Below are positions 1 through 64,000 of a stretch of 64,000 bases of DNA, piece after piece. Source of the stretch: Candidatus Aminicenantes bacterium (GTDB taxonomy: Bacteria; Acidobacteriota; Aminicenantia; Aminicenantales; JAFGBC01). The translations under genes were made by a program, and so were the position numbers. Position 1 is the stretch's first letter; each line of letters opens with the position of its first letter. The stretch spans positions 480,001 to 544,000 of the forward strand of contig OY969696.1 of NCBI GenBank assembly GCA_963702005.1, in the 5' to 3' direction. The notes under the pieces are model-generated. The model had not been told where the DNA came from, searched no databases, and saw nothing but the letters and a program-made list of their open reading frames with translations.

Positions 1-1014
1 CTGCAGGGATTCGCGATCGGACTCCTCTTCATCGGGGCGGTCCTCCTCAACCTCTGGAAGGAACGGTTCTGGTGCCGCTATCTCTGCCCGGCCGGGGCGC
101 TCCTCGGCCTGGCCTCGCGCTGGAACGTCCTCAAGCTCCGGATCGACGAGGACGCCTGCATCAAGTGCGGGCTGTGCACGCAGCACTGCCAGACCCAGGC
201 CGAACCCTACCCGAACCCGAAATGGCGGAGCTCGGAATGCGTTTACTGCGCCACCTGCGCCGCCATCTGCCCCACGGCTGCGATCGGGTTTCCGGGGTCG
301 GCCAAGCCCGAGAGCCTCAAGGCCGTGGACGTCCGCAAGCGCCGCTTCGTGCTCGCTTCGCTCGTCGGGCTGGCCGCCGTTCCTCTGTTTAGGATAACGG
401 CGGCCCGCAAACGCGCCCACCTCAAGCTCATCCGTCCGCCCGGCGCCCTGCCCGAAAACAAATTCCTCGCCCGCTGCGTCAAGTGCGGGGAGTGTATGAA
501 GGCCTGCCCGACCAACGGCCTTCAGCCCGCGCTCTACGAGGCCGGGCCCGAGGGAATCTGGACGCCGATGCTCGTGCCCAAGATCGGCTATTGCGAATAT
601 TATTGCTCGCTCTGCACGCAAGTCTGTCCGACGGACGCCATCCGGAAGCTCACCGTCGAGGACAAGACCAAGGTCAAGATCGGCTCGTCCTGGATCAACA
701 AGAGCCGCTGCATCCCTTACGTCTTGGGTAAGCCTTGCCTCGTCTGCGAGGAGCATTGTCCGACCTCGCCCAAGGCCATCAAGTTCGTCATGGTCCAGAC
801 CCAGCTCCCGAACGGGACGGTCGCGACCCAGAAGGCCCCCGTTATCGACCAGAACCTCTGCATCGGCTGCGGCATCTGCGAGAACAAATGCCCGGTCGTT
901 GACGACCCGGCCATTTTCGTGACGAGCATCGGCGAGCACCGCTCCGAGACGAACCAGCTGCTTCTTCCGGTCGTCGGCGAGGGCGGCGACGCCCCGCTGA
1001 ATCTCCCTAAATAA
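1..1014 (+). CDS. Membrane-bound 4Fe-4S polyferredoxin (NapH/MauN-like N-part fused to NapG/MauM-like C-part), 5'-truncated by the window edge
   Basis: Frame +1 is open from base 1 (LQGFAIGLLFIGAVLLNLWKERFWCRYLCPAGA). Contains the RFWCxxxCP motif, several CxxCxxCxxxCP clusters and the IRPPGA motif. Confidence 0.85.
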   Translation: MQGFAIGLLFIGAVLLNLWKERFWCRYLCPAGALLGLASRWNVLKLRIDEDACIKCGLCTQHCQTQAEPYPNPKWRSSECVYCATCAAICPTAAIGFPGSAKPESLKAVDVRKRRFVLASLVGLAAVPLFRITAARKRAHLKLIRPPGALPENKFLARCVKCGECMKACPTNGLQPALYEAGPEGIWTPMLVPKIGYCEYYCSLCTQVCPTDAIRKLTVEDKTKVKIGSSWINKSRCIPYVLGKPCLVCEEHCPTSPKAIKFVMVQTQLPNGTVATQKAPVIDQNLCIGCGICENKCPVVDDPAIFVTSIGEHRSETNQLLLPVVGEGGDAPLNLPK

Positions 1015-1065
1015 TTCTGGGGACACACGACTTAATTCGGAATTAAGTCGTGTGTCCCCAGAATT
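1013..1065. repeat. Perfect palindrome with 26-bp arms and a 1-nt centre (REP-like / terminator-like)
   Basis: AATTCTGGGGACACACGACTTAATTC-G-GAATTAAGTCGTGTGTCCCCAGAATT; the arms are exact reverse complements. Confidence 0.9.
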
Positions 1066-1102
1066 GGAATTAGCGATATTCGAGGAGTCTCGGGAGGTCA
1101 CG

Positions 1103-1735
1103 ATGTCCGACTCGGCGCTCATCAAAAAACTCCAAATCAAGCCTGGGATGCGGATGGCCATAATTAATTCGCCCCAAGCCTACCTCGGTCGGCTGGCCGA
1201 ACTCCCCGCCGGGGCGGCGATTGTCAAGGGCCGAGAAGCCGATCTCGAATTCGTCCAGGTCTTCGCCCGGAACCGGGCGGAGCTCGAAAGCCTCCTCCAG
1301 GGCGCGCTGGCCCGGCTCAAGCCCGACGGCTTGTTCTGGGTCTGTTATCCCAAGTTGACGGCCAAGGAAGCATCGGACCTTTCGAGGAAGATTCTCTGGG
1401 AGGCGGTTTCCAAGCACGGAATTAGGCCGGTCGCCCAGGTTGCGATCGACGACGTCTGGTCGGCCATGCGCTTCCGCCCGGCTGGGAAGGTCCTAAGCAC
1501 GAGCCCGGGGCCGGCCGCGAAGGGCTTGGCGACGAAAGACAGAACCATCATAGTCCCAGCGGATCTCAAGAAGGCCTTGGCAAAGAATAAAACGGCCCGG
1601 GAGCGATTCGTAAAATTATCCTACACCCACCGCAAAGAATACGTCCGTTGGATCGAGGATGCCAGGAAGCCCGAGACGCGCTTGCGCCGCATCATGAAAA
1701 CAATCGAAAGGCTCGCCTCCGGCGGCTCGCGCTGA
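1103..1735 (+). CDS. DUF3052-like N-domain plus YdeI/OmpD-associated C-domain protein
   Basis: GGAGG RBS before ATG 1103. N-domain motifs [28 protein letters not shown]-domain VPADL...[26 protein letters not shown]. Confidence 0.75.
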
Positions 1736-1747
1736 AAAGACTCAAGA

Positions 1748-2725
1748 TCACTCGGCAAAGATTTTTTTGAGCTCGTCCTTCAAGGGCGGAATGACCTCGA
1801 ACAGATCGCCCACGATCCCGAAATCCGCGACCTTGAGGATGGGCGCCTCGGGATCTTTGTTAACGGCGACGATGACTTTCGATCCCGACATTCCAGCCAA
1901 GTGCTGGATGGCGCCGGAAACGCCGAAGGCCATATAGAGGTTCGGGGATACGGTCTTACCGGTCTGGCCGACCTGATGCTGGTGATCGATCCAGCCCGAG
2001 TCGACGGCCGAGCGCGAGGCGCCGACCGCGGCCCGGGGCAGGATGGCGGCCAGCTCGCGCAGGAGTCCGAAGTTCTCGGCCGCCTTGAGGCCGCGTCCTC
2101 CAGAAACGATAATCTCGGCCTCGGTCACGTCGAGAGCCTCGCCCTGCTCCTTGATGATCTCCTCGACGCGGGCCTTGACGCCGTCCTCGGCCACGGCCGC
2201 CGTCTTCTGGACGACCTCGCCTCGGCCGGGCTTCGCTTCGCCGAGCGCGAAGACGTTCGGCCGTAGCGTCGCCAGGGCGGGCTCGCCTTTGAGCGCGACC
2301 GTCATCAGGGCCTTTCCGGCGAAGATGGGACGCGTGAACTCGAACCGGCCGTTCGCGACGGCGACCTTGGTGCAGTCGGAGGCCAAGCCGACCTTGAGCT
2401 TGGCGGCCAAGCGCGGGGCCAGGTCTTTCCCCATGGCCGAGGCGGCCATCCAGACGGCCTTGGGCTTGACTTCGGCCGCGAGCCCGGCCAGGGCCTGGGC
2501 GAATCCCTGCGAGGAATACCGGTTGAGGGCAGGGCTTTCCAGATGAAAGAGAGTCCGGGCGCCGAGAGCGAAGACTTCAACCGCGAGCGCCTCGTCGAAC
2601 GGCCCGACGGCCGCGGCGGCCACGGTCTCGCTCATCTCGCCGGCGCGCCGCGCCGCCTCGCTCAGAACTTCGAGAGAGCTCTTCTTGATCTTGCCGTCGC
2701 GGGTTTCCAGGAATACGAGTATCAT
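1748..2725 (-). CDS. etfA: Electron transfer flavoprotein subunit alpha
   Basis: [54 protein letters not shown]. Confidence 0.95.
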
Positions 2726-2739
2726 GGCCGGCTCTCCTC

Positions 2740-3522
2740 TCAGATGACCTTGGCGTCCCTATGTAGGAACTCGACGAGCCGGCGGGCGGCTTCGGCGGCG
2801 GGGGCGGTCACGATTTGGCCCGCCTTGCGCGCCGAGGGAGCCTCGATCCGCAGGACCTCGACCCGGGCGGCCGTCTCCTCCGGCGCCAATCCCAGCTCGC
2901 CGAGCGCCACGACGGGAATCGTCTTCTTCTTGGCGGCCATGATTCCGCGCAGGGTCTCGTAGCGCGGCTCGTTGAGCCCTTTCTGAGCGCTGACGACGGC
3001 GGGAAGCGAGAAGGCGACTTTCTCGCGGGCGCCCTCGATCTCGCGCTGGGCCGTCCCCGCTCCGCCCTCGATCTCGAGCTTGGTGACGACGTTGACCTGG
3101 GGCAGCCCCAGGAGCTCGGCGACCATCGAGGGAACCTGGGCGTTGTCGGCGCCCACGGATTGTTTCCCGAACAGGAGGAGGTCGCATGGAAGCGCCTTCA
3201 CGGCTACGTACTTGGCCAGGATGACCGCCGTCCTCAATCCGTCGTAGCTCTCGGGGCCGGCGTCTTTGATAAGGACGGCCTCGTCGACTCCCATGGCCAG
3301 GCACTTGCGGAGGATGACCTGCGCCTCGTCCGGCCCAAGCGCGATGGCCGCGACCGTCCCTCCCTTGGCCTCCCTGAGACGGAGGGCCTCTTCGACGGCG
3401 TATTCGTCGTAGGGGCTGAGGACGAAATTCAGCCCGTCCTCGGCGACGGCCTTGCCGCCCTCCTGGATGCGGATCCGGGACTCCGTGTCGGGAACCCGCT
3501 TGACGAAAACGTAAATGTTCAT
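2740..3522 (-). CDS. etfB: Electron transfer flavoprotein subunit beta
   Basis: VKRVPDTE, SPYDEYAVEEALRLRE, NEPRY, GIMAAKKK; adjacent to etfA. Confidence 0.95.
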   Translation of the reverse strand: MNIYVFVKRVPDTESRIRIQEGGKAVAEDGLNFVLSPYDEYAVEEALRLREAKGGTVAAIALGPDEAQVILRKCLAMGVDEAVLIKDAGPESYDGLRTAVILAKYVAVKALPCDLLLFGKQSVGADNAQVPSMVAELLGLPQVNVVTKLEIEGGAGTAQREIEGAREKVAFSLPAVVSAQKGLNEPRYETLRGIMAAKKKTIPVVALGELGLAPEETAARVEVLRIEAPSARKAGQIVTAPAAEAARRLVEFLHRDAKVI

Positions 3523-3606
3523 CCCTGTCTCCTTATTCGCGTCCCTGTCAATCCGTCCGGTCCGATCGGCAGCGGGCGCTCCCTATCAGGCCCTTTTCCT
3601 CGGCCC

Positions 3607-4881
3607 CTACTCCTCGAAGCGCTTGAGCAGAAGGGAGCCGTTCGTGCCGCCGAAACCGAAGGAATTGCTGAGCCCGTAGCGGATCTCGGCAGGCCGGGCT
3701 TTGTTGGGGACGTAGTCGAGGTCGCACTCGGGGTCGGGCACCTCGTAGTTCATGGTCGGGGTCATGACCTGGTGCTTGAGGCAGAGAGCCGTGATCCCGG
3801 CCTCGACCCCGCCAGTCGCGCCGAGCAGGTGCCCGGTCATGGACTTGGTCGAGCTGATCCCGATCTTGGCCGCGTGGGCGCCGAAGACGCGCTTGATGGC
3901 GGCCGTCTCGATCTTGTCGTTGTAGGGGGTCGAGGTCCCGTGGGCATTGATGTAGCCGACCTCGGACGGGTCGATCCCGGCGTCGGCGATGGCCCGCTTC
4001 ATGACCCTGACGGCGCCGTCGCCGTCCGGGGCCGGGGCCGACGTGTGGTAAGCGTCGCCCGTCATCCCGTAGCCGACGACCTCGGCGTAGATCTTGGCGC
4101 CCCGATCGAGGGCTAAGCCGAGCTCTTCGAGCAGGAGGATCCCGGATCCTTCGCCCATGACGAACCCGTCGCGCTTGGCGTCGAAGGGCCGCGAGGCGCG
4201 GGCGGGGTCGTCGTTGCGGGTCGACAAGGCCTTCATCGAGCAGAACCCGGCTATCCCCAGGGGCGAGATGGCCGCTTCCGCACCTCCGGCGAGCATGATA
4301 TCGGCATCCCCGCGGGCGATCATCCGGAAGGAGTCGCCTACCGCATGGCAGCCGGTCGAGCAGGCCGTGGCCAGGGCCGAGTTGGGACCCTTGGCGCCGA
4401 AGCGGATCGAGATCTGGCCCGAGGCCTCGTTGATGATGGTTGCGATCAGGAAGTAGGGGGAGACCCGGTCCGGACCTTTTTCGAGGAGGATCCGGTGCTG
4501 CTCCTCGATCGTGGCGATCCCGCCGATCCCGGACCCGACGTAGACGCCGCAACGGTCGCCCTGGAGACGGGCGGGCGCGATCTCCGCGTCATCGACGGCC
4601 AGCTGCGCCGCCACGACCGCGTACTGAATGAAGAGGTCCATCTTGCGGACCTCCTTCCGGTCGATGAAGGCGAGCGGGTCGAGGTCCTTGACCTCGGCGG
4701 CGATCCGCGTCGAGAGCCGCGTAGCGTCGAAGCGGGTGATCGGACCGACCCCGTTTTCGCCCTTGAGCAGGGCCTCCCACGTCCGGGCCAGCCCGACGCC
4801 CAAGGGCGACACGAGACCGATCCCCGTGACGACGACCCGCCTCGGCGGGCATAGTTTTGGCCCGGCTGAAGATACCGTCAT
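3607..4881 (-). CDS. fabF: 3-oxoacyl-ACP synthase II
   Basis: RRVVVTGIG, catalytic TACSTG, INAHGTST, KSMTGHLLGA, SNSFGFGGTN. Confidence 0.96.
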   Translation of the reverse strand: MTVSSAGPKLCPPRRVVVTGIGLVSPLGVGLARTWEALLKGENGVGPITRFDATRLSTRIAAEVKDLDPLAFIDRKEVRKMDLFIQYAVVAAQLAVDDAEIAPARLQGDRCGVYVGSGIGGIATIEEQHRILLEKGPDRVSPYFLIATIINEASGQISIRFGAKGPNSALATACSTGCHAVGDSFRMIARGDADIMLAGGAEAAISPLGIAGFCSMKALSTRNDDPARASRPFDAKRDGFVMGEGSGILLLEELGLALDRGAKIYAEVVGYGMTGDAYHTSAPAPDGDGAVRVMKRAIADAGIDPSEVGYINAHGTSTPYNDKIETAAIKRVFGAHAAKIGISSTKSMTGHLLGATGGVEAGITALCLKHQVMTPTMNYEVPDPECDLDYVPNKARPAEIRYGLSNSFGFGGTNGSLLLKRFEE

Positions 4882-4900
4882 CGATGAATAGACGCGGGTC

Positions 4901-5143
4901 TCAGGAAACCTTGGACAGGATGTAATCCATGGCCTTGCCGACGGTCGTCAGCTTCTCGGCGTCCTCGTCGGGGATGTCGAGCCCGAACTCGTCCTCCAAG
5001 GCCATGACCAGTTCCACGGTGTCGAGGGAATCCGCCCCCAGATCGTCGATGAACGAAGCCTGTTCGGTGATCTGCTCCTCGCCGATGCTCAGCTTGTCGG
5101 CCACGATGCTCTTGACCTTCTTCAGGAGTTCTTCTCTTTGCAT
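4901..5143 (-). CDS. acpP: Acyl carrier protein
   Basis: [20 protein letters not shown] phosphopantetheine motif. Confidence 0.97.
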
Positions 5144-5202
5144 TGTCCACTCCTCCTAAAATCAAATTTCCGGGACTCCGGTTTGGAGAACCCCGTGGGA
5201 CT

Positions 5203-5952
5203 TCACACCATGTACATGCCGCCGTTGAGGTGGATGACCTGGCCGGTGATGTAGGACGCCCCGTCCGAAAGCAGGAAGCGGACGGCGGCGGCCACGTCTT
5301 CGGGCCGGCCGAAACGATGGAGGGGAATGGCCTCCAGAAACGCCTTCTGGACGGCCTCGGGAAGCTTGGCGGTCATGGCCGTCTCGATGTAGCCGGGGGC
5401 GACGCAGTTGACGGTGATTCCCCGCGAGGCGATCTCGCGGGCCAGAGACTTCGAGAAGGCGATGACCCCGGCCTTGGAGGCCGCGTAATTGGCCTGGCCG
5501 GCGTTCCCCGTGGCGCCGACCACCGAAGCGATGTTGACAATCCGCCCCGACCTCTGGTTGAGCATGGTCCGGACGACGGCCCGGCAGAAGTTGAAGGTCC
5601 CTTTGAGGTTGACGGCCAGGACGGCGTCCCATTCCTCCTCCTTCATCCGGAGAAGGAGATTGTCGCGGGTGATGCCCGCGTTGTTGACCAGAAAGTCGAT
5701 CCGGCCGTGGCGGGCCAGGATATCCTCGACGACGCGGCCGACCTGGTCCGATTTGGAGACGTCGGCCGCGTGGACCGAAGCCTCCGGGCCCAGCTCCCGG
5801 ATCCTGGCGGCGACGGCCTGGAGCTTTTCCTCCTGGACGTCGACCAGGGCCGGTTGGGCCCCCGCTTCGGCCAGGTCGAAGGCGATGGCCTCACCGATTC
5901 CCTGAGAGGCCCCGGTCACAATCGCGACCTTGTCGTGGAAAATGCCGGCCAT
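5203..5952 (-). CDS. fabG: 3-oxoacyl-ACP reductase
   Basis: TGASQGIG, NNAGITRD, NYAASKAG; start placed at the ATG 5952. Confidence 0.95.
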   Translation of the reverse strand: MAGIFHDKVAIVTGASQGIGEAIAFDLAEAGAQPALVDVQEEKLQAVAARIRELGPEASVHAADVSKSDQVGRVVEDILARHGRIDFLVNNAGITRDNLLLRMKEEEWDAVLAVNLKGTFNFCRAVVRTMLNQRSGRIVNIASVVGATGNAGQANYAASKAGVIAFSKSLAREIASRGITVNCVAPGYIETAMTAKLPEAVQKAFLEAIPLHRFGRPEDVAAAVRFLLSDGASYITGQVIHLNGGMYMV

Positions 5953-5953
5953 C

Positions 5954-6961
5954 TCAAAACCCTCCCGTCGCCTTGTGGGCGCGGCCGATCTCGGTCCGGA
6001 TCCGGTCCTGGACACGGTTGGCGACGAAGTCCCGGGCCAGCCGGACGGCGTTCCGGACGGCGTTCGGGTTCGAGCGCCCGTGCCCGACGATGCAGACGCC
6101 CTTGAGGCCGAGGAGCAAAGCTCCGCCGTATTCGGAGTAGTCGAGCTTCCGGTAGATCTTTTTGAGGTTTCTTTTCATCAAGAAGAACCCGACCTTGGCC
6201 AGGAGGTTCTTCATGACCTCGTGGCGGCCCATCGACAGGAGCGTCTCGACGACGCCCTCGCTGACCTTGAGGGCGACGTTCCCGGTGAAGCCGTCGCTGA
6301 CGATGACGTCGGCCTTCCCGCTGAACAGGTCCTTGCCCTCGATGTTGCCGATGAAGCGAACCGGCGCCGACTCGAGGAGGCGGAAGGCCTCCTTGGTCAG
6401 GTCGTTCCCTTTCGTATTCTCCTCGCCGATGCTCATCAAGCCGACCCGCGGATCGGCCAGGCCGAGGGCGCTCTCCATGAAGGCCCGGCCCATGACAGCG
6501 AACTGCTCGAGGTCCTGGGGCCTGCAGTTGGCGTTGGCCCCGACGTCGATGAGGAGGGTCAAGCCTTGGAGCGATGAGACGAGGAGGGCCAGGGCGGGCT
6601 TGTCGACGCCTTCCAGAACGCCCAGGACCCGCCGGGAGATGTAAACCACTGCGGCCGTGTTGCCGGTCGAGACGAAGCCGTCGGCCGCGCCCTCCTTGAG
6701 GAGCTGGGCTCCGACCCGGATCGAGGAGCGGGCCTTCCTACGGAAGGAAAAGATCCCTTCGCCCATGCCGATGGCCTCGGGCGCGTCGACGATGGTGACG
6801 CGGGCGCGCGGCCGAGGGCTCCGGTCAAACTCCTTTTTAATGAGCTCTTCGACGCCGACCAGCAGGACTTCGACCCGGAAATCCTCGGCGGCCCGGAGGG
6901 CGCCGGCCACGGTCACCCGCGGGCCGAAATCTCCCCCCATCGCGTCAACGGCGATCCTCAT
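5954..6961 (-). CDS. plsX: Phosphate acyltransferase
   Basis: MRIAVDAMGGD, DVGANAN, DGFTGNVALK, GHGRS. Confidence 0.95.
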   Translation of the reverse strand: MRIAVDAMGGDFGPRVTVAGALRAAEDFRVEVLLVGVEELIKKEFDRSPRPRARVTIVDAPEAIGMGEGIFSFRRKARSSIRVGAQLLKEGAADGFVSTGNTAAVVYISRRVLGVLEGVDKPALALLVSSLQGLTLLIDVGANANCRPQDLEQFAVMGRAFMESALGLADPRVGLMSIGEENTKGNDLTKEAFRLLESAPVRFIGNIEGKDLFSGKADVIVSDGFTGNVALKVSEGVVETLLSMGRHEVMKNLLAKVGFFLMKRNLKKIYRKLDYSEYGGALLLGLKGVCIVGHGRSNPNAVRNAVRLARDFVANRVQDRIRTEIGRAHKATGGF

Positions 6962-6978
6962 CGGAATTCCTGGTCGCG

Positions 6979-7161
6979 TTACTTCTCGGTCCCCTCGATG
7001 ACCTGGCGGCCGCGGTAAAATCCGCATTGGGGGCAGGCCCGGTGAGGCAGCTTGGGCGTCCCACAGTTGGAACAGACGGAAAAGGACGGGATGGTCAGCC
7101 CGTCGTGGGCCCGGCGTTTACCCTTGCGGGATGGGGAATGGCGTCTTTTGGGATTCGGCAT
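6979..7161 (-). CDS. rpmF: 50S ribosomal protein L32 (Zn-binding type)
   Basis: MPNPKRRHS...CSNCG...[13 protein letters not shown]. Confidence 0.95.
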
Positions 7162-7680
7162 TTACTTCTTGTCCTTCATCAGGGATTTGAGCGACTGAAA
7201 GCGGAAATCGGCGCCGGGAACCGCGCAGGAGCAGGCCCCGTCGCGGATGACGGCCCCGCAGACCGGGCAGATGCCCGGGCAGTCCTCCGAACAGAGCGGC
7301 CGGAGGGGGAAGGTCAGGTTGAGCTGCTCCAGGACGACCTCCCGCAGATCGAGCTGGGGGGCCGCGTAGTAGAGCGCGTTGACGTCCTCCTCCTCGAGTT
7401 CTTCCTTCATCTCTTCAAGCTCCTCGGGAAGGTAGATGAGGTCGAACCGCGAATCGACCGGGTACTCGAACGGCGTCAGGCAGCGGCTGCAGGCGAAGCG
7501 GAGCAAGGTCGTGATCCGGCCCTTGATCCGGATCTGCTCGTCGATCTTCGTGACGGTCAGCTCGACGTGGACCGGCCGCAGGAAGACGGCGTCCTCCTCG
7601 ACGAGCTCGACGCTCGGGTACTCGAAGTCCCGATTGACGGTCAAGCCTTCCTTAGGAAGTTTATCAATATCAATAAGCAT
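7162..7680 (-). CDS. yceD: DUF177/YceD family protein
   Basis: CSRCL and LCSEDCPGICPVCG motifs; canonical position upstream of rpmF. Confidence 0.9.
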   Translation of the reverse strand: MLIDIDKLPKEGLTVNRDFEYPSVELVEEDAVFLRPVHVELTVTKIDEQIRIKGRITTLLRFACSRCLTPFEYPVDSRFDLIYLPEELEEMKEELEEEDVNALYYAAPQLDLREVVLEQLNLTFPLRPLCSEDCPGICPVCGAVIRDGACSCAVPGADFRFQSLKSLMKDKK

Positions 7681-7706
7681 GTGGGTTCCTCGGCAAGAAT
7701 CGCCTT

Positions 7707-7734
7707 ATTATACCAACTCGGCCCCGTTTGTCAA
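7707..7734 (-). promoter_or_regulatory. Sigma70-type promoter of the yceD-rpmF-fab-etf operon
   Basis: Minus strand reads TTGACA-N16-TATAAT with TGn extended -10. Confidence 0.75.
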
Positions 7735-7817
7735 ACCCTAAGCAAGCCCCAATCCAAGGGCTTGTAAGGAGCGGAAGCTTCTCAGAATCATTCTCATTGT
7801 AGGCGTTTGAGCGCCCG

Positions 7818-7988
7818 TACTCATGAGACGTTTCCGGCTCATGAGTATTGACCCTGAGCCCACTCAGCCCCATTCCTTCTAAAAGGGCTGAGTACAAAAG
7901 TGTCGCTTCTCATCCCCGGCTTGAAAGGCGGCACTCATGGAAGCCATGGGTACTGCAAGGCGGCGCCTAGCGTCGGCGAACGGGTCAA
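7818..7988 (-). repeat. Cluster of three related hairpins (TACYCA...TGAGT) preceded by a 43-nt block shared with 35262-35304; candidate ncRNA or REP-like element
   Basis: Hairpins at 7818-7847, 7861-7895 and 7931-7953. Reverse complement of 7946-7988 matches 35262-35304 at 39/43 nt. Confidence 0.7.
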
Positions 7989-8065
7989 CCGCTCCGGATT
8001 CGCCTTGCAATTGCCGCCGCAAGTCGGCTAAAATAAGAGTCCGCTGAGGACAAGGGAGCGAAAAC

Positions 8066-8359
8066 GTGTTCGGTTTCAACACGAAGCTTGACTACAAAGG
8101 CGCCGACGTTCACGTCCAGACCCAGGACATGGGACCGGCCGCCCAGTATATCGAGTCCCTCATCTACGTCTCGGGGAAGCTCGCCTCCTCGCGAAAAACC
8201 TTTTACACCCATGTTCTGGGAACCCCCCAGTTCAGAGTGGTCGTCCAGCGGATCATGGAAGAGCAGCACGGGACCATCCTCCGGGAGATCTCCGAGGGAA
8301 AGCTCGATCATCTCCTGGCCCCGGACGGCAAGCCGCCCGGCCAAGGGTCGGAGGATTAG
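8066..8359 (+). CDS. Small conserved hypothetical protein upstream of polA
   Basis: GGGAG RBS, GTG start, GFNT..Y.G..HVQT.D motif; upstream TTGCAA-N18-TAAAAT promoter candidate (8005-8034). Confidence 0.7.
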   Translation: MFGFNTKLDYKGADVHVQTQDMGPAAQYIESLIYVSGKLASSRKTFYTHVLGTPQFRVVVQRIMEEQHGTILREISEGKLDHLLAPDGKPPGQGSED

Positions 8360-8401
8360 GGCCATTCCCGGTCTCAAGCCGGCGGCTCCGGCTTTGCTGC
8401 C

Positions 8402-11077
8402 ATGAGCCAAGATCGGCTTGTCCTCATCGACGGGAATTCCCTTCTTTATCGCTCGTTCTACGCCATCCAGCGGCTCTCGACCTCGGACGGCTTCCCGACA
8501 AACGCCATCTACGGGTTCCTGATGACTCTCCGCAAGATCATCGGGGAGGAGAGCCCCCGCTTCCTGGGAGTCGTTTTCGACACCAAGGGGCCGACCGTCC
8601 GCCATGAAGTCTACAAGGACTACAAGGCCCATCGAAAGCCCATGCCCGACGACCTCGTCCGCCAGATCCCCAAGCTCAAGGAGGTCCTGGCGGCGATGCG
8701 GATTCCGGTCCGCGAGTCCGAGGGATTCGAGGCGGACGACGTCCTGGGGACGCTGGCCGTCCAGGCCGCCCGGAAGAAGATCCCCACCGTCATCGTCTCG
8801 ACCGATAAAGACCTCCTCCAACTCGTCGGGCCTTCGGTCTCCGTCTACAACCCGTCCAAGGATGTCCGCCTCGACGAGAAGGGCGTCCGCGAGTTCTTCG
8901 GCGTCCCGCCCTCCAAGGTCGTGGACGTCCTCTCCCTCTGGGGGGATTCCTCGGACAACGTGCCCGGCGTTCCGGGGATCGGCGAGAAGACGGCCAAGCG
9001 GCTCATCGAGGAACACGGGTCGCTCGACGGACTCCTCAAGGACCTGGACAAGCTCCGGAACCTCCGCCTCAAGGACAAAATCAAGGAAAGCCTGGATCTC
9101 CTCGCAATGAGCCGCGAGCTGGTGACCCTCCGGATCGATCTCGACATTCCCCTCGACCTCGATCAATTCGCCGTCTCCGAGCCGGACGCCCGAGAGCTGT
9201 TGCGTCTATTCCGCGAGCTCGAATTCACGTCTCTGGCCTCCGAATACGGCAAGGACCTCGAGAAGCGCGAAGCGCGCTACACGACCATCCTGGACAGGAA
9301 AGAGCTCGAGAGGCTCGTCGCTCGGATCAGAAAAACGGAGACGGTCTCGATCGACACCGAGACCGACAGTCCCGTCCCCACCCAGGCTAAGCTCGTCGGG
9401 ATCTCGTTCGCGCTCGAGCCGGACGAAGCCTTCTATCTCCCGCTCGGACACGACTACGCGGGCGCCCCCGCCCAAATCGCCAAGCCGGCCGCCCTCGCCG
9501 CCCTGCGCGGCGTCCTCGAGGACCCGGCCGTCCGGAAGATCGGCCAGAACATCAAGTACGACGCCATCGTGCTGGCCGGAGACGGGGTCGAACTTGAAGG
9601 GATCGAAGGCGATACGATGGTCCTCTCCTATCTCCTGGAGCCCAACTGGGGCAAGCACAACTTGGAACGGCTCGCCGCCCATTATCTCCAGGAGCGAAAA
9701 ACGCGCTATCAAGAAGTCGCCGGCAAGGGGAAATCCGCGACGACGCTGGATAAAGTCCCGGTCGAGGCCGTCACGGCTTATTCCTGCCAGGACGCGGACA
9801 TCGCCCTCCGCTTGAGGGACGTCCTCTGGCCCCGGATCGAGGCCAAGAAGCTCGACCGGCTCTACAACGATATCGAAAAGCCCTTGATCCGGATCCTGGC
9901 CGACATGGAGTTGGCCGGCGTCAAGGTCGACGGCCGCGCCTTGAAGGCGCTCTCCAAGGAGCTCGGCAAGGATCTGGACCGGCTGACGGCCCGGATCCAC
10001 GAGCTGGCCGGCGTCGTCTTCAACATCAACTCGCCCCGGCAGCTGGGCGAGATCCTTTTCAGCAAGCTCGCCTTGCCCCCCTCGCGGAAGACCAAGGCGA
10101 CCAAGAGCTTCTCGACGTCCCTGGAGACGCTCCAGGAGCTCGCCCCCCTCCATCCGCTCGTCGGACAGGTCCTCGAGTACCGGCAGCTCGCCAAGCTCAA
10201 ATCGACCTATGCCGACGCCCTGACCGAACTCGTCAACCCCCGGACGGGGCGGATCCACACCTCCTACAACCAGACCGTCACGGCCACCGGCCGGCTGTCG
10301 TCGAGCGATCCCAACCTCCAGAACATTCCGATTCGGGGCGAGATGGGGCGGCGCTTCCGCCAAGCCTTCATCGCCGAGAAGGGGCATCTCCTTCTCGCCG
10401 CCGACTATTCCCAGATCGAGCTCCGGGTGCTCGCGCATCTCTCCCGGGACCCGGCCCTGGTCGAGATCTTCCTCAAGGACCGCGACATCCACGCGGAAAC
10501 GGCCAAACGGGTGTTCGGAGACGAGGCCTCCCTCTTCTCCGACGACATGCGGCGCCGGGCCAAAGTCATCAACTTCAGCATCATCTACGGCGCGGGAGCG
10601 TTCTCGATGGCCCGCGAGCTGGGGACCACCCCCGCCGAAGCCCAAAAATTCATAGACCGCTACTTCGAGGAATATCCCGGCGTCCGGGATTTTCTGGAGA
10701 CCATGGTCCGCGAGGCCGAAGAACGCGGCTATTCCGAGACCCTCTTCGGACGGCAGCGCCAGATTCCGGAGCTGCGTCAGGACAACAAGATCGCCCAGCA
10801 GGCCGGCCGCCGGATCGCCCTCAACACTCCCATCCAGGGGACGGCCGCCGACCTCATGAAAAAGGCCATGGTCGAAATCTGGCGCGCCCTCCGCAAGAAA
10901 AAACTCCGGTCACGGATGATCCTTCAGGTCCACGACGAGCTCGTCTTCGAGGTCCCCGAGGAGGAGCGGACGGCTATCGAGTCTTTGGTGCGGGAGCGGA
11001 TGGAAAACGTCCTCCCTCTCGCCGTCCCCCTCAAGGTCCACCTCGGCTGGGGCTCTCACTGGGACGAAGCTAAGTAG
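8402..11077 (+). CDS. polA: DNA polymerase I
   Basis: 5'-3' exonuclease (LIDGNSLLYRSFYA, EADDVLGT, GIGEKTA), 3'-5' exonuclease (IDTETDS), polymerase (TGRLSSSDPNLQNIP, ADYSQIELR, LQVHDEL). Confidence 0.98.
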   Translation: MSQDRLVLIDGNSLLYRSFYAIQRLSTSDGFPTNAIYGFLMTLRKIIGEESPRFLGVVFDTKGPTVRHEVYKDYKAHRKPMPDDLVRQIPKLKEVLAAMRIPVRESEGFEADDVLGTLAVQAARKKIPTVIVSTDKDLLQLVGPSVSVYNPSKDVRLDEKGVREFFGVPPSKVVDVLSLWGDSSDNVPGVPGIGEKTAKRLIEEHGSLDGLLKDLDKLRNLRLKDKIKESLDLLAMSRELVTLRIDLDIPLDLDQFAVSEPDARELLRLFRELEFTSLASEYGKDLEKREARYTTILDRKELERLVARIRKTETVSIDTETDSPVPTQAKLVGISFALEPDEAFYLPLGHDYAGAPAQIAKPAALAALRGVLEDPAVRKIGQNIKYDAIVLAGDGVELEGIEGDTMVLSYLLEPNWGKHNLERLAAHYLQERKTRYQEVAGKGKSATTLDKVPVEAVTAYSCQDADIALRLRDVLWPRIEAKKLDRLYNDIEKPLIRILADMELAGVKVDGRALKALSKELGKDLDRLTARIHELAGVVFNINSPRQLGEILFSKLALPPSRKTKATKSFSTSLETLQELAPLHPLVGQVLEYRQLAKLKSTYADALTELVNPRTGRIHTSYNQTVTATGRLSSSDPNLQNIPIRGEMGRRFRQAFIAEKGHLLLAADYSQIELRVLAHLSRDPALVEIFLKDRDIHAETAKRVFGDEASLFSDDMRRRAKVINFSIIYGAGAFSMARELGTTPAEAQKFIDRYFEEYPGVRDFLETMVREAEERGYSETLFGRQRQIPELRQDNKIAQQAGRRIALNTPIQGTAADLMKKAMVEIWRALRKKKLRSRMILQVHDELVFEVPEEERTAIESLVRERMENVLPLAVPLKVHLGWGSHWDEAK

Positions 11078-11093
11078 CGGCCGGACTCGAGTC

Positions 11094-12218
11094 TCAGAGG
11101 GATTTCTGGAAGACCCGGTATTTTTTGTAGACCTGCCCGCCCATACGTTCCATCTCGGCCCGGACCTTGACGTTGGTTTCCATCTCGTGATGCGTGTCCA
11201 TGATCTCGAAGCCCGCTTCCTGGGCCGACTGGATCATCTTGACCCCCATCATGACATCCAAGCCGCGGCCCCGGTATTTTTCCCGGATGGCACCCAGCAG
11301 GAGGTCAAGCTGTTTGGTCGTCTTGGCGGACCGGAGGATCTTGAGGAACCCGAACGGGAAGAGGCGGCCCCGCGCCCTCTGGATTCCCTCAGACATGTCG
11401 GGGATGCCGATGACGAAGGAGACCAGCTCGCCGTCCTTGAGGACGACCTTGATGAAATGGGGATTGATGACGGGCATGTAGCGTTTGGCCAGCTCGTCCA
11501 TTTCCTTCTCGCTGAGGGGGGCGTAGCCGTAGATGTTCCCGGCCGCGTAGACCTCGTTCATGAGGCTTAGGATGGGCCGGACCCAGCGTTTCAGCTCCTT
11601 TTTGGACCGGAATTCGACAACCTCGAATTGCCCCTTGCGCTTGGCCCGTTCGAAAATCTTGGTGTAGAACTCGGGCATCACCTTGGGAACGTCGAGCTTG
11701 TAAACATAATAATCGATGTCCTTGGTGTAGCCTTCCCGTTCGATCATCCCCGGCATCCACTCGAAGTTGAAGTAGGTCGCGATCGTCGCCCGGTTTTCGA
11801 ACCCCTGGATCATGAAGCCCTCGGGGTCCTGGTCCGAGAATCCATAGGGGCCGACGATCCGGGTCATGCCCTTCGCGCGGGACCAGTCCTCGACGCGGGC
11901 CAGCAGGGCATGGACGACGGCCTGGTCTTCGGGCGTCTCGAGATACCCGAAGCGGGCCGTCCGCTCCTCCCGGTGCTCATTGTAGCGGGGGTTGATGATC
12001 CCCATGGCCCGGCCGACCGGGCGACCGTCCCGCTCGGCCAGGAGGCGGATGGTATCGCAATAGGAGAAGGACTCGTTCTTCCCGGGATCGAAGTACTTCC
12101 ACTCGTCCATATAGATGGGGTGGACCCAGTTCGCGTGCCCCCGGTGGAGGCGCTCCGGGAGGTTGATGAAGGCCTTGAGGTCCTTTTTCGTCGCGACATC
12201 CCTAACCGTTATGCTCAT
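11094..12218 (-). CDS. YghO-like GNAT-fold (tandem) N-acetyltransferase
   Basis: DLKAFINLP, VGRAMGIIN, GPYGFSDQDPEG, KYRGRGL, KKYRVFQKSL pattern. Confidence 0.7.
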   Translation of the reverse strand: MSITVRDVATKKDLKAFINLPERLHRGHANWVHPIYMDEWKYFDPGKNESFSYCDTIRLLAERDGRPVGRAMGIINPRYNEHREERTARFGYLETPEDQAVVHALLARVEDWSRAKGMTRIVGPYGFSDQDPEGFMIQGFENRATIATYFNFEWMPGMIEREGYTKDIDYYVYKLDVPKVMPEFYTKIFERAKRKGQFEVVEFRSKKELKRWVRPILSLMNEVYAAGNIYGYAPLSEKEMDELAKRYMPVINPHFIKVVLKDGELVSFVIGIPDMSEGIQRARGRLFPFGFLKILRSAKTTKQLDLLLGAIREKYRGRGLDVMMGVKMIQSAQEAGFEIMDTHHEMETNVKVRAEMERMGGQVYKKYRVFQKSL

Positions 12219-12318
12219 GGTTGCCGCCTCCCTCATTCCTGATCGTCCGTTCATTTCTTTATCCTATATTGCGGGGAAAAAATCAACCGAAAAAAGGGCC
12301 GGAACGGTGGCGTTTAAT

Positions 12319-12347
12319 TTGACTTTTGGGGGGGGCGTCAATATACT
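12319..12347 (+). promoter_or_regulatory. Sigma70-type promoter of the hydrogenase operon; G8 tract in the spacer and TTGAC-N13-GTCAA inverted repeat
   Basis: TTGACT(12319-24)-TTTGGGGGGGGCGTCAA(17 nt)-TATACT(12342-47). Confidence 0.7.
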
Positions 12348-12357
12348 TTATCCTCCC

Positions 12358-13788
12358 ATGAGCCAAGAAACCATAACCCTCCTCACGATTTTCGTCCCCA
12401 TCATCGGGTCTTTCACGATCCCCGCAGCCAGCCTCATCTCCAAGCCCTTTCGCTCCCTGTGGTCGGTCCTGCTCGGCGCCGCGACGGCGCTCCTGCCGCT
12501 GATGCTCATACCTTTCGCCCTGACGGGCGGCGAGCTCGTCATCCGCAAGGACCTCTTCCTGGGCCTCGACTTCGTCCTCGTCGTCGATCCCCTGTCCGTG
12601 TTCATGGCCATCGTCTCCTCGACGGTCGGCTGCCTCATCGTCATTTACTCGATCGGCTATATTCATCACGACGAGAACCAGAACGAGTACTACCTCATGG
12701 TCCTCCTCTTCATCGGGTCGATGATGGGTCTCGTCTTTTCCGGCAATCTCATTTTCATGTACCTATTCTGGGAGATCATCGCCATCTGCTGCTGGCGGCT
12801 TATCGGTTTCTACCGGCTCCGGGAATTCGTCCGCAAGGCCGACAAGGCGTTCCTGGTGACCTTTTTCGGGGCCGTCGTCATGCTCCTCGGCTTCATTCAG
12901 ATCTACAACCAGACCCATTCCTTCGACTTGACTCAGATGCGGGGGACTCTGATCCCCGGGAGCGCCGTCCTCCTGATCCTGTTCGGCATGTTCTCGAAGT
13001 CGGCCACCGTCCCTCTCCACACCTGGCTCCCCGACGCCGGCGTCGCGCCGACGACGGTTACGGCCCTCCTTCACGCGGCCGTCCTGGTCAAGATCGGCGT
13101 CTACGCCTACGCCCGGCTGTTCCTGGCGACCTTCCAGATCCCGCCCGTCTGGCAGCAGATCATCCCGATCTTGGCCGTCGTCTCCAGCCTGGTCGCCGCC
13201 GGGGCGGCCGCCGTCGAGAACGACTTCAAACGCCTGCTGGCCTATTCGACGATCAGCCAGATCGGATACATTTTCCTCGGCTTCAGCGTCGCCAACCAGG
13301 CGGGGATCTCCGGGTCCCTGCTCTTCATTCTTATGCACGGCCTGGCCAAGGCCGGGCTCTTCCTCTGCGCCGGGATCGTCATCCACGCCACCCACACCAA
13401 AGACATCCGCGAAATGGGCGGCCTGATCAAGACTATGCCCCTGACGGCCATGGCCTTCCTGTTTTGCGCTTTCTCGGTCATCGGCATCCCGCCCTTCGGC
13501 GGATTCTTCTCCAAGTTCCTGGTCATTATGGGCACGGTTAAGGCCGGCCAGGTCTGGCTGGCGGCCGTCGCCCTGTTCACGGCGGTCCTGACGATGTACT
13601 ACCTCCTCAAGGCCTTCAGCCTCGTCTTCCTGGGAGAAGCCAAGAGGCCGGCCCCGGAGAAAACGTTTTCAATGGTCGCGGTCGTCACGGTCCTGGCCGT
13701 CGCCTCGATCCTGGCAGGGATCTTCGTGTCCTATCCCATGAAATTCGTCAATATCGCCACATCCCAAATCAGCTGGTGGTACCGATGA
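12358..13788 (+). CDS. Antiporter-like membrane subunit 1 (NuoL/M/N, MrpA/D family) of the group 4 hydrogenase
   Basis: Highly hydrophobic; FWE, KSATVPLHTWLPDA..APT, KRLLAYSTISQIGY, GIPPFGGFFSK. Confidence 0.9.
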   Translation: MSQETITLLTIFVPIIGSFTIPAASLISKPFRSLWSVLLGAATALLPLMLIPFALTGGELVIRKDLFLGLDFVLVVDPLSVFMAIVSSTVGCLIVIYSIGYIHHDENQNEYYLMVLLFIGSMMGLVFSGNLIFMYLFWEIIAICCWRLIGFYRLREFVRKADKAFLVTFFGAVVMLLGFIQIYNQTHSFDLTQMRGTLIPGSAVLLILFGMFSKSATVPLHTWLPDAGVAPTTVTALLHAAVLVKIGVYAYARLFLATFQIPPVWQQIIPILAVVSSLVAAGAAAVENDFKRLLAYSTISQIGYIFLGFSVANQAGISGSLLFILMHGLAKAGLFLCAGIVIHATHTKDIREMGGLIKTMPLTAMAFLFCAFSVIGIPPFGGFFSKFLVIMGTVKAGQVWLAAVALFTAVLTMYYLLKAFSLVFLGEAKRPAPEKTFSMVAVVTVLAVASILAGIFVSYPMKFVNIATSQISWWYR

Positions 13789-15650
13789 GCCCCAACATGC
13801 TTCTGGTCCCCATCCTCGTTCCGGCGGGGCTGGCCGCCCTGTTATTCCTGCTGCCGAAGCGCATCCGCCTCGTCCGGGAAGTCCTGAGTGTCGCGGGTTC
13901 CCTGGCCCTCCTCTATCTCGCCTTCGTCCTGTTCGGCGTCAAGACGCTGGAGCTGAAGCTCGCCTGGCTCGGGATGGGCATCGACTTCGACCTCCGGCTC
14001 TTCCATTTTTCGAGCTTTATCCTGCTCGGCCTGGCCGGATTCCTGTTCCTGATCAGCCTCTACTCGACGGTCAAGATGAAGGACACCCCCCGGGTCCGGG
14101 AATACTACGCCTACGTCTTTCTGTCGGCGGCCCTGGCCAACGGCGCCGTCCTTTCCAATAACTTCGTCCCTCTCGTTTTCTTCTGGGAGGGCCTCCTGTT
14201 AACCCTCTACGGGCTCATCAGCCTCGGGGGCAAGGAGGCCAACCGGACGGCCGTCAAAGCCTTCATTATCAGCGGGTTCTGCGACTTCGCCATGATCCTG
14301 GGGATCGGACTGCTCTGGTCGATCACGGGGACGCTGACCCTGTCCGAGATCTCGGTCAAGCCCGAGGGCTTGGCCGCCGCGAGCTTCATCCTGATGATGA
14401 TCGGCGCCATCGGCAAAGCGGGGGCCATGCCCTTCCACACCTGGATCCCCGATGCGGCCATCGACGCGCCGGTGAGCTTCATGGCCTTCATGCCGGCCGC
14501 CTTCGAGAAGCTCCTGGGGATCTACCTCCTGGCCCGGATCACCCTGGACCTCTTCCGGCTCGAAGCGCGGACGACGATGTCGATCGTCCTGATGACCATC
14601 GGCGCCCTGACCATCGTCCTGGCCGTCCTAATGGCCCTCATCCAGAAGGATTTAAAAAAGCTCCTCTCCTTCCACGCCGTATCTCAGGTCGGTTACATGA
14701 TCCTGGGAATCGGGACCGGGATTCCGGTCGGCATCGCCGGCGGGATCTTCCATATGATCAACCACGCCATGTACAAGTGCGGCCTGTTCCTGAGCGCGGG
14801 CTCGGTCGAACACCGGGCCGGCACGACCGAGCTCAAGAAATTGGGCGGCCTGGCCCGCGAGATGCCGCTGACGGCGGCCGGGTTCACCGTCTGCGCCCTG
14901 GCCATCTCCGGGGTCTGGCCCCTCAACGGGTTCGTCTCTAAAGAGATGGTCTTTCACGGCGCCCTGGAAACGGGTTATAAAGTTTTCGCGGTCGCGGCCT
15001 GGGTCGGGGCCATCTTCACCTTCGCCTCCTTCCTCAAGGCCGGCCATTCCGTCTTCTTCGGGGACCGTTCCCAAGACGTCCCCAAGGTCAAGGAGAGCCC
15101 GAGTCCCATCGTCATCCCCATCCTCATCCTGGCCCTGCTGTGCATCACGTTCGGCGTTTATAACAAACTCCCGCTGACCCAGTTCATCCAACCCATTCTG
15201 ACCGGCCACGCCGAGGCCGGCGCCCACCTCGATTTCACGGCCCACGCCCTGAGCTTGCTGAACCCCGTCGCGGGAATTTCCATCCTCTGCCTGATCATCG
15301 CCCTCGGGCTCCATCTTTACGGGTGGAACCGGGCCGGAAAGAAGGCCTATCTGGCTTCGGAGCCCGTCCATACCCTGCCGGTCCTCCACCGCCTCTACGA
15401 CTTGTCTGAAGCGCGCTTCTTCGACCTCTACGAGCAGGGGGTGAAATTCCTGAAAGGCCTGTCCCGGCTCCTGGTCCGGGCCGTCGATCGGCCCATTGAC
15501 TTCTTCTTCGAGAAGATCGTGACCGCCGTGGGCATCCGGTTGACGAGCCTCTTCCAGAAAGCCCACAACGGTCAATACGCGAACTACCTGGCCTGGTGCC
15601 TGGCCGGGCTCCTGGCGATCGTGGGGATCGTCAGCCTGGTCGTCAAATAG
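13785..15650 (+). CDS. Antiporter-like subunit 2 with NuoL/MrpA-type C-terminal extension
   Basis: KAGAMPFHTWIPDA, KKLLSFHAVSQVGY; C-terminal amphipathic helix plus HNGQYANYLAW and a final TM helix. Confidence 0.9.
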   Translation: MSPNMLLVPILVPAGLAALLFLLPKRIRLVREVLSVAGSLALLYLAFVLFGVKTLELKLAWLGMGIDFDLRLFHFSSFILLGLAGFLFLISLYSTVKMKDTPRVREYYAYVFLSAALANGAVLSNNFVPLVFFWEGLLLTLYGLISLGGKEANRTAVKAFIISGFCDFAMILGIGLLWSITGTLTLSEISVKPEGLAAASFILMMIGAIGKAGAMPFHTWIPDAAIDAPVSFMAFMPAAFEKLLGIYLLARITLDLFRLEARTTMSIVLMTIGALTIVLAVLMALIQKDLKKLLSFHAVSQVGYMILGIGTGIPVGIAGGIFHMINHAMYKCGLFLSAGSVEHRAGTTELKKLGGLAREMPLTAAGFTVCALAISGVWPLNGFVSKEMVFHGALETGYKVFAVAAWVGAIFTFASFLKAGHSVFFGDRSQDVPKVKESPSPIVIPILILALLCITFGVYNKLPLTQFIQPILTGHAEAGAHLDFTAHALSLLNPVAGISILCLIIALGLHLYGWNRAGKKAYLASEPVHTLPVLHRLYDLSEARFFDLYEQGVKFLKGLSRLLVRAVDRPIDFFFEKIVTAVGIRLTSLFQKAHNGQYANYLAWCLAGLLAIVGIVSLVVK

Positions 15651-15661
15651 AGGAGGCCCCT

Positions 15662-17140
15662 TTGCTATTTTTGTTCGTCGCCGTCCCGCTCGCCGTCGCC
15701 GGGGTGCTGCCGCTGCTGGGGAAGCTCTCCAAGCGGGTTCTCCCCGACATCCTTTCCAACCTGACCTTTCTCTTCCTGCTCGTCTACGCCGTCACGGCCG
15801 GACGGCAGATCATCGCCGGCGGCCCGGTCAGCCAACAGGTTCTCTGGTTCGGCGAGCCCGTAAACATTCAGATGGGGCTCGACGGGTTCGCCCTGTTCAT
15901 GCTGATGGCCATCGCCCTGGTCAGTCTCTGCGCGGGGATCTTTTCGATCGACTACATGGAGCACCACGGCGCCAAGGCCAACTTCTACGCTTTGTTCCTG
16001 ATCATGGTCGCCGGGATGAACGGCCTCGTCCTGTCCACGGACTTGTTCCAGGTCTACCTGTTCCTCGAGGTCGCGGCCGTCGCTTCCTACGCCTTGGTCG
16101 CCTACGGCCTGGGCTACGACGAACTCGAGGCGTCCTTCAAGTACCTCCTCCTTTCCGTCGTCGCCTCCGCCTTTGTCCTGATCGGCGTCACGGTCCTGTT
16201 CGGGCTGACCGGCAGCCTGGGCTTCGAGGCCGTCGGCCGCGGACTCCAGGCCCTTCAGGCCGGCCCGACGGTCGCGCTCTGCGCGGCCTTGTTCATCGCC
16301 GGGTTCGGCCTCAAGGCGGCGCTCATCCCCTTCCACGCCTGGCTTCCCGACGCCCACCCCTCGGCCCCGGCTCCGATCTCGGCCATGCTGTCCGGCCTCT
16401 TGATCAAGGTCTCCGGGATCTACGCAATGACCCGGATCTTCTTCTCCGTATTCGGCATGACCCCGCTCCTGTCCCGACTCCTGATGGGCCTGGGCGTCAT
16501 CTCTATCGTCGTCGCCGCCCTCCTGGCCTTGGGGCAGAAGGACATCAAGCGGATGCTGGCCTATTCCTCGATCAGCCAGGTCGGCTACATCATCCTGGGC
16601 ATCGGATTGGGAACCCCGCTCGGGATCCTGGGCGGCCTTTTCCACCTCTTCAACCATGCCCTGGCCAAGGGGCTCCTGTTCTTGACCTCCGGCTCCGTCC
16701 AGATGGCGACCGGCACGCGGAACCTCGACGAGATGGGCGGCCTGGCCAAGCGGATGCCGTTGACCGCCGCCACGAACCTGGTCGGATCGCTGTCGATCGC
16801 GGGCGTTCCGCCCTTGGGGGGGTTCTGGAGCAAGCTCATCATCATCATGGCCCTCGTCCAGGCCGGCCGCTGGTCCTTGGCCGTCGTCGCCGTCTTGGCC
16901 AGCGTCCTGACCCTCTGGTATTACCTCCTCATCCAGCGCAAGGCCTTCTTCGGAAAGCTCGAAGAGCGCTGGAAGGATATCCGCGAAGCGCCGCTGTGGA
17001 TGTCGGCCGCGACCGTCGTCCTGGCCCTCCTCTGCATCGGCGTCGGCATCTTCTTTGCCGCCGTCCTCAAGTTCTGGATTCAGCCGGCCGCGAACGTCCT
17101 GGCCCAGGGCGTTTCCGCCATGCTCTCGTGGGGAAGGTAA
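15662..17140 (+). CDS. Antiporter-like subunit 3 (MrpD/MbhH/NuoN-like)
   Basis: AGGAGG RBS then TTG. KAALIPFHAWLPDAHPSAP, KRMLAYSSISQVGY, GVPPLGGFWSK. Confidence 0.9.
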   Translation: MLFLFVAVPLAVAGVLPLLGKLSKRVLPDILSNLTFLFLLVYAVTAGRQIIAGGPVSQQVLWFGEPVNIQMGLDGFALFMLMAIALVSLCAGIFSIDYMEHHGAKANFYALFLIMVAGMNGLVLSTDLFQVYLFLEVAAVASYALVAYGLGYDELEASFKYLLLSVVASAFVLIGVTVLFGLTGSLGFEAVGRGLQALQAGPTVALCAALFIAGFGLKAALIPFHAWLPDAHPSAPAPISAMLSGLLIKVSGIYAMTRIFFSVFGMTPLLSRLLMGLGVISIVVAALLALGQKDIKRMLAYSSISQVGYIILGIGLGTPLGILGGLFHLFNHALAKGLLFLTSGSVQMATGTRNLDEMGGLAKRMPLTAATNLVGSLSIAGVPPLGGFWSKLIIIMALVQAGRWSLAVVAVLASVLTLWYYLLIQRKAFFGKLEERWKDIREAPLWMSAATVVLALLCIGVGIFFAAVLKFWIQPAANVLAQGVSAMLSWGR

Positions 17141-17143
17141 GAC

Positions 17144-17632
17144 ATGACCGTCCAAATCCTGCTGCTCATCGGCTTGGTCCTGTTCGCCGTCGCGGCCGTC
17201 CTTGTCAAGGACCTCATCAAAGCCGCCATCTGCCTGGCCGCGGCCAGCCTCCTGCTCGGAATCCTTTTCTTCCGGCTGGGCGCTCCTTACGCCGGCGCCT
17301 TTGAGATTTCGGTCGTGGCCGGCTTGATCACGGTCTTGTTCATGCTGACGATCGCTCTAACCAAGACGGGCGGCGACGTCACCGAGTCGAAGCTGGCGAC
17401 GGTGGCCTTCCCGCTTTTCTTCGTCCTCTTCCTGGCCGTGGACGTCCTGGTCACCAGGAGCCTGGTCCGGAAGATCGTGGCGCTTCCGGCGGCGCCCGAG
17501 GCCGGCGCCTTCGGCGAAGTTCTCTGGAAGCAGAGGACCCTGGACCTGGTCGGTCAGGTCTGCATCATCTTCGCCGGCGTCCTGGCCGTCCTGGCCCTGT
17601 TTCGCAAGAGGAGCAAAGACAACGATGACTAG
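17144..17632 (+). CDS. NuoJ-like membrane subunit
   Basis: About 5 TM helices; LGAPYAGAFEISVVAGLITVLF; FGEVLW..R.LD. Confidence 0.75.
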   Translation: MTVQILLLIGLVLFAVAAVLVKDLIKAAICLAAASLLLGILFFRLGAPYAGAFEISVVAGLITVLFMLTIALTKTGGDVTESKLATVAFPLFFVLFLAVDVLVTRSLVRKIVALPAAPEAGAFGEVLWKQRTLDLVGQVCIIFAGVLAVLALFRKRSKDNDD

Positions 17633-17933
17633 CACCTGGACCCCCTATCTGTTCGTCGCCGCCGGCCTGCTGTTCATCGGAATCTATTGCCTTCTGGCGA
17701 TGCGGAACCTCATCAAGCTCTTCATCGGCGTCGAGATCATCAGCAAGGCCGTCAGCCTCATCATCGTCGCCACCGGCTTCGCCAAAAAGAACATCCTGAT
17801 CGCCCAGAGCCTGGTCGTGACCTTCATCGTCGTCGAGGTCAGCCTGGTCGCGACGGCCCTGGCCATCATCGTCAACCTCTACCGCCACACAAAAAGCCTG
17901 GACATCCGGAAGCTCTCCAGATTGAAAGGGTAA
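17625..17933 (+). CDS. NuoK/MrpC-like membrane subunit
   Basis: IGIYCLLAMRNLIKLFIGVEII...SLDIRKLSRLKG. Confidence 0.85.
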   Translation: MTSTWTPYLFVAAGLLFIGIYCLLAMRNLIKLFIGVEIISKAVSLIIVATGFAKKNILIAQSLVVTFIVVEVSLVATALAIIVNLYRHTKSLDIRKLSRLKG

Positions 17934-17936
17934 GCC

Positions 17937-18269
17937 ATGAATCCGATCGACGTCCTGCTCTCCCCGCCGATCGCGTTCCTCGTCTTCCTGGCCGTCGCCT
18001 TCCTCCTCTACGGACTGGGCCGGGGGCTGGCCCCCCGGGTCCGGAAGGTCGGGGGGAAGCTGGCCACCTACGCCTGCGGCGAAGACATCCCCGGCGCCAA
18101 GGTTCAATTCGGCTACCGGCTGTTCTTTTTCGTCGCCTTGTTCTTTACGATTATGCACGTCGCGGTCCTGGTCATCGCGACCGTCCCCTCCGGCCGGATC
18201 GCCCTGTTCGCCCTCCTCTACCTGGCGATGATCTTCCTGTCCATCCTGGCCCTGATCACGAGGAGCTAA
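17937..18269 (+). CDS. NuoA-like membrane subunit
   Basis: KLATYACGE loop, FFFVALFFTIMHV, 3 TM helices. Confidence 0.8.
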   Translation: MNPIDVLLSPPIAFLVFLAVAFLLYGLGRGLAPRVRKVGGKLATYACGEDIPGAKVQFGYRLFFFVALFFTIMHVAVLVIATVPSGRIALFALLYLAMIFLSILALITRS

Positions 18270-18270
18270 C

Positions 18271-18690
18271 ATGCTGAAACGTCTCGTCCGCTGGTCGAGG
18301 ATCAAGTCGCCCTGGATCCTCCACCTCAACTCCGGCGCCTGCAACGCCTGCGATATCGAGATCGTCGCCGCCCTGACGCCGCGCTTCGACGTCGAGCGGC
18401 TGGGGGTCCTGCTCAAGGCGACCCCGCGTCACGCCGACGTCCTCGTCTGCTCGGGTCCGGTCACCCGGCAGATGAAGGACCGGATCATCCGCCTTTACGA
18501 GCAGACGCCGGATCCCAAGTTCGTCGTCGCCATCGGGGCCTGCGCCATGTCCGGCTGCGTTTACCGGGGAGCCTACAACATCATGGGCGGGATCGATCAG
18601 GTCATCCCGGTCAACGTCTACGTGCCCGGCTGCCCGGCCCGGCCCGACGCTATCCTCGACGGCGTCGTCAAGCTCCTGGGCCAACTCTGA
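18271..18690 (+). CDS. [NiFe]-hydrogenase small subunit (EchC/NuoB-like)
   Basis: SGACNACDIE (CxxC hydrogenase type), PRHADVL, IGACAMSG, YVPGCPARPDAI. Confidence 0.93.
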   Translation: MLKRLVRWSRIKSPWILHLNSGACNACDIEIVAALTPRFDVERLGVLLKATPRHADVLVCSGPVTRQMKDRIIRLYEQTPDPKFVVAIGACAMSGCVYRGAYNIMGGIDQVIPVNVYVPGCPARPDAILDGVVKLLGQL

Positions 18691-18704
18691 GGAGCGAGGC
18701 AACC

Positions 18705-19178
18705 ATGAACGACATCGAGCGCACAGAACGGATCAAGGCCGCCCTGGGCGAACGGGCCGTCGAGATTACAAACCCCGCTCCGCAGCGGATCTTCGTGACC
18801 GTGGCCGCCCGGGACCTCCTGCCGGCCCTGGAACGGTTGAAGACCGACCTGGGCTATCGGCACCTGTCAACGATCTCGGGCGTCGACCTGGGCGACGTCT
18901 TCGAGGTCCTCTACCACATCGGCTACGAGGGCGGAAACCTCAACGTCCGGACCCAAATCCCCAAGGCCGATCCCAGGCTTCCCAGCATCTGCTCGGTCAT
19001 CCCGGGCGCCATCCTCTACGAGCGGGAGCTCCAGGATATGTTCGGCATCGTGGTCGAGGCCATCCCCGACGGCCGGAGGCTCGTCCTCCCCGACGATTGG
19101 CCGGACGGAAACTATCCTCTCCGCAAAGACTGGAAACACGTCCGGGCCGAGGAAAAGATCCCCGGAGGAAAGTCATGA
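18705..19178 (+). CDS. NuoC/EchD-like subunit
   Basis: HLSTISGVD, YERELQDMFGI, YPLRKDW. Confidence 0.9.
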   Translation: MNDIERTERIKAALGERAVEITNPAPQRIFVTVAARDLLPALERLKTDLGYRHLSTISGVDLGDVFEVLYHIGYEGGNLNVRTQIPKADPRLPSICSVIPGAILYERELQDMFGIVVEAIPDGRRLVLPDDWPDGNYPLRKDWKHVRAEEKIPGGKS

Positions 19179-20377
19179 AGTTCCAAATTCCGATAGGCCC
19201 CCAGCACCCGGCCCTCAAGGAACCCATCAGCCTCCGGATGACGGTCGAGGGCGAGGTCATTCGCGACGCCGACCTTCGCCTCGGTTACAACCACCGGGGC
19301 GTGGAAAAGCTCGCCGAGGAGAGGACCTACCTGCAGAACATCTACCTGACCGAGCGCATCTGCGGGATTTGCTCCCACTCCCACACGACCTGCTTCGTCC
19401 AGGGCGCCGAGAAGCTCCTGGGGGTCGAGCCGCCCCGGCGCGGCCTCTATCTGCGCTACCTTGTCGCCGAGCTGGAACGGGTCCACAGCCACCTTCTCTG
19501 GCTGGGCGTCGCCGGCCACGAGGCCGGTTTCGACTCCTTCTTCATGTACACCTGGCGGGATCGCGAAATCGTCATGGACATCCTTGAAATGATCTCCGGC
19601 AACCGCGTCCACTACGCCATCAACACCCTGGGCGGCGTACGCCGGGATATCGACGAGGCCCTCCGTCAGAAGATCCTCGATTCCCTGGGCCTGCTCCGAA
19701 CCCGGACCGAATACTACTTCAAGCTCGGGGCCAACGAACCGTCCTTCGTGGGCCGGCTGGCCGGCGTCGGCCGCCTGTCCAAGGAGGACGCCATCGCCCT
19801 CTGCGCCGTGGGCCCGACGGCCCGGGCCTCGGGCGTCGCCTTCGATGTCCGGAAGGACGATCCCTACGGCATCTACGGCGAGGTCCCCTTCGAAGTCTGC
19901 ACGGCCGACAGCTGCGACGTCCTGGGCCGGACCGTCGTCCGCATCAAGGAGCTTCTCCAGAGCTACAATATCATCGAATATCTTCTCCGGAACCTCCCGG
20001 ACGGCCCGGTTGCCGTCAAGGCTCCGCGCCGGGCCAAGCCGGGCGAGGTCGTCAGCCGTTACGAAGCGCCCCGGGGCGAGAACATCCATTACATCAAGGC
20101 CAACGGCAGCGACAAGCCCGAGCGGCTCAAGGTCCGGGCTCCCACCCTGGGGAACTACGCGGCGACCCTGGTCATGCTCAAGAACGGCTACATCGCCGAC
20201 ATCCCCCTCATCTTCGCCGCCATCGACCCCTGCATCTGCTGCGCCGAGCGGACGGTTGAGCTCGTCGACCGCCGCAGCGGCCGCCCCTCGGTCGTCACTT
20301 GGAGCGAACTCCGCCGGCGGGCCGCCCGCCGCGCCGGCCAAGCATCAAAAAAGAGGAACCTGGAATGGCCGCTCTGA
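19175..20377 (+). CDS. Group 4 [NiFe]-hydrogenase large subunit
   Basis: GPQHPALKEP, HRGVEK, L1 motif ERICGICSHSH, L2 motif DPCICCAER, followed by a C-terminal extension. Confidence 0.95.
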   Translation: MKFQIPIGPQHPALKEPISLRMTVEGEVIRDADLRLGYNHRGVEKLAEERTYLQNIYLTERICGICSHSHTTCFVQGAEKLLGVEPPRRGLYLRYLVAELERVHSHLLWLGVAGHEAGFDSFFMYTWRDREIVMDILEMISGNRVHYAINTLGGVRRDIDEALRQKILDSLGLLRTRTEYYFKLGANEPSFVGRLAGVGRLSKEDAIALCAVGPTARASGVAFDVRKDDPYGIYGEVPFEVCTADSCDVLGRTVVRIKELLQSYNIIEYLLRNLPDGPVAVKAPRRAKPGEVVSRYEAPRGENIHYIKANGSDKPERLKVRAPTLGNYAATLVMLKNGYIADIPLIFAAIDPCICCAERTVELVDRRSGRPSVVTWSELRRRAARRAGQASKKRNLEWPL

Positions 20378-21336
20378 AAACCCTGCTCTACATCTTCGTC
20401 TATCCCGGGCTCGTTTTTCTGTTCGTCTACGCGACCTTCTGCGAGTGGTTCGACCGCAAGGTCTACGCCCGCCTTCAGAACCGGATGGGGCCGACCCACA
20501 CCGGTCGCTGGGGCCTTCTCCAGCCCGTGGCCGATTTCGTCAAGCTGCTGGCCAAGGAAGACATCGTCCCCGAGAAGGCGGACAAGACGCTCTTCTCGCT
20601 TCTCCCCGTCTTAGGCCTGGCCATCGTCGCTACGGCCATGCTCCTCCTTCCCGTCTGGCATTATAATCCCGCCGTCGGCGGCTTCACTTCTTTCTCGGGC
20701 GACATCATCATCCTGCTCTACCTCCTGAGCCTGCCGACCCTCATTTTCTTCCTGGCCGGCTGGTCCTCGACGAACGTATTCTCGACGGTGGGCGGAACCC
20801 GCGTCTTGACCATGCTTTTCGGCTACGAGGTTCCCCTGTTCCTGACCGTCCTGAGCCCGGCCCTCCTGGCCGGGTCCTGGCGGCTGGCCGAGATCGCCCG
20901 GTTCTTCCAAGCCAGGCCCGTCCTTCTTCTCGTCAACCTGCCGGGGTTCATCCTCGCCGTCATCTGCGTCCAAGCCAAGCTCGAACGGACGCCCTTCGAC
21001 ATCCCCCACGCCGAGACCGAGATCGTCGGCGGGACCTTCACCGAGTACTCGGGCAAGAAGCTGGCCTTCTTCCGTCTCATGACCGACGTCGAAATGGTCG
21101 TATCGAGCGGCCTGCTGGCGACCGTCTTCCTGGGAGGCTTTCCGGGCGGGTTCGTCCTCGGGCTTGCTCAGTTCATCGTCAAGACGCTGTTCGTGATCTT
21201 CCTCCTCTCCCTGCTTCGCGCGGCCACCTCCCGGATCCGGGTCGACCAGGTCGTGTCCTTCGCTTGGGGCTACCTCGCGCCGCTCGCGGTCGCCCAGCTC
21301 TTCTTCGTCATTCTTCTCAAGGGGTTCCTGCTATGA
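20365..21336 (+). CDS. NuoH/EchB-like membrane subunit
   Basis: DRKVYARLQNRMGP, GLLQPVADFVKLLAKE, RTPFDIPHAETEIVGG..TEYSG. Confidence 0.93.
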   Translation: MAALKTLLYIFVYPGLVFLFVYATFCEWFDRKVYARLQNRMGPTHTGRWGLLQPVADFVKLLAKEDIVPEKADKTLFSLLPVLGLAIVATAMLLLPVWHYNPAVGGFTSFSGDIIILLYLLSLPTLIFFLAGWSSTNVFSTVGGTRVLTMLFGYEVPLFLTVLSPALLAGSWRLAEIARFFQARPVLLLVNLPGFILAVICVQAKLERTPFDIPHAETEIVGGTFTEYSGKKLAFFRLMTDVEMVVSSGLLATVFLGGFPGGFVLGLAQFIVKTLFVIFLLSLLRAATSRIRVDQVVSFAWGYLAPLAVAQLFFVILLKGFLL

Positions 21337-21788
21337 GAATCGCCGCGTTCGTCCCCGAGCTCCTCCGGCATCTTTTCAAGAAGCCGGCCACGGTCGACTA
21401 CCCGTTTCGGAAGCTCGCCGTCCCCAGGGACTTCCGGGGAACGCCCTTCCTCCATGCCGAGACCTGCATCGTCTGCCGGGCCTGCGAACGGGACTGCCCG
21501 GCCGAGGCCATCGAGATCGTCGAAGTCAACGCCGCCGAGAAGCGCTTCAAAATGACCATCCACAACGACCGCTGCGTCCACTGCGCGCAATGCGTCGATT
21601 CCTGCCCGACGGACGCCATGAAGATGGACGACAAGTTCGAGATCTCGGCCCTCAGCCGTTGGGATCTGAAGGCGGAATGGGAATATGTCCGGGCCGTCGT
21701 TAAGCCCAAGGCCGCGGCGCCGGGAGCGGCGCCCGCCGCGCCTCCGGTCGCGCCGCCCCCGGTTAAGCCCTCGGGGTCGGAGGCTTAA
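21333..21788 (+). CDS. NuoI/EchF-like 2x[4Fe-4S] subunit
   Basis: KKPATVDYP, CIVCRACERDCP, CVHCAQCVDSCP; Pro/Ala-rich tail. Confidence 0.92.
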   Translation: MRIAAFVPELLRHLFKKPATVDYPFRKLAVPRDFRGTPFLHAETCIVCRACERDCPAEAIEIVEVNAAEKRFKMTIHNDRCVHCAQCVDSCPTDAMKMDDKFEISALSRWDLKAEWEYVRAVVKPKAAAPGAAPAAPPVAPPPVKPSGSEA

Positions 21789-21842
21789 CGTACTTGACGT
21801 GCCGGTTGAATTCCCCCGCCCTTCATAAATAGCTTGTCGGAA

Positions 21843-22445
21843 ATGAGCCCCGGTTGGAAGTCCGCTTTACGCCGGGAGGTCGCCGCCGCCCGGCGGCTCG
21901 TCGTCCTCGGTGTCGGCGCCCGGGAGAAGGGGGACGACGCGGCCGGTGTCCTCTGCGCCGAGCAGCTTCGGTTTGCGCTTCGCGGCGTCCGCCCCCGCCG
22001 CATCAAAGTCATCGTTGCGGCTGACGTGCCCGAGAGCGCGACCGGCCCGATCCGCCGCTTCCGGCCCGCGCTGATTCTTATTATAGACGCGGCCCTCTCG
22101 AGGCGGCGGGCCGGCTCGGTCTTTTTCGTCGACCCCAAGGATTTAGCCGACCGGCCCTTGACGACACACGCGATGTCCCTCAAGCTCCTGTCTGCTTATC
22201 TGGAAGAAACGATCGGCGGCCGGGTTCTGCTCCTGGGGATACAGCCGAAAGTCGTGGCCTGGGGCGCCCCCCCCAGCGCCTCGGTTCTGGCGGCCGCCCG
22301 GGCCGTCTCGAAGGAAATTATCGCCGGATTGCGCGGGACGCTCGGCGGCGTCCCCCTCAGATCTTCATCGGCATCAGGACGTAGAGATATTTCATACCCT
22401 CCCCGGATTCGGGCCGGAGCAGGGCGGCGCTGTTCTCGTCCTTGA
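21843..22445 (+). CDS. Hydrogenase maturation endopeptidase (HycI-like)
   Basis: LVVLGVGA..KGDDAAG, VPES, IIDAA, TTHAMSL, LLGIQP. The 3' end overlaps the convergent dnaN. Confidence 0.88.
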   Translation: MSPGWKSALRREVAAARRLVVLGVGAREKGDDAAGVLCAEQLRFALRGVRPRRIKVIVAADVPESATGPIRRFRPALILIIDAALSRRRAGSVFFVDPKDLADRPLTTHAMSLKLLSAYLEETIGGRVLLLGIQPKVVAWGAPPSASVLAAARAVSKEIIAGLRGTLGGVPLRSSSASGRRDISYPPRIRAGAGRRCSRP

Positions 22446-23457
22446 GCTCGAAGCGGACTTTTTCGGCGGTCACCGTCATCAGAAAATCGAGAAGATACTG
22501 AGCGTTGAAACCGACCTCCAGATCCTGTCCCCGGTAATCCACGTCGATCTCGTCCTTGGCCTCTCCCATCTCCGGGTTTGAGGAGAACAGTCTCAGCTTG
22601 TTTTTCGTGATCGAAAACTTGATTCCCCGGGAACGCTCGGCCGAAAGCAGCGAAACGCGCCGGATGGCGTCCGCGATTTCGCCCCTGGAAACGACCAGGG
22701 CCTGAGGGTTGTCCTTGGGGAGAACCGCCTCGTAATTGGGGAATTTGCTTTCGATGATCCTCGAGATCAACGTCCGGTTCTTGACCTTGAAAAAGAGGTT
22801 ACTCTCGTCCAGGTCGAACTCGACGACCTCGCTCGAGAGCTTCCGGAGCTCTCCTAGGGTCTTCTTGGCGATGATGACCGAAATGGTGTTGGCCGGCCGC
22901 AAGTTATCCAGGGTCGTGGCCGTATACGCAAGTCGGTGGCCGTCCGTGCTGACCAGCTCGATTTGCTTGTTTTTGAGGGTCATCTGGGCCCCGTTCAGGT
23001 AGTAGCGCTGTTCCTGGGTGATCGCGTAGTAAACGCCGTCGATCATCTCCTGGACCTTGTCCAGGGGGAGGACGATATTCTTCTCGAATTTCGGCTCGGG
23101 AACCTGGGGATAATCCTCGCGGGGAAGACAGTGAACCTTAAATTCGCTCTGACCGGAGGCGATCCGGAGCGTCTGCTCCCGTCCGGTCTCAAAGGTCACG
23201 TTTTCGCCGTCCCGGAGCGATTTGACGATCTCGAAGACCTTTTTCCCCGGAATCGTGATCGACCCCGGCTTGTCGGTCGGAGTCTCGATCCGGGCCTTGA
23301 GCCCGACCTCGAGATCGGTCCCGGTCAGTTCGATGTCGTTGACGTCAACTTCCATCAGGATGTTGGCCAGGATCGGCATCGTATTCCGTTTCTCGACAAT
23401 CCCTTGCAGGAGTTGAAGCTCTTCGAGAATGTTCTCTTTGAGGATTGAGAATTTCAT
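22357..23457 (-). CDS. dnaN: DNA polymerase III beta clamp
   Basis: MPILANIL, GTDLEVG, VSTDGHRLA, FPNYE, GFNAQYLLD, VLMPMKI. Confidence 0.97.
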   Translation of the reverse strand: MKFSILKENILEELQLLQGIVEKRNTMPILANILMEVDVNDIELTGTDLEVGLKARIETPTDKPGSITIPGKKVFEIVKSLRDGENVTFETGREQTLRIASGQSEFKVHCLPREDYPQVPEPKFEKNIVLPLDKVQEMIDGVYYAITQEQRYYLNGAQMTLKNKQIELVSTDGHRLAYTATTLDNLRPANTISVIIAKKTLGELRKLSSEVVEFDLDESNLFFKVKNRTLISRIIESKFPNYEAVLPKDNPQALVVSRGEIADAIRRVSLLSAERSRGIKFSITKNKLRLFSSNPEMGEAKDEIDVDYRGQDLEVGFNAQYLLDFLMTVTAEKVRFELKDENSAALLRPESGEGMKYLYVLMPMKI

Positions 23458-23571
23458 TTTTCCACCTTTCCTGGGGGCCTCTTTAATCTTCTTTAATATA
23501 TATATTATCTAAGTAAGAAAGAAAAGAAAGAAGGAGAATATGTGGACAACGGTCGTAACTCCCTGATTTCA
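23458..23571. other. Candidate oriC unwinding region (DnaA box, trio-like repeats, AT-rich cluster)
   Basis: Minus strand reads TTGTCCACA (23549-23541), TATT, CTC CTT CTT TCTTTTCTTTCTTACTTAG, ATAATATATATATTAAAG. Extremely AT-rich for this window. Confidence 0.75.
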
Positions 23572-24903
23572 TCACTGGATCTGGTTCATTAGATTGTGGA
23601 TTTCTTTGTTGAATTCCGGGTCGTCATTTCTCATTTTCTCGATTTTACGGACGCTGTGCAGGACGGTCGTATGGTGTTTTCCACCGAATTTTTTCCCGAT
23701 CTCGGGCAGGGACGCGTTGGTCATTTCCTTGGATAGGTACATACCGACCTGGCGGGGGAAGGCGACCTTGGGGGAGTTGTTCTTGGCCTTGAGCTGGGTC
23801 AGCTTGATCTTGTACTGATGGCAGATAAACTTCTGGATGTTTTCGACGGTCACGGCGTGGGCGCTCGAGTCAAGAAGGCTCTTGAGGGCCTCCTTGGTCA
23901 GGTCCAGGTCGACGGCCTCGCCCTTGAGGGACGAGTAAGCCAGGACACGACGCAGATAGCCCTCGAGCTCCCGGATGTTGGAGTGGACCTTGTCGGCGAT
24001 GAACAGGGCGACGCTTTCGGGAATCGGAACGCCCTCGACCTCGGCCTTTTTCTTGAGGATGGCGATCCGAGTTTCGATGTCGGGCGGCTTCAGGTCGGCG
24101 ATCAGGCCCCATTCGAACCGGGAGCGGAAGCGCTCCTCGAGGTTCGGAATCTCCTTGGGCGCACAGTCGCTGGAGATGACGATCTGCTTCTGGCTGTCGT
24201 AAAGGTGGTTGAAGGTGTGGAAGAATTCCTCTTTGGTCCGCTCGCGGCCGGCCAGGTAATGGATGTCGTCGATGAGCAGGACGTCGACACTCCGGTATTT
24301 CTGACGGAAATCCAAAATTTTGCCGTATTGGAGGTGGTTGATAAGGTCGTTCATGAACTTCTCGGTCGTCACGTACAGGACGCGGAGGCGCTGGTTGGTT
24401 TTGAGGATGAAATGGCCGATGGCGTTCATGAGGTGGGTCTTGCCCAGCCCGGCATCTCCGTAGACGTAGAGAGGGTTGTAAGACTTGGCCGGGTTTTTGG
24501 CGACGGCGGTCGCCGCGGCGTGGGCGAACTGGTTGCAGGAGCCGACGACGAACTGCTCGAAGACGTAGTTCGGATTCAGGTTGGGGTTGAGGAGGGCGAC
24601 CCGGGCGGTTTTCCGGTCCTGGGCGGGCCCCCGCTTGAACGAGGAGGGCGTTTCGTCGTGGATATAGCGGATCTCGAGAGCCTTCCCGAACAGATTCAGG
24701 GAGGCCTCGTTGATGAGGCCGACGTAGTGGAAAGAGAGCCAATCCTTGAAGTAGGCGTTGGGAACTTTGATGTAGAGGGAGTCCCGCTCCTGCCCGATGA
24801 AGGCGGTCGGCTCGAACCAGGTCTCGAAGCTGCCCCGGTCGATCTTCTTTTGGATCTCTTGGGTGATCTGGGCCCAAGGATCGAGCTTCTCTTTCGGTTC
24901 CAT
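23572..24903 (-). CDS. dnaA: Chromosomal replication initiator
   Basis: YNPLYVYGDAGLGKTHL, LLIDDI, EEFFHTFN, RSRFEWGL, FGGKHHTTVLHS. Confidence 0.98.
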   Translation of the reverse strand: MEPKEKLDPWAQITQEIQKKIDRGSFETWFEPTAFIGQERDSLYIKVPNAYFKDWLSFHYVGLINEASLNLFGKALEIRYIHDETPSSFKRGPAQDRKTARVALLNPNLNPNYVFEQFVVGSCNQFAHAAATAVAKNPAKSYNPLYVYGDAGLGKTHLMNAIGHFILKTNQRLRVLYVTTEKFMNDLINHLQYGKILDFRQKYRSVDVLLIDDIHYLAGRERTKEEFFHTFNHLYDSQKQIVISSDCAPKEIPNLEERFRSRFEWGLIADLKPPDIETRIAILKKKAEVEGVPIPESVALFIADKVHSNIRELEGYLRRVLAYSSLKGEAVDLDLTKEALKSLLDSSAHAVTVENIQKFICHQYKIKLTQLKAKNNSPKVAFPRQVGMYLSKEMTNASLPEIGKKFGGKHHTTVLHSVRKIEKMRNDDPEFNKEIHNLMNQIQ

Positions 24904-24916
24904 CCTGGCGCGTTAG

Positions 24917-24948
24917 ATTTCCACAGAATTTTCCACAATTGTGGAAAA
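24917..24948. promoter_or_regulatory. Three clustered DnaA boxes upstream of dnaA
   Basis: ATTTCCACA (24917-25), TTTTCCACA (24929-37), TGTGGAAAA (24940-48). Confidence 0.8.
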
Positions 24949-25030
24949 CCTTCGGGGGTTGCTGTCAGCCCGAAAAGGCTCCGCAATCATAGCATTTCGG
25001 AATCCGAAATACAAGGCTTTTTTAGCTCGG

Positions 25031-27976
25031 TCAGAAGTCGTAGCCGATCCAGAACCGCAGGAGGAAACCGCCCTGCGATTTGATGTCGAACGGGCGGCCG
25101 ACCGTGGGGAGATAGAGGCGCTTGACCCAGTCGAAATGGAGCGGGAGCCCCAAGAAAAAGACCTCGAGCCCATACCCATACGAGCCGACGGCGTCGTAGG
25201 CCGCCGACGGGATCCCGAAGGGGTTGTTGTAGACGAAAAACTTGGCGGGATAGCCCGAGAGCTTGGCGCGCGAAAAGTCGAAGAAGACCAGCCCCCGAAC
25301 CGGGCCGATGGTCCCCAGCACGGTCGCGGCGGCGTTGATGAGGGGCATCCGGAACTCGGCGTTGGCGTACCAGCCCTCGCTGGCGACGATGTTCATGTAA
25401 TCGACGGAGCGAACCTGGTTATTCCCGCCGAAATAGAAGATGTACGGGTCCCGGCCCCGGCTGGCGAACCCACGGAAGCGGAGGGCGAACAAGCTGTCCA
25501 TCCCGACGTACAGATACCGGCGGAGGTCGACCTCAAGGTTCGTGTTCCGGAAGAAATTCCGGGCGACCGGGATGGATTGGGAGATCGAAACATGGAAGGT
25601 GGAACCGGCCGCGGGCCCGTAAGGGTAACGGAAGCGGGTCGTTTCGCCGGTTAGGGAGAAGCCGGCCGAGAGGACGTTCCCGTTCCAGAAATACTGGTAG
25701 CTGCCGGCCGGGGCGACGGACGGATCCAAGAACTCCTCGGCGTAACGGAAGAACCCGATGTTCGCTTCGGCCCGGTAGTATTTATTGAACGGATAGAAGG
25801 CCGCGGCCGTCGCCCCGGTGATCGTCCGGGTGGCCAGGGCGTCCGCGTAGGTCATGGTGGAATAAGGGGTCGGGTTGAAATAAGCATAGGGCGGGTAGTA
25901 GTAACGCGTGTACTTGAAGGCGCTGGCCATGAACTGGAGGCGCCGCCCCTGATTCAGGTAAGCCGCCGCATAGGACCGGAAGCCCCGGACTTGCGAGGCT
26001 TCGACATAGAGGGAGTGGTTGGCGAGGAGGTCGCTGAACAGGAGAGCCGACCCGCCGTAGAAGGAGCCGTCGGTGGCCAGGAAGGTGTCGAGGGGAGGGC
26101 GGTTGGCCAGGAACAGCTTTCCGATGCCCCGGTAGGGCGCGATCTTGTCCTTCTTGATCTCCAGGGTGACGAGGGGCTCGAAAGCCTTGGGGGCCGTGTC
26201 TTCGGGAAGCTCCGCGAAGGTCGAGGTCCCCTCGGGCGTTCCTTCCAGGCGGTCCTTGAAGATCTGGAAGGCGCCCTTATGAAAAGAGGAGAAGACGATC
26301 TCGCCGGGACGGCCGGGGAGCGGCGTCGGAAAATAGTTGCCGGTCCGGACGTCGCCGTAGCGCTTGATCTGTCCGGTCCCAAGATCGAGCGAATAGATGT
26401 TGAAAGCGCCCCGCAGATCGCCCGAGAAGAACAGGGTTTGGCCGTCGGCCGAGAAACAGGGGGAGATGGTGTTCCCTTCGCCGAATGTCAGTTGCGTTTT
26501 TTTCTTGAGGTTGTCGAGCGGGGAGACGAAGATTTTATCGAAGCCCCGGAGGTGGATCGTATAGGCCAGCGTTTTTCCGTCGGGCGACACGGCCGGGGCT
26601 TTTTCGTAGAGCGCGTCTCGGGTCAGGTTGTCGACGGCCCCCGAGGCGAGGTCGAGGCGATAGATGTCGTGGAGCCCGTTCCGGAAGGCCGTAAACAGCA
26701 GCGCCCCGCCGCCCGGAAGGAAGCAGGGCGCGTGAGGCTGGTCGAGAAGAATCCGCCTCTTCTGAATCAGGGCTCCGCTGAGCGGTCGGACGACGTACAG
26801 GGAATACTTGTCCCCGTCGCGGCCGAAGAAGGCGAGCCGGTCGCCGTCGGGGGACCAGTCGATGTTCCTGCCCCGGGAGGCGTCGACTTCGTACTTGATG
26901 TATTCCCAGCGCCGGGTGAATCCCCGGGTGATGTTCTTGAGGATCCGGCCGTCGTCGGTCGCGATCAGGATGACGTCGACCTCCTGGTCCTTGAGATTAT
27001 AGGAAAGACCGGCCAGGAGGTCTCCCGAGGGCGAGACGGCGTGCGACAGGTCGAAATAGTACGGATTGGCGGGGAAGCTCGGCCCGAGCGGGTTGCTGTA
27101 GTCCTCGGGCGAATCCCGCAGCAGGAATTCCTTGTTCTTTTCCCGGAGGTATTTCTTGAACTCGAAATTGAAGTCGCGGACCTTGATGGCGAAGGCCCGC
27201 TGGAGGGGATCGCGCTTACCGATCAGCGGCGAGTTCTGCAGGCTCTGCCAGAATTCGCGAGTCGCCGTCTCCCCGTATTTATGGTTGATGAACTCGTAGA
27301 TGGCGTGGCCGAAGTCGTAGGCCGGATCCCGGGGGAGGAACGCCGGGGAAACAAGCTCCCCGCCCTCGCTGATCTCCGGGATGCGGTCGGTCAGGACGGC
27401 GTCCCGGACGATGAGGGAGGACCAGGGCGACCAAGTTTCCGTGGCGAATTCGGAGAATCCCTCGAACACCCAAGCCGGCGGCTGGCTCACGGCATAGAGG
27501 CCGGCGCCGGGCTTCCCCCACAGGATATCGAACTCGAAGACGTGGGCCAGCTCGTGCTCGACCAGGGCCTGGAGTTCGTCAAGGGGCATGTCGCCGTAGA
27601 TGCCGATCCGGTACAGGGCCGGTTCGGAAACGCCCAGGATTCCTTCCGAGACGGGAAAGAGGTTGGTCTGCTCGAAATCCGTATAGGTCGTGTAATAAAG
27701 GATGGGGACGGGAACCGACATTTCATGCTTGAGGAAACGGCTGATCTTTTGGTAGGCGCTTTCGGCCAGCTCGGCGACGCTCTTGAGGAGGTCGAGGTCC
27801 TCGTTGTAGAAGTAGATCTGAAAATGTTCGGTCGAATAGCTTTTCCAGGCGAAGCGGCCGTACTGGACCTTGTTCTTTCCGTAATAGGGTTGTTCGTATA
27901 AGCCCTGGGCGGAGGCGAGGGCGGCCCAGCCCAGGATTATACCGATGAGGAGGAGCCGTTTCCGCGAAGATCTCAT
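25031..27976 (-). CDS. Exported multidomain protein: HExxH metallopeptidase-like domain, TolB/PD40 beta-propeller, Omp85/BamA-type beta-barrel
   Basis: Signal peptide (ASA-Q), YGKNKVQY, HELAH...PAWVFEGFSEF, repeated SPDG/SPSG motifs, FGGNNQVRS (VRGF-like), NAEFRMPL, C-terminal FWIGYDF. Confidence 0.8.
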   Translation of the reverse strand: MRSSRKRLLLIGIILGWAALASAQGLYEQPYYGKNKVQYGRFAWKSYSTEHFQIYFYNEDLDLLKSVAELAESAYQKISRFLKHEMSVPVPILYYTTYTDFEQTNLFPVSEGILGVSEPALYRIGIYGDMPLDELQALVEHELAHVFEFDILWGKPGAGLYAVSQPPAWVFEGFSEFATETWSPWSSLIVRDAVLTDRIPEISEGGELVSPAFLPRDPAYDFGHAIYEFINHKYGETATREFWQSLQNSPLIGKRDPLQRAFAIKVRDFNFEFKKYLREKNKEFLLRDSPEDYSNPLGPSFPANPYYFDLSHAVSPSGDLLAGLSYNLKDQEVDVILIATDDGRILKNITRGFTRRWEYIKYEVDASRGRNIDWSPDGDRLAFFGRDGDKYSLYVVRPLSGALIQKRRILLDQPHAPCFLPGGGALLFTAFRNGLHDIYRLDLASGAVDNLTRDALYEKAPAVSPDGKTLAYTIHLRGFDKIFVSPLDNLKKKTQLTFGEGNTISPCFSADGQTLFFSGDLRGAFNIYSLDLGTGQIKRYGDVRTGNYFPTPLPGRPGEIVFSSFHKGAFQIFKDRLEGTPEGTSTFAELPEDTAPKAFEPLVTLEIKKDKIAPYRGIGKLFLANRPPLDTFLATDGSFYGGSALLFSDLLANHSLYVEASQVRGFRSYAAAYLNQGRRLQFMASAFKYTRYYYPPYAYFNPTPYSTMTYADALATRTITGATAAAFYPFNKYYRAEANIGFFRYAEEFLDPSVAPAGSYQYFWNGNVLSAGFSLTGETTRFRYPYGPAAGSTFHVSISQSIPVARNFFRNTNLEVDLRRYLYVGMDSLFALRFRGFASRGRDPYIFYFGGNNQVRSVDYMNIVASEGWYANAEFRMPLINAAATVLGTIGPVRGLVFFDFSRAKLSGYPAKFFVYNNPFGIPSAAYDAVGSYGYGLEVFFLGLPLHFDWVKRLYLPTVGRPFDIKSQGGFLLRFWIGYDF

Positions 27977-27988
27977 GGCGACACCCTC

Positions 27989-28657
27989 CTAGTCCGTGAT
28001 GAGAAACCGTTCCTGGGCGCGGGCTTCCCCCAGGACGGCCCGGAAGAACTTTTGTTTGACCTTCTGGAGAAGCTCGAAGAAGGCGAAAGAAGCCGGCTGC
28101 CTGATGTTCTCGTAGCTCTTGGTCTCCTTGAAATCTTTCTTGAAAAGAATGTCCCCGGTCTCGCCCCCGAGGAGAAACAAGGAAATCTCCAGGGTTACGA
28201 CCTTGCGCTCGAGGAGCTTCTTCTCCGGCTCGAAGGGGCCGTCCAATTCCTTCAGGGCTTCATCGGAAAGAGCCTTGCGCGTCTCCTGGCTCAGCTGGGC
28301 CTTGCCGGTCAGGAGGAGCGATCCCTTGGCGTCGGACGAAAGCCGGAGCCGGAAAGCGGGGTCGTCCAAGGCGGGCTCGGCGTCGAAGGGGGTCTCGATC
28401 AGGACGGCGCTTTTATCGAAGCGCCGTTCGGTCTCCGCCCGCCAGTAAGTCCTCAGCTCCCGGTTCAAATCGAGGTCGGGAATGGTCTTGGCGACCCAGA
28501 AATCGGTCACGATGATTTTATTGTAGGCGTCCAACGAGACGAGCCTCGGCGCCGGGATCTCGACATGGATCTTTTTATAGGGCCCGGAGGACGAGCAGGC
28601 CCAGCCGCAGAGAAAGGACAGGAGCAGGCCGATGGGACGGAGCCTATTTCTTTTCAT
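27989..28657 (-). CDS. Putative lipoprotein
   Basis: Basic N-terminus, hydrophobic stretch, GWAC lipobox-like Cys; translationally coupled to the upstream TPR gene. Confidence 0.6.
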   Translation of the reverse strand: MKRNRLRPIGLLLSFLCGWACSSSGPYKKIHVEIPAPRLVSLDAYNKIIVTDFWVAKTIPDLDLNRELRTYWRAETERRFDKSAVLIETPFDAEPALDDPAFRLRLSSDAKGSLLLTGKAQLSQETRKALSDEALKELDGPFEPEKKLLERKVVTLEISLFLLGGETGDILFKKDFKETKSYENIRQPASFAFFELLQKVKQKFFRAVLGEARAQERFLITD

Positions 28658-29036
28658 CGGTGCCCTTCTCTTTTTTATCTTTATCTTTATCCGGCGGCTC
28701 CAGGTTCTCCTTGAATTTTTGATAGTTCATCTTGATCTGGGCGTTCTCGGGCTCGAGCTTCACGGCCATCTCATACTCCTTACGGGCCTCTTCCCATTGT
28801 CCGTTCTTCTCCAAGGCGACGGCCAGATTGTTGTGGGCCGCGGCGGACCGGGGCCGGACCTCGACTTCCTTTTTCCAGCGGAAAAGGGCTTCTCCCCAGA
28901 GATTGTTTTCGGCGGCCCAGATCCCCAGCTGGAGCTGGTTTTCCGGGACGCTCCGTGAGCAACGCGCCGCGACGAGGCTCGCCGCAAGACATAAAAGGAC
29001 GACCGCCGAAGAGGGATATTTGTTCATAGACGGCAT
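28644..29036 (-). CDS. Small TPR-repeat exported protein/lipoprotein
   Basis: AAAHNNLAVALEKNGQWEEARKEYEMAVKLEPEN TPR; signal peptide with Cys. Confidence 0.8.
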   Translation of the reverse strand: MPSMNKYPSSAVVLLCLAASLVAARCSRSVPENQLQLGIWAAENNLWGEALFRWKKEVEVRPRSAAAHNNLAVALEKNGQWEEARKEYEMAVKLEPENAQIKMNYQKFKENLEPPDKDKDKKEKGTDEKK

Positions 29037-29181
29037 GGGCCTCTGATTATTTTATAGCAAGTTTTGTACCAGTTGACCAGAACGGGCGAGAAATTAATTC
29101 GGCCCGCGGCGAGCGCAAGGCGGGGACTTCTGCCGCTACCCGAGACAAGTTCCTTTACATTCCCCTTTTTCCGGAAGCGGG

Positions 29182-29210
29182 TTGCCAGGCCCCGGCTTTT
29201 ATGGTATAAG
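29182..29210 (+). promoter_or_regulatory. Promoter of rpmB
   Basis: TTGCCA-N17-TATAAG with TG extension. Confidence 0.55.
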
Positions 29211-29233
29211 AGAGAGCTTCAGAGAGAGTACCC

Positions 29234-29425
29234 ATGCCAAAAGTGTGTGAAATCTGCGGAAAAGGTCCGATGTTCGGACAGAGCGTCAGCCATTCCCACA
29301 AGGCGACCAAGAAAAAATGGAAGCCGAACCTGCAGCAGGTCAAAGCCCAGACGGCCTCCGGCGTCAAACGGGTCTGGGTCTGCACCAAATGCCTTCGGGC
29401 CGGGAAAGTGGCCAAGGCCCGCTAA
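29234..29425 (+). CDS. rpmB: 50S ribosomal protein L28
   Basis: CEICGKGPMFGQSVSHSH...WKPNLQ...VCTKCLRAGKV. Confidence 0.96.
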   Translation: MPKVCEICGKGPMFGQSVSHSHKATKKKWKPNLQQVKAQTASGVKRVWVCTKCLRAGKVAKAR

Positions 29426-29430
29426 ACCGT

Positions 29431-31581
29431 TCACGACCGCTCAACCGCGCCGACCTCGTTGAAGCCGGCGATCCGATGTGACATGGCCTCGAGTTGACCG
29501 ATATCGCGAACCTCGAGCTCGATGTTAATCTGCCCCTTCCCATCCGCGAAGGTTTCGACCTCGGCCCGGACGATGTTTCCCCCCAGCTCGGAGATGACGG
29601 CCGCGACCTTGGCCAGGACTCCGGGCGAATCGGCCGCTTTGATTTGAAGCCCGGCCCGGAAGGTTCGGACCAGGGCCGGATCCCAGGCGACCTCGATCGT
29701 GCGGCGGCCGTCCAGCCGTTCCTTGACCACGTAGGGACAGCGCTGGGCGTGGACCGTAACGCCCTTCCCCGCCGTCATATAGCCGACGATCGGCTCTCCC
29801 TTGATGGGAACGCAGCAGCGGGCGAGCCGGAGGAGGGGATCGTTCCCGTCTTTGACGACGAGTCCCCGGTCCGGCCGGGACGCGACTCGGGTCACGACCT
29901 TGCGCAGGAAGCTCTCTTTCCGCGGCGCGATGCCCCCCTCGCCGGACAAGCCCTCGAGCAAGGGCTTAACCAGGAGCTTTCCGGTCCCGACCAAGGCATA
30001 GAGGTCCTCGAGAGACCGCACCCGGAATCCGCCGATGTCCTCAATCCGGGGCAGCAGTCGCGCTTCCTCTCCGAGGCCGGCCGGAAGGCCGTGCCGGGCG
30101 ACCTCCCTCTCCCAAAGCCTCTTTCCCAGGGCCGCCGATCGGCTTCGCTCCCTGGAGTTGATCCAATGCTTGATCTGGTGCCTGGCGTCTGAGGTCGTCA
30201 CCAGGGTCAGCCAGCTCCGGGTGGGCATCCTATCGGGAGCGGTCGCGATCTCGACGATATCCCCGGTCTTCAAATGCATTTTCAAGGCCGCGCTCTGGCC
30301 GTTGATCCGGCAGCCGGAGGCGTGGAGTCCGATCTCGGAATGGATCTTGAAAGCGAAGTCGAGGGCCGTCGCCCCCCGGGGGAGACTGATAACTTTGCCC
30401 TTGGGCGTGAAGACGTAGACCTCTTCGGGGACGAGGTCCGTTTTCAGGCTTCGCAGGAACTCGCGCGGGCTTTTCTGCTCCTTGTAGAATTCGACCATCC
30501 GGCGCAGCCAGACCAGGCGCTTGTCCTCTTTGACGATGTGCTCACGGTCTTTTTCTTTGTACTTCCAGTGGGCGGCGATGCCGTTCTCGGCCAGCTCGTT
30601 CATGGACTCGGTCCGGATCTGGACTTCAAACGTCTGGCGGTCCTCGGTCAAAATCGTGGTGTGGAGGGCCTGGTACAGGTTCGGCTTGGGCATGGCCACG
30701 TAATCCCGGAAGCGCTGGGGAAGGTGCGACCAGCGCTGGTGGATGATGCCGAGCGCCGCGTAGCAGTTCTTGACGCTGTCCGTGATGATCCGGAGAGCGA
30801 GCAGGTCGTAGACCTGGCTGAACTCGACGCCCTGACGCCGCATCTTCTGATGGATGCTGTAGGGCCGTTTGATCCGGGAGGAGACGCGGGCCGGAATGGC
30901 GTTGTCTTTGAGGAGCGCTTCCAGGCTCCGCTGGAGCCGGCGCAAGTCCTTGTCGGCCTTCTTGCGGATCGGGTCGACCAAGCCGATGACCCGGAAATAA
31001 TCCTCGGGCGCGACGTAGCGGAACGAGAGGTCCTCGAGCTCGGCCCGGATCCGGCCCATGCCGAGCCGGTTGGCGATCGGGGCGTAGATCTCGATCGTCT
31101 CGCGGGCGATCTGCCGCTGCTTGTCCTCGTCGAGGTGTTGGAGGGTTTGGAGGTTGTGGATGCGGTCGGCGAGCTTGATGAAGATGACCCGGAGGTCGTC
31201 GGTCATGGCCAGGATGATCTTGCGCAGCGTCTCGGCTTGGCTCGTCTCGGGCGGGGCGCCCTGGACGCGGCCGATCTTCGTGACGCCCTCGACCAGGGCG
31301 GCCACGTCCTTTCCGAAGGCCTCCTTGATCTCGGCCGCGGTCACGTCCGTGTCCTCCAGGACGTCGTGGAGAAGGCCGGCGGCCAGGGCCGTCCGATCCA
31401 GTCCCATGTCGGCCAGGATGTTCGCGACCTCGAGGGGATGGCCGAGGTAGGGCTCGCCCGAGCGCCGGATCTGTCCCTTGTGGGCTCGGGCGGCGAAGAT
31501 GTAGGCTTTCTGGAGGAAGGCGACGTCCTTCTCGCCGAAGCGCGGCGTGACCTTGTCGAGGATGTCGTCGAACCTGATCAC
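29431..31581 (-). CDS. rel: Bifunctional (p)ppGpp synthetase/hydrolase (long RSH)
   Basis: HKGQIRRSGEPY, intact LLHDVLEDT hydrolase motif, RFRDY, YQALHT, FEVQIRT, TGS (VFTPKG, DFAFKIHS), CC and ACT domains. GTG start inferred. Confidence 0.93.
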   Translation of the reverse strand: MIRFDDILDKVTPRFGEKDVAFLQKAYIFAARAHKGQIRRSGEPYLGHPLEVANILADMGLDRTALAAGLLHDVLEDTDVTAAEIKEAFGKDVAALVEGVTKIGRVQGAPPETSQAETLRKIILAMTDDLRVIFIKLADRIHNLQTLQHLDEDKQRQIARETIEIYAPIANRLGMGRIRAELEDLSFRYVAPEDYFRVIGLVDPIRKKADKDLRRLQRSLEALLKDNAIPARVSSRIKRPYSIHQKMRRQGVEFSQVYDLLALRIITDSVKNCYAALGIIHQRWSHLPQRFRDYVAMPKPNLYQALHTTILTEDRQTFEVQIRTESMNELAENGIAAHWKYKEKDREHIVKEDKRLVWLRRMVEFYKEQKSPREFLRSLKTDLVPEEVYVFTPKGKVISLPRGATALDFAFKIHSEIGLHASGCRINGQSAALKMHLKTGDIVEIATAPDRMPTRSWLTLVTTSDARHQIKHWINSRERSRSAALGKRLWEREVARHGLPAGLGEEARLLPRIEDIGGFRVRSLEDLYALVGTGKLLVKPLLEGLSGEGGIAPRKESFLRKVVTRVASRPDRGLVVKDGNDPLLRLARCCVPIKGEPIVGYMTAGKGVTVHAQRCPYVVKERLDGRRTIEVAWDPALVRTFRAGLQIKAADSPGVLAKVAAVISELGGNIVRAEVETFADGKGQINIELEVRDIGQLEAMSHRIAGFNEVGAVERS

Positions 31582-31606
31582 GGCGGTCTCCGGGCCGTCC
31601 CTCCGG

Positions 31607-32206
31607 CTACGGCTTGCGTCCGGAGGTCCTTCCCTTTTCCCGGGCGAGGATCCAGCGGACGGCGGCCAGAATGTCGGGGGCGATGAAGGCGGGGCCGTCC
31701 GGCCTCGTCCGGAAGTCATCGAGGGCCCGGCTTCCAAAGCCGGTCAGGACGAGGATGGATGTCGCGCCGGCGGCCCGGCCGAATTCGATGTCCTCAACCT
31801 TGTCGCCGATCATGTAGGAGCCCTCGAGGTCCAGGCCGAAATCCCGGGCGGCCTGGAGGGCCATGCCCGGACGCGGCTTCCGGCATCCGCAGTCCTTCCG
31901 GAAAGCCTCCAGCGCGGAGTCCTCATAGTGCGGGCAATAATACCATCCGTCGATCCGTGCCTTTTGGGCGGCCAGGGCCTCGCTCATCCTGGCCTGAATC
32001 GTCCACAGCTCCTGTTCGGTCAGGAGTCCGCGTCCGATCCCGGATTGATTGGTGACGACCAAGGCCAGCAGGCCCGCCCGGTTGATCCTCCGGACGGCCT
32101 CCACGCCCTGGGGATAAATCGTGATCTGGCCGTAATCACGGGGGTAGCCGACGTCGACGTTAAGGGTCCCATCCCGGTCGATGAAGACGGCCTTCTTCTT
32201 TTTCAT
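31607..32206 (-). CDS. gmhB: D-glycero-D-manno-heptose-1,7-bisphosphate phosphatase
   Basis: FIDRDGTLN, VTNQSGIGRG, YCPH, CGCRKPRPGM, MIGDK; next to waaF. Confidence 0.9.
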   Translation of the reverse strand: MKKKKAVFIDRDGTLNVDVGYPRDYGQITIYPQGVEAVRRINRAGLLALVVTNQSGIGRGLLTEQELWTIQARMSEALAAQKARIDGWYYCPHYEDSALEAFRKDCGCRKPRPGMALQAARDFGLDLEGSYMIGDKVEDIEFGRAAGATSILVLTGFGSRALDDFRTRPDGPAFIAPDILAAVRWILAREKGRTSGRKP

Positions 32207-33204
32207 AAGAACGGCCGGCAGGCCTCGACGACCTCGTCGACGGAGATCCCCGTCATGCAGCGGTGGTCGTAGGGACATTTGCGGTAGAGGCAGGGCCAGC
32301 AGGGGACGTCTTTCTTGAGCACGGCGGACGGCGGCTGGAAGGGGCCGGTCAGCCGCGGATCGGTCGGGCCGAACACGGCCACGACCGGAATCCCGAGGCC
32401 GTTGGCCATGTGCATCGGGCCGGAGTCGTTGGTCAGGACGAGCCGGGCCTGGCCGACGAGGCCGAGCAGCTCGCGGAGGGTCGTCCGGCCGACGAGGGAA
32501 TGGGGCCTCTTCTTCATGGCCGCCGAGACGTCCTCGGCGAGGGCGGTCTCGTTGTCAGAGCCGACGAGAAGGATTTCCGCTTTATGGCGCGTCCCCAGAC
32601 GGTCCGCCGCGGCGGCGAATCTTTCCGGAAACCACCGCTTGGCCGGCCCGTAGGACGCCCCGGGGTCGATGACGATGAGCGGCTTTCCGGCCTGAACGCC
32701 CATGCCGCGCAGCCGGGCCCGGGCCGCTTTCGTTTCCGCGGCCGAGAGGGTCAGTTTGATTTGGGGCGGCCGCGTCTTGAAGCCGAGTCCGGCAACGAGC
32801 CGGAGATAGAAGTGAACTTGATGGACGTCCCGGTCGGTTTCCCGGCGCGCGACGCGCTTCGTCAGAAGCGGGCCGCGGCCGTCCGCGGCGTATCCCCAGC
32901 GTTCGGGGATCTTGCTCAGGAAAAAAAGGAGGGCGGAGGAAAAGGAGTTGGTCAGGAGGAGCGCGGCGTCGAAGCCCAGCTCCTGGAGCTCCCGGCCGGC
33001 GCGCTTCAGCGTCTTGAGATCGGCCCGGTCGGGGAGGGGGTGCGTTCCGTCGACCCCGTCACCGGCGGGGAACAAGTCGCGGACCCAGGCGCGGGAAGCC
33101 ATCCAGATTTCCGCCTTGGGGAAGTTATCGCGCAGGCTGGCGATGGCCGGCAAGGCCAGGATGGAATCCCCGACCCAATTCGGCGTCCGAACGATGATTT
33201 TCAT
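32203..33204 (-). CDS. waaF: LPS heptosyltransferase II (GT9)
   Basis: PNWVGD, PGASYGPAKRW, TNDSGPMH, FGPT. Confidence 0.92.
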   Translation of the reverse strand: MKIIVRTPNWVGDSILALPAIASLRDNFPKAEIWMASRAWVRDLFPAGDGVDGTHPLPDRADLKTLKRAGRELQELGFDAALLLTNSFSSALLFFLSKIPERWGYAADGRGPLLTKRVARRETDRDVHQVHFYLRLVAGLGFKTRPPQIKLTLSAAETKAARARLRGMGVQAGKPLIVIDPGASYGPAKRWFPERFAAAADRLGTRHKAEILLVGSDNETALAEDVSAAMKKRPHSLVGRTTLRELLGLVGQARLVLTNDSGPMHMANGLGIPVVAVFGPTDPRLTGPFQPPSAVLKKDVPCWPCLYRKCPYDHRCMTGISVDEVVEACRPFL

Positions 33205-33211
33205 CGGACCC

Positions 33212-33241
33212 ATTGTATTCTCCCGCTCCGGAGATTGTCAA
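33212..33241 (-). promoter_or_regulatory. Promoter for waaF-gmhB-rel, probably giving a leaderless mRNA
   Basis: Minus strand TTGACA-N18-TACAAT; the ATG at 33204 lies 7 nt beyond the -10 hexamer. Confidence 0.6.
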
Positions 33242-33266
33242 AAGGCGCGGCTCAACGCGGCGAATC

Positions 33267-33545
33267 TTATTTCGAGGACGTGTCGTCCTTCTTGGTTTCC
33301 TTGGACTCGGACCCGGCGGACGATTCGCTTTTCTTGTCGAGTGCTTTGTCCGCTCCGCCCGAGTTTTTCTTGGCGTAGTCCGTGATGTACCAGCCGCTGC
33401 CCTTGAAATGGATCGCCGGCGCGGACGGGAGTTTTCGGAGCGGGCCCGAGCACTTGGGACACTTCTTGAGCGGCTGGGCGTGGGCTTTCTGGACGACTTC
33501 GAACGTGTGGCCGCATTGGCTGCATTCGTATTCATAGAGCGGCAT
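33267..33545 (-). CDS. FmdB-family zinc-ribbon protein
   Basis: MPLYEYECSQCGHTFE...CPKCSG...FKGSGWYITDY. Confidence 0.9.
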   Translation of the reverse strand: MPLYEYECSQCGHTFEVVQKAHAQPLKKCPKCSGPLRKLPSAPAIHFKGSGWYITDYAKKNSGGADKALDKKSESSAGSESKETKKDDTSSK

Positions 33546-33648
33546 GACAATCCTTAAAAGGACATCATTATAGCACAGCCGCGCCACCCCAACTTGTCTA
33601 TATTGAGCCCCGAAAAAAGAATTTGGTTATCGGGCGCTGGCGCGACGT

Positions 33649-35085
33649 TTAGTGGAAGACGATGGCTTCGAAGACATAAATCTCGGCGCCCGTCTTCCAG
33701 GCGGTCTCGGGCAAGCCCGCTTTGTGGCAGGCCTCGGCGAGGAAGGTCTCCCGGTCCCAGCCTTCCTCGACGGGGACCTGGGGCAGGAGCAGCCCCCGCT
33801 GGCCGCCCTGGGCGATGACCAGTCCGTGGGTTCCGACCCGGACTTCCCTGGGATCCTGGATCCGGCGGAGAGGCGTCAAGACCGAGATTTCATACTCGAG
33901 CTGATCGAGCTCCTTCTCGCCGACCGGCGGGAAACGGGGGTCTTCCGAAGCCGCATAGACGGCGGCCTGGATGACGGCCCGGGCGAGAGGAAAGACCGGT
34001 TCGATGAACCCGATGCAGCCGCGAAGCTCGCCCCGCTTTTTAAGCGTCACGAAAGCCCCCCGCTCCGCGAGGAGGTTCGGATCCTGGGTCTCGTATTCGA
34101 GAACCTTGCCGCTCCGGACCGACGTCTCGACGGCCGTCCGGGCCAGACGAAGGAGCTCTTTCTTTTCGTCCGAGGACAGGCTGAAATCGGGGGGACGCTT
34201 GCCCGCGATGACGGCGGCCGCCATATAGCCGACGACGGCGTCGGTCGAAGTGCCGGCCTCGGAGGAGTCGGCGTAGTGGAGAAGGCGGGCCTCGCTGGCG
34301 CCCGTCTTCTGCGCGGCGAGCAGAACGGCCGCGACGCCGACTCCGCCGCAGAGGATGTTGGCGCCCTCGGAGAGCTTCCTGATCAGAGCGTCCGTCTTGA
34401 ACCCGCGGATGAGGGAGGCCGTCTCGGAATCGACCTCGTTGGCCTCGGCCTTGGGCAGATAGTGGGACATGTCCGTCGAAGCGATGACAAGGACGCGGGG
34501 ACGGGACATGACCTTCGCCAGCGCGTCGGCCAAGGAGCGAAAGCCGCGTTGGTCGAGGCCGCCCAGGACGACGGGAACGATCTTGGCTTTGGGGAGGACG
34601 GTCTGGAGGAAGGGCACCTGGACCTCGACCGAATGCTCTTGCGCGAAGGCCTCGGGAATCAGGCGGAAACCCGTTTCATGGATGAGCTCGGCGGCAAGCC
34701 CCTCGTCGACGGCGGCCGTCCCCAGCGGAGTTTCAAACCCGCCCTGAGGCCAGACCGATCCGCCGCTGAATCCATAATTGTGGGAGGGGCCGATGATGAC
34801 GACGGAATCGATGTCCTGCCCCGCGACGAATTTGTAGCCGTAGGCGGCCGTCTGCCCGGAATAGACGTACGCGGCGTGGGGTACGATGAGGGCCAGGACG
34901 CGGAGGCTCGGGTCAGGGGCGAGGTCGGCGGCCCCCAGGAAGGTTTTAATTTGGCCCGCGAGGCTTGACGGGTCGCCCTCGTAGAACTGACCCGCGAAGA
35001 CGGGTTTCCGGACGCCCTGCGGCCAAACGAGGCTCGGGGCAAGGACGAGAAGGAGGCTGAAACAGAAAAGACATGCTTTTTTCAT
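33649..35085 (-). CDS. AmmeMemoRadiSam protein B (MEMO1-like) fused to protein A (AMMECR1-like), with an N-terminal signal peptide
   Basis: RKPVFAGQFY, VPHAAYVYSG, GPSH, EHSVEVQVPFLQ, ASTDMSHY; then GAFVTL..LRGCIG, DPRFPPV, GLLLPQV. Confidence 0.9.
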   Translation of the reverse strand: MKKACLFCFSLLLVLAPSLVWPQGVRKPVFAGQFYEGDPSSLAGQIKTFLGAADLAPDPSLRVLALIVPHAAYVYSGQTAAYGYKFVAGQDIDSVVIIGPSHNYGFSGGSVWPQGGFETPLGTAAVDEGLAAELIHETGFRLIPEAFAQEHSVEVQVPFLQTVLPKAKIVPVVLGGLDQRGFRSLADALAKVMSRPRVLVIASTDMSHYLPKAEANEVDSETASLIRGFKTDALIRKLSEGANILCGGVGVAAVLLAAQKTGASEARLLHYADSSEAGTSTDAVVGYMAAAVIAGKRPPDFSLSSDEKKELLRLARTAVETSVRSGKVLEYETQDPNLLAERGAFVTLKKRGELRGCIGFIEPVFPLARAVIQAAVYAASEDPRFPPVGEKELDQLEYEISVLTPLRRIQDPREVRVGTHGLVIAQGGQRGLLLPQVPVEEGWDRETFLAEACHKAGLPETAWKTGAEIYVFEAIVFH

Positions 35086-35261
35086 AGGAACCTCGATATC
35101 GATATGCCGTTTATAATAGAAATATACAAGACAGGGCGCTTTATATCAAATTGTCTTCACTTAAAGACAAAGCGGCCGAAAGCGACCATGGGAAGGTCAG
35201 AGGAAGACGGGGCCTGGGGCGATCTTGACCGGAACGAGGCGGGTCTTCCGGCGTTTTGTGT

Positions 35262-35333
35262 TTGACCCGTTCGCCGATGCTAGGCCCAGCCTTGCAGTAC
35301 TCATACTAAGCCGGAAACGGCTTAGTATGGGTG
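35262..35333 (+). repeat. Second copy of the conserved block and hairpin seen at 7818-7988 (17-bp stem, GAAA tetraloop)
   Basis: TTGACCCGTTCGCCGATGCTAGGCCCAGCCTTGCA, then GTACTCATACTAAGCCG-GAAA-CGGCTTAGTATGGGTGT. Confidence 0.7.
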
Positions 35334-35387
35334 TCGATGGGTTGACTTTTTTCACCGTTTCGAAGAAAATGATAGCGGAAGGTTCGT

Positions 35388-35522
35388 ATGAAAGGGTTCG
35401 TCAAAGGCTTGTTCACGCTCCTCCTCATCTCCTTCGCCTTCTTCCTCGGGTTCCATCTCGGTAAGGAAAAGGTCAAGGACAAAATCCCGAAATTCCAGGA
35501 CGACCTGGACCGGACCGCGTAG
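35388..35522 (+). CDS. 44-aa single-TM small protein (absent from the ORF track)
   Basis: GGAAGG RBS; MKGFVKGLFTLLLISFAFFLGFHLGKEKVKDKIPKFQDDLDRTA*; GC-rich third codon positions like neighbouring genes. Confidence 0.7.
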   Translation: MKGFVKGLFTLLLISFAFFLGFHLGKEKVKDKIPKFQDDLDRTA

Positions 35523-35570
35523 GGGGGTCGCGCTTGCTTCATCCGTACAAGGGAGGGGTTTTTCTGTAAT

Positions 35571-35599
35571 TTGACTATTCCCGGAGCGGGCGCTATAAT
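35571..35599 (+). promoter_or_regulatory. Sigma70 promoter for the operon running into ispE
   Basis: TTGACT-N17-TATAAT. Confidence 0.75.
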
Positions 35600-35628
35600 T
35601 TTGTAACTCTCGGCGAGCGAGGCTCACC

Positions 35629-35934
35629 ATGAATCTCAGCGTTTATGTCATACTGATTCTTTTCGGCCTGTTCGTCATCCTCCTCATCGTCAATCCCAAC
35701 CTATCCTGCTTCGGGAAGAGGGTCCGGTCTCCCTTCCATCCCCTGTATCGGAAACGGGGCAAGGCCGCCAAAACGGTCAAGACGACCGATTTCGGCTTCC
35801 ATCTTAATCCCGACGGAAAAACGGCGACTCGGTCGGCGTCCGGGCCGTCCGGGAGCAAGCCCGTCGGGGCCAAGCCGGAGGGGACGTCACCCGACGCGCC
35901 CAAGACCGAAGATTATGGCTTCCACCTCGACTGA
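35629..35934 (+). CDS. Small membrane-anchored protein with a duplicated KTxD[FY]GFHL motif
   Basis: N-terminal TM helix; KTTDFGFHL and KTEDYGFHL separated by a low-complexity linker. Confidence 0.65.
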   Translation: MNLSVYVILILFGLFVILLIVNPNLSCFGKRVRSPFHPLYRKRGKAAKTVKTTDFGFHLNPDGKTATRSASGPSGSKPVGAKPEGTSPDAPKTEDYGFHLD

Positions 35935-36628
35935 GGTCCGCCGGGGATTTTGCCGAGCGGTCCTGGTCACCGTGGCCGCAGCCGCTCTGTCCACTTGCGC
36001 GGGAGGACCTCCCCGGCTCGCCCCCATCCCCGACGTCCTCACCAGCCTCGAGGGCGACGGCTCGCTGTCCCTGACCGGAACGGGGGGCACGGTCCGGTCC
36101 CGGTTCTCGTTCATCCTCCTCCCGCCCGCGCGGGCCCGGATCGATGTCTTCGACCCGCTGGGTCGCCTCGTCTATTTCCTCCTCATGACCGATGATGAAG
36201 CCTTGATGGCCGTCCCCTCCAAAAAGGCGTTCTGCCGCGGCAGCCAGGAAGAGGTCATCGCCCGGTTCCTGGGTTTCGGGCTGACTCCGCGCGAGATGGC
36301 GAGCCTTTTGACCGGGCGCTGGCCCGAAAGCGGGCCGGGCGGAGAGAGGCCGGACGGCGAGGAATGGACTCTGCGGCGGGATGATAAGAACAGGATCGCC
36401 TCCGGCGAGCGGGACGGCCTTCGCTTCGAGGTTCGCGATTTTTTTCCCGGCTCGGGGGCCGCGCGCATCCTGACCTTCCTGCATGCGGATTCGCGGGGGC
36501 GGCTCAAGATCCACCACTTGGTATTCAACCGGCCCCGGCCCGGCGCGACCGAGGCCGCGTCCCTCCTCAAGGGCTACACCGAGAAGACCCGGCAGGAGAT
36601 GGAGACCCTCCTCGGCGATGAGGATTAA
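35915..36628 (+). CDS. Putative lipoprotein, LolB/DUF4292-like
   Basis: LSTC lipobox-like, ARIDVFDPLGR motif; occupies the lolB position immediately upstream of ispE. Confidence 0.55.
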   Translation: MASTSTEVRRGFCRAVLVTVAAAALSTCAGGPPRLAPIPDVLTSLEGDGSLSLTGTGGTVRSRFSFILLPPARARIDVFDPLGRLVYFLLMTDDEALMAVPSKKAFCRGSQEEVIARFLGFGLTPREMASLLTGRWPESGPGGERPDGEEWTLRRDDKNRIASGERDGLRFEVRDFFPGSGAARILTFLHADSRGRLKIHHLVFNRPRPGATEAASLLKGYTEKTRQEMETLLGDED

Positions 36629-37538
36629 ATCCTTCGCCAAGATCAACCTCGGGTTGGAGGTCCTCTCCCGGCGCGAGGACGGCTACCACGAGATCAAGAC
36701 CGTCTTTCAATCCGTCGGCCTTTTCGATATCATTCGGCTCGCCCGGCGGGACGATCCCGGCATCCTGCTGGCGGGGACCGATCCGTCCGTTCCCTGGGAC
36801 GAGACCAACCTTATTTTCAGGGCGGCCCGCCTGCTCCAGCAGGAGCACGGCGTCCGGAGGGGCGCGGAGATCTTCGTGGAAAAGAATATTCCTCCCGGCA
36901 AGGGCCTGGGAGGGGGGAGCAGCAACGCGGCCATGACCCTCTGGGCATTGTCCCGCCTCTGGGGCCTCCCGGAGGATAGCGCCGGCCTCCGGCGGCTGGC
37001 CGCCGGCTTGGGGGCCGATGTCCCCTATTTTCTGGAGGGCGGCCTCTGTCTGGGGACGGGCCGGGGCGACGTCCTGACTCCCCTCCCCGAGCGGCTCTCC
37101 CGGTTCTGCCTCATCATCCTCCCGTCCTTCCCGGTCCCGACGGCCCGGGTCTACGGCGCCCTGCCGGGCGTCCAGCGAATCGCAGCACCGGATGAGCCCT
37201 CGCCTGAAGGCCGGGGCGTCGAGGTGTTGACTTCGGGTGGGAAAGCGGGTAAAATTGACGCGTTTTTGAGGACGGACGAGCTTCGCTTCCTTGACAACGG
37301 ACTCGAAGAGACGATCTTTCGCCTCTTTCCTCAGATAAAAGGAATAAAGAGCCTCATCCAAAGCCTGGGGCCGGAATTGTCCCTGGTCAGCGGATCGGGC
37401 TCGGCGGTGTTCGGACTCTTCAGGGAAAGAGCGGCCGCCGAGGCGGCCCTCCAGACGGCCGGGGCGAAGCACAGGGCCGTCCTCGTCGAGTTCGTGTCCC
37501 GCGAGCGCTACTGGGCAGAACTAAACGCTGGGGTGTAG
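36618..37538 (+). CDS. ispE: 4-diphosphocytidyl-2-C-methyl-D-erythritol kinase
   Basis: AKINLGL..RREDGYHEI, KNIPPGKGLGGGSSNAA, GADVPYF, SGSGSAVFG. Confidence 0.95.
   Translation: MRIKSFAKINLGLEVLSRREDGYHEIKTVFQSVGLFDIIRLARRDDPGILLAGTDPSVPWDETNLIFRAARLLQQEHGVRRGAEIFVEKNIPPGKGLGGGSSNAAMTLWALSRLWGLPEDSAGLRRLAAGLGADVPYFLEGGLCLGTGRGDVLTPLPERLSRFCLIILPSFPVPTARVYGALPGVQRIAAPDEPSPEGRGVEVLTSGGKAGKIDAFLRTDELRFLDNGLEETIFRLFPQIKGIKSLIQSLGPELSLVSGSGSAVFGLFRERAAAEAALQTAGAKHRAVLVEFVSRERYWAELNAGV
37227..37255 (+). promoter_or_regulatory. Promoter internal to ispE, likely driving tRNA-Gln-prs-rplY-pth
   Basis: TTGACT-N17-TAAAAT inside the ispE codons LTSGGKAGKI. Confidence 0.6.
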
Positions 37539-37600
37539 CCAAGCGGTAAGGCAGCGGACTTTGGATCCGCCATCCGGAGGTTCGAATCCTCCCGCCCCAG
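37529..37600 (+). tRNA. tRNA-Gln (anticodon TTG); CCA end not encoded
   Basis: TGGGGTGTAGCCAAGCGGTAAGGCAGCGGACTTTGGATCCGCCATCCGGAGGTTCGAATCCTCCCGCCCCAG folds to a cloverleaf; followed by TCA. Confidence 0.95.
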
Positions 37601-37673
37601 TCAGAGAAGACATTAGACGCATATAGATGAGAGGCGAGTTCGTGAGCATGAGACGACAGATAAGGAAGGAACC

Positions 37674-38603
37674 ATGAAAGTTTTTTCCGGCTCCTCCAAT
37701 CCGGCGCTGGCTCGGGAGATCGTTCGCTATCTGAAGATGGACCTGGGCAAGAACGTCCTCAAGCGGTTCAACGACGGCGAGATCCGCTTCCACATCGACG
37801 AAAACGTCCGGGGCGAGGACGTCTTCGTCATCCAGTCCGGGAGCCCCGACGCCAACTTCCACCTCATGGAGCTCTTCCTGATGATCGACGCCTTCAAACG
37901 GGCCTCGGCCGAGCGGATCACCGTCGTCCTGCCCTACTACTGCTACGCCCGCCAGGACTGGAAGGATCGGCCGCGGGTCCCGATCTCGGCCCGCCTGGTC
38001 GCCGACCTGATCGAGAAGGCCGGCGCCAACCGGGTCCTGACCATGGACCTCCATTCCCCCCAGATTCAGGGGTTCTTCTCGATTCCGGTCGACAACCTGA
38101 TGGCGGCCCCGGTCTTGGCCAAGCATATTCAGCGCCTCAAACTCCGCAACCTGATCGTTGTCTCCCCGGACGCGGGCGGCGTCGGCCGGGCCCGGGTCAT
38201 GGCTAAGCGGGTTAAGGCCATGCTGGCCATCATCGACAAGCGGCGGCCGGCCCCCGGAGTCGCCGAAGTCCTTCACGTCATCGGCGAGGTCAAGGGTTAT
38301 GACTGCATCATCTTCGACGACATGGTCGATACGGCCGGCACCTTCGTCCTGTCCGCCGAAGCCCTCAAGCGGGAGGGCGCCCGCCGCGTCTTCGCCGCCT
38401 GCACCCACCCCGTTCTGTCCGGCCCCGCCGTCGAAAGGATCATGGGGTCCCCGATCGAGAAGATAATCGTCACCAACACGATTCCTTTGACCGAGGCCTC
38501 GAAAGTCTGTCCCAAGATCGAGGTCCTGTCGGTCGCCGAGCTGTTCGGCGAAGCCATCCGGAGGATCAACGAAGGCAGCTCGGTCAGCTCTCTGTTCGTT
38601 TGA
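37674..38603 (+). CDS. prs: Ribose-phosphate pyrophosphokinase
   Basis: RFNDGE, YARQD, MDLHSPQIQGFF, VSPDAGG, DDMVDTAGT. Confidence 0.97.
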   Translation: MKVFSGSSNPALAREIVRYLKMDLGKNVLKRFNDGEIRFHIDENVRGEDVFVIQSGSPDANFHLMELFLMIDAFKRASAERITVVLPYYCYARQDWKDRPRVPISARLVADLIEKAGANRVLTMDLHSPQIQGFFSIPVDNLMAAPVLAKHIQRLKLRNLIVVSPDAGGVGRARVMAKRVKAMLAIIDKRRPAPGVAEVLHVIGEVKGYDCIIFDDMVDTAGTFVLSAEALKREGARRVFAACTHPVLSGPAVERIMGSPIEKIIVTNTIPLTEASKVCPKIEVLSVAELFGEAIRRINEGSSVSSLFV

Positions 38604-38619
38604 CAAAGGAGAACACGCC

Positions 38620-39285
38620 ATGGCCATCGTCGTCAAGAGCGAACGCAGGGACGCTTTCGGCAAGAACGCCTCCCGCCGGATCCGGATGAAAGGGAAGGTC
38701 CCGGCCATCCTCTACGGGGAGGGGATCGACAACGTCCCCCTCGTTCTGGACAAGACAGACGTCTTCCGGATCATGCGGTCCGACACGAAAGAGAACACGA
38801 TATTCCGGCTCGCCGTCGGTGCCGATGAGCGCGACGCCATGATCAAAGCCCTCCAGGTCGACCCGACGACCGACGAGCTCATCCACGCCGACCTCGTCCA
38901 GATCGCGATGGACAAGCTTATCCGGGTCTCCGTCCCGATCATCCCGGTCGGCGAGGCCATCGGCGTAAAGTCCGAGAGCGGCTTCATCGACCTCATCACC
39001 CGCCAGGTCGAGATCGAATGCCTGCCCAAGGACATCCCCGAGCATATCGAGGTCGACATCTCCGAGCTCCACATCAACCAATCCCTCAAGGTCGAGAACG
39101 CGGTTCCCCCGCCCGGCGTCCGGATCCTGACCGAGCCGGGAACGGTCCTCGTCCTGATCGCGATGCCGCACAAGGAAGAGGTGGTGGCCGAGGTCAAGCC
39201 CGAGGAAGAGGCGGTGGCGGCCGAACCCAAGGAGCCCGAGCTCATCAAGAAAGAGCGGGCCGTGGAAGAGAAAGAGGAGAAGTGA
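38620..39285 (+). CDS. rplY: 50S ribosomal protein L25 / Ctc (long form)
   Basis: GKNASRRIR..GKVPAILYG, IHADL, CLPKDIPEHIEVDISEL. Confidence 0.95.
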   Translation: MAIVVKSERRDAFGKNASRRIRMKGKVPAILYGEGIDNVPLVLDKTDVFRIMRSDTKENTIFRLAVGADERDAMIKALQVDPTTDELIHADLVQIAMDKLIRVSVPIIPVGEAIGVKSESGFIDLITRQVEIECLPKDIPEHIEVDISELHINQSLKVENAVPPPGVRILTEPGTVLVLIAMPHKEEVVAEVKPEEEAVAAEPKEPELIKKERAVEEKEEK

Positions 39286-39288
39286 TCG

Positions 39289-39864
39289 GTGTGGGCCGTC
39301 GTCGGCCTGGGCAATCCGGGCCAGGAATACGCCGGGACGCGGCATAACGCCGGGTTCGCCTTCGTCCAGGGCGTGGCCCGGGATTGGAACGTCCGGCTCA
39401 AAAAGCGGAAGTTCAGGGCCAGGATGGCCGAGGTCTCCCGGGGCCGCGAGACGATCCTGCTGGCCCAGCCCCAGACCTTTATGAACGAGAGCGGCCGATC
39501 GGTCCGTCTTCTCCTCCAGGGGACCGGCCTCTCCGCCGAGCGCCTCGTCGTCGTCTATGACGACCTCGACATCCGCCTGGGAGAGATCCGGGTCCGCAAG
39601 GAAGGGCGGCCCGGGACCCACAAGGGCATGAAGTCCATCGTGGACGAGATCGGGACGACCCGCTTCCCCCGGATCCGGGTCGGGATCGGCCCCCTGCCGG
39701 AGGGCGAGGACGCCGCCGAGTTCGTCCTGGCCCCGTTCGCCGGCGACGAACGCCCGGCCTTTGAGGCGAGTCTGGAACGGGCCCGCCAGGCCCTCGATTT
39801 CGTCCTGGCCGGCCGGCTCGATAAGGCCATGACGGCCTTCAACCAAAAAACGGGAGATTCCTGA
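39289..39864 (+). CDS. pth: Peptidyl-tRNA hydrolase
   Basis: VGLGNPGQEYAGTRHNAGF, PQTFMNESG, YDDLD, HKGMKS, RIRVGIG. Confidence 0.96.
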   Translation: MWAVVGLGNPGQEYAGTRHNAGFAFVQGVARDWNVRLKKRKFRARMAEVSRGRETILLAQPQTFMNESGRSVRLLLQGTGLSAERLVVVYDDLDIRLGEIRVRKEGRPGTHKGMKSIVDEIGTTRFPRIRVGIGPLPEGEDAAEFVLAPFAGDERPAFEASLERARQALDFVLAGRLDKAMTAFNQKTGDS

Positions 39865-39872
39865 GCCGAGTA

Positions 39873-39963
39873 TGGTATGATGGTCGGAGCATGAGATAAA
39901 CGAAAGAAGCTCTCCTTGTTCCTTCCCCTAAGAGGAGGAGCTTGATATCCATAAGGAGGATCG
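39873..39963 (+). promoter_or_regulatory. Extended -10 promoter and putative S6:S18-binding leader RNA
   Basis: TGGTATGAT at 39873-81. CTCCTTG can pair with TAAGGAG (the SD); inner TTCCTTCC/GGAGGAG helix; CCA next to the SD. Confidence 0.5.
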
Positions 39964-40377
39964 ATGAAGCAGTACGAAACGGGCTTTTTGCTCGCCCCCA
40001 ACCTGACCGATGACGAATCGGAAAAAATCATCCAGCAGATGGCCGAGGTCGTCGCCCAGAAGAACGGGCGGATGACCAGGATCGACCGCTGGGGAAAGCG
40101 CAAGACGGCTTACCAGATCGGGAAATTCGGCGAGGCCAGCTACGTCTTCTTCCACTACGAGGGAAGCGCGGACATCCCCCATGAGCTCCAGCGGCGCTTC
40201 AAGCAGATGGACACCGTTCTCCGCTACCTGACCCTCGCCAAGGACGCCCGCGACAACGTCCGCAAGAAGCGGAAGGCCGAAGCCGAGGCCCGCAAGCGGG
40301 CCCGCGGGCCGGCCGAGGAGGGCGGCGAGCCGGCCGCGGCCGAAGCCGGCGCCAGAGACGCCCGAGAGGAGAAGTGA
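39964..40377 (+). CDS. rpsF: 30S ribosomal protein S6
   Basis: [22 protein letters not shown]. Confidence 0.93.
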
Positions 40378-40378
40378 C

Positions 40379-40663
40379 ATGGTTCGAGACGAACGCAGCG
40401 AAAGGCCCGAGCGGTCCGAACGATCGGAGAGGCCGCCCTACCGGAAATATTTCCCGCCCAAGCGGAAGTTCTGCCGGTTCTGCCAGCGGAACATCAAGAC
40501 GATCGACTACAAGAGCGTCGACATCCTCCGCAAGTACATCCCGGACCGGGGCAAGATTTCCCCCCGGCGCATCACCGGGACGTGCGCCTTCCATCAGCGG
40601 AAGCTGGCCGAGGCCGTCAAGCGGGCGCGGCTGATGGCCCTCGTCCCCTTCGTCGAGGATTGA
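40379..40663 (+). CDS. rpsR: 30S ribosomal protein S18
   Basis: [42 protein letters not shown]. Confidence 0.96.
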
Positions 40664-40690
40664 GGCCGGCCGCCCCCCGAGGAGGACTCC

Positions 40691-41167
40691 ATGAAGGTCA
40701 TCCTGAAGCAAGACGTCGAGAACGTGGGGCATCGCGGGGACGTCGTCAACGTCTCCCGCGGCTATGGGAGGAATTTTCTCATCCCGCGCCGGCTGGCGAC
40801 CGAGGTCACGGCCTCCAACCTGAAAACGATCGAGCTTGAGAAGAAGGTCCTCAAGAAGAAGAACGACGAGGAGCGCCTCTCCTTCCAGGGCCTGATCGAG
40901 AAGTTGAACGCTGTGACCCTGACCTTCGTCCGCAAAGCGGGCGAGAAGGACCACATCTTCGGCTCGGTAAGCGCCGGCGACATCAAGGAAGGGCTGGCCG
41001 GACTCGGCTTCGACATCGACAAGAAAAAGATCGGCCTCGACGAGCCGATCAAGCGGCTGGGCCATTTCACCATCCCGGTCAAGGTCTACCACGACGACAA
41101 AGCCGAGATCCGGGTCGAGATCAAGCCCGAGGAAGAGGCGGCCGAAGGAACGACGGCCAAGAGCTGA
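40691..41167 (+). CDS. rplI: 50S ribosomal protein L9
   Basis: MKVILKQDVENVG..GDVVNVSRGYGRNFLIP, FGSVS, PIKRLG. Confidence 0.96.
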   Translation: MKVILKQDVENVGHRGDVVNVSRGYGRNFLIPRRLATEVTASNLKTIELEKKVLKKKNDEERLSFQGLIEKLNAVTLTFVRKAGEKDHIFGSVSAGDIKEGLAGLGFDIDKKKIGLDEPIKRLGHFTIPVKVYHDDKAEIRVEIKPEEEAAEGTTAKS

Positions 41168-41207
41168 CGAGGGCCCGCCGCGGGCCCGGGAACGGGGGAG
41201 GGACGCC

Positions 41208-42569
41208 GTGGACCTCGATTTGATGTTTTTGAAGAAAACGCCTCCGTACAGTCCGGAGGCGGAGCGGACCGTCCTGGGCGGGATTCTGGTCAGCAACCAG
41301 AATCTCAACGTCGTCCTGTCCTTGATCGCGCCCGAGGACTTCTACAAGGAAGCCCACCTCAAGATCCTGGAGCGGATGATCGCCCTCGTCGACAAAGACC
41401 TTCCGGTCGACCTGATCGCCCTCAGCGAGGAATGCCAGCGGGCCGGGATTCTCGAAGAGGTCGGCGGCGCTTCCTACCTAGCCTCCCTCATGGACGGAGT
41501 CCCGCGCAGTCTCAACGTCGAGTACTACGCCCGGATCATCAAGGAGAAGGCCCTCCTGCGCCGGCTCATCCTGTCGTCGGCCCGGATCATCTCCGAGAGC
41601 TACGACCAGAGGGAGGACGCCGACGTCCTTCTCAACGAGGCCCAGACGGCCATCATCGACATCGCGGAGCAAAGAATCAAGCCCGGCTTCGTGCCGCTCC
41701 GGGCTCTGACCGGGCCGACGCTGGGCATCATCGAGAAGCTGGCCCAGCGGCGCGACGCCGTGACCGGGGTCCCCTCCGGCTACCGCTCCCTGGACAACTA
41801 CACGTCGGGATTCCACAGCTCCGAGTTCATCGTCGTGGCCGCCCGGCCCTCGATGGGCAAGACGGCCCTCTGTCTCAACATCGCCCAGCACGTCGGATCC
41901 CGGACCGAATACGCCGCCGGATTCTTTTCGATGGAAATGGCCAAGGAACAGATCGTCATCCGGATGCTCTGCGCCGACGCCAACCTCGACATCCAGAAGG
42001 TCCGCAAGGGATTCATCAGCGAGCGGGAGTTCGAGAAGCTCAAGCTCAGCGCCGAGACGCTCAGCCAGGCCCGGGTCTTCCTGGACGAGACGCCGGCCCT
42101 GACCGTCATGGAGATGAAGGCCAAGGCCCGCCGCCTCAAGATGGAGCGTAACCTCGACATCCTGTTTATCGACTACATTCAGCTCATGCGGGCGGGCGGC
42201 CGCTTCGAAAACCGCAACCAGGAGATGTCCTTCATCTCCCGCTCCCTCAAGGAACTGGCCAAGGAAATCCAGATCCCGGTCGTCGGGATCTCCCAGCTCA
42301 GCCGGGCCCCGGAGAAAAGGGGAGGAGGGAGAGAGCAGCGGCCGCTCTTATCCGACCTGCGGGAATCGGGCGCCATCGAGCAGGATGCGGACGTCGTCAT
42401 CTTCATCTACCGGGAAGAACTCTATAAGCCCGATAACGAAGAGGTGAAGGGCATGGCCGACATTATCATCGCCAAACAGCGGAACGGCCCGGTCGGGGCC
42501 GTCAAGATGGCCTTCCTCCACAATTGCGCCCGGTTCGCGGACGCCGAATTCCAGTACCCGGAGGCCTGA
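41208..42569 (+). CDS. dnaB: Replicative DNA helicase
   Basis: PPYSPEAE, AARPSMGKT, FSMEM, IDYIQLM, SQLSR, DLRESGAIEQDAD, AKQRNGP; no intein. Confidence 0.97.
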   Translation: MDLDLMFLKKTPPYSPEAERTVLGGILVSNQNLNVVLSLIAPEDFYKEAHLKILERMIALVDKDLPVDLIALSEECQRAGILEEVGGASYLASLMDGVPRSLNVEYYARIIKEKALLRRLILSSARIISESYDQREDADVLLNEAQTAIIDIAEQRIKPGFVPLRALTGPTLGIIEKLAQRRDAVTGVPSGYRSLDNYTSGFHSSEFIVVAARPSMGKTALCLNIAQHVGSRTEYAAGFFSMEMAKEQIVIRMLCADANLDIQKVRKGFISEREFEKLKLSAETLSQARVFLDETPALTVMEMKAKARRLKMERNLDILFIDYIQLMRAGGRFENRNQEMSFISRSLKELAKEIQIPVVGISQLSRAPEKRGGGREQRPLLSDLRESGAIEQDADVVIFIYREELYKPDNEEVKGMADIIIAKQRNGPVGAVKMAFLHNCARFADAEFQYPEA

Positions 42570-42573
42570 CGCC

Positions 42574-43365
42574 ATGCCGTTCTCCCTCCATCGCCGCTAC
42601 ACGATCATATTTCTGGAGCAGCTGGGCGAGGTCGGCATCCTCATCGTCCGTACGCTTCGGAGCATCTTCCGCCGGCGTTGGGAGAGAGGGATGCTCGTCC
42701 GGCAGCTCGAGGAGATCGGCGTCCGCAGCATCCCGGTCGTCTCCCTGACGGCGGCCTTCGGAGGCCTTGTCTTCGGCCTCCAAACCTATATCGGCTTCCA
42801 CCGCTACATCGGGGCGGGCTCCGAGGCCTACGCGGGCCCGATCATCTCTCTGGGGCTGTCCAAGGAGCTCATCCCCCTGCTGGTCGCCATCATGGTCTCG
42901 GGCCGGGTCGGCTCGGCCATGGCCGCCCAGATCGGGACGATGAAGATCACCGAACAGATCGACGCCCTGTTCAGCCTGGGCGCCGATCCCGTCCGCTACC
43001 TCGTCGCCCCCCGGGCGATCGCCAGCGTCATCATGGTCCCCTGCTTGACCATGTTCGGTGACTTGGTCGGTATGGCCGCCGGGTACTTCTACATCGTGAT
43101 CGCCATGGGCGTCAATCGCTATGTCTATCTCCAGAACACGATGCTCTACCTGGAAATCTGGGATGTCGCGACGGGCTTGATCAAGGCCGCCGTCTTCGGG
43201 GCCGTGATCGCCATCGTCGGCTGCTGGCAGGGCCTGAAGACGCGGGGCGGCGCCGAGGGGGTCGGCCGGGCGACGACGCGGACCGTCGTCATCTCGAGCA
43301 TCACGATCCTCATCCTGAACTTCTTCCTGAGCAAGGCCCTGCCGGCCAACCTCAGTCTCAAATGA
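42574..43365 (+). CDS. mlaE: MlaE-family ABC permease
   Basis: GRVGSAMAAQIGTMKITEQIDAL, GGAEGVGRATT. Confidence 0.92.
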   Translation: MPFSLHRRYTIIFLEQLGEVGILIVRTLRSIFRRRWERGMLVRQLEEIGVRSIPVVSLTAAFGGLVFGLQTYIGFHRYIGAGSEAYAGPIISLGLSKELIPLLVAIMVSGRVGSAMAAQIGTMKITEQIDALFSLGADPVRYLVAPRAIASVIMVPCLTMFGDLVGMAAGYFYIVIAMGVNRYVYLQNTMLYLEIWDVATGLIKAAVFGAVIAIVGCWQGLKTRGGAEGVGRATTRTVVISSITILILNFFLSKALPANLSLK

Positions 43366-44114
43366 CCATGATCAGAATCGTCGACCTCCACAGGGCTTTC
43401 GGGAAGAACGAAGTCCTGCGAGGCGTCGACCTCGAAGTCCGCCGCGGCGAGACCATGGTCGTCATCGGGCAAAGCGGCTCGGGCAAGAGCGTCCTTATCA
43501 AGCTCCTGATCGGGCTCCTCAAGCCCGACCGGGGCGAGATCTACGTCGACGGGAGCGAGGTCAGCCGGCTCCGGGGGGACGCCCTCCAGAAAGTGACCCG
43601 GAAGTTCGGAATGCTCTTCCAGGGGGCGGCACTGTTCGACTCGTTGACGGTCGGACAAAACGTTCGGTTCGGCCTCGAGCGCTACACCTCCTACACCAGC
43701 GACGAGATGGACGGGATCGTGACCGACTGCCTGGCCAAGGTCGGGCTGCGCGGCGTCGAGCGCCTGATGCCCCACGAGCTGAGCGGGGGAATGAAGAAGC
43801 GGGTCGGCCTGGCCCGGGCCATCGCCTACAGCCCCGACATCATGCTCTATGACGAGCCCTCGACCGGGATCGACCCGATCCGGGCCGACGCCATCAACGA
43901 CCTCATCAACGTCATGAAAACCGAGCTCCGGGTGACTTCGATCGTCATCACTCACGACATGGTCAGCTCCTACAAGGTCGCCGACCGGATCGCCATGCTC
44001 CACGACGGCCGCATCATCGAAGTCGGGACGCCGCGCGAGATCCAGCACTCACGGAATCCCGTCGTCCAGCAGTTCATCCGCGGGGAGGCGGAGGGACCGA
44101 TTAAGATTTTTTGA
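43362..44114 (+). CDS. mlaF: MlaF-family ABC ATPase
   Basis: GQSGSGKS, FQGAALFDSLTV, ELSGGMKKRVGLARA, YDEPSTGIDP. Confidence 0.92.
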   Translation: MTMIRIVDLHRAFGKNEVLRGVDLEVRRGETMVVIGQSGSGKSVLIKLLIGLLKPDRGEIYVDGSEVSRLRGDALQKVTRKFGMLFQGAALFDSLTVGQNVRFGLERYTSYTSDEMDGIVTDCLAKVGLRGVERLMPHELSGGMKKRVGLARAIAYSPDIMLYDEPSTGIDPIRADAINDLINVMKTELRVTSIVITHDMVSSYKVADRIAMLHDGRIIEVGTPREIQHSRNPVVQQFIRGEAEGPIKIF

Positions 44115-44126
44115 AGGGAACGAACG

Positions 44127-45434
44127 ATGAGTCGCGAACTTAAAATCGGAATCTTTCTGGCCTGCACGCTGGCCATCATGGCCGTATTCATCTTCATCGT
44201 CGGGGACTTGGGCCGGCTGTTCCAGAAACCCGGCTATCCCCTGACCGCGACCTTCGACACGGCGGCCGGCGTCGACGTCGGCGTCCTAGTCCGGGTCGCC
44301 GGGATCAAGGTCGGCCGGGTCAAACGGATTGAGCTCGTTGGGACCAAGGCCCGCTTCACCTTGGTCGTCATGCCTTCCTTCCATGTCCCGCGCGGGTCCC
44401 GGGCGACCCAGGCGATCCTGGGGCTCCTGGGCGAAAAGTACATCGAGATCCTGCCCGGCCCCGGTCCGGGCTACTACGAGCCGGGGAGCGAGATCGAGGG
44501 CGTGACGCCGATCAGCTTCGACCAGATCGGGAACCTTTTTCTCTCGATCGGGGGCGAGATTAAAGACCTGAGCGCGACGTTGAAAGAAATGGTGAACGAC
44601 GAATCCCGGAAGAACGTCAAGGACATCCTGCAGAACATGTCGGCTTTCACATCCGATCTCGACGGATTCTTGGCGAAGAATAAGGACGGGCTCAGCCGGT
44701 CGATCCAGGGTTCGAGCCAGGCCGTCCAGGACTTCGACCGGAAGGTCCAGGAAATCTCCGGGGCCATGACCGAAGCCATCGCATCCGTCAAGGGATTGGC
44801 CGAGGACAACAGAGAAAGCGTTCGGACCAGCCTGGACCGGATCAAGGACATCCTGTCCCGGATGGACGAGGTCGTCCGCCTCATGAAGGAGACCCTGGAC
44901 AAGATCGACAAGGGGGAAGGGACGCTGGGAAAGCTCGTCCGCGAGCCCGGCCTCTACGACCGGGTCGAGGAAACCGTGGACAAGGCCCGCTCCGTCCTCG
45001 GCCCCGTTTCGGCCCTGCGGGCGGACCTGGCCTTCAGGACCGACTACTACGGGGAGAGCGACAAGCTCAAGAGCGCGCTGTCCCTGGCCGTCTGGCCGAA
45101 CTCCACGTCCCTCGTCCTGGCCGGCATCGCCAGCGATCCCTGGCGGGACCGATTCACCTATTCACTGCAGGGCGGTCTGCGCTGGAAAAACTTCGTGCCC
45201 CGAGCCGGGATCATCGAGTCCGAGTTCGGGGCCGGCCTCGACTATCTGGCCTTCCGGGACCGCGTCGTCCTCAGCCTGGAGGGTTTCGATTTCAACCGGG
45301 AGCGGAACCCTCGATTCCGCCTATTTGGGCGTTGGACGCCTTTCGAGCATATCTCGATTCTGTTGGGCCTGGACGATGTCGCCGACGAGCGGGCGCGGGA
45401 GGTCTTTTTCGGGTTCGGAATCCACAGCCGATGA
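44127..45434 (+). CDS. mlaD: Long MlaD/MCE protein with a helical stalk and a beta-rich C-terminal domain
   Basis: N-terminal TM, MCE motifs (VRVAGIKVGRV, GLLGEKYIEI.PG), heptad-rich middle, GEGTLGKLV, alternating beta strands ending FFGFGIHSR. Confidence 0.85.
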   Translation: MSRELKIGIFLACTLAIMAVFIFIVGDLGRLFQKPGYPLTATFDTAAGVDVGVLVRVAGIKVGRVKRIELVGTKARFTLVVMPSFHVPRGSRATQAILGLLGEKYIEILPGPGPGYYEPGSEIEGVTPISFDQIGNLFLSIGGEIKDLSATLKEMVNDESRKNVKDILQNMSAFTSDLDGFLAKNKDGLSRSIQGSSQAVQDFDRKVQEISGAMTEAIASVKGLAEDNRESVRTSLDRIKDILSRMDEVVRLMKETLDKIDKGEGTLGKLVREPGLYDRVEETVDKARSVLGPVSALRADLAFRTDYYGESDKLKSALSLAVWPNSTSLVLAGIASDPWRDRFTYSLQGGLRWKNFVPRAGIIESEFGAGLDYLAFRDRVVLSLEGFDFNRERNPRFRLFGRWTPFEHISILLGLDDVADERAREVFFGFGIHSR

Positions 45435-46792
45435 AACACAAGACGGTCTTCATCTGCCAGAGCTGCGGGACGCGCTCTCCCAAGTGGCTTGGCCGCTGCC
45501 CGGGCTGCGGGGAATGGAACACCTTTATCGAAGAAGTCGATGAAGAGCGCATCCCCGCGGCCGAGTCCTCTTTCGCGCCGGCCGAGTCCATGCTCTATTC
45601 CGACATCAAGGAGACCGCGAACCAGCGGCTCGAGATCGATATTCAGGAATTCAACAAGGTCCTGGGCGGGGGCGCCGTCCTGGGCTCGCTCGTCCTTGTC
45701 GGCGGCGAACCCGGAATCGGGAAGTCGACCCTCCTTCTCCAGGCCTCGCGCGACTTCGCCGCCCGGGGCCACAAAGTCCTGTACGTCTCGGGCGAGGAGT
45801 CGCTGGAGCAGATCAAGCTCCGCGGGGACCGCCTCGGCATCGGCGACGGTGAGCTCTACCTCCTGGCCGAAACGAACCTGGAGCGGATCGTGGCTCAGGC
45901 CGAGAAAGTCAGGCCCCGGATCCTCGTCTTGGACTCGATCCAGACCGTTTATTCCGCCAAGCTCAGCTCGGGCCCGGGCACGATCAGCCAGGTCCGCGAG
46001 GTCGCCAACCAGCTCTTCCGCTTCGCCAAGACGAACCAGGTTCCCGCTTTCTTGATCGGCCATATCACCAAGGAGGGGTCGCTGGCCGGGCCGAAGTCCC
46101 TCGAGCACATCGTCGACGTCGTCCTTCTCTTCGAGGGCGAGCGGGACCACAGCTATCGGATCCTGCGGGCCCTCAAGAACCGGTTCGGCCCCGTCTCGGA
46201 GCTGGCTATCTTCGAGATGGGCGCGGCGGGCCTCCAGGCCATCCCGAACCCGTCGGCGTTCTTCCTCAAGGAGCGGCCGGCCGACGAGCCGGGGAGCGTC
46301 GTCGTCAGCACGATCAAGGGATCGCGCCCGCTCCTGGCCGAGATCCAAGCCCTGGTCTCCTCGACCCTGTTCGTGGGAAACCCGCGCCGGATGACGATCG
46401 GCCTCGATCATTTCCGGGCTTCCATGCTCCTGGCCGTCGTTGAGAAGAAGCTCGGGTTCGGGTTCGCCGGCGAGGATATTTACCTCAACGTCGCTGGCGG
46501 CGTCTCCATCGAGGAGCCGGCCGCGGACCTGGCCGTCGTATTGGCCGTCGTCTCCAGCCTCAAGAACAGGCCGATCCCCTACCGGACGGCCGTCTTCGGC
46601 GAGGTCGGACTGAGCGGAGAAGTCCGCTCGGTGGGCCAGCCGCTGGCCCGGCTCAAGGAGGCCGCCTCGCTCGGCTTCGAACGGATCGTCCTTCCCCAGG
46701 GAAACCTCGCCCAGTTGGAAAAGGAGGAAACGCCCGGCCTGGAAGTCCTGGCCGTCCGAGACGTCCGGCAGGCGTTCAAGCTTATCTTTTGA
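45431..46792 (+). CDS. radA: DNA repair protein RadA/Sms
   Basis: CQSCG...[38 protein letters not shown]. Confidence 0.97.
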
Positions 46793-46808
46793 TAAAGGAT
46801 TAATAACC

Positions 46809-47798
46809 GTGGGCATCTTAATCTTCCGCTTTTTAATGATCGCCTTCCTGGCCGTCGCCGGCTACTTCTTTCCCCCTTTCTCTTTACAGAAAGAGGTCGG
46901 CGCGGCTGCAGCCGCCCTGCTCGGCTTTGTCATCATGATCCTCGAGATCCGCATTCGCCGGGCCCAGTTCCGGACGATCTGGAGCTCGACGCTGGGATCC
47001 TTCGCCGGTGTTATTATCGGCTGGGGGCTGGGCTCTATCTACCAGAGCATCACCAAGAGTCCCGACACGGCCGTCTTCATCCGGATCTTCTTCCTGATCA
47101 TCATGCCCTACATGGGATTTTTGATCGGAACCCAGAAGTCGGAATGGCTGGACCCGGTCCACTTTTTCCGGTTCGTCCACGAGAAGAGCGTGGGCCGGGC
47201 CTACAAGATCCTGGACACGAGCGTCATCATCGACGGCCGGATCGTCGACATTTGCGATACGGCCTTTGTCGACGGCACCCTGGTCATCCCCCAGTTCGTC
47301 CTCAAGGAGCTCCAGCTGGTGGCCGACTCGGCCGACGGCCTCAAGCGTCAGCGGGGGCGGCGCGGCCTGGACGTCCTGGACCGGCTCCAGAAGTCCGCCC
47401 AGGTCCAGGTTCAGATCGTCGACATCGATTTCCCCGATGTCCGCGACGTCGACTCCAAGCTCATCGAGCTCGCCAAGCACCTCGACGCCAAGATCGTGAC
47501 CAACGACTTCAACCTCAACAAGGTCGCCCGGCTTCAGGGGATCTTCGTTCTCAACATCAACGAGCTCGCCAACGCCCTCAAGCCGATCGTCCTGCCCGGC
47601 GAGACCATGAAAGTCTTCATCTTCAAGGAAGGCAAGGAAAAAGACCAGGGCGTCGCCTACCTCGACGACGGGACCATGGTCGTCGTCGACAACTCGCGCC
47701 GGCTGATCGGTCAGACGATCATGATCACGGTCACCTCGGTGCTCCAGACGACGGTCGGGAAGATGATCTTCGGCCGCTACAACGAAGAAGCCAAATGA
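46809..47798 (+). CDS. Membrane PIN/TRAM-domain protein (YacL-like)
   Basis: TM helices, then [55 protein letters not shown]. Confidence 0.92.
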
Positions 47799-48460
47799 CG
47801 CGGGTGGCTGTCCTGATCGTCGCCGCCGGCCGGGGCCGGCGCTTCGGCGGGGCCAAGCAGTTCGCTCTTCTCGGCGGACGGCCGGTCATCGCCTGGAGTA
47901 TCGAAGCCTTCGCCCGTCATCCCCGGGTCGACCAGATCGTCCTCGTCCTGCCCGCGGGCGAGGACGGCGCGTCCTTCCGGTCGCTCGATCCCAAGGTCGG
48001 GGCGGTGGTTGAGGGGGGGGCGCGCCGCCAGGATTCGGTCCGGAACGGATTCGGGCGGATCGAGCCGGACGGCGCCGACCTTATCCTCGTCCACGACGGC
48101 GTCAGGCCCCTGGTCGATGCCGCTCTCATCGACCGGGTCCTCGCGGCCGCCGAGGCCGGCGGGGCGGCCGTCCCCGCGCTCGCCATCGAAGACACCGTCA
48201 AAGAAGTCCGGGAGGACAAGATCATCCGGACCCTGAACCGGGACAATCTGATCCGGACCCAGACCCCGCAAGGTTTTAGGTACCAACTCCTGAAGGAAGC
48301 GATCGCCCACGCCCGGAGAACGGGGTACCGGGGGACGGACGAGGCCTCCCTCGTCGAGCATCTGGGCCGGATCGTCATCGTCGTCCCGGGAGATCCCCGC
48401 AACATTAAGATTACGAGGGCCGAGGACCTGGCCCTCGCCGAGGCCTGGTGCCATGCTTAA
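47795..48460 (+). CDS. ispD: 2-C-methyl-D-erythritol 4-phosphate cytidylyltransferase
   Basis: [45 protein letters not shown]. Confidence 0.95.
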
Positions 48461-48959
48461 AATCGGAATCGGCTACGACCTGCACCGGCTCGAGCCGGGC
48501 CGGCCCCTCTATCTGGGCGGCGTCGAGATCCCCCATCCGCGCGGGCTGGCCGGGCATTCGGACGGCGACTGCCTCATTCACGCCGTCATCGACGCCCTGC
48601 TCGGCGCCGAGGGGGAGACCGATATCGGACGGCTCTTTCCCGACACGGACCCCGCGACCAAGGGCGCCCGGAGTACGATCCTGCTCGGGGAGGTCGTCGG
48701 CCGGCTCAAACGGAAGGGATTCCGCGTCGTCCACGTCGACGTCGTCGTCGTCGCGGAGAGCCCCAAGCTCGGCCCCCATTTTCCCCGTATGAAGGACGCG
48801 CTCATCCCGCTGCTGGGAGTGGACGGATCGGGCCTCGGGCTCAAAGCCAAGACGAACGAGACGGTCGGGCTTATCGGCCGCAGGGAGGCCATCGCATGCT
48901 GGGCGGTCGCCCTGGTCGACAAAAAGCGCGGGAAGCATTCCGCGCCCCTCAGAGCTTGA
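48453..48959 (+). CDS. ispF: 2-C-methyl-D-erythritol 2,4-cyclodiphosphate synthase
   Basis: IGIGYDLH, GHSDGD..IHAVIDALLGA, DIGRLFPDTD, KAKTNE. Confidence 0.96.
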   Translation: MLKIGIGYDLHRLEPGRPLYLGGVEIPHPRGLAGHSDGDCLIHAVIDALLGAEGETDIGRLFPDTDPATKGARSTILLGEVVGRLKRKGFRVVHVDVVVVAESPKLGPHFPRMKDALIPLLGVDGSGLGLKAKTNETVGLIGRREAIACWAVALVDKKRGKHSAPLRA

Positions 48960-49120
48960 CGAAACGGGCCAGGAAAAAGAGCGTCGGCGTCTCGGGCCCG
49001 GGGGGAAGCCGGAGGATTAAGCTGAAACGAACGTCTCCGACATCGGGTTCCAAGAAGGGAAGATTTGGGGCCGGCCTCCGTCTAAAGGGTGAGACAGAGG
49101 CCGTACCGAATGAGCCGCAG

Positions 49121-49705
49121 ATGGACGAATCCGAACTGGTCGAGAGAGCCCGAAACGGAGATCGGGAGGCCTTCTCCTGTCTCGTGAAAAAGTATGAGGC
49201 GAAAGTGTTCCAACTCGCGTACGGATTGACCCGCAACCGCCAGGCTGCGGACGACCTGGCCCAGGAGGCCTTCATCAAGGCCTATACGGGCCTGTCCAAA
49301 TTCGAGTCGCGATCCGCGTTCGGAACCTGGCTCTACCGGATCACCGTCAATCACGCCAAGGATTATCTCCGCCGAAGCAAGGCCCGTAAAGAGGTCTCCC
49401 TGGACGACCTCAGTCCGGCCGTCCTGGCCGACAACGACGGTCCCGAGCGCGAAGCCCGGCTGCGAGCCCGGGAAAAAACGCGGGAGCTCGTCCTGAGGAT
49501 GATCGGCCTGCTTCCGGAAAAATACGCGAACATCCTGTCCCTGCGGGATCTCCAGGGCCGTTCTTACGAAGAGATCGCCGAGGTTTTGAACATCTCGCCG
49601 GGCACGGTGGACTCCCGTCTCCATCGAGCCCGGAAGCTTCTCCGGAAAAGGCTGGAGCCCTCTCTCCGGCCGCAAGGAGGGAGCCATGAACTGCAAGAGA
49701 GCTGA
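49121..49705 (+). CDS. ECF RNA polymerase sigma factor
   Basis: GDREAF..LV, ADDLAQEAFIKAY, FGTWLYRI, SYEEIAEVL..SPGTVDSRLHRAR. Confidence 0.93.
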   Translation: MDESELVERARNGDREAFSCLVKKYEAKVFQLAYGLTRNRQAADDLAQEAFIKAYTGLSKFESRSAFGTWLYRITVNHAKDYLRRSKARKEVSLDDLSPAVLADNDGPEREARLRAREKTRELVLRMIGLLPEKYANILSLRDLQGRSYEEIAEVLNISPGTVDSRLHRARKLLRKRLEPSLRPQGGSHELQES

Positions 49706-50174
49706 AAACCTCTTGGTCCGTTCCTTCGACGGCCCGCTCCCGCCCGGCGAGGCGGACGTCCTGCGCGGCCACCTCGAGGCCTGCCCCGCCTGCCGGAGGC
49801 GGAGCGAGGAATATGATCTGATCCGGGATGCCTTCCGGACCTTCCCCCCGGCCGAGCCGCGGCCCTATTTCTGGGAGCGGTTAAGCGCCCATCTTCCGGC
49901 GGCCGATCTCTCTCCCTGGCCGTCTTGGCGGAAGCTCGGCCTCAAGCTCGTTCCGGCCTGTTTAGCCGTCGTCCTTGTCCTGGGCGCCGCCCTGGCTTTC
50001 CTACGGCCCCAAGCGGCCGCCGAATTGAGCCAGACCGAGATCCTTCTCCGAGGAGAGGACCCCCTCAACGAAACGACGAACATCTTGGACGAAAAGCGCG
50101 CGGAGGACAAGAACATGATGATCTTGTTCGCGTCGCTGGAATTCCAGTCCTCCCCGGGGAGCCGAATGCCATGA
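49686..50174 (+). CDS. Zinc-binding (ZAS, HxxxCxxC) membrane anti-sigma factor
   Basis: MNC...HLEACPAC plus one TM helix; overlaps the sigma gene. Confidence 0.88.
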   Translation: MNCKRAENLLVRSFDGPLPPGEADVLRGHLEACPACRRRSEEYDLIRDAFRTFPPAEPRPYFWERLSAHLPAADLSPWPSWRKLGLKLVPACLAVVLVLGAALAFLRPQAAAELSQTEILLRGEDPLNETTNILDEKRAEDKNMMILFASLEFQSSPGSRMP

Positions 50175-50604
50175 ATAACAAAGCCCGTTTATGGATCATC
50201 TTCTCCTTCGTGGCCGTCCTCGCCGCCGGGATCGTCGGCGGCCTGTTCCTGGGACGGTCTTGGCCAAGGGGGGGGGCGCCAAGGCCTTCCGCCCGGGTCC
50301 GCCTCCGTCGCTGGACCAGCTGGCCAAGGACCTGGAGCTGACTCCGGCCCAGAAGGAGGAGATCGGAAAAATATTCGAGAGGAACGAAGAACGGATCAAG
50401 GAGCTGCGCTCCCAGATTCACGCCCGCTTGGGGGAAGTCCGGGAGAGGCTCAAGACCGAAATCGAGAACGTCCTGACCCCGCAGCAGAGGGAGAAATTCA
50501 ACGCCCTGCTCGAGCGGCATATGCAGAGGGAGCGGGAGGTCCGGAGGCATGATCCGGACCGCGACTCGCCCCCTCCGGACGAACCGAAAGGAGAACATCC
50601 ATGA
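50171..50604 (+). CDS. Spy/CpxP-like periplasmic protein, split by an apparent frameshift in a G9 run (50268-50276)
   Basis: Signal/TM segment in the ATG 50171 frame; LELTPAQ and VLTPQQREKF (LTxxQ motifs) in the -1 frame. One extra G joins the two frames. Confidence 0.75.
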
Positions 50605-52028
50605 CCAAGAAGAAATGGCTCATTATGGCGGCGGTCCTGGTTGGGGTCGTCGTCATCGTGGTCGGCGCGACCGTCCTCAAGAACGGAAAGTCGACCGGCC
50701 CCAAATACCGGACCGAGGCCGTCGGCCGGGGCGACATCGAGGCCCTGGTCGTGACATCGGGAACCCTCAACCCGGTCATGACGGTCGAGGTTGGAAGCCA
50801 AGTCTCGGGAAAGATCGCCAAGATCAACGTCGATTACAATTCGCAGGTCAAGGCGGGCGACATCCTGGCCGAGCTGGACTTGTCCATCCTCCAGTCCAAG
50901 ATCGATCAGAACAACGCCAACTACCTAAGCGCCCAGGCGTCGCTCGACCGGGCCAACGTCACGCTCGACAACCTTAAGAAAAAATACGACAGGTCCCTAA
51001 CCCTGTTCGAAAAGAACCTTATTTCCTACGAGGAGAAGGAGGCGGCCGAGGCGTCCTACCTGGGCGCCAAGACGGACGTGACCTCCGCCCAGGCCCGGCT
51101 CGAGCAGGCCAAGAGCCAGCTCGAATCGAGCAAGCTCGACCTCAGCTACGCCATCATCCGCTCCCCCATCGACGGCATCGTCATCACCCGAGACATGAAC
51201 GTCGGGCAGACGGTCGCGGCCAGTTACCAGGCCCCCAAGCTCTTCACGATCGCCAACGACCTGAGCAAGATGCAGGTCGAGTGCAGCGTCGACGAGGCCG
51301 ACATCGGGAAGGTCCTCGAAAAACAGAAAGTCCGCTTCACGGTCGACGCCTTCGCCGATGAGACCTTCCTCGGAACCGTCAAGCAAGTCCGCTACTCCCC
51401 GACGACCTCCCAGAACGTCGTGACCTACACGACGATCGTCGACGTCGATAATCCGGGGATGAAGCTTCGACCCGGCATGACGGCGACCGTTTCGATCATC
51501 GCCGGGGAGGCCAAGAACGTCCTGCGCGTTCCCAACGCCGCCCTCCGTTTCACGCCGACCCTTCCCGCCGAGGAGCTGGCCAAGATCATGAAGGCGAGCT
51601 TCGAGGCCATGATGGCCCGGCGCCAGGCCGAAGCCGGCCAGGCCGGCCAAGGCCAAGCGGGCCAAGCCTCCGGCTCCGGGCAATCCCAGACCGCAAGCCC
51701 AAGCGCCGCCATCCGTCCGGACGGCCAAGGCGAGCGTCCCCGGAGCGGGGGAATGATGTTCATGCAACGCCAAACCCAGGGGCAGACCGGCGACGCATCC
51801 CAAGCGATGCGGAGCGGCCGACAGCCGTCTCGAGTTTGGGTCCAGGACAAAGACGGCAAGCTCAGGATGGTCTTCCTCCGACCCGGCGTCACCGACAATT
51901 CCTACACCGAGATCGTGCGGAGCGAGCTTAAGGAGGGCGACCTCGTCATCCTCGGCGAGAATAGCGCCAGCACGTCCTCCAGCCAGAGCGGGCCGCCCAG
52001 AGGTACGACGATGTTCATAGGCCGCTAA
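50601..52028 (+). CDS. MacA-type periplasmic adaptor
   Basis: SGTLNPV..VEVGSQVSGKI, IRSPIDGIV, VDEADIG, LRPGMTA. Confidence 0.92.
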   Translation: MTKKKWLIMAAVLVGVVVIVVGATVLKNGKSTGPKYRTEAVGRGDIEALVVTSGTLNPVMTVEVGSQVSGKIAKINVDYNSQVKAGDILAELDLSILQSKIDQNNANYLSAQASLDRANVTLDNLKKKYDRSLTLFEKNLISYEEKEAAEASYLGAKTDVTSAQARLEQAKSQLESSKLDLSYAIIRSPIDGIVITRDMNVGQTVAASYQAPKLFTIANDLSKMQVECSVDEADIGKVLEKQKVRFTVDAFADETFLGTVKQVRYSPTTSQNVVTYTTIVDVDNPGMKLRPGMTATVSIIAGEAKNVLRVPNAALRFTPTLPAEELAKIMKASFEAMMARRQAEAGQAGQGQAGQASGSGQSQTASPSAAIRPDGQGERPRSGGMMFMQRQTQGQTGDASQAMRSGRQPSRVWVQDKDGKLRMVFLRPGVTDNSYTEIVRSELKEGDLVILGENSASTSSSQSGPPRGTTMFIGR

Positions 52029-52052
52029 GGCCTGAACACGCAGGGGACTTCC

Positions 52053-54013
<1,961 letters not shown>

Positions 54014-54067
54014 GAATCGGGCGGAGATCATCCGGACTCACAGATCACTCATTCAGGGAGGTTCGAT

Positions 54068-55633
54068 ATGCGTAAGATAAAGCTCATAACGGGGATTTTC
54101 ATGGCCGGCCTCGCGCTGGGATCGGCCTTCGCCCAGGACCAGGTCAAATCCATGACGCTCGAAGACTGCATCCTGGGGGCTCTCAAGAACAACCTGTCGG
54201 TCGCCATCCAGGTCCTCAGCCCGCAGCTCGCGGACGAAACCCTGTCTAAGGCCCGGGAAAAGTTCATCCCGACTTTGTCGATGTCGTTCAACAATCGGCA
54301 CAGCGAATCGGCGTCCTATTCCTGGACGAGCACTTCCACGTCGGGATCGGTCCTCTCCAAATACAACAGCTACAACGTTTCTCTCAGCGAAGCCATCCCT
54401 TACGGCGGGACGCTGAGCCTGGCCCTGGACTCCTACAAGTCGAACACGAACCAAAGCCTCCAGACGATCAATCCCCGCTACGGTTCGACCCTGTCCTTCA
54501 ACTTCAGCCAGCCGCTTCTCCGCAACTTCGGGGCGTCCATCAGCCAGCAGGAGATCCTGATCGCCCGGAACAACCTTGAGATTTCCGAGTACGACCTCCA
54601 TCAGTCCCTCCTCGATACGGTTTATTCGGTCGAGCAGGCCTACTGGAATCTTGTCTACAGCACCCAAAGCCTCGAGGTTCAGCAGCAGTCCCTTCAGCTG
54701 GCCCGCGACCTCCTCGACAAGAATCAGCGTTCGGTCGAAGTCGGCCAATTGGCCCCGATCGAAGTCTTGAGCGCGCAGGCGGAAGTCGCGACCCGGGAAG
54801 CGGACATCCTTCAGGCCGAGGCCCTGGTCAAGAACAACGAGGACGCGCTCCGGACGCTTCTCAACCTGGAGCCCGGGAAACAGGCCTCCGCCGTCCGCAT
54901 CGTTCCGGCCGACAAACCGGTCTTCGAGGAAAGGACGGTGAATCTCGATGAAGCCCTCCAGACGGCCATGGACAACCGACCGGACCTCCATTCGGCCAGG
55001 ATCAGCCTTAAGAATTACGAGCTTGACCTGACCTACGCGCGAAACCAGCTCCTGCCCGGCCTCAACCTGACCGCGTCCTATTCGAGCCCGGGAATCTCGG
55101 GCGACCGGATCATGTACCTCAACAACAACCCCCTGACCGGGGTCGTCATCGGCTCCATTCCGGGCGCGGCATCCGACGCTCTCAAGGACTCCTTCAACTT
55201 CAAATACCAGAACTGGACGGTCGGTCTGACCCTCGACCTTCCCCTCAGCAACGTCCTGAGCCGAGCCGGCTACGCCCAGGCCAAGGTCAACATGGACAAG
55301 GCCCAGCTGACCCTCAAGAACCAGGAACAACAGGCCTTTCTCGAAATCAGAAACGCCGTCCGGTCCGTCGAGACCGGCTACAAGCGCGTCCAGGCTTACA
55401 AGGTCGCCCGCGATCTGGCCGAGAAGAAGTACGAGGCCGAGGTCGAAAAGCTCAAGGTCGGTTTGTCCACAAACTACACCGTGCTCCAGAACCAAAGGGA
55501 CCTGACCAACGCCAGGTCGACGGAGCTCAAGGCCATCGTCGATTACAGCCTGGCCCTGGCCGGATTGGATCGGGCCCTGGGCGTCACTCTCAAGAAGAAG
55601 AACATCCAGCTCCAGAATTTCATGAATTACTGA
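54068..55633 (+). CDS. TolC-family outer membrane channel
   Basis: Signal peptide, ALKNN, QPLLRNFG, AYWNLV, LDLPL, GLSTN; terminates the MacAB operon. Confidence 0.88.
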   Translation: MRKIKLITGIFMAGLALGSAFAQDQVKSMTLEDCILGALKNNLSVAIQVLSPQLADETLSKAREKFIPTLSMSFNNRHSESASYSWTSTSTSGSVLSKYNSYNVSLSEAIPYGGTLSLALDSYKSNTNQSLQTINPRYGSTLSFNFSQPLLRNFGASISQQEILIARNNLEISEYDLHQSLLDTVYSVEQAYWNLVYSTQSLEVQQQSLQLARDLLDKNQRSVEVGQLAPIEVLSAQAEVATREADILQAEALVKNNEDALRTLLNLEPGKQASAVRIVPADKPVFEERTVNLDEALQTAMDNRPDLHSARISLKNYELDLTYARNQLLPGLNLTASYSSPGISGDRIMYLNNNPLTGVVIGSIPGAASDALKDSFNFKYQNWTVGLTLDLPLSNVLSRAGYAQAKVNMDKAQLTLKNQEQQAFLEIRNAVRSVETGYKRVQAYKVARDLAEKKYEAEVEKLKVGLSTNYTVLQNQRDLTNARSTELKAIVDYSLALAGLDRALGVTLKKKNIQLQNFMNY

Positions 55634-58600
55634 CCCGGCCTCCCTGCTTGCGCGGCTCGAACCAGCCGTAGAGCGTCGGCAGGACGAGGAGCGTTAATAG
55701 GGTCGAAGTCAGGAGTCCCCCGACCACAACGACGGCCAGGGGGCGCTGGATCTCCGACCCCGGCCCCTGGGCGGCCAGGAGCGGCAAGAGGCTGAAGACG
55801 GTGATCGACGCCGTCATCAGGACCGGCCGGAGCCGGCGCGCGCAGCCGCCGGCGATAGCCTCATCGAGGGTTGCCCCTTCCTGGCGGCACTGGCTGATCG
55901 TCGAGACGAGGACGACGCCGTTGAGGACTGCGATTCCGAACAGGGCGATAAACCCAACCGAGGCGGGAACGGAAAGGTAGAGTCCGGCCAGGTAGAGCGA
56001 AACGACGCCGCCGATCAGGGCGAACGGAAGGTTGAGGAAGACGAGGGCCGCCAGCCGGGCGGATCCGAAGGTCACGAACAGCAGGAAAAAGATGAGGCCG
56101 GCCGTCAGGGGGACGATCAGGGTGAGCCTCCGCATCGCCCGCTGCTGGTTCTCGAACTGGCCTCCCCATTCCATATAATAGCCGCCCGGAAAGTCGACCC
56201 GTTTCCGGATTTCGCGCCGGGCCTCGGCGACGAACCCGCCGATGTCCCTCCCCGACACGTTGCACTCTATTCCGATCCGGCGCTGTCCGAATTCCCGACT
56301 GATCTGGCTCGGCCCTTCCTCGAGCTTGATGGCCGCCAGTTCGCCGAGCGGGACGCGGAAGCCTTGAGGGGCCGGGATCAGGATGCGGGCGAGGCTTCCG
56401 ATCGAATCCCTCCAGCCTTCGGGAAAGCGGACCGCGACGCCGAAGCTTTTATCGCCTTCGTAGATGCGGGTGACCGGGCTCCCGGCCACGGCCGTCGCGA
56501 TGACCTCCTGGACGTCCGCGACGCTGATCCCATAGCGGGCGATCCTGGCCCGGTCCACGGCGATCGTGACGTAGGGCTGGCCCGCGACCCTCTCGACGAC
56601 AATGTCCCGAGTCCCTTTAAGCCCGGCCAGGACGCGGCCGATGGATTCGGCCTTGGCGCTGAGCGTCTCCAGATCCTCCCCGAACAACCTGATGATGATC
56701 TGAGCCCGCGTGCCGGCGACGAGTTCGTCGATCCGGCAGGCGATCGGCTGGCTGAAGGAGAAGGCCATGCCCGGGAAGACCTCCATGGCCTTCCGCATCT
56801 TGTTGGTGAGCTCATCGCGGGTCCGGGCCGAGGTCCATTCCCGGCGGGGACGGATCGTCCCCACATAACCCGTCTTTTCGACGCCCCGCGCCTCGAGGGC
56901 GATTCCGGTCTGTCCGGTCCGGGAGACGATCGTCTCGAGCTCGGGGAATAGCTTGAGCCTGCGTTCAACTTCCTTGCTGATCGCCAGCGACTGATCGAGC
57001 GAGATGCCCGGCAAGAGTTGAATGTCCATGTCGAAGGCGCCCTCGTCCATAACGGGAATGAATTCGGTCCCCAGCCGGGGGATGAGGAGGAGGCTTCCGG
57101 CCAGCATGAGGAGCGCCGCCGTCAGGACGAGCGCCTTGCGCCGCAGGGTCCAGCGCAGAAGAGCCGAATAGGCGGAGATAAGCCCCTCCAGGATGCGGTT
57201 CTTGCGCTCGGCGCTCCGCCCGAGGAGGAGGAGGGACAGGACGGGGATGACCAGGATCGACAGGACGAGAGAGGCGAACAGAGCGATGGACACGGTCAGG
57301 GCCAACGGCGCGAACATCTTTCCCTCGATGCCCTGGAGGGTCATGATCGGCAGGAAGGTCAGGGCGATGATAAGCTCGCCGAAGATGCTGGGCCGGCGGA
57401 CTTCGAGGACGGCCCGCAGGACCGTGGTCGGCTTGGGCTGGGAAACGGCCGTCTCGGCCAGGCGGCGCTGGACGTTCTCAACCTGGATGACGGTCGCGTC
57501 GATGATCATGCCGACCGAGATGGCCAGCCCGCCCAGGGACATCAGGTTGGCGGTCAGGCCGGCCCGCTTCATGATGATGAAGGTCGCCAGGGCCGCCAGG
57601 GGGAGCGAGGCGATGACGATGACGGCTCCCCGCAGGTTGCGCAGGAAAAGATAGAGGATAAAGACGACCAGGATGCCGCCGAGGAGGAGGGCGTCCGTGA
57701 CGGTAGCGACGCTCTGACGGACGATGTCGGAACGCTTATAGAACGGGACGATGACCAGGCCCGCCGGCAGGACCCGGCTCCCGTTGATCTCGGCGACCTT
57801 GGCTTCGATCCCCTGTACGACGTCGCGGGCGTTTGCGCCCCGGAGCATCATGACGATCCCGCCCACGACCTCGCGTTCCCCGTTTATAACCGAGGCGCCC
57901 TGGCGGACGGCCGCTCCGATCAGGACCTGGGCCACGTCCCGGACGAGGACGGGGACGCCCCGCCATGTCTTGACGGAAATGCTGCGGATGTCATCGGCGT
58001 CCTTGAGCAGACCCAGCCCCCGCACCAGGTACTGTTCGGCCGATGTTTGGATGAGGCCTCCGCCCGCGTTCTGGTTGTTCCGTTTGAGGGCCTCGACGAC
58101 CTCGGCGAGAGCGATGCCGTATTTCTGGAGGCGGTCCGGGTCGACGATGACCTGGTACTGTTTGATGAAGCCGCCGAAGGAATTGACCTCGCTGACGCCG
58201 GGCACGGATTTCAAAAGGGGGCTGATGACCCAGTCCTGGAGGGTCCGGAACTCCGTCAACCGCGCCTCATCGGCCGGAGCGGGGGTCCTTTCCTCGAGCG
58301 TATACTGGTAAATCTCGCCCATGGCCGTCGCGACGGGACCCATCTCGACATCGACGTCCTCGGCCAGAGCGTCCCGGACCCCGATCAGGCGCTCCAGGAC
58401 GAGCTGGCGGGCGAAGAAGATGTCGACGCCGTCTTCGAAGACGGCCGTGATGACCGACAGCCCGAATTTGGAGACGGAGCGGAGCCCGGTCAAGCGCGGC
58501 AGTCCGCGCAGGGCGGATTCGACCGGATAGGTCACGAACTTCTCGATCTCGAGCGGAGAGCGGCCGGGCGCCGAGCAGACGACCTCGACCTGAATGTTGG

Positions 58601-58727
58601 TGACGTCGGGGAAAGCGTCGATCGGGAGGCGAAGGAAGGACCAAACGCCGAACCCGGTCAGGAAGAGGACGCCGACGAGGATGAGGGCCTTTTGTCTCAG
58701 GGCGAAGGCGATCAGCCGATCGATCAT
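55620..58727 (-). CDS. CzcA/CusA-family heavy-metal RND transporter
   Basis: LPIDAFPDVTNIQV, GEIYQY, ANLMSLGGLAI, EGKMFAPLA, VGFIALFGIAVLNG, RLRPVLMTA, EIQRPLA. Confidence 0.95.
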   Translation of the reverse strand: MIDRLIAFALRQKALILVGVLFLTGFGVWSFLRLPIDAFPDVTNIQVEVVCSAPGRSPLEIEKFVTYPVESALRGLPRLTGLRSVSKFGLSVITAVFEDGVDIFFARQLVLERLIGVRDALAEDVDVEMGPVATAMGEIYQYTLEERTPAPADEARLTEFRTLQDWVISPLLKSVPGVSEVNSFGGFIKQYQVIVDPDRLQKYGIALAEVVEALKRNNQNAGGGLIQTSAEQYLVRGLGLLKDADDIRSISVKTWRGVPVLVRDVAQVLIGAAVRQGASVINGEREVVGGIVMMLRGANARDVVQGIEAKVAEINGSRVLPAGLVIVPFYKRSDIVRQSVATVTDALLLGGILVVFILYLFLRNLRGAVIVIASLPLAALATFIIMKRAGLTANLMSLGGLAISVGMIIDATVIQVENVQRRLAETAVSQPKPTTVLRAVLEVRRPSIFGELIIALTFLPIMTLQGIEGKMFAPLALTVSIALFASLVLSILVIPVLSLLLLGRSAERKNRILEGLISAYSALLRWTLRRKALVLTAALLMLAGSLLLIPRLGTEFIPVMDEGAFDMDIQLLPGISLDQSLAISKEVERRLKLFPELETIVSRTGQTGIALEARGVEKTGYVGTIRPRREWTSARTRDELTNKMRKAMEVFPGMAFSFSQPIACRIDELVAGTRAQIIIRLFGEDLETLSAKAESIGRVLAGLKGTRDIVVERVAGQPYVTIAVDRARIARYGISVADVQEVIATAVAGSPVTRIYEGDKSFGVAVRFPEGWRDSIGSLARILIPAPQGFRVPLGELAAIKLEEGPSQISREFGQRRIGIECNVSGRDIGGFVAEARREIRKRVDFPGGYYMEWGGQFENQQRAMRRLTLIVPLTAGLIFFLLFVTFGSARLAALVFLNLPFALIGGVVSLYLAGLYLSVPASVGFIALFGIAVLNGVVLVSTISQCRQEGATLDEAIAGGCARRLRPVLMTASITVFSLLPLLAAQGPGSEIQRPLAVVVVGGLLTSTLLTLLVLPTLYGWFEPRKQGGRVSNS

Positions 58728-58728
58728 G

Positions 58729-59847
58729 TCATTCCCCCTCCAAGCTTTCCTTGAGGAGCTCGGACTTGATGAAAAAGCCGCCCGCGGCCACGAAGGATTC
58801 CCCCGGAGCGAGCCCGGAGAGGATTTCGACCCAGCCGTCCCGGGCCGATCCCGCCGCGATCTCCTTGACGGCGAAGGATCGCTCACCGGCGGGGACGAAG
58901 ACGATGGTCTTTCCGCCGATTCTCTGGACGGCCGATTCGGGGATGAGGAGCGAACTCGTCCGGGAGGGGATGACGAGAGTCACATCGGCGAACATCCCGG
59001 GTTTGAGCCGCGCGGGGTCGTTCCCGACCTCAACCCGGCCGATGACCGTCCGCGTCTCGGAGTCGATGAGGTCCGAGAGCTGGGCCAGCCTTCCCTTGAA
59101 CTCCAAATTCGGGTAGGCGCCGACCCTGACGACCGCCGCGACGCCGGCCGCAACGGAGCCGAGGTCCCTCTCGTGGATCCGGGCGTTGACCAGAAGGGAC
59201 GAGAGGTCGGCGATCCGGAACAGGTTGGCCCCGACCTCGAGGGTATCGCCGGCGACGGCCGCGCTCTCGATGACGGTCCCGGCGAGGGGAGCCGATACCG
59301 TGAGCAGATTGCGGGGCGCTCGGGATTCCTCGATTGCCTTGATCTCCTCTTCGGTCAGCCCTAAAATCAGAAGCCTCGTCCGGGCCGAGTCCGCGATGGC
59401 GCGGGCCGCTTTAGCATCCTCCGGCGCCAGGGCCTCGTCGAGCCCGACCAGGCGGGCCCGCGCTTGTAGGAATTCGGCCTGGGCCGATAGGAATTCCGGG
59501 CTGAACAGGGTGAGAAGGGGCCGTCCCTTCGAGACGCGGTCCCCTAAAAAAGCGAAGACCTCTTCGATCCGGCCCGGGAGCCGCGACGTGACATGATGGA
59601 CCTTCCTGGGATTCAAGGTGACCTCGCCCGGAGCCGAGATCAGGAGCGGGACCGAACGAAGCTCAGCGACCTGGATTTTGATGCCCGCGATGCCGATGGC
59701 GGCCTGGCTCATGGTGACGGACGTCGGTTCGTTCTTTGGCTCGGGCGCGACCTCGCCGCTGATATCGGCTTTGTTCCGGCAGGCGGCGAACGACACCGCC
59801 GCCGTCGCCATCACGATCATCATCAGAATCTTGAATTCAGTCCTCAT
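58729..59847 (-). CDS. CzcB/CusB-type membrane fusion protein
   Basis: SPEFLSAQAEFL, APLAGTV, IADLS, ETRTV, LKPGMFA. Confidence 0.92.
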   Translation of the reverse strand: MRTEFKILMMIVMATAAVSFAACRNKADISGEVAPEPKNEPTSVTMSQAAIGIAGIKIQVAELRSVPLLISAPGEVTLNPRKVHHVTSRLPGRIEEVFAFLGDRVSKGRPLLTLFSPEFLSAQAEFLQARARLVGLDEALAPEDAKAARAIADSARTRLLILGLTEEEIKAIEESRAPRNLLTVSAPLAGTVIESAAVAGDTLEVGANLFRIADLSSLLVNARIHERDLGSVAAGVAAVVRVGAYPNLEFKGRLAQLSDLIDSETRTVIGRVEVGNDPARLKPGMFADVTLVIPSRTSSLLIPESAVQRIGGKTIVFVPAGERSFAVKEIAAGSARDGWVEILSGLAPGESFVAAGGFFIKSELLKESLEGE

Positions 59848-61093
59848 GGCTCTCTCCTATCTCTGCGTTCTCTTCCCCGGACCGTTCGAGCTCGGCGCGC
59901 GCCTCTTCATAAAGAAGAAGGGACCTCCAGTATTCGGCACGGGCCTCGGCGGCCGTGCGATAAAGGTCGATCAGGCCGAGGCTGTCCAGCCGCCCGTTCC
60001 TGTATTCGGCGAGGCCCGTTTCGATCTGGCGCGAGACTTCGCCCAAGAGCTTTTCCTCGAACAGACGGACCTGTTCCTCAACCGCCTTGAGGCCGGCGTA
60101 GGCGTTCTCGATCCCGGCCGAGACCCGGGTCCGGACGGCGGCGGCCGCGATGGCGAAGAGTTGGGACTTGGCTTCGGCCTCGACTGTTTCGCCGCGCCGT
60201 CCTTCCCTCCAGACAAAGGGGAGAGACAGGCTGAGCTCGAAGCCCCAAGCGCCGGTCCGATGGCTCGGCAGGTACAGGCCCACCGTAACGTCGGGGAGGA
60301 GGTTTTTTCTGGTTAGGGCTAGATCGGCCATCGCCCGGTCCTGCCGGGCGGCTTCGATCCCAATTGTGCGGCTGGCCGCCGTGAGTTCGTCCTTGACCGC
60401 GGCCAGGTCTTTCTCGAGTGGGGCGAAGGAGAAGGCCGAGAGGACCTCGAGCGGTTCGTTCCCCTGCCGTCCCAGAAGGAGGTTGAGGCGAACTTTGTCG
60501 GCAGCGAGGTCCTTGCGCTTTTCGATGAGGTCGTTGCGGGCCTTGACCTTTTCCACGCCCGCCCTCAGGACGTCCAGGTAGGGAACGCTCCCGGCTTCGT
60601 ATCTCGTGCGGGCCGCCTCGAGGAAGCGGTCGAGAAGGGCCAGGTTCGTCTCGAGGAGCGCGATTGTTTTAAACCGGTAGAGAACCCGGTAGTAGGCCAT
60701 CTTGACTTCGGCGCCCAGGACGATCCGGAGTCGTTCGAAATCAAGACGGGCGATTTCCTCCCCGTAGCGTCCGATCTTGCCGCGCAAGGGGCGTTTGGCC
60801 AAAAACTCGAGGGATTGCTGGATCCCCAGGTTGACCTCCGATTCTTGTCCGTCGCCGGAACGTTTCAGGGGAATCGCTTCGTTGCTGAAAACGATCTCGG
60901 GGGCCGGGATGGCTTCGAGCTGAAGTCGTTGTCCCCGGGAGACATCGAGAGCTTTCTGGGCGGCGAGGACGGTCGGATTCTGACGGAGGGCCAGCTCCAC
61001 GGCCTGCTCGACGGTCAAGCCGGGGCCGGACGAGGGCGAAAGGGCCGCGGCTTGGGCCAACACGGCGGAAAAAACGATGGCGGCGAGATGCAT
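59837..61093 (-). CDS. CzcC-type outer membrane efflux protein
   Basis: Signal peptide, AVELALRQNP, RYEAG, LSLPF, EYRNG; first gene of the CBA order; AAGGAGG RBS. Confidence 0.88.
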   Translation of the reverse strand: MHLAAIVFSAVLAQAAALSPSSGPGLTVEQAVELALRQNPTVLAAQKALDVSRGQRLQLEAIPAPEIVFSNEAIPLKRSGDGQESEVNLGIQQSLEFLAKRPLRGKIGRYGEEIARLDFERLRIVLGAEVKMAYYRVLYRFKTIALLETNLALLDRFLEAARTRYEAGSVPYLDVLRAGVEKVKARNDLIEKRKDLAADKVRLNLLLGRQGNEPLEVLSAFSFAPLEKDLAAVKDELTAASRTIGIEAARQDRAMADLALTRKNLLPDVTVGLYLPSHRTGAWGFELSLSLPFVWREGRRGETVEAEAKSQLFAIAAAAVRTRVSAGIENAYAGLKAVEEQVRLFEEKLLGEVSRQIETGLAEYRNGRLDSLGLIDLYRTAAEARAEYWRSLLLYEEARAELERSGEENAEIGESHED

Positions 61094-61097
61094 GATG

Positions 61098-61153
61098 ACC
61101 TCCTTTCCTGGTCGGATGGGCGCGCTTGGATCGAAAGCGCCGGGAAAGGAGGC
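61098..61153 (-). promoter_or_regulatory. Anti-SD/SD hairpin between the leader ORF and czcC
   Basis: mRNA reads UGA G CCUCCUUUCC ... GGAAAGGAGG UCAUC AUG. Perfect 10-bp complementarity (61143-52 with 61099-108) covers the czcC SD. Confidence 0.75.
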
Positions 61154-61426
61154 TCAGTCGGGCGGGTGGAAGATATTCTTGCTGAATTCCGGGACGAGGA
61201 CCGGATCGTTGTTCCAGGTCAGCCATGATCCGAGGGGCCTAAGCTCGAGGCCGCAGATCGGCTGGAGTGAAGCGGCATTAGCCCAGGGGCGGTGGAGCGA
61301 GTGGCAAACTCCGGCCATCTCATCGTGGCAAGTCGCCTCGTGGGCGAGCGTGTTGAAGGCGAAGAGACAGAGCAGGGCCCAGAAAACCAGCAGCCCGGCC
61401 GAGCTCTTCCAGAAGCGTTTGATCAT
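61154..61426 (-). CDS. Exported His/Cys-rich leader peptide (CzcI/DUF2946-like) ending in FHPPD
   Basis: Signal/TM segment, HEATCHDEMAGVCHSLH, C-terminal IFHPPD; lies directly downstream of a consensus promoter. Confidence 0.7.
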   Translation of the reverse strand: MIKRFWKSSAGLLVFWALLCLFAFNTLAHEATCHDEMAGVCHSLHRPWANAASLQPICGLELRPLGSWLTWNNDPVLVPEFSKNIFHPPD

Positions 61427-61448
61427 GGCGGTTTGAGTTAAGAGTTGG

Positions 61449-61477
61449 ATTGTATCCGGCCGCTTCCCCGCTGTCAA
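61449..61477 (-). promoter_or_regulatory. Sigma70 promoter of the leader-czcCBA operon
   Basis: Minus strand TTGACA-N17-TACAAT. Confidence 0.75.
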
Positions 61478-61614
61478 TGCCGGAAGGCGTCGATAAAAGC
61501 AATGACCTTCCCGGGATTCATAAATTTAATTTATTAATCCCGGAGAAGGAATTGCTTCAGAATCCAATCGGATTTGTTTAGCGCCCCGCGATGGGCTTAC
61601 AATAGAACCGTGCC

Positions 61615-62271
61615 ATGAATAAACCCGCTACGATTGGAGTGTTTTTCGCCGTCCTCCTCGCCTTGTGTTTCTGCGAATCATGGAGCTCCGGCATTATCAT
61701 CCTCTGCGCGGGGGACAGCATCACCGAGCAGGCCTATCCCCGATTCCTCCAGCGGGCCCTCAAAAAGGAAGGTCTGCGGGCCAGGGTTCTTAACTACGGG
61801 AAGAGCGGATATACGACCGGCGAGTACTTGAAGTTCCTGCGCGGCCGGCTCGAGAAGGTCAAGGCCGAGAGTCCGGATTTCGTCCTCCTCGAGCTCGGGA
61901 CGAACGACGTCCGCGTCGACGGAGATCGAACTTCTCTTGCGGATTTCGAGCGAAACCTGCGAGAAATCGTCGGGATATTCCAGGGATGCCGAAACCGCCG
62001 CGGAGGTCCGACGGCCGTCCTCCTCGCTACTATCCCTCCCGTTCCAGAAAATACGTCCTACCCCTTCAGCCCGGAATCGATCCGGCGGGTCGTCGGGGAA
62101 ATCAACCCCGCCATCAGGGCCGTTTCCGCCGAGTCGGCACTTCCCCTGGTAGACAACTACGTTTTGTTCGCGAGCGCGCCCGACCTCCTTCCCGGCGTTC
62201 ATCCCTCCCGGGAGGGATACCGGCGGCTCGCCCTCAACTGGTTCCAAGCCCTCCGGCCCCTTCTGGATTAA
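61615..62271 (+). CDS. SGNH/GDSL hydrolase, exported
   Basis: GDSIT, GKSG, LGTND, GVHPS; N-terminal hydrophobic signal. Confidence 0.88.
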   Translation: MNKPATIGVFFAVLLALCFCESWSSGIIILCAGDSITEQAYPRFLQRALKKEGLRARVLNYGKSGYTTGEYLKFLRGRLEKVKAESPDFVLLELGTNDVRVDGDRTSLADFERNLREIVGIFQGCRNRRGGPTAVLLATIPPVPENTSYPFSPESIRRVVGEINPAIRAVSAESALPLVDNYVLFASAPDLLPGVHPSREGYRRLALNWFQALRPLLD

Positions 62272-62304
62272 GTGCGCTCGGGGCGGCATTCGGCCCGAAT
62301 CGTC

Positions 62305-62333
62305 TTGCAGTTTTAAAAGAAAGGTGCTATCAT
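62305..62333 (+). promoter_or_regulatory. Promoter of the hfq-like/pdxA operon
   Basis: TTGCAG-N17-TATCAT with TG extension. Confidence 0.55.
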
Positions 62334-62385
62334 AGCGGCAATTAAGGGAGTTTTTCCGATCCCCAAACAGCCGGGAGATATACCC

Positions 62386-62718
62386 ATGAACCGTAGACTT
62401 ATCAGGCCCAATTTTACGGAAATCAAGGACAGGCTGAGCGCCCAGGACCAGGCCAAGAAAAAAATCCACCCCCCGACCGATACCTTTGCCGAGAATTACT
62501 ACTACCTCAAGCAGATGAACAAGAAAACCCCGATGGCGGTCGTTTTCGCGGACGGCCAGATCATCGAGGGCACCATCGAATGGTACGACCGGAACACGAT
62601 CAAGCTCAACCGCGACAACGCCCCGAACCTCCTCATCTACAAGGCCAACATTAAGTACATCTACAAACTCGATGAGACGCCCGAGCCCGAGGAGGATCTC
62701 AAGAAGAAGAAAAAATGA
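62386..62718 (+). CDS. Divergent Hfq/Sm-fold RNA chaperone
   Basis: Sm1-like VVFADGQIIEGTIEWYD and Sm2-like LLIYKANIKYI; N-terminal extension. Confidence 0.7.
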   Translation: MNRRLIRPNFTEIKDRLSAQDQAKKKIHPPTDTFAENYYYLKQMNKKTPMAVVFADGQIIEGTIEWYDRNTIKLNRDNAPNLLIYKANIKYIYKLDETPEPEEDLKKKKK

Positions 62719-63700
62719 GGGTCCCCAGGATCGGAATCAGCCTGGGCGACCCGGGCGGCATCGGCCCCGAAATCATCCTCAAGGCTTTGTGCGGCGAGCC
62801 GTCTCTTCCCCAGGCCGTCTATATCCTGTTCGGCGACGCCCCGGTCGTCGAGCGCGAAGCTAAGCGCCTGGGCTTCAAGGCGGCATTTCCCCGCTGGGGG
62901 GAGAGACGGGCCAAGACGGCCCCGGCATCTTTTTCCATGACGTCCGGACGTCGTTGACCGACGTGTCATTGGGGTCGGCCAGCAAAGAGAACGGTGAAGC
63001 GTCGTTCCTTTATTTCGAAGCGGCGGTAGCAAAAGCCAAGCGGGGCGCGCTGGACGGCCTGGTCACCGCTCCCATCTCTAAAAGCTCTTGGGACTTGGCC
63101 GGGTTCCGCTGGCGCGGCCACACGGACTACCTTGAACAATTCTACCCCGAAGCGATCATGACCTTCTGGTCGGAGCGGCTCAACGTCGCCCTCTTCAGTC
63201 ACCATCTTTCGCTTTGGGAAGCGCTGGGAAAGGTCCGGAAGGATGTCCTGCTCGGTTTTCTCAAAAGGCTCCATGGGTCGCTGGAGCGCGCCCGTCCCGG
63301 CCGCTGCGAGCTCCTGGTGGCGGGCCTCAACCCTCACGCCGGGGAGGACGGGCTGATGGGGATGGAGGAGAGCCGGGAAATCCTGCCCGCGATCTCGGCG
63401 GCCCGGACGGAAGGGGTCCGCGTTTCCGGCCCCTATCCTCCCGACACGGTTTTCCTCAAAGCTCTCGACCATCCCGATACCGTCGTCGTCGCCCTCTACC
63501 ATGACCAGGGACTGGTCGCCTTTAAAACCGTCGCTTTCGAGAGCGGCGTCAACGCGACCCTGGGCATGCCGTTCGTACGGACTTCGCCCGACCATGGGAC
63601 GGCCTTCGACATCGCCGGCAAGGACGTCGCGAGCCCGCGCAGCATGATCGCGGCTCTGAGGTTGGCCTGGGAGTTCGTCCGGTCTACCGCCCGTCCATAA
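62715..63700 (+). CDS. pdxA: 4-hydroxythreonine-4-phosphate dehydrogenase, with an apparent frameshift near the G6 run at 62896-62901
   Basis: GDPGGIGPEI in the first ORF; TAPISK, GHTDYL, GLNPHAGE, YHDQGL, RTSPDHGTAFDIAG in the second ORF (-1 frame). Confidence 0.85.
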
Positions 63701-63998
63701 GGACGGCGGCTGAATTCCCTTCTCTGAAGATTCGGCCGGCCGCGTCGCGCAAGGCCTCTCCGCTGAGTCCGTCCAATTCCCCGGCGAGGGCTTCCGGGAC
63801 GATCTCGAGTTGGACCGCGCGCCCCAGGGAAAAGGCATACCCGTAGATATTATTCGCGAGCGCCTCGCGGGGCCAAGGCGCGATCCCGAGCATGAAGCCG
63901 AAAGCGTTGCGGACCGTCTCAAGGTCCGAACGGCGCAACGGCGCGGCCGCGGCCGTCCGGACGAAGTCGGCGAGACGCCGAAGTGCGCCCGAAGGATT
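63684..63998 (-). CDS. 3' end of a hypothetical protein running off the window
   Basis: Frame is open from the window edge (NPSGALRRLADFVR...RIFREGNSAAVLMDGR*); converges on pdxA. Confidence 0.45.
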   Translation of the reverse strand, partial: NPSGALRRLADFVRTAAAAPLRRSDLETVRNAFGFMLGIAPWPREALANNIYGYAFSLGRAVQLEIVPEALAGELDGLSGEALRDAAGRIFREGNSAAVLMDGR

Positions 63999-64000
63999 CG

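Follow-up and report, generated by a model that had tools for sequence, protein, structure and literature searches.

A small leader gene heading a heavy-metal efflux operon in Aminicenantia as a candidate CutF-like pause-and-unmask switch without detectable relationship to CutF

The leader gene, its promoter and the pump genes

In the analysed window, a stretch of 64,000 nucleotides from a Candidatus Aminicenantes genome, we found an HME-RND tripartite efflux operon that comprises genes for an OEP, a membrane-fusion protein (MFP) and a CusA/CzcA-family RND permease and is preceded by a leader ORF of 90 codons (Table 1). The preliminary description of this DNA, made from the sequence, had placed a heavy-metal efflux operon downstream of the leader, and the matches to PF02321, HlyD_D23 and TIGR00914 bear this out. 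The top NCBIfam match of the OEP gene product is IhpA, at a score under the IhpA cut-off. The MFP gene shares its first 11 nt with the 3' end of the OEP gene, and the probable start of the permease (MIDRLI...) lies directly past the MFP stop. Among solved structures, ZneA (706.5 bits) and then CusA (664.7 bits) come closest to the permease. Its TM4 reads SVG...DAT...VEN, and CzcA proper, the divalent Zn/Co/Cd subtype, reportedly carries DFG...DGA...VEN; the permease fits neither this Czc signature nor, clearly, the Cus one, and 'Czc' is a provisional label for the pump. The divergent upstream neighbours are a GDSL lipase, an Hfq-like ORF and PdxA, and the convergent downstream neighbours are MacB and a second OEP. 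We found no metal regulator among the neighbouring genes of the operon, in agreement with the earlier remark that a transcriptional one is missing there.

The sigma-70-type promoter upstream of the leader, which had also been recognized before, matches 11 of 12 consensus positions and is the sole promoter-like site between positions 60800 and 62000 (shuffle mean 0.4). Its hexamers and spacing are identical in five of five close metagenome relatives, and 29 of the 31 distinct loci of the leader family have a promoter matching at least 9 of 12 positions upstream of the leader. The leader ATG lies 22 nt past the end of the -10 element, and no SD was found between the two; in 14 of 31 relatives, the leader mRNA looks leaderless.

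Table 1. Features of the leader-pump locus, with positions in the window.
Feature	Positions	Strand	Details and basis
Sigma-70-type promoter	61449..61477	-	TTGACA 61477-61472, 17-nt spacer, TACAAT 61454-61449
Leader ORF, 90 codons + TGA (protein P0001)	61154..61426	-	ATG 61426-61424, TGA 61156-61154; homologues; synonymous codons free at invariant residues
Codons 1-28, basic N-terminus and hydrophobic segment reaching invariant His29	61343..61426	-	Hydropathy, AlphaFold
Codons 29-45, His/Cys cluster HEATCHDEMAGVCHSLH	61292..61342	-	Alignment of 23 sequences and motif variants in 43 distinct sequences
Codons 79-90, C-terminal block PxFxxxIFHPPD	61157..61192	-	Identity 0.70; HPPD codons CAC CCG CCC GAC at 61168-61157
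Anti-SD CCTCCTTTCC	61143..61152	-	First base 2 nt past leader stop codon
Inner 5-bp hairpin GGCGC / GCGCC, inside the loop of the anti-SD/SD helix	61118..61141	-	MFE and centroid folds
SD-containing strand GGAAAGGAGG	61099..61108	-	GGAGG core 61103-61099, 5 nt before OEP ATG
OEP gene, czcC/cusC-like, 418 aa	59837..61093	-	ATG 61093-61091; PF02321, E 9.4e-35
Membrane-fusion lipoprotein gene, 372 aa	58729..59847	-	HlyD_D23 (PF16576); RND_mfp above cut-off
CusA/CzcA-family heavy-metal RND permease	55620..58727	-	TIGR00914, 1131.8 bits vs cut-off 701.45

A conserved peptide family

Judged by its conservation, the leader ORF is a real gene with selection acting on the peptide. Six relatives share 62-70% identity with the leader, and the family is carried by 47 of 246 genomes of the order Aminicenantales; it is represented by 61 clusters among 5.8 billion proteins, all of them named 'hypothetical' and none with a Pfam domain. 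As far as searched, this unnamed family appears to be restricted to the class that holds Aminicenantales. Collapsing duplicate loci reduced 46 hits to 31 distinct ones; one hit (L010 in G029, E 0.0024), a 126-aa frame without the motifs, was dropped, and P0012 (2281 aa) and P0014 (152 aa, low-complexity repeats) were excluded from the alignments. The OEP gene follows immediately downstream in 31 of 31 distinct loci, at a gap of 41-60 nt and with a GGAGG SD in 30 of them. The leader, earlier proposed to control the pump operon, is a conserved gene at the head of it. A search on the C-terminal motif found no description of the family in the library covered, which may already be included in the iterative search of PMC9973294.

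The 90-codon ORF, the His/Cys cluster and the C-terminal FHPPD all lie where they were first described. In all 31 loci the peptide contains a 15-residue window with a Kyte-Doolittle mean of at least 2.0 that is preceded by K/R. AlphaFold predicts a helix over residues 9-49, with a pLDDT of about 95 for residues 11-30, and no globular part, the pLDDT being 44-54 past residue 40. A small residue precedes the invariant His29 in no more than 14 of 31 members, so that the export signal suggested earlier is just as likely to be an uncleaved signal anchor.

H29, C33, H45, H87, P88 and P89 are invariant in the 23 aligned sequences, and every synonymous codon is in use at the invariant residues. H34 is usual, and the His/Cys cluster as first drawn loses C41, which is not conserved. 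The last 12 residues have a mean pairwise identity of 0.70; the His/Cys motif reaches 0.53 and the linker (residues 46-78) 0.18. Across this linker, 39 of 43 distinct sequences nevertheless show a Cys-to-Pro distance of 55 residues, the full range being 53-58. The conservation anticipated for FHPP is found among the relatives: HPP is invariant, and the core reads F-H-P-P in 42 of 43 sequences and Y-H-P-P in one. PP precedes D in 38 of the 43 sequences, N in four and L in one; 10 of the 43 have 3-5 extra codons past PP(D/N), which places the stop 9-15 nt farther from the Pro codons.

By sequence, PPD and PPN qualify as XPPX motifs of EF-P-dependent pausing, and the genome encodes EF-P (224.3 bits, above cut-off) as well as a paralogue (171.5 bits). 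PPD pauses are normally resolved by EF-P. [quoted passage not shown] The preliminary description had read FHPP as an arrest motif of the RAPP type. This we reject: the excerpted text of PMC12992588 gives the Arg of such motifs as irreplaceable and the second position as small, and the leader core, with its Phe and His, has neither the Arg nor the small residue of R-(A/G)-P-P.

Nor did the assignment to the DUF2946/CruR-type leaders hold. P0001 has no Pfam match at E up to 10 and was rejected as a DUF2946 (PF11162) member, none of 23 family members matches PF11162 or PF20558 at E up to 10, and PF11162 has no match in the whole genome at E up to 1. Hhalign of the leader alignment (23 sequences) with four Acidobacteriota DUF2946 proteins that carry CxxC and RAPP/RGPP gave a probability of 0.9% over 11 columns, although so shallow a DUF2946 alignment could miss a very remote link. 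In the Atlas search, a 'DUF2946 domain-containing' cluster first appears at rank 17, with a score of 0.92. Since homology to DUF2946 is not detectable, the analogy with CutF is purely one of architecture. The rule-based traits of CutF-like proteins, as outlined in the excerpted PMC9973294, are all present: a length of 90 aa, PP at residues 88-89, a hydrophobic N-terminus after K/R, and an OEP gene 60 nt downstream on the same strand. The jackhmmer homology that was also used to seed the CutF-like list in that source does not extend to the leader.

The spacer RNA in the window and in relatives

The anti-SD CCTCCTTTCC is exactly complementary to the SD-containing strand GGAAAGGAGG, and the resulting 10-bp helix is present in both the MFE and the centroid fold; the perfect pairing with the OEP SD, one nucleotide after the leader stop, had been noted before and is confirmed by the fold check. 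The hairpin in the loop of this helix recurs in the relatives L053 and L055 and is absent from L052 and L054. As a whole, the 121-nt region folds no better than shuffles (z = -0.39; 72 of 200 shuffles equal). The window SD, however, has a pairing probability of 1.00, which is matched by 1 of 100 dinucleotide shuffles of the spacer, and 400 sampled GGAGG-SD genes of the same genome show a mean of 0.58, with at least 0.99 in 4.3%. With the second Pro codon in the P site, the pairing mass inside the footprint of the ribosome is likewise 1.00 in the window, a value reached by 0 of 60 shuffles. We found no terminator-like site between the leader and the OEP gene and no U tract after the SD arm of the hairpin, and an attenuator built on an intrinsic terminator was rejected.

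Among close relatives, the helix beside the stop is kept in five of five, with 47 of 50 cells paired (94%), a share that drops to 52-74% once the 3' partners are shifted by 1-3 columns. One compensatory pair, U-A to C-G, was seen, and covariation in these five distinct sequences is not significant, with 215 of 500 shuffles reaching the observed values. Across the 31 loci of the family, a fixed anti-SD register was not found; dinucleotide shuffles of the spacers mask the SD equally well (0.86 vs native 0.87), and a single family-wide register was rejected. The conservation and covariation expected of the anti-SD are thus limited to the close relatives and this one pair, without a family-wide position. 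The same division applies to the earlier suggestion that a paused ribosome covers the anti-SD: it agrees with the geometry of the window, but no more than 10 of 31 loci have the SD partner where a PP-paused ribosome would cover it, at a mean of 0.32 vs 0.26 in shuffles, and 14 of 31 loci exceed their own shuffle mean (Wilcoxon p = 0.48).

Common to the family as a whole are a pyrimidine-rich, G-poor spacer and the GGAGG SD. Pyrimidines make up 70% of the family spacers; 17 of 29 reach 0.70, a level attained by none of the 53 GGAGG genes that served as background from two member genomes. Mean predicted SD pairing is 0.83-0.87 in the family vs 0.48-0.58 in the background; the 40-nt version of this comparison omits L005 and L039, in which GGAGG is absent from the scanned slot, and clips the anti-SD of the window, which yields 0.53 instead of the full-spacer value.

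A candidate switch and competing readings

The usual view is that two-component systems or MerR/ArsR-type regulators turn on metal efflux pumps. For the operon studied here, our analysis leans modestly towards a leader ORF that acts in cis as a CutF-like pause-and-unmask switch of the OEP-MFP-RND genes without being a detectable relative of CutF. The promoter would produce a transcript with a very short 5' end that lacks an SD, and the hydrophobic N-terminus would target the nascent chain to the membrane co-translationally, with the N-terminus inside and the C-terminus outside. When the ribosome arrives at the HPPD codons, the H29-x3-C33-H34-x10-H45 site could have just emerged into the periplasm, with the constant Cys-to-Pro distance of 55 residues as a ruler. 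Formation of the Pro-Pro-Asp peptide bonds would be intrinsically slow, and EF-P, the pulling force of translocation and metal occupancy of the emerged site may together set the dwell time. As long as a ribosome dwells on the final codons or the stop, it would cover the first post-stop bases, which in the window are the anti-SD, so that the GGAGG of the OEP gene would be freed and the translationally coupled pump genes would be made. Once the ribosome had gone, the 10-bp helix would re-form and mask the SD. Co-translational export, pausing, metal binding and the direction of the response are the steps of this model that we infer; metal should induce because the target, as in CutF, is a metal-detoxifying function. 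The exporter had been taken as a sign of reversed logic, but CutF also induces a detoxifying gene, and there is no new reversal.

A simpler use of the same hairpin would be constitutive translational coupling, which merely ties the OEP gene to translation of the first cistron, while the mature leader product acts as a membrane-anchored, metal-binding accessory of the pump, a helper like CzcI or CusF, and no nascent chain senses anything. By sequence geometry, termination at the leader stop would be enough for any ribosome to open the window helix, and the family has no fixed geometry between pause and anti-SD. The small -1 residue in just 14 of 31 members implies that many would stay anchored in the membrane, their His/Cys site facing the periplasm, and CzcI, as portrayed in the excerpted PMC9973294, precedes czcCBA without a Pro motif. 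We nevertheless consider this reading unlikely: the 33-residue linker is unconserved but fixed in length, no fold is predicted past the helix, and the best-conserved block is the last 12 residues, which end in PP(D/N) at or near the stop, as would be typical of an arrest acting in the tunnel and not of a binding domain.

Apart from masking, a spacer rich in pyrimidine and poor in G would suit Rho loading or an S1-binding enhancer just as well. In Rho-dependent attenuation of the CruR or TnaC kind, a ribosome dwelling at HPPD or the stop would block Rho and permit readthrough into the pump genes, quick departure would lead to termination, and SD masking would play a secondary part, by preventing translation of the RNA and so leaving it accessible to Rho. 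The composition over 31 loci (35% C, 11.5% G), a G content that does not exceed 12.5% in 20 of the 29 spacers of the family, as opposed to 4 of 53 background genes, a genome-encoded Rho (636.7 bits), the absence of an intrinsic terminator and the Rho-based mechanism ascribed to CruR in the excerpted PMC9426467 all speak for such a process. Its probability nevertheless appears low to us, as the spacers measure merely 41-60 nt vs 162 nt for cruR-bfrG (excerpt of PMC9973294), the tract is U-rich rather than C-rich in low-GC members, and a strong GGAGG is retained in 30 of 31 loci; the window spacer itself (60 nt), with just 60% pyrimidine and 22% G, still forms a perfect 10-bp helix with the SD. 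If the tract were instead an unstructured, S1-binding translation enhancer that raises OEP expression together with the strong SD, the window helix would be incidental, which would agree with the family-wide conservation of composition and not of the helix. This seems very improbable, given how the five close relatives keep the helix relative to its slid controls and how far predicted SD pairing exceeds that of background genes, and it would leave the conserved peptide unexplained.

CutF and CruR are precedents for an exported nascent peptide that is itself the periplasmic sensor. Our findings at this locus suggest that an uncultured, deep-branching lineage uses the same logic, by means of a peptide family that DUF2946 searches miss; if this is true, the mechanism is commoner than DUF2946-based surveys indicate. 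More tentatively, and with more doubt than confidence, we propose that the family is an independently evolved, convergent nascent-chain metal sensor, in which a signal-anchored His3-Cys site is separated by exactly 55 residues from F-x3-I-F-H-P-P-(D/N) as a new arrest module, often on leaderless mRNA, and which would be the only dedicated HME-RND pump regulator throughout Aminicenantia. Bacteria would then have arrived repeatedly at the CutF/CruR principle as a general solution, and regulated stalling sequences would gain a new class in FHPP(D/N). With a linker of fixed length and free sequence, the family offers a clean test of the 'ruler' idea, and also of whether a plain PPD/PPN pause, rather than RAPP, suffices for regulated arrest.

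Comparison with known leader peptides

The closest parallel to the switch that we favour is CutF, the DUF2946 protein of the cutFOG operon in Rhodobacter capsulatus, as presented in excerpts of PMC9973294 and bioRxiv 10.1101/2025.02.05.636593. According to the former, OEP genes of RND pumps are the commonest neighbours of CutF-like genes, and the copper motif of CutF lies 45 residues from its C-terminal motif. Going by these excerpts, both CutF and the leader are small first cistrons with an N-terminal Sec-type hydrophobic signal and a Cys/His site about 45 residues from a C-terminal Pro-Pro (H45 of the leader is 43 from the first Pro), followed by a short spacer with a stem-loop, predicted here for the window and its five close relatives, that shields the SD of the next gene. 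Both share proline pausing of the EF-P type, which in the leader is represented by the motif, and a target with a metal-detoxifying function. They differ in sequence, with no detectable relationship (PF11162 in 0 of 23; hhalign 0.9%), in the motif, PPP in the CutF excerpts as against IFHPP(D/N), and in the ligands, which are CxxxC there and His3-Cys (H-x3-C-H-x10-H) here. Unlike CutF, the leader probably retains an uncleaved signal in many members, has an mRNA without an SD and occurs in the phylum Acidobacteriota (Aminicenantia).

CruR (Bp2923) of Bordetella pertussis, also a DUF2946 protein, resembles the leader, in the excerpted account of PMC9426467, as a uORF with metal ligands, a C-terminal Pro-Pro arrest motif and post-transcriptional control of downstream metal transport, the last of which is predicted for the leader. 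In that account, CruR has a RAPP whose arrest copper relieves, whereas the motif of the leader has no Arg; it works by Rho-dependent termination in a 162-nt spacer, as opposed to a 60-nt spacer with an anti-SD, is independent of its own signal sequence and controls a copper-repressed importer instead of an exporter. ApdA, ApdP and ApcA (RAPP/RGPP) and SecM, as summarized in the excerpted PMC12992588, are likewise small proteins, secreted or in the membrane, that are encoded ahead of the gene they regulate and have a conserved C-terminal block with Pro-Pro at its end, and stalling on SecM opens a hairpin that sequesters an SD. The RAPP/RGPP peptides have R-A/G-P-P where the leader family has Phe-His before the prolines, and they and SecM are described there as monitoring the export machinery, not metals. 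CzcI of Cupriavidus metallidurans, compared by its description in the excerpted PMC9973294 only, is a small exported protein directly upstream of the HME-RND genes czcCBA and, like the leader, has been suggested to be a metal-sensing regulator; unlike the leader, it is described without a C-terminal proline motif.

Leader peptide and its family

On sequence grounds, the leader gene is real and conserved; no description of its family turned up in the literature searched. A single-sequence search returned six relatives at 62-70% identity, in which HEATCHxExAGVCHSLH and KNIFHPPD are invariant; an exhaustive phmmer search against 1.84 billion representatives gave eight matches at E <= 0.001, with six true small relatives. 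With profile A2, made from 23 family sequences, 47 of the 246 genomes in the window's order proved to carry the family (32/87, 9/27, 3/20 and 2/96 in the taxonomic families f4, f3, f7 and f6); it was not found in either of two same-genus genomes. An even phylum sample of 401 genomes held it in three, namely the window's own, a second from its order and a third from a different order within the class. A profile search of 5.8 billion proteins yielded 61 clusters, all 'hypothetical' and none with a Pfam domain. Four stretches of the 2281-aa protein P0012 match leader residues 24-61 (E 7.2e-06); a His/Cys motif like that of the leader may be repeated in this protein.

The ORF, its C-terminal FHPPD and the His/Cys cluster HEATCHDEMAGVCHSLH (residues 29-45), all claimed in the preliminary description, were found on the minus strand. 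H29, C33, H45, H87, P88 and P89 are invariant in the 23-sequence alignment, and every synonymous codon is in use at these positions, so the peptide is under selection here rather than the RNA. Mean pairwise identity is 0.70 over the last 12 residues and 0.53 in the His/Cys motif, but falls to 0.18 across the 33 residues of the linker. The linker sequence is free; even so, 39 of 43 distinct sequences place the first Pro 55 residues after the invariant Cys (range 53-58). The residue after PP is D in 38 sequences, N in four and L in one. AlphaFold, supplied with the family alignment, gave a confident prediction for the N-terminal helix alone (pLDDT 44-54 past residue 40).

The N-terminus is basic and hydrophobic, and at all 31 distinct loci a hydrophobic segment preceded by K/R reaches the invariant His. 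The proposed export signal is not a conserved cleaved one, since a small residue at -1 before this His occurs at only 14 of 31 loci; a signal anchor would be just as likely. Ten of the 43 sequences run on past PP(D/N) for another 3-5 pyrimidine-rich codons; three extra codons (e.g. CTT CTT TCC) stand there in the leader 3' ends of loci L004, L008, L013, L024, L006, L030, L019, L005 and L045. They look like spacer read-through, as though the stop codon had shifted.

Features of the leader locus in window coordinates
Feature	Position	Strand	Remarks
Promoter TTGACA-17-TACAAT	61477-61449	minus	11/12 positions match
Leader ORF	61426-61154	minus	90 codons, ends FHPPD-TGA
CCTCCTTTCC	61152-61143	minus	one base past leader stop
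GGAAAGGAGG	61108-61099	minus	holds GGAGG Shine-Dalgarno of OEP gene
Outer-membrane efflux protein (OEP) gene	ATG 61093	minus	first downstream of leader; PF02321
Membrane-fusion lipoprotein (MFP) gene		minus	next after OEP, overlaps its stop by 11 nt; HlyD_D23
CusA/CzcA-family RND permease	55620-58727	minus	TIGR00914, 1131.8 bits; start directly after MFP stop
MacB-type ABC permease (+ second OEP gene)	52784-55633	+	converging on RND gene end
Hfq-like ORF	62386-62718	+	110 aa, upstream, between GDSL lipase and pdxA

Leader RNA and promoter

CCTCCTTTCC is the perfect complement of GGAAAGGAGG, as the preliminary description had noticed, and on folding of the region the resulting 10-bp helix, whose loop contains a short inner hairpin, appears in both the MFE and the centroid structure. 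The whole 121-nt region has no unusual stability (z = -0.39). The Shine-Dalgarno (SD) of the window is paired with a predicted probability of 1.00, a value equalled by only one of 100 dinucleotide-shuffled spacers; in 400 sampled GGAGG-SD genes of the same genome, the mean is 0.58, with values of at least 0.99 in 4.3%.

Conservation of the anti-SD in homologues extends to five close relatives from metagenomes, which have four distinct spacers between them and keep it directly 3' of the stop, but not to the whole family, where spacer composition and not a helix is conserved. In the close relatives, 47 of 50 helix cells are paired (slid controls 52-74%), with one U-A to C-G compensation; covariation among these five sequences is not significant (reached by 215/500 shuffles). 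Across the family, the leader-OEP spacer measures 41-60 nt, GGAGG is present at 30 of 31 distinct loci, and pyrimidines make up 73%, and G 11.5%, of the RNA that precedes the SD. A pyrimidine fraction of at least 0.70 occurs at 17 of 29 loci versus none of the 53 GGAGG genes drawn from two genomes with the family, and the mean for sampled GGAGG genes of the window's genome is 0.49. Predicted SD pairing is 0.83-0.87 in the family versus 0.48-0.58 in the backgrounds, and is not above that of dinucleotide-shuffled spacers (0.86).

When the leader's last 36 nt were folded as well, the SD paired mainly with the coding end at 13 of the 31 loci, with the stretch from the stop to +12 at 10, and with positions deeper in the spacer at five. 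The earlier idea that a paused ribosome covers the anti-SD agrees with the predicted geometry of the window, which is among the clear cases (1.00 in the Pro-paused footprint, reached by 0/60 shuffles), but not with that of the family: a ribosome whose P site holds the second Pro would cover the partner at only 10 of 31 loci, no more than in shuffles (0.32 versus 0.26, p = 0.48). Where 3-5 codons follow PP(D/N), a terminating and not a Pro-paused ribosome would reach the anti-SD.

The promoter claimed for the leader was also found, as the sole promoter-like site within 60800-62000. Its -10 hexamer is separated from the leader ATG by a 22-nt gap (61427-61448) that holds no SD. In 14 of 31 distinct relatives (L002, L003, L018, L009, L011, L037-L040, L042-L044, L046, L047) the -10 hexamer ends 7-8 nt from the ATG, so the leader would have leaderless mRNA as its template. 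A 6-bp inverted repeat, TCCGGC / GCCGGA (61455-61460 and 61479-61484), flanks the -35 hexamer and promoter spacer; one close relative (L053) has 7-bp arms in the same place, the remaining ones shorter or different arms. The repeat may have arisen by chance, or may serve as the operator of a regulator whose gene lies elsewhere.

Efflux genes and regulatory reading

An OEP gene directly follows the leader at all 31 distinct loci. At L005 (3-1433, minus strand) this 477-aa ORF comprises OEP domains and then an HlyD_D23 segment (residues 402-477) reaching the contig end, which may reflect a gene fusion, a deletion or faulty assembly. Judged by its genes, the pump of the window is a heavy-metal RND system, an assignment at class level and neither as 'Czc' nor to one metal. 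TM4 of the permease reads SVG...DAT...VEN. Among solved structures it comes nearest to ZneA, at 706.5 bits, and CusA, at 664.7 bits; with the two about equally far away, the pump may come from an HME subgroup in which nothing has been characterised. A GDSL lipase, the Hfq-like ORF and PdxA form the divergent flank, MacB and the second OEP the convergent one; no metal regulator is among these genes, in line with the preliminary description.

We lean towards reading the leader as a cis-acting switch, in which its translation and the dwell at Pro-Pro-Asp or the stop set how accessible the OEP SD is. Export pulling, and metal bound at the just-emerged His3-Cys site, would adjust the length of the dwell, and metal would induce the pump, as in CutF; that the chain stalls, is exported and binds metal is inferred here, as are the response direction and the metal itself. 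Constitutive coupling, with the leader as a functional small membrane metalloprotein, is unlikely. A Rho-dependent version of the switch, which would use the G-poor spacer, appears quite unlikely, and a plain translation enhancer highly improbable. The genome encodes both EF-P and Rho. A second EF-P-like gene (L060, G000:C1:3430292-3430852 in the window's own genome; 171.5 bits, under the efp cut-off) may be an EfpL-type paralogue and could have a bearing on Pro-Pro pausing.

Relation to known leader peptides

Membership in DUF2946, the family of CruR-type leaders proposed earlier, failed every sequence test: 0 of 23 members had a Pfam match at E up to 10, and hhalign gave a probability of 0.9% against four Acidobacteriota DUF2946 proteins. 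Canonical DUF2946 is rare in the phylum sample (4/301 genomes). The proposed RAPP-type arrest motif was likewise rejected, as FHPP does not fit the residue rules described for RAPP, in which no other residue can stand in for Arg and position two takes only a small residue (PMC12992588). We accordingly place the family with CutF by its presumed mode of action, and outside both DUF2946 and the RAPP class.

[quoted passage not shown] CruR is reported to combine a CXXC site with RAPP, and its arrest is relieved by copper, whereupon Rho terminates (PMC9426467). In the CutF authors' survey, OEP genes of RND systems are the commonest downstream neighbours of CutF-like genes (PMC9973294), and our family passes the rule-based CutF-like filters of that paper. 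The copper motif of CutF lies 45 residues from its C-terminal motif, a distance that its authors link with the combined length of the ribosomal tunnel and SecY channel (PMC9973294), compared with 43 residues from H45 to the first Pro in the leader family. The literature searched held no mention of the leader C-terminal motif.

The kind of system is clearly known already from the published CutF and CruR. What is new, as read from the genomes, is that the family has no sequence relationship to these, ends in a new C-terminal motif, uses a different ligand set, probably has a signal anchor and occurs in an uncultured lineage; the leader start without an SD, apparently leaderless in many relatives, looks new as well.
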